Below are positions 1 through 64,000 of a DNA stretch of 64,000 nt, in pieces. The translations under genes and the position numbers were made by a program. The stretch lies in the NCBI RefSeq assembly GCF_009914755.1, contig NC_060946.1, one strand, 5' to 3'. Source of the DNA: the human T2T-CHM13v2.0 reference genome, Homo sapiens. The notes beneath the pieces are model-generated. The model made no database searches, was not told the origin of the DNA, and saw only the letters and a list, made by a program, of their open reading frames with translations. Every line of letters starts with the position of its first letter. Positions within the stretch are counted from its first letter, which is position 1.

Positions 1-1359
1 CAAGCCGCAAGGGACGGACAGCACTATCTGTGGCCTTTGTGGTTGGCATTTCCCCTGCAGTGTCTTCCTGTTAGGAGTTCTCTCAGATAATAAGCTGCAG
101 AAGAGAGCAGGAGATGGAGCAGGCACTGTGTGCATCGGATTGAAACTCCTAAGTGTCTCTTGCACCTGCCCCAGTGCCAGCCACAGCCCAGGCCTTCAAC
201 GCCCTCCGGCCTCTTATGCTGGAAGTCTCCTTAGCAGATGGCCTCATGGCCAGAGCTGGCCTCCTGTGAGCTCTGTTGCTGCCCTAACTGCAGTGCCTAT
301 CATCTGAGCCCCTCTCGCGAGCCACCTTCACTCGCTAAAGTGAATTTAGGCCGACTTTGTTTTTGCTGTGTCTGGCTTGCTATCTATTCTTTGTTATGAG
401 TGATCTCAAATATGCCCTATGATCGAAGAGTTCTGAGCAGAGAGAATTCAGCAGCCCTTCAGGAGCCACATCTGTCCTTACTTTAATTACCCCTCTGTGA
501 CACTGTGGGCCTGCTTTTCACTTGCCATCCCTGACCTAGGTCCTAAGATATATGTGATCTATTTTATCCCAGCCTGACAACTAGAGATAATTCGGTGTAA
601 TCACATGCTTCCTGACAGCAACTGGGGCATGAGAGCACAGGTGGTCAGGGAGTGTGGGTGGTGCCAGGCTTTCACAGGGCACACACTGTGGTCCACGTCG
701 GCCCCTCTCCCAGATGATATGCCACTTTTACTGTCTTGTGATACTTGGAAATAGTATCACAAGACAGCCTTTTTAAGGCTTCAAAGTCTCCTTTTGCCAA
801 GGATGGTGATTAGCTTATCTTAGTCCTCTGAGAACAAAGCAAAAGGAAATGACTACTATTAAAATAGAATATAAGAATGATGTAAAAAAAAAAGGGCTTC
901 TTGCAGCAAAATTATAAAAGGGCTGCAAAGTTCTAGAATTTCTTTTATTGATGCTCTGCAAAACACAGGCACTGGGCTCATGCCTCCCAGCGAGGGGCCT
1001 TGGCTCACAGGGCAGTGGCTCCCCAGGCGGAGTGTTCACAGGTGGCCCAGATGTCTCATTGGCCCTGCCCTTCCTCAGCCTGCGCTCCGGACAGACTGGG
1101 CAGTGTGCGGGAACCACCCTGCGTTTTACTGCCTCTTGTTCACACTGCTCCTGCATCCACCTGAACTGCCCCAGATCATCTTGGCCGGCTGCCTTCTTCA
1201 GGGTCCCTGCGAATATTCCTCCTTTAGGAAACCAAGCTAGAAGATGTCTCCTTCTCCTTGGAACTCCCTCTGCACTTGACCCGTACACTTCTTAGGCCCT
1301 GGCCGCTGTCCTTGTTGGATGGACTGCAGCCCCTCAGGGAAGGTTTTCATTCCAGTCCT

Positions 1360-1640
1360 CCCTGTGTTAATTGAGCACCTGCTACATTCAAGCACCGGGC
1401 TCGGTACTGGGGATTCCTTGAGTGAAACAAAGGTTCCTTGCCCTCACAGAGCTTACGTTCTCTACTAGAAAGGTGCGAAAATGAACAGGCAGCTATAATA
1501 CGGTGTGATGATTACAATGACAGGAATGAAGGGGATGGGGGAGCACATGGCAGGGCCCTATGCTGGCTTGGGGTTTTGCAGACTTTCCTTAGGAAGTGAC
1601 AATTAACTGGATACCTGAAGGATGAATGAGAGTTAGCCCA
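1360..1640 (-). mobile_element. L2 relic
   Basis: ttgagcacct...ccttgccctcacagagctta motifs. Confidence 0.6.
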
Positions 1641-2448
1641 GTAACCTCACAATGCTGTCTCGAATGCAACCACACAAAAAGATTTGCTGTAGAAATGAGT
1701 AGGTGCCTTTTGTAGCTATCCCAGCGTGAGGTCTGTGTGAGAAGTGGCATGCTTTTCATGAGGAAGGGACCTCCTTGGTCCCTCCACCTCCCTCCTCTTC
1801 ACCCCCCAGAAGAAGTTGGGTGGGACAGGCTTCTGCAGCAAACAAGGGACCCCCTCCCCTCACAGGGACCAAGGAGGACAGAACTTGTCTGAGCTCTACA
1901 AGCCCAGATTGAAAATAGAACTGAGAGAGACAGGAGCAGTGTGAGTGACAGGCATGTGCTCTGATTGGCTAGACAGAGGAATCTGAAATATGAGTTTGGA
2001 GCGGGCACATGACTTAAATATCCTCTGCTGGGTCAGCTTCCCCTTGCCCCCAACCCCAGCTGCACACGTGGGCCCTGAGAAGCGGACTTCTGGTTCTGTC
2101 AGAGAAAGATGACCCATTTTCAAAGAGGCCGCCCCATGAGCCATTCGCCATTTCGCTCTGCACAAGAGACATTTCCTGTTTGGAGTTCTGCTATCCGAAC
2201 TTGGTCTTGCATTGGCGCAGATGTGGGCACACCCCAGGGCCCTGGGAGTTCAGAGCTGCAAGTGAGGCAGGAGGCCATGTGGCCTAAAAGAAAGAAGTCA
2301 GGCCCGGGTCAGCAGCCCTGGATTCTGGTCCAGGCTCTTTTGCTGCTGCAGTGCTGTGACATACTGAATTTGTCCCTTTTCCTCTCTGAGCTCAGCAGTT
2401 TCATCTGTAAAATAATGGAGAGGGAATCATATTAGGTGATCCATGAGG

Positions 2449-2592
2449 CTGGCCCAGCTCTGGTATCGTAAATGTTTGTAGCCAATACAACATCCCTGGT
2501 TATGATAGAAGGATGCCCTTGACTGGCCCAGCTCTGGTATCCTAAATGTTCGGAGCCGATATAACATCCCTGGTTATGATAGAAGGATGCCT
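2449..2592. repeat. 74-bp tandem duplication, 2 copies, ~6 mismatches
   Basis: ctggcccagctctggtatc...gatagaaggatgcc at 2449 and 2523. Confidence 0.9.
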
Positions 2593-2999
2593 TTTCTTAG
2601 ACGTGAGGATGCGTCCCACGGGCTTCAGCACTGGGTCTGCTCTGTGGAACTTCCAGGCCGAAGGCTGGGGAGGGTAATGGGGCAGCATGGCTGCAGGAGT
2701 CGAGCTCAGTGCCTGAGCCGGGAGCTCGATGCGGGAGCTGTGGGCTGCTCCTCCTCCCTGCTAGGAGCAGGTGCAAGAGGCCTGCAGAGTGCTGGGGCTG
2801 GGCACGGACCTCACAGTGCCATGAAGCCTCGTGCAGCTTTGAATTTCACTTGTGATTTCTTCATGGAACTTCAAAGCCCTAGCAATGTAGGCGCGTAGTC
2901 AATTATTATTTGAGTAAGTGACTGCGTGCAATGGCCCAGGATAAGGGGGTTCTGGAGAGGGCAGTCCGTGCTCCTATTCTTTCTCTGTCTTCTTTATTA

Positions 3000-4550
<1,551 letters not shown>

Positions 4551-6040
4551 ACTTTTGAGAGCACCTATGAATCTGTCAGTCATTTCTGAGTCTATTTTAT
4601 GCCTCCAATTATTCTTATGAGCTAGTTCAATAGGAAAAATAGCTCTTTCTAAGGGGTGTGTGTGTTTGCACGACGGGGGCGGGGGAGAGAGAAAGAGACA
4701 GACATTTTGTAAAAGACTGGCATATGTATTAGTGTGAGATTAATGAGGGCATTAAAAGAGGCTAAAGACGTTGTCACCATGCTAGTGGTTTTCAGGTCCC
4801 CCAAATCCTTGACTCTTCCTCCCATGATCTTCGATTTTCCCAAAATATCCCTGCGTCCTCCCTGGAAAGCCCCAGAATGTTCCAGAAGTGAGAGCAGGCT
4901 GGGGGCCGGGCAGCACTGTAGGCAGGACTAGAGGGTGGTCGGGATGCGGTGGTGGTGAGGGGGCGACAGACCCAGAAGGCTGAGGGTTAGGACCACAGAG
5001 GACACTGTCACTTAGAAGGAAAATACATAGGATCAGGCCCCCCTCGGGCCTCTCCAGTGTCCCCTCAGCTTCCACACCTCCCTGGGAAGTCACAGCCACA
5101 TGCTGAATGTGACGCCGTGGTCTGGGTGGATAACTCGCTGGTTGTGGGTGGTTTCTGGATGCAGATGCTGCTTTCCTTAGGCCTGAATTGAGCCCTCAGA
5201 TGGAGGCAGAGAATAGACCCCACAATAAAGGAGAGAGGAGCAGGGACCTGAGAGCTCCCTCTACGTGTGCTACTTCCCGGTGCAGAAAAATGCTACCAGG
5301 TAGTACCGTAATGAAAATGATAATGGCAAGACAGCATCAACAACTGTGGCTAACTTACACTTTTCAGATGAGGAGAGGCTCAGTAACTCAGCCCAGGCCA
5401 CACAGCACAGCAAGTAAATTGAGAAGGCAACATGGGAACCTGGGGCCGTGGGCAGCTCTGTGGGTGAATCCCCTCCCTAGCCACCAGGCTCACGGAGATC
5501 CAGCGGGTTGCGACCCCCGTCGGGCTGCCCCACGCTCACCCCTGTGCTCATCCTCCCTCAAGGCAAGGACCAGGTGTCGCTCAGCTGTAGCACAGAGACA
5601 GGACTAGAGTGGGGGCACAGTTGTAAAATTGAACTAGGGGGCAATGGTCCTGATGCTCTGACCCCGCAAGATGCTACTCAGGGCAGCTGCCCTGCTCTCC
5701 ATGCCCAGAATTTCTTCCACGTCTCCAGGAGCCCCACACTTTGACGTGGACTCTACTGGCTTCTGTGCCCAGCCGTGCCCTCTGGAGGCTCTGCCCCTGG
5801 CTTGGGTTACCCGGAGCTGGAAAATGCCAGGGCAGGTCATGGGTAAAAATAGAAACCCACAGACCTGGCACATGCTTCCTGCTGGGCTCAGGCGGCTGCC
5901 CCAGGCACAGTGTCGCCTTGTGTGGGCCACTGCTTCCCCAGGGCAGGGTGTGGGTGGGAGGATGAGTCTATCACGCCTACGTGTGCACGTGCACACACAC
6001 ACACACACACTGTCTCTCTCCCCACCCCCCTTTTTCTTTA

Positions 6041-6650
6041 ATAATTTCAACTTTTATTTTAGATTCAGGGAGTACATATGCAGATTTCTTACATGGGTAT
6101 ATATTGTGATGCCAAGGTTTGGGGTACGATTAATCCTGTCACCCAGGTAATGAGCATAGTACCCAATAGTTAGTTTTCCAATCTTTGCCCGCTTCTTCCC
6201 TCCCCGCTCCAGTAGTGCCCAGTGTCTACTCTTGCCATTTTTCTGTCCATGAGTACCCATGTTTAGCTCCCACTTATAAGAACATGTGGTATTTGGTTTT
6301 CTATTCCTGCATTAATTTGCTTAGGATAATGACCTCCAGCTGCATCCATGTTGCTGCAAAGGATATGGGTTCATTCTTTTTTGGGGGCTGCGTAGTATTC
6401 CATGGTGTATATGAATGACATTTTCTGTATCCAGTCTACCATTGCTGGGCACCTGGTTGATTCCGTGTCTTTGCTGTTGTGAATAGTGCTGTGATGAACG
6501 TGTGAGTGCAGGTGTCTTTTTGGTAGGATGATTTTCTTTTGGATATATACCCAGTAACAGGATTGCTGAGTGAAATGGTAGTTCTGAGTTCTTTGAGAAA
6601 TCTCCAAACTGCTTTCCACAGTGGCTGAACCAATTTACATTCCCATCAGT
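6041..6650 (-). mobile_element. L1PA/PB 3' end
   Basis: L1 ORF2 C-terminus (KDTCTHTFITALFT) and 3'UTR. Confidence 0.85.
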
Positions 6651-7388
6651 GCACTCCCCATCTTAAGCTGTTAGTACGAATACCAATCAGGCAATTGTGG
6701 CTTCACATCAGCTTTACTTAACACTTGGCCTGGCATAGGCAAGGGGCAGGCTATGGGGCTGCAAAGATTTTCCAATTGTTCAGCGTGCAGGAAGGGCCTA
6801 ATTTATACCCTCCCCATCCTCTCTTGGGGTAATAAATAATCCTTTATTTCTACATTGGTAACCATGATACTACTGACAGCCATGGCGCATACTTCCAGAG
6901 CATGTTCCTTTCATGAGTGCTCATTTGCTCTGTGATATCCTGAGACTGTGTGTGTGCATGTGTGCACAATGTCAGAAAGTCAGGGTCAGGAGCAGCTGTG
7001 AATGCTGCCTTGTGTGGGCGTAGGCTGAAGGAGAGTTTCTGCCATGATCGCCAGTTCTTCCTTGGGCCTTCTTCACCAGTGCAGGAATCTTGTGGTTTGG
7101 AATTAGCCCCTTGCTTCATCTTTGCAACCACCCTCCTTTTTTCTTTCCTGGTATAAAAGGTCAACCCTGGGAAGCAACCTTTAGAGCAAAGCACAAAACA
7201 GCTGTGTCTTCTTTGGATCTAAGTCCTGGTCCAGCTGCTATAGAGCTGGGGCACCTGCAGCCTCAACGCCAACTGGCAATGGGGGGCTGGGGCCTGGCTG
7301 GCCTGCAAGGTGAATGTTATGGGGATGTAGGGCAAAGGCATGCTGGGGGCCCAGACTCTCTGACCTCGTTGCTTCCCTCTCCCCACAG

Positions 7389-7611
7389 CGGGAATGCATA
7401 TCAGTCCACGTGGGCCAAGCGGGAGTTCAGATTGGCAATGCCTGCTGGGAGCTCTTCTGCCTGGAACACGGCATCCAGGCAGACGGCACTTTTGATGCTC
7501 AAGCTAGCAAGATCAACGATGATGACTCCTTCACCACCTTTTTCAGCGAGACTGGCAATGGGAAGCATGTGCCCCGGGCCGTCATGATAGATCTGGAGCC
7601 TACTGTAGTGG
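7389..7611 (+). CDS. TUBA8: Tubulin alpha-8 exon 2 (R2-V75, [12 protein letters not shown]...DLEPTVV)
   Basis: cccacag acceptor, G|gtgagt donor, 223 nt; divergent [11 protein letters not shown] loop is diagnostic of alpha-8; ATG exon 1 is outside the window. Confidence 0.98.
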
Positions 7612-8738
7612 GTGAGTGGGGGCGGAGTTCCCCTCCACAGAGAACATCTCGAAACTGCAGAGGCATTGGCCCACAGTAGCTAAGGAAGCAGCGTCTCTAG
7701 CTGGAAGGTGGGGATGGTGCAACCGCAGCCTCCCACCCCACGTGACATCTGTCAGCTCCTTGGGGTCCCCACAGTCTCGGGGAATCTCATGACAGTGATC
7801 AAGACTCTATGCAGAACAAAATGCCTCCCACTTCAACCCCAAAACCTGCGGCACCAGGTCAAAATGGTCACATCGCTACTAAATACTAAGGATAAGAAAA
7901 TCCAAATAATTTTAGAAATTATAAGACACCCCTAAGTGAGCAATTTCCCTAAGTATAGGTTTCTGAGTCTGCCCTCGGGGTGGGTATAACCTCACAGCAT
8001 CTTACACACAAAGGGGCCTATCACAGCAGGCACATTGCTTCACAGCCAGGGGCCGCTGGAGTTCTGGAATGAGGTTCATTCAGGTTTAGGAAACACAGGA
8101 ATTCTGCCTTGTGTCTAGGCAGATCTCCCCTTCCCACACTATCCCCCAGTAGTGCCACTTCCCCTGTTTCTGACCCCTGGGTCAACTCTCAGTTGAATAT
8201 CAGGATTTCCCCAGCTCCAAGCCTGGCTCCTCAAGCCAGAGATGGACAGTTCTGCAAAGAGGACTGGGCACGAAGTATATGCCTGGACACCAATGTCTAG
8301 GGGCAACAGAGGGCAGATGCTCCACCCCCTGGATGCTTTGCACCAATGCACAAAGTGCAGGTTACCTCCTGGGCCACTGCACAGATGATTTTTCTGCAGG
8401 GAGTAGAGGAACCCCGAAGAGAAGAGGTGACATAGTTGGGGCCTGATGTGTCTTGATCTGCTCTGTATCCGCTTTGTGTGGACCCTTGGAAGTGAGCAGA
8501 GACCCCTTAAAGGCCTCTCTAGGGCTCTTGCTCCTCTATGACTTGGAACATAGCTTTGCTTCCCATTATTCTAAAATATGTCTAATGCCTGACATATATT
8601 ATTGCCACCATGAGGTGGAGTTGAGGGGTGGGACAACTCTTGGGGGTCTAGGTTCTGGGCAGATCATCCTGAATCTTTCTCCATGTCCCTAGAATATTTT
8701 AATGCAAAAGGACTTAAGTTAAATTGTTGGTACACCTT

Positions 8739-9783
<1,045 letters not shown>

Positions 9784-10065
9784 GATGTTCGATGAGCTTT
9801 GTAAAGCTAAGTCTTTTTAGGGTTCTAGCCAGCAGGGCAGCCTGCTTCTCACCGCCCACATGAGCCACAGGCCTTGGCTCTGTTAGTCCCTGAGCTACCC
9901 GGGAATTCTCTTAGCCTTTTGCAGATTCATTACGAGGTGGTCTGGCTTCAAACCTCCATGGAGTTTTATAGGTAGGGGAGAACGGAAGGGGTCCTGCGGT
10001 AGTGTGGTAGGGAGGGAGGCTTCTCCCCTGGGCAGTAGGACCTAATGGTCTTCCTCTCTTGGAAG

Positions 10066-10214
10066 ATGAGGTTCGGGCAGGAACCTACCGCCAGCTCTTC
10101 CATCCAGAGCAGCTGATCACAGGAAAGGAGGATGCAGCCAACAACTATGCCCGGGGCCACTACACGGTGGGCAAGGAGAGCATTGACCTGGTGCTGGACC
10201 GCATACGGAAGCTG
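10066..10214 (+). CDS. TUBA8: Tubulin alpha-8 exon 3 ([33 protein letters not shown]...RIRKL)
   Basis: ttggaag acceptor, CTG|gtaaga donor, 149 nt, phase matches exons 2 and 4. Confidence 0.98.
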
Positions 10215-11143
10215 GTAAGATCAGGAGGGCAGGGGACGGGTGGGTCAGGCTGGAGTGGACAGGCTTGGCCCCATGCCTCTTTGATCAGGCTAGGGAGAGG
10301 CATCTGACCCCTGGCTATAGGATGGAGCTCCTAAGGTTTGGGAATTTCTGCTTAAATTCTGTAAGAAGCATGCACAGGGGTGATGCCCCTTCCTCTGTGT
10401 TGGCATCATAGACTGTGTTCCAGGCTGAGGCCCTACTCATACTCATTGATACTCTCTGTTAGTATCTGGGGAAGGTTCCGGGTATAAGGCAGGATGAGGT
10501 CTCTGCTGGTCGGAAACACAGGTTAACAAAGCATTTAACTTGGAAGAGGAGAGGAAGAGATTGTTGATACATTTGGGCACTTACAAGTGCCATTACAGAT
10601 GTTAAGCACATTCCTTCATTTAATCCTTAATAATTAGACTTAGGAGGTGTCCTTCCTGTGCTTTACAGATGAAGAAATTGAGGGCCAGGGTGGTTCAATA
10701 TCTTAGCCTGGGTCACACAGCTAAAAAGTGGCAGAGCTGGGGTTTGAACTCAGTTGGACTACAAAGCTCTTGAGTTGTAGGTTGTGTCACTTTATTTATT
10801 TAAGCTTCCATTTGCTTATCTGTATAATGGAAAAGCTTGGACCTGATCACATGTTCTTTCCCTGGGAGGTAAGGGTGCCAAACTTTTGCATATATTCACT
10901 TTTTCTGTTTAGAGGAGGGCTTGTCAGGGTCATTGGCCTCAAAGCTGTCTGTGGTCCCCAAAAGTTCAAATCACACCCAGTGGGAAAATCCTGTGATTCT
11001 ATGAATTCTCTGGTGAGAGCTGACATCCGTGCTTACAACGTATCAGGCCCTTGCTCAGCATGTTATGCTATTTTATTTAATTGTCACAATAACCTTATGA
11101 GGATTTTCTATTGTCCCCATTTTCACTAAGAAGGAACAGAAGT

Positions 11144-11465
<322 letters not shown>

Positions 11466-11779
11466 TCAGTAACTTGCTCAAGTTCTTACAACCAAGAAAT
11501 GGCAAAGTTGATATTAGAACTCAGGCTTTCTGGCTCCATGTACCTTTCTGAAATTGGTGCCCTGAGTCACCTTCCAAGGTTGGGTTGAAGTGTGTCGGCA
11601 GCAGTTCCCACAAAATCAAATGACAAGAGCAGGGAAAGTGGGCAAGGAGTTGGGGCCCTCAAAGGGCAAAGTCACCATCCACTGTGGTTCTGAAACTCTC
11701 ATTCCCTGTTCAACCAAGTTACTGGGCTGAAACCTTCATGTACCTAGAGGCGTGTGCCCCTGCAGCTTGTCATCCTATT

Positions 11780-12072
11780 AAAAAAAATAGAGACAGAGAC
11801 TTGCTCTGTCATCCAAGCCAGAGTGCAGTGGTGTGATCATAGATTTCTGCAGCCATGAGCTCCTGGGCTCAAGTGATCCTCCCACCTCAGCATCCCAAGT
11901 AACTGGGACTACAGGTGTGCATCACCACGCCCAGTTAACTTTTAAAATTTTTTGTAGATGCGAGGTCTCACTATGTTGCCCATGCTGGTTGTGAACTCCT
12001 GGCCTCAATGGATCCTCCTGCCTCAGCTTCCCAAACTGCTGGGATTACAGGCATTGAGTCACTGTGCCTGGC
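11780..12072 (-). mobile_element. AluJ
   Basis: diverged Alu dimer. Confidence 0.9.
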
Positions 12073-12263
12073 CCCATCCCATATTTTAGCCACTCCTCCA
12101 AAGATCAATACAACTCCTTTTGTTTCCTTACTTCTTCAAAGCTGTTTTGATTTCATCCACAAAAAAATATGAGGCAGACAGAGTGGGCGGTCTGGCTTTT
12201 TTACTGTGGGGTGTTCTCGGAAACTTGTCTTCATGATTTCTTCTCATGTCCTGCTCTCCCTAG

Positions 12264-13202
<939 letters not shown>

Positions 13203-13249
13203 TGAGCAACAAGTAATGATTTGGTATTGGCCCAAATCTACTCACCTGA

Positions 13250-13893
<644 letters not shown>

Positions 13894-14349
13894 CTCCAAC
13901 CTAAAGTTAGTTTTAATGGATATTTTACACTTCTTTGTACAGCATGATTTTGTGGCCATTTTAATTTTAGAGTTAACCAAATTATTCCAGTTGCCAGAGG
14001 AGTATGATGCCTCTCTCTAACAAAAAGCTGTGTTCTCCCAATTTATTTTGAAAACTTAAAATATCTATCCTGCACATCTTAATCAATTTGGAGTAATAAG
14101 ATACTTTTATAGTTGTTCTATGATTGCTATTTTCCATTGCCATTAACCAGGAGTAAGCAAAAACCAGCAAGCCGTGTGGCTGGTGGTAACCAAGTGCCCG
14201 CAGTCTGGAAAATGCCAGGCTCAGAGAGTCAGTGGGGAGATACAAAATAGCGAGGGTAGACCCTGGGGCCCCAGGACCAGGAATGCTGAATGGTAGAAGT
14301 CACCCCTCTGAGCTGGACCGGCAGGCAAGCAGCCTGGCTGTGCACATGA

Positions 14350-14832
<483 letters not shown>

Positions 14833-16327
14833 TGAAGAGATGAGCATGCCTCAGTTTTCTTGGCGGGAGTTACAAGTGTGAGGCACCAGCTGCGTGCTGG
14901 CCTCATAGCTGCCCTGCATGGGTCTGAGGCTTTGACCTGGCTGTTCTGCTGAGTGAGGAGTGTAGCATTCCTTTTCACTGCTATCCTTCTAGCTACATAT
15001 ATAATTTCCCCCCAAGACTATGCCTATTTTTTATGTGACAGTTCTAATCATCCTGGCAAAACCAGTCAAGGTCTTCCAAAAAATGAAATTCTTTTTTCTT
15101 TTTCAAATGGAAACAAACAACCAGCTAGTAGGAGAATGAATGGGGAAAAAAGAGAATGAATGAGAGACATGGTGGGTGATGGGGAAATTAACAAAGCGGA
15201 AATGTCCCCTCATTCTCTCTCCTTAAAGCAGAAGCTCTGGAGTTATGTCCTGAAGGATCATTATGGTAGCATTAGCATAAGCTAAGAAAAGTATGTTCCC
15301 TGGAGAGGATGCTGCTAAACTTCATCTTCTTGCATTCTCTCCAACAGTACTTGTCCCCACTTGACTCAGGTCAAGAGATGTTAGCACTTAGAGGAGAACA
15401 GGTTGGCCCAGGCACAAGGTTTATGGCAGTCGGCTCAGTTCTAGCAATGTATGTGATGTGGCCAAATTCATATACATTGCCTTTCCCTTCCCCACTTTGC
15501 CCCTCTCCCAGTATCACCTCCACCTCCAAGATGCCACCTGTGCCTAAGAGGAATGACGGCTGCTGTGGGTCCAGTGGCTGCCTGGCTACCCATGTTGCCA
15601 CACAGCTGGCTGCCATTCCCACACCAGCCCCTCAGGAGGATGTGCATTTTAAAGCTATGGATTTAAGAGACTGGCGATTAAAATGTGGTGGTCTCAGTGG
15701 GAGAGGTGGCTGAGGACATCACTATAGTTCTCATAAGTAATGTCACGGTTTGCCACATTAGACTTGTCCCAGTTTCCCATGGTTCCTGGGGTTGGCTTTG
15801 GTTTGGGACGTGTGTTGGGAAGAAGAGAGATTTCCAGGATAGCAGCACCACTGTAAGACGGGTCTGGGCTGAGCCTGGGAGACCTGCCATGCTGCCAGAA
15901 CTTGGCAAGACCTTCAACAACCTTCTTGGATTGGAGACCCTGCTTTTCTTCTAAGAAGCCCCAATTCCCAAAAACCTAGAGCCTGGTTAACGCCAACACC
16001 ATCCCGGGGCCTTTCGGCTCTCTTTATTTATTGCTCTGGAATATCCCTGTGACCTCTTCCAACAGTTTTCACTCTTGGCAGGGAAACTTCCTTAAATTTA
16101 CTCGCAACACAACTAAGAGGAACTTCAGATGACCACTTGGGAGAGAGTACACTTTTGAACAGCTTTGAATCTAGAATGCGTTTCCCTGTTACACATACAC
16201 ATGTACCAGACACCTCCCACCCGCTCCTAATGTCGCTCGTGACTCTCATTTGCCTACTTGCTGAGCCCCCTATACCAGCCCTGTCCTCCTTCTCTAGCCT
16301 TTGATTGCCCAGCCCTTCCCCATCTAC

Positions 16328-16545
16328 TTTTTTTTTTGTTTTGCTTTTAAGAGACAGGGTCTTGCTGTGTCCCTGCCACTGGAGTGCAGTGGAACCACTG
16401 TAGCTCACTGCAGCCTTGACCTCATGGGCTCAAGTGATCCTTCCACCTCAGCCTCCCTGAGTAGCTGGGACTAGTAGGCATAGCCACCGGGCCTGGCTAA
16501 TTTTTTTTTTTTTTTTGGTAGAGATGGGTTTTTGCTCTGTTGCCC
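16328..16545 (-). mobile_element. AluJ partial
   Basis: right arm plus linker. Confidence 0.85.
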
Positions 16546-16692
16546 TGCCTGCTTCCACTTTCTCTTCAGCTTCTCCCTTGCCACCTGCTGGCTTCCCCAG
16601 TCCCATCCCGCCTGTTGCATCCCATAGCCCCACTCCCACGCCCCTGACCATGACTTGAAGCCATGCCAAGTGACCAAGATGTCCCATCCTGA

Positions 16693-17046
<354 letters not shown>

Positions 17047-17499
17047 ATATATACCTTCCCCTTGGCTGTGTCTCTTTATTTATGCTGTGCCATTCAAAGC
17101 ACATGTTCAAGAGAACAGAACACTCTCCCCGCCCCAGCCTGATTCCTGCCTTACCCAGGAGGAGGGTGCCTGGCCCCAGTACCCAGGGTGGCACGACTGG
17201 GCTAAGTGGACACTGAGCTTCATCAGGCCCTCCCTGGGTAGGAGCAGCTTTGTGTCACTAAAGAAAGTGAGGGCCACTGTCTCCGGCGGGTGAGGCTGCA
17301 GCCCAGTTTCACATGCGAGGAGGCCTAATCAGGAGTTTCAATTCCAGATCGGGCTGGGTCCAGCCCCAAAACATGGCCTGCTGGCTGGGGAGTGGGAACA
17401 CTCAGAGAAAGGGGAGATCTGGGCCTGGGAAGATTCCGGGGCAGGGGTGAGCGGACGTTCACATGAGTGGGTCTATAGCCCGCTCCGGGCATCATCTAG

Positions 17500-17985
17500 A
17501 CTTAGCATGCATTCACTCCCCCATCACATATTCCAATACACACCCTGTCCTAGGCACTGAGAGCTGGAGAGTTGGTGATAAGCGAGACGAACACATTTCC
17601 TGCCCTCATACACACATAAATAAAGTGAATGAGATCATGTCAGCTGGTGTCAAGTGAGAGAAAGTAAAAAGCAGTGGTGAGAGAGTGTCTGGGCGTGCTC
17701 CTGTGGACTGCGTGGTCAAGACAGCCTCATGGAGGCCTGGGCCGTGCAAAAGGATGCTAGGTGCAGGGAGAAGCAAGTGCAAAAGCTAGGAACAAGCTTG
17801 GAGCGTCTGCAGAGCAGAAAGGAGATTGTTTCCTGGAGGATGGTGAGAGGGGAAGAGTCAGAGAGACAAGACCCAGGAGCCAGGCAGGGCCAGAGAGCAT
17901 CCAGCCTTACAGGCCATGGAGAGGAGTTTAGAATTTTTTTCTAAGTGAAACAGAAGGATTTGGAAGGTTTCAAGCAGGATATGTA
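17500..17985 (-). mobile_element. L2 relic overlapping the TUBA8 3' end
   Basis: ctaggcactgag...cctgccctca...aagtgcaaaag...ggagtttagaatt motifs. Confidence 0.6.
17619..17624 (+). terminator. TUBA8: TUBA8 poly(A) signal AATAAA (3'UTR ~17047-17645)
   Basis: first AATAAA after the stop codon. Confidence 0.75.
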
Positions 17986-18117
17986 TACCTTATTTCTATA
18001 TTCATACTGACCTTATATCCAATCCTCCCAACAGTCTCAAAATGGATATTCTGCTCATTGTGTAGATGAACAGACTGGGATGTTTTAGGTGTTGGAGACA
18101 GTAGGAGGTAGAGCTGA

Positions 18118-18472
<355 letters not shown>

Positions 18473-18587
18473 TACCCTACGCCATTTCTAACACTGTGTG
18501 TTCGTGCCAGGTTCCAGCTACTGCCTGATAAAATGCTGGATGGAGAGAGGCACAATCTGTATCATTTGCAAAGGAGGGGGTGGTTAC

Positions 18588-18754
18588 CTGCTCCTCTTCC
18601 CTGAAGTGGGCAACTCTGGCGGAATCTAAGGAGTAATCAAAAGGCCATGAACCAGCTAGGAAGATACCTGGGGCTGGGCCCATGGTAGGTCCCTGGGCAT
18701 TAAGTGCACACTTCTTTACGTGTGGATGTTTCTGTCCTGTATTCCTTGGAAGCT
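18588..18754 (-). pseudogene. Relic transmembrane exon (MGPAPGIFLAG/FMAF*LLLRFRQ)
   Basis: ttttactctgtttctcttag acceptor, CAG|GTAACC donor, 167 nt (168 and phase 1-1 if one T is restored). Confidence 0.5.
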
Positions 18755-19306
18755 CTAAGAGAAACAGAGTAAAATGTCCCACGGAAAGGAAGATTAGACA
18801 TGAGGTGATGCCAGTTACTTCTAGAGGCCCAGATCTGTTGTCCACTGTGACCGCTCTTGCCAGAGGTCGTGCCTGCACCAGGTTCCATGGGAACTGGCCT
18901 GGACACACTTAGCCGTGGTAGAGAATCAGGGTCAGGAGCTGTCAGTCCCCCTTCAGGAGGATGCATCCTTCTCTCTCCATAAAGATGAGACCTACTCAGA
19001 TAACCTTGAAAGGACTTCCTGCATATGTGAGTATGCCCTGTTAGGGGGAGTATAGCACACCTGCTAGGCAGGGCTTAGGGAGGGGGCAAAGCTTGTGTGA
19101 TATGTTCCTTTCCTCTAGATTAACACAAATTAGGTTAAAAATTAGGTTGAATGGCAAAGTCACAAAAGTGCTAAGAGGCATGAATACAGGGAGATGGGTC
19201 AGCAGGGAAGTTTGGGATGATACACAAGGGCCTTGGATGTATCCCTGCTCCTCCCAACTGCTTCTCCTCTCCCACTTCTCCTCCTTTACTTGAGTCCCTG
19301 TCTAAC

Positions 19307-19389
19307 CATGGGGACTGCCAGCCCTGTCAGCTTCAGTGGTTCTGCTGATGAAGCAGGAGACTGAGTTTTAGAACTGGGGACAAGGGATC
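19307..19389 (-). pseudogene. Relic Ser/Pro-rich stalk exon (GSLVPSSKTQSPASSAEPLKLTGLAVPM)
   Basis: strong ctttcattctcaccctctttctag acceptor, ATG|GTTAGA donor. Confidence 0.45.
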
Positions 19390-19663
19390 CTAGAAAGAGG
19401 GTGAGAATGAAAGTGGGTGGCTCTCTACGATTCCCCAAAATAAGTAGTTTTGTAAGTCTTTCCCCAGCATGGGATTGCCTAGAGACTTAAACTTGTAAAG
19501 CAAATTTGGTGAACACTAGGGAAGAGATGGGAATCAGAAAAGAGAATTGCACAATGGCCTTTGGCAGGGAGCTTGGTTTCTCTACTGGGCTGAACAACTA
19601 GATAACCCGGTCCTGGAATCCCAGTGCAGCTCTCTTGGGACACTCTAAGTCATATTTACTTAC

Positions 19664-20916
<1,253 letters not shown>

Positions 20917-20929
20917 CTTGCAGTGGGGG

Positions 20930-22060
<1,131 letters not shown>

Positions 22061-22062
22061 AA

Positions 22063-22225
22063 TTTTTTTTTTTTTTTGTCAAGGTCTCACTCTCTCGCCC
22101 AGCCTGGAGTGCAGTGGCACAATCAGATCACTGAAGCCTTGAGCTCCTGGCCTCAAGCAATCCTCCTGCCTCATTTTCCTAAGTAGCTGGGGCTACAGGT
22201 GTCTGCCACCACACCTGGCTAAATT
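22063..22225 (-). mobile_element. AluJ right arm
   Basis: T-tail plus diverged arm. Confidence 0.85.
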
Positions 22226-22238
22226 AAAAAAAAAAATT

Positions 22239-22741
<503 letters not shown>

Positions 22742-22772
22742 TCAGCCAGTCGCGGGCAGGGGTAGGCAAAAC

Positions 22773-23118
22773 CTGTAGGTTCCTGTGGACGCCCTGGAAT
22801 TGTGCAGTTACTTCTGAGTGAGGCATGAAACCAGTGAGTTCTGAGGAGACAACTAACGCTGCAATTTAATTTCCAGTTAACCTGTGGAGCTTCAGAAGCT
22901 CTCACTCACAACTGGGATATTAACAAGGTCGGATCCGGAGGGAAGTCCCTCAGCACATAGAGCATGAAGTGTGCACCCCCCCGTGCAGCAAGTCCACGCT
23001 CGCTCAGAGATGGAGGGAAATAGGTAGGAGGAAGTCCTCACTGGGAACATTGTATGGGCTGCAACCTGGCTGCTCAAAACAAGGTTTATAACTGAAGTGT
23101 AGTTTACACAATGCTGAC
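22773..23118 (-). pseudogene. Relic CDCP1 exon-6-like segment
   Basis: strong ttccattacttccaacag acceptor; ESF*..PQVNWKLNCSVS..EVTAQF vs CDCP1 GSFC..KQIQVKQNISVT..GLTVSF; donor position uncertain. Confidence 0.6.
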
Positions 23119-23256
23119 CTGTTGGAAGTAATGGAAGAGGTTCATATGCACACATGGATAAAATTAAATGTTTAAGTCTGAGTTTAAATCTTACAAAAAA
23201 TAAAAAATAAACCAGATGAGGCCTAAAGAGGAAAAATTATTTACTTAAAAAATGCA

Positions 23257-24049
<793 letters not shown>

Positions 24050-24609
24050 TTGCTATGGTTGCCCAAGTTGGTCTCCAACTCCTGGGCTCCCTCCTACCTC
24101 AGCGTCCAGTGTGAGCCACTATGCTTGCTGTTGGTTCTATTTTTTAAAAAAACAAACAGAAACAAACAAACAAAAAACACCTACTCTGCCAATCTGTCTT
24201 TTTATTATTTTATTTCTATTTGATTTCAAAATTTTTATGGATGTGGCAAATTTGTTTGCCTCAGTATCATTAAATTGTAAAAACTAGATTTACAAAAAGA
24301 TATATATATTAAAAAAACCAGTGTAGTGGCTATTTTAGACTGTGGAATTATAAGTAATTTCCCCCTTTACATGTTTTATATTTTTCAGTTTTTCTACAGC
24401 GAATATATACTGCTTTATATTAAGGAAATGTTTACGTTAAGAATACTCAGTAGGCTACAGTTTCAAGATGAATTTTGTGGCCTGAAAGCTGGGGCTGTTG
24501 CTAATATTGTAAGGCCTTTGGCTTCCATTTGCTGTGAGATGTGGTACCAGTGGAAGGTTGTGAGCAGAGAAGTGACATTATCTGGCCTATGTTTATAAAT
24601 ACCTGCTGA

Positions 24610-24903
<294 letters not shown>

Positions 24904-24904
24904 G

Positions 24905-26690
<1,786 letters not shown>

Positions 26691-26705
26691 TTTCTTTTAG
26701 TGCTA

Positions 26706-27890
26706 TTTTTTTTTTTTTGAGACGGAGTCTTGCTCTGTCGCCCAGGCTGGAGAGCAGTGGTACTGAGAGGCAAAGCCAGCTGGGCTTCTGGGTCGGGTGG
26801 GGACTTGGAGAACTTTTCTGTCTAGCTAAAAAGGATTGTAAATGCACCAATCAGCGCTCTGTGACTAGCTAAAGGTTTGTAAACACACCAATCAGCACTC
26901 TGTAAAAACGCACCAATCGGCGCTCTGTGTCTAGCTAATCAGGTGGGGACCTGGAGAACTTTTCTGTCTAGCTAAAGGATTGTAAATGCACCAATCAGTG
27001 CTCTGTGTCTAGCTAAAGGTTTGTAAACACACCAATCAGCACTCTGTAAAAACACACCAATCAGCACTCTGTGTTAGCTAAAGGTTTGTAAAGGCACCAA
27101 TCAGCACTCTGTAAAAATGGACCAATCAGCGCTCTGTAAAATGGACCAATCAGCAGGATGTGGGTGGGGCCAAATAAGGGAATAAAAGCTGGCCACCTGC
27201 GCCAGCGGGGGCAACCCGCTGGGGTACTCTTACATGCTGTGGAGGCTTTGTTCTTTTGCTCTTTGCAGTAAATCTTGCTGTTGCTCATTTTTTGGGTCTG
27301 TACTACCTTTATGAGCTGTAACACTCAGCGTGAAGGTCTGCAGCTTCACTCCTCAAGTCAGCAATACCACGAACCCCCCGGAGGAACAAACAACTCCCAA
27401 CGTGCCACCTTTAAGAGCTGTAACACTCACTGCGAAGGTCTGCGACTTTACTCCTGAAGTCAGTGAGACCACGAACCCACCAGAAGGAAGAAACTCCAGG
27501 TACCTGTGAACATCTGAAGGAACAAACGCCAGACACACCAGCTTTAAGAACTGCAACACTCACTGCGAGGGTCCCAGCTTCATTCTTGAAGTCAGCGAGA
27601 CCAGGAACCCACCAGAAGGAACCAATTCCAGACACAGTACAATCTCAGCTTACTGCAACCTCTGCCTCCTGGGTTCAAGCGATTCTCTTGCCTCAGCTTC
27701 CCAAGTGGCTAGGATTACAGGCATTCACCACTGTGCCCAGCTAATTTTTTTTTTTTTTGTATTTTTAGTAGAGATGGGATTTCACCATGTTGGCCAGGTT
27801 GATCTTGAACTCCTGACCTCAGGTGCTCCACCCGCCTTGGCCTCCCAAAGTGCCGGGATTATGGGCATGGGCCACTGTGCCTGCCCTGGA
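26706..27890 (-). mobile_element. AluS split by LTR12
   Basis: continuous Alu once the LTR and one GTAC are removed. Confidence 0.92.
26764..27636 (+). mobile_element. Solo LTR12 (ERV9, short-U3 type) inserted in a - strand Alu
   Basis: TGAGAGG...GACACA, GTAC TSD, CCAAT tandem repeats, U5 repeats. Confidence 0.92.
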
Positions 27891-28147
27891 ATCTGATTCT
27901 TGCAGAGCAGTTGTTGATTTCACTACACTTGTCAGAAATCTTCTAAGCTGGGAAGGGGGAGGGGAAAAAAAAGAATCGTCTACGCTTCTTTACAGCAAAG
28001 GAAATAACAGGGAAGGGACAACCTACAGAATGGGAAAATATTTGCGAACTTGCATCTGACAAAGGATTAGTTACCTATATATAAACTGTATAAGAACCTC
28101 AAATAACTCAATAGTAAGGAAACAATCTGATTAAAAATGGGCAAATG

Positions 28148-28446
28148 GGCCGGGTGTGGTGGCTCAGGCATGTAATCCCAGCACTCTGGGAGGCTGAGGC
28201 GGGCGGATCACGAGGTCAGGAGATCGATACCATCCTAGCTAACACGGTGAAACCCCATCTCTACTAAAAATACAAAAAATTAGCCGGGTGTGGTGGTGGT
28301 CGCCTGTAGTTGCAGCTACTCGGGAGGCTGAGGCAGGAGAATGGCGTGAACCAGGAGGCAGAGGTTGCAGTGAGCCGAGACGTCCCACTGCACTCCAGCC
28401 TGGGTGACAGAGCAAGACTCCATCTCAAAAACAAAACAAAACAAAA
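28148..28446 (+). mobile_element. AluY-like in L1
   Basis: GGGCAAAT TSD. Confidence 0.93.
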
Positions 28447-28918
28447 ATAGGGCAAATAATCTGAAAAAGATTTTCATTTTCTCAAAAGAAGACATACTAA
28501 TGGCCATCAGGTATATAAGTAAATGCTCAACATCACTAAGCATCAGAGAAATGCAACTGAAACCACATTAATAGGTATCATCTCACCTCAGTTAAAATGG
28601 CTATTATCAAAAGACAGAAAATAACAAATTTTGGGGAGGATGTGGAGAAAAGGAAACCCTCGTACACTGTTGGTGGAAATGAAAATTCGTACAACCATTG
28701 TGGAAAACAGTATGGAGGTTTCTCAAAAAATTGAAACTAGAACTACCATATGATCTAGCAATCCCACTGCTGGGTATACACCCAAAAGAAAGCAAATCAG
28801 TATATTGAAGAGATATCTGCACTCCCATGTTTACTGCAGGACTAGTCACAATAGCCAAGATATGGAATCAATCCAAGTGTCCATCAACAGATGAATGGAT
28901 AAAAAACATGCTAGATAA

Positions 28919-29216
<298 letters not shown>

Positions 29217-30109
29217 CTACATATACACAGTGGAATACTATTTAGTCATAAAAAGAATGAAATCCCGTCGGTTGTAGCAACATGGATGAAACCAGAGGAC
29301 ATTACGTTAAGTGAAATAAGCTAGGCACAGAAAGATACATATCCCACCTTCTCACTCCTATGTGGGAGCTAAAAACGTTGATTTCAGGGAGGTGGAGAGT
29401 AGAATGATGACTACCAGAGGCTGGCAAGCAATAGGAGGGAGGGAAGGATGAAAAGTGTTGGTTATGGGTACAAAGATAGTTAGATAGAGGGAATGATAGT
29501 ACTGTACAGTGATAATAGTTAACAATAATTTATTGTATATTTCAAAATAGCTAGAAGAGAAGATTTGGAATGTTCCCAGTACAAAGAAATAATAAACGTT
29601 TGAGGTGATGAATACCTTCATTACCCTGATTTGATCATTGCACATTGTATGCATGTATCAAAGTATCACATGTAACACATAAATATGTACAATTACTATG
29701 TATCTATAAAAATAAGAAACAAAGGAAAACAGTTGCTGTATAAACAATACTGGGATAACTGTCAAAATTTAAATATTGAATATATTATATATGGGAAAAT
29801 TGTACGGATATGAAATTATCTGAATTTGGTAATAATTGCACTGGGGTTATGTATGAAAACATCTTTGATCCTATGAGGTTCATATTGAATTATTTAGAGC
29901 TGAAGAATGTCAATCTCTTCAATTTACTCTCAAGTAGTCCAGCAAAAGAAAAAAAGTGATTGTGTAAATATATACACATATATACTGTGTACTCACACAT
30001 ACACATAGATGTGTGTGTATGAGAGAGAAAATTAGTGAAGGAAGGCTCACTAGGTTGTTATAATATTTGTATAACTTTTCTTTATGTTTAACATTTCTTT
30101 TCTAATATA

Positions 30110-30316
30110 AAATATTTAATTTTGAATGGTTCTCCATTAAGGCAACAAATTGCCAGAGGATAGGGAGTGCCTGGGAAAGGTGACAGATGCCAAGTCACAT
30201 TCTGTTTGAGTTGCACCCTGAAACCCATGCCAGGAAAATGAAATGTGGAGTTCTGTTTGACTGCTTCCACTCAACAGCTCCCTCTCCTCAGGAGAATGCA
30301 TGTTCCCAAAACAATA
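30110..30316 (-). pseudogene. Relic CDCP1 exon-3-like segment
   Basis: cctccctctcag acceptor; VEAVKQNSTFHF..R..VTWHLS..AICCLNGEPFKIK vs CDCP1 VKAHKSIGLELQF..R..VTHSIS..GTFCSNGTVSRIK; 3' part runs into L1-like sequence. Confidence 0.7.
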
Positions 30317-30495
30317 CTGAGAGGGAGGTTCAATGTTTAATTCATCTTAAAAATTATTTTTTATATTTGGAAGCATGCAAAACACAGTAAAATTTACAAT
30401 AAAAAGCATCCTGACAAAATGCAGAGAAGAAAATAGGCAGGAGAAAGTTGTGGAAAGGGACTGAGCAGAGGTCACATGAAACCACGCGTTTGTAG

Positions 30496-30863
<368 letters not shown>

Positions 30864-31184
30864 ACATCACTTCCCCTTATCCCATGCAACAAACCCTGTC
30901 CTTTCCCCAGGACAAAAATTCTTGTCAGTTTCTATAAATTGTTCCTCACGTTGGGCAAATAGCTTTTTTCTAAATAGCTTTCCATTTTGAGGGGAACTAG
31001 ATTATCGCATTAAAGTTAGCCAACATCTTCCTCTGTGACCAGGTTTTTAGACAGAATTTTAAAGTGAGGTAGGTAGGTGTGGCCTTTTGCCTCATACTTC
31101 TTTATTTTATTTTTTTTTAAAGGGAAAAAGAGTAAGAAATTCAGATGATGAGAATTCCAGGGACACTGAAAGTATCCCAAATTG

Positions 31185-31330
31185 GCAGAAATACTGTGTA
31201 AACTACAGAAAATGCTTCTCAGGGCCCACACTTTCTTTTGAAACAAATATTACACAATTTCATTATAAACTCTTTCGCGCATGATTTTGAGAAATCTTTC
31301 CACCAATGCTTTCAAAAAGCACAATCTGTC
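31185..31330 (-). pseudogene. Relic CDCP1 exon-2-like segment
   Basis: ICFKRKC/GPEKHFL (frameshift) vs CDCP1 IVFTFSCQSPENHFV; boundaries uncertain. Confidence 0.5.
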
Positions 31331-31908
31331 TTAATAAAAAACTACTACCTGGTACTATTATTTTACATTTTAAAATTGTGAAACAGTATTAAGCCTACAG
31401 AAAAGTTGCAAGTATAGTCCAAAGAACTTCCTTCTTGAACTATTTGAGAGTCAGTTTTCCACGTGACATTGCATTTCTCCCAAATCCCCGCCTGTGAAGT
31501 TACTACCACCTAATCCTCAGACCCCATTCAAGCTTCACCCGTTGTGCCAATATTGTCCTTTACAGCCAAAGGATCCAGTTGGGGATCTCCTGTTCATCTA
31601 TGACCTCTTTGGTCTCTGCCAGTCTGGAGCCGTTCCTCAAAGCTGTCTTTGATTTTCATGAATCGTTTGAAGATGGCAGACCAGCTGATCTGCAGAATGC
31701 CCCTCGATTTGGGTTGGCCAGGACCCGCGTCCTGGCGAAGGGGTTCCGGTTACTGACCTTCGATGGGAACAGCACAGAAGTGATACCGCGCTGGCTCCAC
31801 TCTGTCCTCTGGTGGCACGCAATTCCAGTGTTCCCCGCACTGATGACTTTCTTGTACCGAATATTTACATTAATTACATTCTTTATAGTTATAATGTAAT
31901 ATTACATA

Positions 31909-32518
31909 TGAGACCATGGGGTTCATCTGATTAGGTCTGCCCAATTTAGCCTGCCCTGCTTGCTTTGGGTCACTTGCTTTTGTTATTTTTTTTCTGTGAA
32001 GCTGAAGGCCGCGCCACTGAGCGCTGTAACTTAACCTTGCCGGCTTCCTTACAGATAACATGTATGTCACTACTGTCATGATCGTTCAAATTGTTTTTCA
32101 GGAACTTGGGGCAGCTCCTGCCTAGTTCAAACCAGTTGAGACCGTGAGCTTTCAAGTAGGCTTGTGCAAACAAAAGAAGTGGCCTTTTGACATCAGAGGC
32201 CCCAAGCGACACCCTCAGATCACGCTAAGGCTGTCATTTTTTGAACATGTGCCCTGTGAAGTGCCACGAACCCTGACTATGCTTGCAGTGGTCACCGACT
32301 GCCTCATTTTCCCCCACTGCCAATCACCTTTGCCCATACCTTACACCACCCTGCTTCTCTCACCGGTAAATATCCCTAAGACTTATCTTTGGGGAGGAAG
32401 ATTTGAGAGCTGTTCTCCTGCCTCCTCACTGGGCTGCCTTGCGAATAAATCTTTTCTCTTTTACAAAACCTGTCACAGTGATGGATTTATGGCATGCGGG
32501 CAGAATGAACCTGTATCA
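31909..32518 (+). mobile_element. Solo ERV1-class LTR (subfamily uncertain), AATAAA at 32444
   Basis: TG...CA ends, CATA/CATG imperfect TSD, interrupts an L1MC-like relic. Confidence 0.65.
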
Positions 32519-32691
32519 CATGTATGTAATAATGGTAATTAATAATATGTATTTTGTGGGAGAGTACTTTGAAACTGTGTAAATATCCTGTTTCTCATCA
32601 AACTTTTAATTTATTCAGTATCTACTTTTATTGGTATGAAGTGTGGCTTCCCATTTTATTTAACAGGTCGAAATGTTACTATCATCATTTC

Positions 32692-33135
<444 letters not shown>

Positions 33136-33213
33136 CTAGGCTCATCTTGTACTTTCTCTGCCTTAACCCCAGAAACAGCCATTTCTCCAAGCAACATTGG
33201 TTCCTTTTACTAG

Positions 33214-33604
<391 letters not shown>

Positions 33605-34410
33605 GTACTTCTTTATCTATCTGTGTATACATACTGAAAATCATGGATCCACACTGCTAAGTCCAATTCCAGTTCAACACTAGTGGGCTCATTCTCCCTT
33701 TCCTTATTTGTAACTCCTATCTCTGAGAGTTTCAACTCTGGCTCCAATTATCCTTAATACATTCAGTTACCTGGTCATCCCCCTGTATGTAACTAATCTG
33801 TCATCTCCACCAGCACCCTGCCCTCCCTGGACACCACACACTGGGCCACTCCAATACCGGGATGTGCCACATCTTCAAATTGCTTGGGCTGTGACCCTGG
33901 GCCGGGCTGCACCAGCACCCATTTGTGTCTGACATTGTGCTGGGCAGCCCCACTGTGCTGCCACCCTCCTCAACCTGCTCCAGTCCAGCACCCTGCTTGG
34001 GCCACTGTGGAACATACTACACAAACGCCCACTTTGCTTGACACACCTGATGGCCTTAGCACGGAATTGTTCAGGAGGGTACCATGAAGGACGGAAGGAA
34101 GAGCCCCATAGAAGTGTAATGGATCCTTACATTATATAGTCCAGCCTCCAACCCAAGGTTCACCCTTGTCCATTCTGCACTGGGGCAGCAACACCAATTA
34201 CTTTGCTCCACCGACCTACCAAGATTCAGATAGAATCATTGGATTGACTATTAATAGTTTTCTGCTGATAGTTGCTGCAAGCAACTGCAGCTTGCTCCTT
34301 AGCCTTCTACTGACTTGCTGTATTTAGCATATTTTATCAAATTTTGCAACCTCCTCTCCTCATTGCCCTCACTTGAGTTTTTGAGGTTCCTGTTTGTGGA
34401 CAAGACTTAC

Positions 34411-34872
34411 CAGATGTATGAAGCTGGTTATATAACTGATTGGTCAGCAAATATAATGAGGACGGACCCTGCGCCCACCACCGTGTACCTGTGTAAACAC
34501 CATACTGCGCAAAGTCCACCAGCCTTCCAGGGAGAACATGCTGCACTGTGGGCGACACTGCCTCCGTTCCAGCAGCAATGTAAGCGGAGTCTGGGCTGAC
34601 GATGGACGTGTGGATAGCCTGTATGTGTATATCTGTGCTCATGCTTCTAACACACATCCACCCTATTATGGACACGTTTATACATCTTCATGCCATGGTA
34701 TTTTGTACCTTACTGCAGACCCTACCAACGCTTCAGTGAGGTTCTGGCAGCTTTGGGTTTTTGGAGGCTATTTGTCTGTTGCTGCGGGGACGGCTTTCAG
34801 AAAGAATGATCGCTTTGGGGGAATTGTACCCTGCTTTCCTGCGCAAATTCCAGCGGCTGGAGTTTGAGGCCC
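34411..34872 (-). pseudogene. Relic canonical CUB domain, two exons (~34872-34709 and 34618-34411)
   Basis: DK*PPKTQSCQNLTEALVGSAVR|LS spliced in frame over a 90-nt GT-AG intron; ends GAGSVLIIFADQSVI*PASY; perfect CTG|GTAAGT donor at 34411. Confidence 0.55.
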
Positions 34873-34990
34873 CTAGCAGATAACCCTTCTGCCCCTACCC
34901 CCATGAGTCTACATACAAGAAATACATCTCTAAAGAGGTAATAAGCCTTTCCGGTGTGCATGTTACAGATCTCTTAACCTTATATATACA

Positions 34991-35363
34991 CAGATGGTCC
35001 ATCACTTACCGTGGTTTCACTTACGATGTTTCGACTTCATGATGGGTTCACTGGGACTTGACCCCATTTTTTTTTTTTTTTTTTAGACGGAGTCTTGCTC
35101 TTGTCGATCTCTGCTCACTGCAACCTCCGCTTCTTGGGTTCAAGTTATTCTCCTGCCTCAGCCTCTTAAGTAGCTGGGATTAAGCGCCACCACGCCGAGC
35201 TAATTTTTGTACTTTTAGTAGAGATGGGGTTTCACTATGTTGGTCAGGCTGGTCTCGAACTCCTGACCTCAGGTGATCCGCCTGCCTCAGCATCCCAAAG
35301 TGCTGGGATTACAGGTGTGAGCCACCGCGCCCCCTGACCCCTTCTTAAGTGGAGAAATATCTG
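34991..35363. mobile_element. Short Tigger/MER47-type DNA transposon split by an Alu
   Basis: CAGATG...ATCTG inverted ends, acttacgatg motifs. Confidence 0.55.
35067..35333 (-). mobile_element. AluS
   Basis: TGACCCC TSD. Confidence 0.9.
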
Positions 35364-35398
35364 TATCTGCATGCCCACAGGGGAGCTCCTAATTACAC

Positions 35399-35487
35399 CA
35401 TGTGCCGCATCCAAGCCACAGGCCGGTGATGTGAAGACACCCGATCCAAGAAATACAATAGCATTAAGAAAGAAAAAATGCTGCCAT
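35399..35487 (-). pseudogene. Relic signal-peptide exon (MAAFF/FLNAIVFLGSGVFTSPACG-LDAAH)
   Basis: ATG at 35487-35485 with +4 G; one extra base in the T run; A-C-G cleavage-like motif; phase-1 CATG|GTGTAA donor. Confidence 0.45.
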
Positions 35488-35568
35488 GGATACTACCAAA
35501 CGCCAAATGACTCTAACACGTAGGCTAATTGCAAGGACCTTAAAATCGCAAATAAAAAGGCGCCTGTA

Positions 35569-35852
35569 GGTCGGGCGCGGTGGCCCACACCTGTAATCCC
35601 AGCACTTTAGGAGGCGGGCGGATCACCTGAGACCAGCCTGGCCAGCATGGCGGAACCCCATCGCTACTAAAATACAAAAATTAGCCAGGAGTGGTGGCGC
35701 ATGCCTGTAATCCCAGCTACTCCGGAGCCTGAGGCAGGAGAATCGCTTGAACCCAGGAGGCGGAGTTTGCAGTGAACCGAGACAGCGCAACCGCACTCCA
35801 GCCTGGACGACAGAATGAGACTCCGTCTCAAAAAAAAAAAAAAAAAAAAAAA
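35569..35852 (+). mobile_element. AluS abutting the USP18 promoter
   Basis: dimer with internal deletions, A tail ends 35852. Confidence 0.92.
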
Positions 35853-35967
35853 GCGAGGGCTGGAAGTCTGGAGCAGGTGCGCGGCTGCAACGGCAGCCGC
35901 GGGAAGCTCGGGCCGGCAGGGTTTCCCCGCACGCTGGCGCCCAGCTCCCGGCGCGGAGGCCGCTGTA

Positions 35968-35980
35968 AGTTTCGCTTTCC
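35968..35980 (+). promoter_or_regulatory. USP18: ISRE AGTTTCGCTTTCC
   Basis: exact match to the AGTTTCNNTTTCC ISGF3/IRF consensus; USP18 is a known ISG. Confidence 0.9.
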
Positions 35981-35987
35981 ATTCAGT

Positions 35988-36001
35988 GGAAAACGAAAGC
36001 T
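35988..36001 (-). promoter_or_regulatory. USP18: second, inverted ISRE/IRF-E GGAAAACGAAAGCT
   Basis: GAAANNGAAA core. Confidence 0.75.
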
Positions 36002-36079
36002 GGGCGGGGTGCCACGAGCGCGGGGCCAGACCAAGGCGGGCCCGGAGCGGAACTTCGGTCCCAGCTCGGTCCCCGGCTC

Positions 36080-36132
36080 AGTCCCGACGTGGAACTCAGC
36101 AGCGGAGGCTGGACGCTTGCATGGCGCTTGAG
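36080..36132 (+). other. USP18: USP18 non-coding exon 1 (TSS approximate; may start as far up as ~35900), GC donor GAG|GCAAGT
   Basis: AG|GCAAGT fits the GC-AG donor consensus; joins the exon 2 acceptor at 43468. Confidence 0.75.
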
Positions 36133-36593
36133 GCAAGTTCGGGGCTCATTTTGGAAGTTTTCTTTCTAGCACAGACATCCAACTCTGCTCCTATGCCAGT
36201 CAGATAATTAAGGAATTAAGTAATAATTGTGCTCTGCAAATTATGATAGTGATCTGTATTTACTACGTGCATATATTTTGGGCCAGTGAATTTTTTTCTA
36301 AGCTAATATAGTTATTTGGACTTTTGACATGACTTTGTGTTTAATTAAAACAAAAAAAGAAATTGCAGAAGTGTTGTAAGCTTGTAAAAAAATTCAAACA
36401 ATGCAGACAAATGTGTCTCGCAGTCTTCCACTCAGTATCATTTTTGTTTGTACCTTATCAGAAATGTTTCTATGTACAAGTCTTTAAAATCATTTCGAAC
36501 TTGCTTTGTCCACTGAGTATATTATGGACATCTTTTCATGGCAGGACATATAGATGTGTTAATGGCATTAAAAATAAAACAAAAAACTGATTC

Positions 36594-36876
36594 GGCCGGG
36601 TACGGTGGCTCACGCCTGTAATCCCAGCACTTTGGGAGATCGAGGAGGGAGGATCACCTGAGGTCAGGAGTTACAGACATGGAGAAACCCCGTCTCTACT
36701 AAAAATACAAAATTAGCCTGGCGTGGTGGCGCATGCCTGTAATCCCAGCTACTCGGGAGGCTGAGGCAGGAGAATCGCTTGAACCCGGGAGCGGAGGTTG
36801 CGGTGAGCCGAGATCGCACCGTTGCACTCCAGCCTGGGCGACAGAGCGAAACTGTCTCAAACAAACAAACAAAAAA
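36594..36876 (+). mobile_element. AluSp-like
   Basis: dimer. Confidence 0.92.
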
Positions 36877-37684
36877 ACCTGATACATGGTATGGGAAGTA
36901 CATTGTTTAAACAATGCATGGAGATTTAGGTTGTTTCCAGTTTTTACTGGCACAGATACGGCAATGAATATAATTTTATGTATACATTCATACAAATATA
37001 TCGGTGGAAAATTCCTAGAAGTGGAATGGCTGGGTCAGTGGGCATTCATATTGAGAAATTGGAAGGATGTTGTCAAACTCTGCAAATCAGAGTATTTTAG
37101 TCTTAACCTCTCTTCTTCACACCCTTTTCCTTGGAAGAAAGCTAAATTTAGACTTTTAAACACAAAACTCCATTTTGAGACCCCTGAAAATCTGGGTTCA
37201 AAGTGTTTGAAAATTAAAGCAGAGGCTTTAATTTGTACTTATTTAGGTATAATTTGTACTTTAAAGTTGTTCCAGAAAACAAGGCAAATACTGAAAAGCA
37301 TTTCATCTGAAGTTTCTTTCTGGTATTGAACAGAGTTGGATGGAGAGTGAATGCAGGTTACCGATGTGTTCGCAGGAACAAAACGGGAGGGAGAGTAACA
37401 CAGGTGCACGGCTTCATATTGATTTATCAAAGAACTTGCTTTTGGACTGTTAAAAAATGTGTTGCACAGTTCTGACACTTTTACACAATGATGAGCTTAC
37501 AAAGGGGAAAATGCTTAACATAAACATAGTTTCAAAGAAGGTAAGTCCTAGTTTTTCCACGAGCTGTTTTTTTTTTTGAGAGAGAGTAGTCCCAAAATTT
37601 CCCTATTATGTGGTTTTTCATCCAAAGTGTTGTAATCCGTGTGTTCTAACCCGCATATTACGATTACTCAAGAAATGCAAAATA

Positions 37685-38035
<351 letters not shown>

Positions 38036-39043
38036 CTACAATTGTGGTTGCCATGATGGGGTGGGTCGGAAGACACCGAGGCTGCTTGAATCATGTTCCT
38101 GGCAGGTTAATTTTGTTCCTTTTAGGGCATCTAAATGTTGGAGTTGGCTTTCCTGGCAGAGAGTCCAGTTGTGAGTGGAGTATTGGGTGGAGGCCCCACC
38201 CTCCCCAGGTTTTCTGCAGCTTGTTCCTGGCTCTTCTGGGGCTTCTCTGAGGACCCCGATTGGTCCTGGGGCTTCTTTAGTGGTGGGCCTGGGCCAGTTC
38301 CTTCCGTTGCTCACCTCTCCCCGAAGCTTAAGGATAACATTTCGGGAAGATCATGAGAGAACGTGAACCAAAAAAAAAAAAAAAAATTCAGGTAGGGTGG
38401 GAGCTAAGTTAGTTTAGTATTTGGGATTTTTGTTTTGTTTTGTTTGAGACAGAGTCTCAAACAAAGACCCCGCGCCTGGCCTGGGGGTCTTTTTTTGAGT
38501 CAGCAGTTGAGTTTGAAAATCCCCTTCCTTGGAATCCGCCCAGGCTGTTTTCTCTGGTGGATGCTTATTGCCCCTGCTAACTTCAGCTGCGGTCTCTCTG
38601 CTCGCCTTGCCCTCCCCATCCTCCTTAGACCTTTTAAGCTTCACTTTCCTTTCCTTGCTGCCCCGCCTCCCTGTCTCCCCAGTGTGATCTACCCTGAAAG
38701 GCTGCTGTATTTTGTTTCCCTTTGGGACCGAGCCTGCTCAAATGATCTGCTCCATGAGGTTTTACTGCTATATCCTACTGAAGTATCTGGGAGGTCTTGG
38801 CGGAGAAGAGGACAACATCTTGGAAAATGCAGCCTGGAACCTCTCTGCTCTCTTTCATCAGCTTTCCCTCAATGATGAGCTCAAAATCCTCTTTCTTGCT
38901 GATGGAATTGTCTGCTGTCATCATTTCAGTTGAGTCCTCCTAGGCTGGGCCTTGTAAGAAGAACAACTGTTTATAACTATTGAAAGTCAATATTTACTAA
39001 GAAAAAGAGGTTGTTGTTATCTGAGCCATCCAACATGAATTTA

Positions 39044-39657
<614 letters not shown>

Positions 39658-39659
39658 TT

Positions 39660-40095
39660 CTATTCTCTATTTCTAGGAGATAAGCTTTTTGAGCTTTCAC
39701 ATATGAGTGTGAACATGTGGTATTTATCTTTCTGTGCCTAGGTTATTCCACTTAACGTAATGTACTCCAGGCTCATCCATGTTGATGGGAATTACAGGAT
39801 TTCATTCTCTTGTAATGGCTGAATAACATCCCATTTTGTGTATATAGTCCACATGTTCTTTATCCATTCCTCTTTTGATAGACACTTAGGTTGATTCCGT
39901 ATCTCGGGTATTATGAGCAGTGCTGCAGTAAACATGAGAGTGCAAATATCTCTTCAACATACTGATTCCCTTTCCTTTGGATATATATTCAGCAGTGGCA
40001 TTACTAGATCATGTGGTATATCTATTTTTAGGTTTTTAAGGAATCTCCATACTGTTTTCCATAATGGCTCTACTAATTTACATTCCCACCAATGA
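39660..40095 (-). mobile_element. L1MA 3' relic
   Basis: antisense to the 28600-29400 L1 sequence. Confidence 0.8.
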
Positions 40096-40315
40096 TTTGG
40101 TTGAGTTTATTCCTCACTCTGAGCAGCATGTTAGCTGGACTTAAACCCCGTCCAGCTTGTCTACATCTGGCCCATCACTTGCCAGTGGGAAAGGCACTTA
40201 CTTCTTTGTATCTCAGTTTTCTCATCTGTCAAATGGAAATATAACAGTAATTAATTCACATGGCTGTGTAAGGATAAATAAGACAGTACATATAAAAGGC
40301 TTTCACCTTTTATAA

Positions 40316-43300
<2,985 letters not shown>

Positions 43301-43573
43301 GTTAGGGGATGTGTAGCCTAGCTGTCATTTCCAGCCTAGAGCTCTATGAGTCAGTCTCCCCAAACATTTATCTCCCTCTAAGACCTGCTCTTTGGCATCA
43401 GAACGGATTACATGAATACACATTCCTCCTTCTCTAATTCTTGCCTACCCGCATTGTATTTTCACAGAGATTCCATCGTGCCTGGCTCACATAAGCGCTT
43501 CCTGGAAGTGAAGTCGTGCTGTCCTGAACGCGGGCCAGGCAGCTGCGGCCTGGGGGTTTTGGAGTGATCACGA

Positions 43574-43730
43574 ATGAGCAAGGCGTTTGGGCTCCTGAGG
43601 CAAATCTGTCAGTCCATCCTGGCTGAGTCCTCGCAGTCCCCGGCAGATCTTGAAGAAAAGAAGGAAGAAGACAGCAACATGAAGAGAGAGCAGCCCAGAG
43701 AGCGTCCCAGGGCCTGGGACTACCCTCATG
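43574..43730 (+). CDS. USP18: USP18 exon 2 coding part (exon starts 43468; MSKAFGLLRQ...WDYPH)
   Basis: ttcacag acceptor; N-terminus of USP18; donor G|gtcatt. Confidence 0.95.
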
Positions 43731-43917
43731 GTCATTAGACCCCTCCCGTTTTCCTCTTCTTGACTGCATGTAAATGTTCGGCTCACCCCCTCCGCTCTGA
43801 AGCCGCAGAGCTTTGTATTCGACGGCTCATGCTTTCCTGTGCCTGAGTTTCTGCATCTTTTAGATGGGGATACAGCCTGGGCCATAGTGAAACCCTATCT
43901 GTAAAAAACAAAAACAA

Positions 43918-44269
<352 letters not shown>

Positions 44270-44894
44270 TCATCTGTGGAAACTGCTTTAAGCCAGTGCT
44301 GGGATTCTAGAGGCACTTAGCATTAGTTCCCATCTTTACTGCTACCTTTGTATGGGTCTGTCTGGAAGCAATGTGCTCCTGATAGTCTGGGAGTAGAAAT
44401 CTGTGCTCACCTGTGACCCCAGGTTGTTACTTTCTTACTGTCCTATCTTGTAAGCCAAAGCCCTTTCCCCAAGAATCCTGAGATTAGTGGTACTTCCCTT
44501 GTGGGGTCTGCTGAGCCTAAGGTTGGGTTGGAAAAGAGGAGGTTGGTTGCTAGGGGTCAGACAAATGTTATCTTTTGTTTTTCTCGTATTCTTATAAGTT
44601 CCTTCTGCCTTTCAGCCTCTCAGGGTGACACTGGATTAGGTGAATCTTCCCCAAAGTAACCTTCTGATTTATTTCCTGCCTCCCTGTAGTGGGAACTGGG
44701 CAGAGACCTCTCCGCTGGACTCCAACATAGACATACTGGGGAGTCCCTCTTATCCCTGAGCCCCACAGATGCACATTTGGACTTAGCTCCGTGGAGAACG
44801 ATTTGAATGAAAGGAAGCCATATTCTCAGTTATGCTTTCTCTAATGTTTTTTTTTCTCTCCCAACAATTGCTCATACTACTCATTTGGCAGTGA

Positions 44895-46078
<1,184 letters not shown>

Positions 46079-46081
46079 TAG

Positions 46082-47034
<953 letters not shown>

Positions 47035-47481
47035 TGACAGCCACTGACTTGGTTAAAAGACAGAGTTGGGACTAGACCAAAGTCGGAGAAGGAGTAAGTC
47101 AGTGGGGAGTACACACCCCTCCTTCCACCAACACTCACACAATGCACTCTCTCCCTCTGTCTCTCTCTATCACTCCTTTTCTGCCCTGTGCTCTCTCCTT
47201 TTTCCCATCCGAAAAATGCCTGTGATTAAATGAATCATTGCCAAACCACACGGACAGCCTTTCATGTTGCCTTTCTTCCCAGGACCTAACCCAGCATGTG
47301 CCTCTGCAGTCTGGAGAGCTTTAGGCTGGACATTTTGCTGCTTGCCCGAGATGTGGAGCCAGGACCTCGTGCATCTGCCGTCTGCTCTAGCACGATTGCT
47401 GGGCAGGGTGCAGAGGGGCCAAGGCAGCAGTCATGCTGATCCCCCTCTCTAGAGGGTCCCCTGTAGAGCAGATTCACTCAC

Positions 47482-47665
47482 ATGGTGCTTCTCAACCTTG
47501 ACCACACATTGAAATAATCTGAGGAACTGAAAAATTCTGATAACTGCCCGCGCCCCGCCCCCCGGACCCAGAATTCTGGTTTAATTTGTATGGGAGTGGC
47601 CTGGATATGAAGATTTAAAATTTCTCCCAGGTGATTCCAGTGTGCACCTAGCTTTGAGAACTACA
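47482..47665. mobile_element. MER5-type hAT-Charlie element
   Basis: gtgcttctcaac...ttgagaactac TIRs. Confidence 0.75.
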
Positions 47666-47699
47666 TGTAAGGAGGTTTCTGGCTGTTCTTGTGTGGCAG

Positions 47700-47845
47700 G
47701 ATCACGGTGCCCAGGGGAGCTGACGAGCAGAGGAGAAGCGTCCCTTTCCAGATGCTTCTGCTGCTGGAGAAGATGCAGGACAGCCGGCAGAAAGCAGTGC
47801 GGCCCCTGGAGCTGGCCTACTGCCTGCAGAAGTGCAACGTGCCCT
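47700..47845 (+). CDS. USP18: USP18 exon 4 (ITVPRGADEQ...KCNVP)
   Basis: ag/gtaaga, 146 nt, phase continuity. Confidence 0.97.
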
Positions 47846-48561
47846 GTAAGATACCCTCCCACTGGGCTCCTGGCTGCTGATCCAAAGGGGATGGGAAGCT
47901 TAGAGAGTGAAGAGAGGAACTAACGGGCAGTGAAGCAACAAGAAGCAAGTTAGGTAGCCTGGACCCCTCAGATTATAGAGACATTTGTGTAAGAGGCACA
48001 CATCTTTGGAGGTGCAGAATTGATATTATTTATGGACATTTTACTTCCATACCTAACCTTTCTCTGCCTCTCAGTAGAGTAAGTGAAGGCATCTCCTCCA
48101 AGCTTATTCCACCACAGTCAGGGAACTGCAGGAAAACAGAATAAAGGAATAAAAAAGAGAAAACATGTTCTACAAAATAATTCACAAATAGGTTAGGTTT
48201 TTTTTTTTTTTTTTAGATAGCTATATTGGGTTGTGCATCACATACTGTAAAATTCATCCATTTAAAAACATACAATTCAAAGGTTTGTAGTGTATTCACA
48301 GAGTTGTGCCTCCATCATCACAATCTAATTTCATAACATTTTCATCACCCCCAGAAGAAATCCTACACTTACGGGTTTTCCCTTGTGTATAATACATTGC
48401 TTTTCTCTTGCTGCTTTCAGAATTCTTTGTCTTTAACTTTTGAAATTGATTATGATGTGTCTTGATGTGGGTTGCTTTAGATCAGTCTTATTGGTGTCCT
48501 TTGGGCTTCCTGGATGTGGATTTGTATTTCCTTCCCTGGGTTGGGAAGTTTTCAGTCATTA

Positions 48562-48760
48562 TAGGTATGCGTTGCTTACCAACAGGGATACGTTCTGAAA
48601 ATGCATCAGAAGGTGAATTTGTCATTGTGTGGACATCATGGAGTGCACTTACACAAATTTAGATGGGACAGCCTACTACACAGCTAGGCTGCATGCTATG
48701 GCCACTGTGCTCATGTGGTCTGCCATTGACTGAAATGTTGATCTGCAACTCGTGACTGTT
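48562..48760. mobile_element. Tigger3/MER7 (Golem) relic
   Basis: gggatacgttctgaaaatgcatc...gcctactacac hallmarks. Confidence 0.7.
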
Positions 48761-49271
48761 ATTTCTTTGGATAAGCTTTCCATCTCTTCTCACTCTCCTC
48801 CTTCTGGGACTCTGATAATGCCTATTTTGGTCGGCTTGATGTCCCCTAACTCTCTTAAGATATCTTCACTCTTTTTCATTCTTTTTCATTTTTGCTCCTC
48901 TGAATGATTTCCAGTGACCTATCTTCTAGTTTGCTAATCCTTTCTTCTGCTTGATTTAGTCTGTTGAGCTTCTCTTTTGAGCTCTTATTGCAGTTATTGT
49001 ATTCTTCAGCTCTGTTATTTCTTTTGAACTTTTTTCTGTCTCTTTGCTGAAATTCTTACTTTGTTCATGCATTGCTGTCCTAGACATGGTAAGCATCTTC
49101 ATGATCATTATTCTGAATTGTCTGTAAGGTAAGTCACTTATCTTCATTTCACCAGGGGCATTTTCTGGAGATTTATCTTGTTCTTTTGCTTGGAACATAT
49201 TTCTCTGTTTCTTCATTGTTCTTGATTCTCTGTTATTTTCTGTACTTTAGTTAAGAAAAATACCTCTCCCA

Positions 49272-49704
<433 letters not shown>

Positions 49705-51324
49705 CTATGTTGTTAGCGGCCCTCAGGAGATTAGAATGTGTCAAGTCCTGTCAGTGCCCTAGACAGGGGAGATAGAAACCAGCCCCTTGAGGTGCAGGTG
49801 GAGACGTTGGGGCATTAAATGTGTGTTCCAGTTTATTCTATCCTCAGGGAAAAGCTGGGAGCATGAGTTAATCCGCCACTTGCTCTGCAAAACGCTGGAC
49901 AGAGGATCTGTGGCAAGTGCCTGCACTCATATTGAAACTGCACACTCCTTCACGCATTGTTTTACTCTTTGTCACCCCCAGGGGCCTAGCGAATGCTGGC
50001 TGCTCTCTGCTTAGAGACGGACAGGTTAGTTGGAAGCTTGACGCTATCTGTTGAGCAAACCAGTGGGAGCAGCTGTGGAGGTGCTCACCTGCCTGTTCAG
50101 GGTCTCAGAGGAGCACTGGTTTCCTGCTCTGTCAGCTCCCAGATGCATAGAAACCCCAGGGCAGCAGCTGCACTGTGCAGACAAACTCCTTCTAGGGAGA
50201 AAGTAGGAGCCGGGCCTTTTTGCCTGTTCACGCTGCACTGGGCCTGGGGGGATGTTCTTTGGTCTCTGTGCCCCTGTGGGACTTACAAATACAGAGCCTT
50301 GTCAGCTCCCAAAGCTCGGTGGTCGAGGAGCTAGACCTTCATTTGAGAGGGGTAAATGTGTACTCAATGTGTGAAGTTAGAGACCTGATTTTACCATACA
50401 GCAGGGGGTGGGAGAAGGCATGGGACTTGCCCACAGGCCTGTCCAGACTCCTGGAAATCTATTGTTTACCTGCCTCATTGGCTCCAGGTGCAGGCCAGTT
50501 ATTAATAGAAGCCCATCCCTCGGGCAACAGCTAGGAGAGCCCGCAGACATATCCTTCCAGGGAGAAACTGGAAGCCTGGCATTTCTGCCTGTTTGCTCTG
50601 TGCTGAGCACAGCTGCTGGAAGTGCTCACGTGCCCGTTTAAAACTGCCTCTTTGCCCTCTGTGGTCGCAGAGGATTCATAACTGCTGACCCATGTCTGCT
50701 CCCAGAGCTAGGTGACCCAGCAGCCAAGCCCTTGAGTGGGAACTGCAAAAGCTGGGGCTGCCTATGTGTGGTCCAAACCCTCCCCTCTCCAGGAGAAAGC
50801 TGGGAGTAGGGATTCCTTCCTCACAGTAAGGTACTGTGTCTGGGGTGGGGCTTGTGGTGCGAGTGTGTCTCAGCTTTTCCAACCGGTTGCGATGTGGGTG
50901 TTCTCCCCATTGCCCCCTGTGCAGGCCTCTCTCAGCTGGTTTCTGGGTTTCTTTCAGAGGGAGTTGATCTGTGTGTAGATGAGAGTTTTACCGTGTGTCC
51001 ATGGGAGAAGGGGAGCACCAGGAGCCTCCTTCTCTACCATCTCGCTTGTGTCACCCTCTGTGATTCTTTTTATACATAGTTGAATTTGATTCACTAATAT
51101 TTTGTTGAGGAATTTTGCATTTATGTTCACGGGAGATACTGGTTTTTAGGTTTTTTTCTTACAATGTCTGTCTGGTTTTGGTGTTAGGATAATGCTGGCC
51201 TCAGAGAATGAGTTAGGAAGTGTTCTCTCTGCTTTTGTCCTCTGGAAGAGGTTGTAGGGAATTGGTATAATTTTTCCCATAAATGTTTGGTAGAACCCAT
51301 CGTTCACTAGTGAACCCATCTGGG

Positions 51325-52020
51325 TGTAACTGAGTACTCCCATTTTCTAAGAGATAGTTATATTAGTTTTCTTATTACTTTCTTTTCACTTCTCCTCTTC
51401 CCATCCCTCACCCCTCACCGCGGCCGTGTTTCCTGTTTCCTGTTAGCCCTTTAGAAATGCAAATATCACCTTTCGCCTACCCCTCTCCAGACATTCCCTG
51501 CTGGGCAAAAGGAAGAATCTGTAAATGGAGGTAGGCTGATGGAGGTTTGATTGAGAACGGGCAAGTTCTTCCAGCTGATCTTTCCTGAGACTTGGCAGTA
51601 GATTTGCAGCCCAAAGCATACCCACCAGGGAACTCTCCCTGCCAGGGGGTGGCTTCGAAACTTCCACCCTCTAGGGGTTTGTCTTTCACCCACTAGGAAG
51701 GCATGGAGAAAGCATGCCCACTCGGCCACTTTTCTGCCCGGAAAGGCGCCAACTCAGCTGCTGGGAACTTGATAACTGCCCGGTAGAAAACCGCCATTGC
51801 TCACTCCCCCCACCCCCACAACACACCTTATGAAAATGCCCCTCTCTCCTCCAAAGGAGAAATGGCACATTAAAAGGCAGGATGTGTCTTGCTCCTTGCC
51901 CCAGGCTGGCTTCAGAATAAATTCACATTTGTGTATAAAACCTTTTGTATCACATTTTTTTTTGTATCAGAGTTAGTTGAGCTCTACACGCAGTGAGCAG
52001 CTCCTCAGCTTTTCGCTGCA
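51325..52020 (+). mobile_element. Solo ERV1-class LTR (MER67-like) in USP18 intron 4, AATAAA at 51916
   Basis: TGTAAC...GCA ends, TGGG/TAGG imperfect TSD. Confidence 0.6.
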
Positions 52021-52689
52021 TAGGTACTGTGTTCAGCTTTCCTTCCGTCCTCAGTCTGGAGAACCTCAATCAACCTAGCTCCAGGTTTATGGATTCTTTC
52101 TTTTGCCAGCTCTAATCTGCTATTGACCTCCTCTAGTACATTTTTCATTTCAGTTATGGTTCTCCTCAACTCAAGATTTCTGCTTGGTTCTTCTTTTATA
52201 GTTTTTTCTTTATTGATACTTTTTATTTGGTGAGGCAGCATTTTCACACTTTCTTTTACATCTTTTGACATGGTTTTCTTTAGTTCTTTGAACATATTAT
52301 AACGGCTAAAGTCTTTGTTTAGTAACGCCAACATCTAGGGCTTCTCAGTGAAAGGTTCTACGATTGCTGTTTTCCTGGGTGGCCATGCTTTTCTGTTTCA
52401 TTGTAGGTCTTGTCTCTTTTGTTGGAAAATGAACATTTTAGATAATGTAAGGTGGCAACACTGGACATCAGAGATCCCCACAGCAGGGTTTGTTGTTGCT
52501 GCTGTTTTATCGTTTCTGGGCAGTTCATGATTCTGTATTCGCCTTCATTGCTTTCTTGCATGTGGCCTTGTTGTCAGCCAGAGGGGAGGGATCTGAGCCC
52601 TCTCAGGTCTTACTTGGGCATGCGCCTGGCCTTCTAGATCCTCAGGAATGTATCAGTGCTTTTCAAAGTCCCTGTGGACATCTCATTCC

Positions 52690-53009
<320 letters not shown>

Positions 53010-53164
53010 TGATCACTTCTTCTGTCGTGCCAACTTAGCCTTGCAGTGGGGTGGAGGGCTAGGAAGAGACAAAGTGATGAGTGTTCATGTGTGTCTAAGT
53101 ACCAGGGCATGAGAAGCGACTCTGAAGACCTCACTAATTGGCTGTTCCTTTTCTCTGTGGCCAG

Positions 53165-53244
53165 TGTTTGTCCAACATGATGCTGCCCAACTGTACCTCA
53201 AACTCTGGAACCTGATTAAGGACCAGATCACTGATGTGCACTTG
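53165..53244 (+). CDS. USP18: USP18 exon 5 (FVQHDAAQLYLKLW...VHL)
   Basis: QHDA motif, ag/gtaaga, 80 nt. Confidence 0.97.
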
Positions 53245-53346
53245 GTAAGAACCTAGAACCAGAGCACTCGGAAGCTTAAGATGCTGCTCATTTCACTCAT
53301 TCAGCTGTTGTTCCCGTAGTGTGTAGAGGAATAAAAGAGTTAATCC

Positions 53347-53666
<320 letters not shown>

Positions 53667-53799
53667 TCATAATATTGTTACTGGTATTATTTTGCACCTT
53701 TGTGAGGAGCTTCTGTCTCTTGGCTCCACCTTCTGGCAGTTGGCCTGACCTGGCTTATGGTGGTGTTCCCATCTCACCTCTCCGCTCTCCCTCTTGCAG

Positions 53800-53946
53800 G
53801 TGGAGAGACTGCAGGCCCTGTATACGATCCGGGTGAAGGACTCCTTGATTTGCGTTGACTGTGCCATGGAGAGTAGCAGAAACAGCAGCATGCTCACCCT
53901 CCCACTTTCTCTTTTTGATGTGGACTCAAAGCCCCTGAAGACACTG
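53800..53946 (+). CDS. USP18: USP18 exon 6 (VERLQALYT...KPLKTL), CxxC finger; Thr169 ACG allele
   Basis: ag/gtaagg, 147 nt. Confidence 0.97.
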
Positions 53947-53977
53947 GTAAGGGGATTCTCTTGGTATTTGCTGCCCC

Positions 53978-54700
53978 TGTATGTGTTAGTCCATTTTCTG
54001 TTGTTATAACTCAATATCTGAGACTAGGTAATTTATTTCTTACAGTTCTGGAGGCTGGGAAGTCAAGGTTGAGGGGCTGCACCTGGTGAGGGCCTGCTTG
54101 CTGGTGGGAACTCTCAGAGTCCTGAGGCGAGGCAGTGCAGGGCATCACATGGCGAGGGGGCTGAGCATGCTAATGTGCCAGCTCAAATCTCTCTTCCTCT
54201 TCGTATGAAGCCACCAGTCCCACTCCCAGGATAACCGATTAACCCATTAATCCATGAGTGGATTAATTCATTTATGAGGGCTGTGCCCTCATGATGCAAT
54301 AACCTCCCCCCCCCCTTTTTTTTGGAGACAGAGTCTTCCTCTGTTGCCCAGACTGAAGTGCAGTGGCACAATCTCAGCTCACTGCAACCTCCGCCTCTGG
54401 TGTTAAGTGATTCTCCTGCCTCAGCCTCCCAAGTAGCTGGGATTACAGGTGCCCACCACCATGCCCAGCTAATTTCTGTATTTTTAGTAGAGATGGGGTT
54501 TCACCATGTTGGCCAGGCTGGTCTGAAACTCCTGACTTCATGATCCACCTGCCTCAGCCTCCCTGGGATTACAGGCATGAGCCACCTTGCCCTCCCCAAT
54601 TATCTCTCAAAGTCCCCACCTTTCCATACAGCCACACTGGGGATTCAGTTTCAACCTGGGTTTTGGGGAGGACAAACCCTCAAACCATTACACCACACAG
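53978..54700 (-). mobile_element. MaLR (MST/MLT1A-type) LTR split by an Alu
   Basis: tgttagtccattttctgttg...ggggaggacaaac MaLR hallmarks. Confidence 0.7.
54316..54595 (-). mobile_element. AluS in MaLR
   Basis: dimer. Confidence 0.9.
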
Positions 54701-55202
54701 CACAGTGTGGCCAATTCCCCCTTGCCTCTTTGATCTATCTCTGGCTTCTGGAAAGTCACTTATTTCATTTTCATGGCACTGGCCAATTTCTCCTTTGTTT
54801 GGCAAAAATGTTTTTCCCTCCTACCTCCACTTCCCTCATACTGCTCCCTTAATAGGAGCCCCCTCCTGTTTTGTTCCTCCAGTCAGTAGGTGCCCTTTGA
54901 GATCCTGCCAAGTGGACCACACCAGGCCAGGCATTAAGGGGGATATGAGGAGAACCAGAAGAAAAGCTGAAACCCTCAGCTGCAAAGTGTGGGGAGGCTG
55001 TAACTGATACAGTTTGGGACTGTGTCCCTGCCCAAAAATCTCCTGTTCAATTGTAATCCCCAGTGTTGGAGGTAAAGCCTGGTGGAAGGACATTGGATCA
55101 TGGGGGAGGGTTTCTCGTGAATGGTTTGGCACCATCCCCCGTGGTGCTGTCTTTGTGACAGTGAGCTCTCATGAGATCTGGTTGTTTAAAAGTGTGGAGC
55201 CA

Positions 55203-55458
55203 GGCTGGGTGTGGTAACTCACGCCCATAATCCCAGCACTTTGGGAGGCTGAGGTGGGTGGATCACCTGAGGTCAGGAGTTTGAGACCAGCCTGGCCAAC
55301 ATGGTAAAACCCTGTCTCTACTAAAAACATAAAAAAATTAGCTGGGCGTGGTGGCGCAGCCTGTAGTCCCAGCTACTTAGGAGGCTGAGGCAGGAGAATC
55401 GCTTGAACCCGGGAGGCGGAGATTGCGGTGAACTGAGATCGCGCCCCTGCACTCCAGC
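55203..55458 (+). mobile_element. AluS lacking tail, in MST LTR
   Basis: ends at ctccagc. Confidence 0.9.
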
Positions 55459-55476
55459 TCCCCACTTGGTCTCTTG

Positions 55477-55530
55477 CACCTGCTCCTCCCAGGTAAGACA
55501 CCTGCTCCTCCCAGGTAAGACACCTGCTCC
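55477..55530 (+). repeat. 22-bp tandem repeat CACCTGCTCCTCCCAGGTAAGA x2.5
   Basis: direct reading. Confidence 0.9.
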
Positions 55531-55753
55531 TGCTTGGCCTTCCGCCATGATTGGGAGCTTCCTGCGGCCTCCCTAGAAGCAGATGCTGCCATGCTTCCGG
55601 TTGGCCTGCAGAACCATGGGCCAATCAAACTTCTTTTCTTATAAATTACCCAGTCTCAGCTATTGTCTCACAGCAGTGTGAGAACAGATGAATATAGTAT
55701 TCTAGGTGGGAAATACCAACGCTGCTTTTTCCCTGTTCTCTTGGGTGGGACAG

Positions 55754-55849
55754 GAGGACGCCCTGCACTGCTTCTTCCAGCCCAGGGAGTTATCAAGCAA
55801 AAGCAAGTGCTTCTGTGAGAACTGTGGGAAGAAGACCCGTGGGAAACAG
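55754..55849 (+). CDS. USP18: USP18 exon 7 (EDALHCFFQP...CENCGKKTRGKQ)
   Basis: cag/gtactc, 96 nt, second CxxC. Confidence 0.96.
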
Positions 55850-55872
55850 GTACTCATTCCCTAAATCAGACT

Positions 55873-56158
55873 CAGCTGTCCCTCGGTGCATATGGGGGAT
55901 TTGTTCCAGGACCCCTGCTTTTACCAAAATCCACACACACTCAAGTCACACCCAGTCGGCCCTGTGGAACCCACGTATAGGAAAAGTCAGTCCCTCATCT
56001 ATGCGGTTGTGCATCTGGGATACTTTATTTTTGATGAGCATTTGGTTGCAGATGTGGAACTCGTGCCTATGGGGGAGGGCAGACTGTATTTATTTACAAC
56101 AATTTGTGTATAAGCGGACCCATACAGTCCAAACCCGTGCTGTTCAGGGGTCATCTGT
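55873..56158. mobile_element. MER2 (Tigger-derived)
   Basis: cagctgtccctcgg...ttcaggggtcatctg ends. Confidence 0.8.
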
Positions 56159-56662
56159 CCTTCACTAGTCTGGGGTTGCCCCCCGTGGATTTCCTGATAG
56201 AATCATCAGAGGCCCCGAGGACACCCCATGGTGGGTGAGAAAGGGAATCTGGGTCTGGCTAGTATCTGGGACGCTGTGGTTCTGATATCTGGAGCCGTGG
56301 ATGTGGCTTCTCATGTCGCATCACTGAGAGGGACTGCAGGAGGGCGCCTGAGAGCAGCCGGCAGGGCGTTTCCCTCCAGGCGAGACCAGCTCCCTGGAGC
56401 AGACGCGGTGGCTCCCTGGGTCCTGGTACCTGTGCAGAGCCCTGTGCCCTTGTGCCTCTTGTGGGGGGCCACATGGTGGTAGAATAGCCAAGTTTTGCAT
56501 TATTCTCAGAGGAGCTCAGCAGATTCGGCGAACAGGAGCCTTGAACTCCGTGATGTCGCCCCGCTCCCCTCTTTTTGGGAAGAACGCGTTGCTAGCCCTG
56601 ACATTTCTCTGACTCTCTCATTCCAAGTAGACTTCATCTCCAGAGTGATTTTGATTTTTCAG

Positions 56663-56830
56663 GTCTTGAAGCTGACCCATTTGCCCCAGACCCTGACAAT
56701 CCACCTCATGCGATTCTCCATCAGGAATTCACAGACGAGAAAGATCTGCCACTCCCTGTACTTCCCCCAGAGCTTGGATTTCAGCCAGATCCTTCCAATG
56801 AAGCGAGAGTCTTGTGATGCTGAGGAGCAG
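56663..56830 (+). CDS. USP18: USP18 exon 8 (VLKLTHLPQTLTIHLMRF...AEEQ)
   Basis: LP..L.IHL.RF USP motif, 168 nt. Confidence 0.97.
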
Positions 56831-57258
56831 GTGGGATGATCCCGACCTCCTTGCCATCCTGCCTCTCCCCAGATGCCATGTCCTTTCTGTTTTCCCTTCC
56901 TTCACCCCCAGTCTGCTAGGAGCCACCTGTTCCTCAGAGACTGTCCCCAGCCTCAAAAGCCTTTCTTCTTTCTAAATATTGGATTTGTGTTCATATGCCT
57001 CACAGCACTGAGGGACAGAATCCAGAATTCAGTAGGCTTCTTTGGAAATAATGTGGAATACATAGAAATGCATAGGCAAACATGTCATTGTGGGTTCATA
57101 GTACCAACCAAACTTTCTTCCTCAGATGGCCTGTGCCCACTTTGAGGATAATCATAAAGTAGCCAGTTGACTGGACCACATTTAATCAGAGTAAAGTTTA
57201 ATTCACTTGTCCTGAGATAATAACTTATCAAGAGATTCTGAGAAAAAAAGAGACACAA

Positions 57259-57570
57259 GGCCAGGTGATGTGGCTCATGCCTGTGATCCCACACCTCAAA
57301 AGGCTGAGGCAGGAGGATTGCTTGAGCCCAGGAGTTCGAGACCAGCTTCAGCAACATAATGAGACCCCCGTCTCTCAAAAAAAAAAAAAAAAATTAGCTG
57401 GGTGTGGTAGCACAAACCTTTAGTCCCAGCTACTTGGGAGGCTGAGTTGGAGGATCACTTGAGCCCAGGAGTTTGAGGCTGCAGTGAGCTATGATCTATC
57501 ATTGTACTCCAGCCTGGGCAACAGCGCAAGACCCCGTCTCTAAAAACAAAACAAGAAAAACTAAAAAAAA
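57259..57570 (+). mobile_element. AluJ
   Basis: AGACACAA TSD. Confidence 0.9.
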
Positions 57571-59059
57571 AAGACACAAATATCTTTTTTTCCATAGATT
57601 TGAAATGCTACATAACAAATTTTGTATTCCTGTATGTACGGGTCTATTTTTGGAGTGTCTCTTCTGTTTTATTGGTCTGTTTGGCTATTTATGCTCTAGA
57701 ACCATGACATTTAGAAAATTAAGACCTGATAATATGTTACAATAGCTCCTATTATAACATGATTTCTTTACCTACTTAGGCCGTATACATTTCATAGGAT
57801 TCTCTTTTTCTTTCCTTCTAGTTCTTTTTATTTCTACCTGCAGATTCTGCCCAATGAAGTGTATTTAAAATTGTTTTTCACTTAAAAAAGACTTTTTTGA
57901 CTGGATGCAGTGGGTCACGCCTGTAATCTCAGCTCTTTGGGAGGCCAAGAGGATTGCTGGAGTCCAGGAGTCGAGCCCAGCTGGACAACAAAGCAAGACT
58001 CCATCTTTGCAACAACAACAAAAAAGACTTTGTTATGGAACATTACAAATAGATACCAAAGTGTGTAGTGAAGGAAGAGTTAGACAGTGAATCCTTGGCT
58101 GTAACAGTTACCAAAACTCATGGCAGGTCTTGCTTTTCCTATAACCCACCCTCTTGTTTCACCCAACCCTGTACTGGATTTTTTTGAAGCAAATCCCAGA
58201 CATCATACTATTTCATTTATAAACACTTCATTATGTATCCCTAAAGAATAAGCACTCAAAAGATAATCATCTCCATCTTGCAATTCCTTAATAGCATCAA
58301 ATATCTGGTCAACGTTCAGACTTCCTGACTGTTGTGTAATCTATGTGGTTTGTTTGACTCTAGATCCAAACAACGCCTACACTTGCATTTGGTTAAGTTT
58401 CTTTCTTTTCTTGAGTTCCTTTTAGATTTCCGCTCCTTTTCTTTTCCTTGCAGTTGATTTGGTTGAATATTTTTTTCATATGCCAGCACTGGCTGGTTGA
58501 TATCTTTTAACATGTTCCTGTAACCCTTTTATTTCTTGTAAACTAATATTTAGATACAGATATTGCCCTGCATTTTGTAAAGTTCTGCACAAAGTCTGCA
58601 AATGGAAATAGGGATAATTTCAGCCTCCACTGTGGGTGACTCAGCTTTGCGTCTGCCGCCCTTGCCCTCTGTCTCCCCTCCCCCTACAAAAGACTTTTTT
58701 GGCTGGGTACGGTGGCTCAGGTTAGGGTCATTCCTGGGCTTGTGGAGAAACAGAACTGTGTTCTGATGATCCCCACCCCTCCCAGGGGAAAGTTCTAATC
58801 TTGCCTTGGCTTTGGGGGCCTCTCTCATGACCTGCCTTCCATCTCTTGCGTGCTCTGCCCTGCCAAGCTGCTGAGCCTTCGCAGTTCAGGATCCACACTC
58901 GGGAAAGCCCCTCCTGGAGGGTGCCCACTGGCTGTGGGTCGGGACTGTTTTCTAATATTCTAAAGTCCCAGAGTCGGGCCTAGTGTGGGCAGGTATAAAT
59001 GTATGAGGCAGTCGTGTTTGTGGTGGTGGGTGAACTGTCTCGTGCCTGTCTCTTTCCAG

Positions 59060-59191
59060 TCTGGAGGGCAGTATGAGCTTTTTGCTGTGATTGCGCACGT
59101 GGGAATGGCAGACTCCGGTCATTACTGTGTCTACATCCGGAATGCTGTGGATGGAAAATGGTTCTGCTTCAATGACTCCAATATTTGCTTG
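59060..59191 (+). CDS. USP18: USP18 exon 9, His box (His318 59120-59122, Asn335 59171-59173)
   Basis: YELFAVIAHVG..SGHY..WFCFND, 132 nt. Confidence 0.98.
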
Positions 59192-59702
59192 GTAAGAAAC
59201 ATCATCCACAATTGCCTCCTGCCCTGGATTGGCCACCTCTAGCAAATGCTGGGCTCAGGGCTGCGTGGGTCTCTGAGATCAAGACACACTGTGATCCTGC
59301 TGTCTGGGTGTGGGGCCTTTGATGAGGGTTCAAGCCTTTTTCGGTCTGAAGTCCCCATGTGGTTTGCACCTCTGTAAGGGTTCAATTCACTTCACTTCTA
59401 AGTTTTTGGTGCTCTAGGCTCATGCTCTGCAGCTTCCTGCTTTGTGGGAAATGTCTAGAGAGCAACGAGTGTTAGAAATATGTAAGTTAGGCCTCTGGGA
59501 TAAGCATGACCAAGTTTAAACACAGGGACAAGGGCACTAAACATACTTCATTGCACAAGACATCCTGCTGCTGTTGCTCCAGGCTCTTGGGAGTTGCTAG
59601 GGGTGGGCTTGTCTGGAGGATGAGGGGCACATTATAGCATCCTGTCCTCTGTGGGTGCTTGTGTCAGCTGGCTGCTTGACCCCATTTGTTTCTGGCTTCC
59701 AG

Positions 59703-59752
59703 GTGTCCTGGGAAGACATCCAGTGTACCTACGGAAATCCTAACTACCACTG
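59703..59752 (+). CDS. USP18: USP18 exon 10 (VSWEDIQCTYGNPNYH)
   Basis: ag/gtaaga, 50 nt. Confidence 0.96.
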
Positions 59753-60123
59753 GTAAGAAACAGATTTGGGTAATTGGAGTCTGATGAGCTCACATAGGGT
59801 CCTTGGAGCTGCATGAAACGCCCATGGATTCCCCTGTTACTAACATGCTGATGGCTCACTGTCCGCCTCATCTCCAGCACTCACCCCACCACCCCATGTT
59901 TGCCTCACACGTCACACTCCAGGAATATTAAAGTACAGGTAGCTGCCAATCAGCCGTGCCCTCCATCTCCCGTCTGCTGTGCACATGCACTTCCTGGCCG
60001 TATTGTCCTCTCCTCGTTTACCATCTAGGCCAACTCCCCACTCATGTTTTCATACTCATGGCCTTTTCCTATCCTGTGAAGCCTTTGCTGATTCACCCAG
60101 ATTCGTAGGGGCTTCTTGTATGG

Positions 60124-61110
<987 letters not shown>

Positions 61111-61421
61111 ATAAATATTTTTATAATCATTAACTACCGAGGAGAAGCTGGAGAGAAAAAAGGTGGATGAAGTTAAGGCAGAGAGACTTTGTAAGTTTCT
61201 TAGCTGAGCTTTTGGAGACTGTATATCAGAGATCCTATTTGAGGTGATTTTCAGCTACAGAGATAGGCCTGGTCATTTGAAAAATAATGGATTAGGTGAA
61301 GCTTGCGTTTGAAATCCTCCTTCTACTTTTCATCTTTCTCTCTTGTTTATTCTGAACATCCATCTTAGACACCCAATCTTTGTCACTTTGTGGTTGTCAT
61401 TGATTTCCCTGTTATTGAGAT

Positions 61422-61598
61422 CAGAGGTTGGCAGACTTTCTCTGTAAAGGGCTGGAGAGAAAGTACTTCAGACTTTGTGGTCTGTGCGGTGTCTGTTGCA
61501 ACCACTTAACTCTGCCCTGTAGAGCAAAAGCAGCCGTAGACAGTACATGGGCAGATGAGCATGGCTGGGGTCCAGTTACATTTACTTGCAAAAAGAGG
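61422..61598. mobile_element. MER58A-type hAT element (partial)
   Basis: cagaggttggcagacttt ctgtaaagggc hallmarks. Confidence 0.75.
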
Positions 61599-61604
61599 GT
61601 TGGA

Positions 61605-62208
<604 letters not shown>

Positions 62209-62681
62209 CCAGCAAAAACCAAACAAAACATAATGCATGTTCTCTCTTATAAATGGGAGCTAAACATGGGGACTCATTGACTTAAAGATGGCAACAACTG
62301 GGAACTGCTGGATGGGGAGGGAGGGGAGGGGTGAAAGGCCAACTGTTGGGGAGTATGCTCATATCCACGTGACAAACCTGCACATGTGCCCGCTGAATCT
62401 AAAATAAAAGTTGAAAGTAGATTTAAAAAACCCCAAGAGGGCTGGGTTTGGCTTGTGTGTCCATAGCTTGTTAACCTCCGCTTTAGATATTAACTAATAG
62501 AAACATAGTGCTTATCTTCCCAGGCCACCTATTTTGTTCCTCTCCAAGGTGATGGATAGATGAAGGCCTAATCCAGCCGCCTGGAAGTTTGCTGACGCTT
62601 GTCCTGTCACGGATTAATGAAGCATTGTTTTCTGATGAAGGTTTCATGCCGCTGTGCTGATGTGTCTTCTCTTCTCTCTAG

Positions 62682-62727
62682 GCAGGAAACTGCATATCTT
62701 CTGGTTTACATGAAGATGGAGTGCTAA
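62682..62727 (+). CDS. USP18: USP18 exon 11 coding part (QETAYLLVYMKMEC*)
   Basis: AY.L.Y motif; total CDS 1119 nt = 372 aa + stop. Confidence 0.97.
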
Positions 62728-63285
62728 TGGAAATGCCCAAAACCTTCAGAGATTGACACGCTGTCATTTTCCATTTCCGTTCCTGGATCTACGGAGTCTT
62801 CTAAGAGATTTTGCAATGAGGAGAAGCATTGTTTTCAAACTATATAACTGAGCCTTATTTATAATTAGGGATATTATCAAAATATGTAACCATGAGGCCC
62901 CTCAGGTCCTGATCAGTCAGAATGGATGCTTTCACCAGCAGACCCGGCCATGTGGCTGCTCGGTCCTGGGTGCTCGCTGCTGTGCAAGACATTAGCCCTT
63001 TAGTTATGAGCCTGTGGGAACTTCAGGGGTTCCCAGTGGGGAGAGCAGTGGCAGTGGGAGGCATCTGGGGGCCAAAGGTCAGTGGCAGGGGGTATTTCAG
63101 TATTATACAACTGCTGTGACCAGACTTGTATACTGGCTGAATATCAGTGCTGTTTGTAATTTTTCACTTTGAGAACCAACATTAATTCCATATGAATCAA
63201 GTGTTTTGTAACTGCTATTCATTTATTCAGCAAATATTTATTGATCATCTCTTCTCCATAAGATAGTGTGATAAACACAGTCATG

Positions 63286-63291
63286 AATAAA
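63286..63291 (+). terminator. USP18: USP18 poly(A) signal (3'UTR 62728-~63305)
   Basis: AATAAA after an AU-rich UTR. Confidence 0.85.
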
Positions 63292-64000
63292 GTTATTTTC
63301 CACAAAAGGACTTTGCAGTTTTAACGGGGGGCAGTAGGGATTGTGCTATAGAAATTCAAAGGCAAGGGAAGTCACTTCTGTTGTGGGGCCCTGGGAGGAG
63401 CCTCCAGGCTGGAAAGGGTTAAGGTGGAGGTCTCCGATAGGGGCAGCGTACACAGTGGACTGGCTGCAAAAGGCCGTGCTCAGCATTCAGACAGCATCAC
63501 ACACTCCGCTTTTCTCTACCAGGGAGGCAGGTGGGGAAGGATAGCGATGGGAAGGCAGGCGGAGCTCAGAATGTGGAAGGGGATCCAGTAAGACTTGGAA
63601 GTTTGCACCTGATCTGGTGGGTGGTGAGGGGCCCTTGAAGGGGCAAGGAGGCGAGGAGCACTCAGCTGTGTTCTTACACTGATCTGCCACTGGGGTTAGA
63701 GACAAACGTGGTGGGAATGGAAAGCCACGCACAGTCACTAGCGCCTCTAGGGGGAGAATGGATGTGGCTGGTGAGAGAACAGGGGGGCCCAGGGAGAGTC
63801 CGGCACCAACCTGGGTGGGGGAGCCCAGTGGGTGTGAGCACCCCCACTTTAGAGATGAAGTGATGGAGACATTCAGATGTTTAACCCCTTGTTCAAGATT
63901 CCATACTTGATAAATGGCAGATCAAACTCCCAACATAAAATGTGGGTCATTTCTTTATTATTTTATTTGTATTGGTTAACAATGATCAGCCATGCAAGAA

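What the first reader, a model, noticed from the sequence alone, without database searches (positions are those of the whole stretch)
35399..36132. Lost gene is head-to-head with USP18 across a palindromic ISRE pair: a possible extinct interferon-stimulated gene
Seen: the putative signal-peptide ATG (- strand, 35487) is ~480 bp from the ISREs, and ~285 bp of that is an Alu (35569-35852), so before the Alu inserted it lay ~200 bp away. The two ISREs point in opposite directions. Inference: the USP18 promoter was once bidirectional, co-inducing a CUB-domain surface protein with the IFNAR feedback inhibitor. Residual IFN-induced antisense RNA using the relic splice sites may persist.
Basis: inference. 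Interest (0 to 1): 0.72.

Follow-up and report, generated by a model that had tools for sequence, protein, structure and literature searches.

The report
USP18 interferon promoter, no lost gene
This is the ordinary interferon-switched promoter of the human USP18 gene, which likely also fires backwards into a faint non-coding RNA already listed in a 2015 paper; the proposed extinct protein gene beside it got no support from the tests run here.

Summary
The sequence facts hold: two opposite ISRE-type motifs (35968-35980, 35988-36000) in a single-copy CpG island 80-100 bp before USP18, an Alu at 35569-35852, and a minus-strand ATG at 35487, 481 bp from the first motif. Backward firing is already in print: Kambara 2015 (PMC4311693, Table S1) lists USP18-UA, an IFN-alpha-induced minus-strand RNA that maps to about 35650-13940 and ends 21 nt after an ATTAAA. 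Its expression values duplicate another row, and I saw no strand-specific test of it.

The lost CUB gene is unsupported. The ATG hits a stop at codon 8. A splice- and frameshift-aware CUB profile scores the region 15.6 bits against a null of 15.1±2.1, while real CUB exons decayed by 10% average 37-78. Pfam, PDB, the human genome and a mammal-rich protein database gave no homologue, though only one of three frames went to the large databases. Most proposed splice sites are weak, and 68 of 148 other-or-same non-exonic strong donors allow an equally open two-exon chain. A very old or non-CUB fossil is not excluded (about 7%).

The parts
35968..35980 (+). ISRE 1, exact match to the consensus AGTTTCN2TTTCN
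   Evidence: consensus as written in PMC12944882
35988..36000 (-). ISRE/IRF-type site 2, inverted relative to site 1; core TTTCNNTTTC intact, the AG flank replaced by GC
35853..36135 (.). Single-copy CpG island (GC 0.70, CpG o/e 0.94) holding the USP18 promoter, one GC box at 36002, no TATA or CCAAT match; RefSeq enhancer 35821-36140
   Evidence: hub annotation
36080..36132 (+). USP18 exon 1 (non-coding), GC-type donor
   Evidence: hub annotation
35569..35852 (+). Alu with internal deletions and no clean target-site duplication
13939..35653 (-). Reported IFN-alpha-induced divergent RNA USP18-UA (span converted from hg19; exon structure not given)
   Evidence: ATTAAA at 13965-13960 lies 21 nt before the reported end
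35399..35487 (-).
34990..35364 (.). Short inverted-end DNA-transposon relic (Tigger-like; family name recalled) split by an Alu at about 35070-35335; supplies two GTAAGT donor-like sites (35024, 35009) on the minus strand
34709..34830 (-).
34410..34618 (-). Best exon-like stretch: unique, GC 0.54, one frame open for about 70 codons, strong donor GTAAGT, poor acceptor; no homologue or domain found

Best explanation
This is the interferon-responsive CpG-island promoter of USP18, whose two inverted ISRE/IRF-type motifs likely recruit ISGF3 and IRFs and likely drive transcription both ways: forward into USP18 and backward into a faint, transient non-coding RNA (USP18-UA), with no lost protein gene needed. 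Shown: the motifs, island, Alu and distances; a published table row for an IFN-induced minus-strand RNA over this interval; a poly(A) hexamer at its reported end. Inferred: factor binding at these exact bases in human; that the backward RNA starts in or beside the island; that it escapes early termination because the first 2.6-3 kb of the minus strand hold no AATAAA/ATTAAA and three GTAAGT sites (two donated by a transposon relic); that the 'relic exons' are chance look-alikes in unique promoter-flanking DNA.
For: Motif pair non-random in the island (0 of 3000 shuffles), 80-100 bp from the USP18 start; USP18 listed as an ISRE-only ISG; STAT1/2 bind the mouse Usp18 promoter. USP18-UA, log2 -6.5, -1.7, -6.6, -5.4 at 0, 3, 9, 24 h, among 11 lncRNA rows of which most are divergent partners of ISGs; its end falls 21 nt after ATTAAA, true of 3.4% of minus-strand positions. 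First minus-strand A[AT]TAAA at 33015; GTAAGT at 35024, 35009, 34410 against about 0.3 expected per 1.7 kb. Negative lost-gene tests: with positive controls.
Against: The USP18-UA expression values are identical to those of the USP18-IT1 row, so one row may be a copy; levels are very low; in the part I read, strand-specific RT-PCR was shown for BISPR/BST2 only. The reported 5' end lies inside the Alu, about 315 bp from ISRE 1. A PAS-free run this long occurs at 7% of sampled starts, so it is only suggestive. The 34410-34618 stretch is mildly coding-like (p 0.06-0.13), and one frame of the three proposed exons carries a single stop in about 139 codons. No genome alignment to other mammals could be made.
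Confidence: 0.7

Rival explanations
1. The promoter is effectively one-way; USP18-UA is an assembly artefact or read-through of minus-strand transcription from the FAM230D side, and the upstream DNA is neutral.
For: USP18-UA and USP18-IT1 have identical values in all four time points; USP18-IT1 coordinates map onto FAM230D (63948 versus annotated 63936); RefSeq 2025 lists no RNA here; no other paper used the names searched.
Against: The authors count it among two novel transcripts that met their criteria; its 3' end sits just after a poly(A) hexamer; divergent RNAs are listed for MX1, LY6E, BST2 and others in the same table.
Confidence: 0.18
2. The unique DNA at 34050-34980 and 35370-35568 is a very old fossil of a protein gene of some non-CUB or highly divergent kind, and the backward RNA is its leftover transcript.
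For: Stretch is single-copy, GC- and CpG-richer than its flanks, has one strong donor and an open frame of about 70 codons; one frame of the three joined exons has one stop in about 139 codons. My tests lose power at 30% decay, and two of three frames were not sent to the large protein databases.
Against: The most open frame found no relative among 5.8 billion proteins that include over 100 mammalian USP18s (control 70) nor among 1.84 billion representatives (one repeat artefact); 68 of 148 non-exonic strong donors give such chains; no entry in PhyloCSF pseudogene lists or the fossil-lncRNA tables.
Confidence: 0.07
3. One reading: a CUB-domain surface-protein gene lay head-to-head with USP18, was co-induced by interferon through the inverted ISRE pair, and died, perhaps around the Alu insertion.
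For: By eye, a hydrophobic run after the ATG and short Cys/Gly/Ser-Pro motifs resemble a signal peptide and CUB starts; geometry fits a two-way promoter; a backward RNA is reported.
Against: CUB profile score 15.6 against null 15.1±2.1, 37% of 152 tiles as high; lenient settings 32-40%; spliced model 39% of 300 shuffles. No Pfam CUB hit, none among the 150 scored genome-wide CUB candidates. Acceptors have 5 and 7 of 17 pyrimidines against 9-16 in 14 real ones. No intervening gene in zebrafish, mouse, primates or in cat, pig, horse gene lists.
Confidence: 0.04

Closest known systems
USP18-UA (Kambara et al. 2015, PMC4311693, Table S1)
   Same: Same locus and strand: a minus-strand RNA from the USP18 promoter region, called a putative bidirectional-promoter lncRNA, induced at 3 h of IFN-alpha.
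   Different: The table gives only a span; no exons, no function, values duplicated with another row. It makes no claim of a lost gene.
BST2/BISPR and other ISG-lncRNA head-to-head pairs (MX1-UA, LY6E-UA)
   Same: ISRE-containing promoter with a divergent IFN-induced lncRNA; lack of early AWTAAA and presence of U1 sites proposed there to explain stability.
   Different: BISPR is spliced, validated and far more abundant, and its promoter lacks a CpG island; USP18-UA is about -1.7 log2 at peak and unvalidated in what I read.
CUB domain family (Pfam PF00431) and unitary pseudogenes
   Same: Only a few short motifs seen by eye.
   Different: No profile match above background, no homologue, no listed pseudogene or syntenic intact gene.

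Membership tests
ISRE-driven ISG promoter | Consensus AGTTTCN2TTTCN near the start site | tested here: met
   Site 1 exact, 100 bp before 36080; site 2 core only
ISRE-driven ISG promoter | STAT1/STAT2/IRF9 binding at these bases in human cells | not testable with these tools
   Mouse Usp18 promoter binding reported; no human base-level data seen
Bidirectional ISG/lncRNA promoter | Divergent transcript starting within about 1 kb of the ISG start | tested here: met
   USP18-UA 5' end maps to 35653, about 430 bp from 36080; literature table only
Bidirectional ISG/lncRNA promoter | Co-induction by interferon, confirmed strand-specifically | tested here: inconclusive
   About 27-fold rise at 3 h in the table, but values equal those of another row
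CUB-domain protein gene | Match to CUB profile (PF00431 or own profile, with stops, frameshifts, introns allowed) | tested here: not met
CUB-domain protein gene | Beta-sandwich fold | tested here: inconclusive
   Single-sequence model of the 70-aa open frame, mean pLDDT 44.6
CUB-domain protein gene | N-terminal signal peptide in frame with the ATG | tested here: not met
   Stop at codon 8; hydrophobic run needs a shift or read-through and is matched by 4.2% of 764 ATGs
Unitary pseudogene | Intact orthologue or homologous protein in other species | tested here: inconclusive
   None for the one frame searched in the large databases (control 70); other frames only in Pfam, PDB and the human genome
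Unitary pseudogene | Gene at the syntenic position in outgroups | tested here: inconclusive
   None named in zebrafish, mouse, primates, cat, pig, horse, but such lists can omit unnamed genes; no vertebrate genomes other than human on hand
Unitary pseudogene | Relic exons with credible splice sites and coding signature | tested here: not met
   Of the three proposed exons only the 34410 donor is strong; both acceptors weak; codon scores p 0.06-0.85; chain frequency 68 of 148

The most novel reading that the evidence does not exclude
USP18-UA is the still-transcribed, interferon-induced fossil of an ancient secreted or membrane-protein gene that stood head-to-head with USP18, too decayed or too divergent for the profiles used, with 34410-34618 as its best-preserved exon.
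Probability: 0.07. Interest if true: 0.6.

Novelty: already known. Interest (0 to 1): 0.2.

Why it matters
USP18 is the main brake on type I interferon signalling, so a backward RNA from its promoter could tune that brake as BISPR does for BST2; USP18-UA is listed but, in the papers my searches reached, never followed up, and this report gives it window coordinates, a candidate poly(A) site and candidate donors to test. An extinct co-induced gene would be a real evolutionary finding, but nothing here supports it.

Tried and rejected
Pfam on 12 long frames over 17.6-36 kb (minus strand throughout, plus strand 30-36 kb only), 21 short frames and 3 frames of 13-16.75 kb: no relevant family. Genome-wide CUB scan: none of the 150 scored of 302 candidates lies here. 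Own CUB profile: one search used all 30 fetched segments, two of them translated on the wrong strand; these two were dropped from then on (28 of 30). PDB: only chance-level hits (ROR2 kringle E 0.9). The single hit of the 1.84-billion search was a tandem-repeat artefact. The coding-looking stretch at 31350-31715 is an old interspersed repeat. By eye the same DNA also resembles kringle, EGF and WD40 motifs (recalled patterns, untested beyond Pfam and PDB), which shows how easily such matches arise. The protein atlas could not read the new sequence, so that look-up is missing. Inverted ISRE pairs elsewhere: 0 of the 30 fetched loci lie in CpG islands, so they gave no comparison set. No Rfam family in 13-37 kb. 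I first read the main text of PMC4311693 as showing only an intronic USP18 lncRNA; the supplement reversed that.

Full report
Observation. The region was read on both strands. The two motifs are at 35968-35980 and 35988-36000, inverted, 10 of 13 alike, 7 bp apart, inside a CpG island (GC 0.70, o/e 0.94) that is single-copy in the genome. In 3000 dinucleotide shuffles of the island two cores never arose, so the pair is real in its context; genome-wide the inverted pattern is not enriched (81 matches, 101 for the reversed control). The ATG at 35487 is 481 bp from site 1, 197 bp without the 284-bp Alu. The Alu shows no clean target-site duplication, but only 17 of 32 near-full Alus did in my scan, so the pre-insertion distance is unproven rather than wrong.

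The promoter. Site 1 matches the consensus given in a review that lists USP18 as an ISRE-only gene (PMC12944882, passages). STAT1/2 binding at the mouse Usp18 promoter is reported (PMC9900254, passages). Binding at these human bases is inferred.

Backward transcription. [quoted passage not shown] I took the coordinates as hg19 (the paper used GENCODE v19) and anchored on the USP18 3' end: the RNA spans about 35653 to 13939. Two checks fit: the neighbouring row maps 12 bp from the annotated FAM230D end, and an ATTAAA ends 21 nt before 13939, as for 3.4% of positions. Against it: the four values are identical to those of the USP18-IT1 row, the level is very low, and I saw no strand-specific test of it. 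A search for USP18-UA, USP18-AS1, lncUSP18, lnc-USP18 or 'USP18 antisense' listed one paper, by the last phrase, which I did not read. On the minus strand the first A[AT]TAAA is at 33015 and GTAAGT occurs at 35024, 35009 and 34410; two of these lie in a short transposon relic with other genomic copies. This would favour a long rather than an early-terminated RNA; a run this free of signals occurs at 7% of 456 starts, so the step is an inference.

The lost gene. The ATG frame stops at codon 8. Pfam found no relevant family in 12 long, 21 short and 3 further frames; no genome-wide CUB match lies here (150 of 302 candidates scored). A profile from 28 human CUB segments, aligned with stops, frameshifts and introns allowed, gave 15.6 bits for 34000-35600 against 15.1±2.1 in 152 tiles (max 21.9; 37% as high); lenient settings and the spliced three-exon model were equally null. 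Power: held-out real CUB loci averaged 37-78 bits at 10% decay (8 of 8 above the null maximum), 16-34 at 20% (7 of 8) and 18-27 at 30% (overlapping the null). So a canonical CUB gene lost in roughly the primate era is unlikely, an older or atypical one is not excluded. No human paralogue was found for any of three frames. The most open frame found nothing among 5.8 billion proteins, where a 56-aa USP18 exon found 112 relatives across mammals, and only a repeat artefact among 1.84 billion representatives (vertebrate coverage of that library not checked). The other two frames were not sent to these databases. Splice sites, scored on 13 donors and 14 acceptors of the window's own genes: 34410 is strong (11.4), 34708 middling (3.6), 35398 weak (0.8); acceptors have 5 and 7 of 17 pyrimidines against 9-16. 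Codon scores are unremarkable, best p 0.06-0.13, and this test has little power after decay. The fold model is uninformative (pLDDT 44.6).

Other species and catalogues. PMC7549372 (section 4.1) gives PEX26-TUBA8-USP18 in mouse and primates and PEX26 next to USP18 in zebrafish. Gene lists for pig, cat and horse (passages) name nothing CUB-like; one horse list has an unnamed entry (A0A5F5PYI1) I could not identify. The bat synteny paper (passages) names no extra gene. In PMC6886504 I saw no entry at this site in the first 30 of 128 chr22 places of Data S1 (they span the position-sorted pseudogene rows on both sides), the second half of Data S3, or the held part of Data S6, which was cut (hg38 position from recalled coordinates). 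PMC5577775 supplements hold no USP18, TUBA8 or PEX26 by name and none of 13 chr22 places in file 4 falls here. Searches for USP18+TUBA8+pseudogene (3 papers) and USP18+synteny+CUB domain (0) showed no such gene. Other papers seen as passages only and not bearing on the verdict: PMC6235974, PMC12929432, PMC5525349, bioRxiv 2020.05.18.103101; bioRxiv supplements were not available.

Verdict. It works like other ISG promoters with a divergent lncRNA (BST2/BISPR type), and that feature of USP18 is already listed. It is not shown to be a CUB gene or a unitary pseudogene.

Noticed in passing
window 63948 onward: The 'USP18-IT1, antisense intronic' row of PMC4311693 Table S1 maps onto FAM230D, tail-to-tail with USP18, not to an intron; its values duplicate USP18-UA.
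   Followed up: partly
window 35809: The GENCODE v19 5' end of USP18 maps inside the Alu, upstream of both ISREs, so some forward transcripts may start before the motifs.
   Followed up: no
window 13939-17642: If USP18-UA is real it overlaps the last TUBA8 exon in antisense and ends in the last TUBA8 intron; possible interference with TUBA8 during interferon responses.
   Followed up: no
window 38645 and 51379: IRF-like TTTCNTTTC motifs fall inside RefSeq enhancers 38500-38749 and 50918-51607 in USP18 introns.
   Followed up: no
window 36133: USP18 exon 1 uses a GC donor, and GC content drops from 0.70 to 0.33 right after it; the stretch is single-copy.
   Followed up: partly
window 31350-31715, 31918-32513, 33620-33826: Old interspersed repeats, mostly outside the listed masked stretches; the first looks coding by eye.
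   Followed up: partly
outside the window, upstream of PEX26: PMC5577775 lists lncRNA XXbac-B476C20.9 as syntenic with a Xenopus gene lost in mammals, without significant sequence similarity; a nearby but different site.
   Followed up: no
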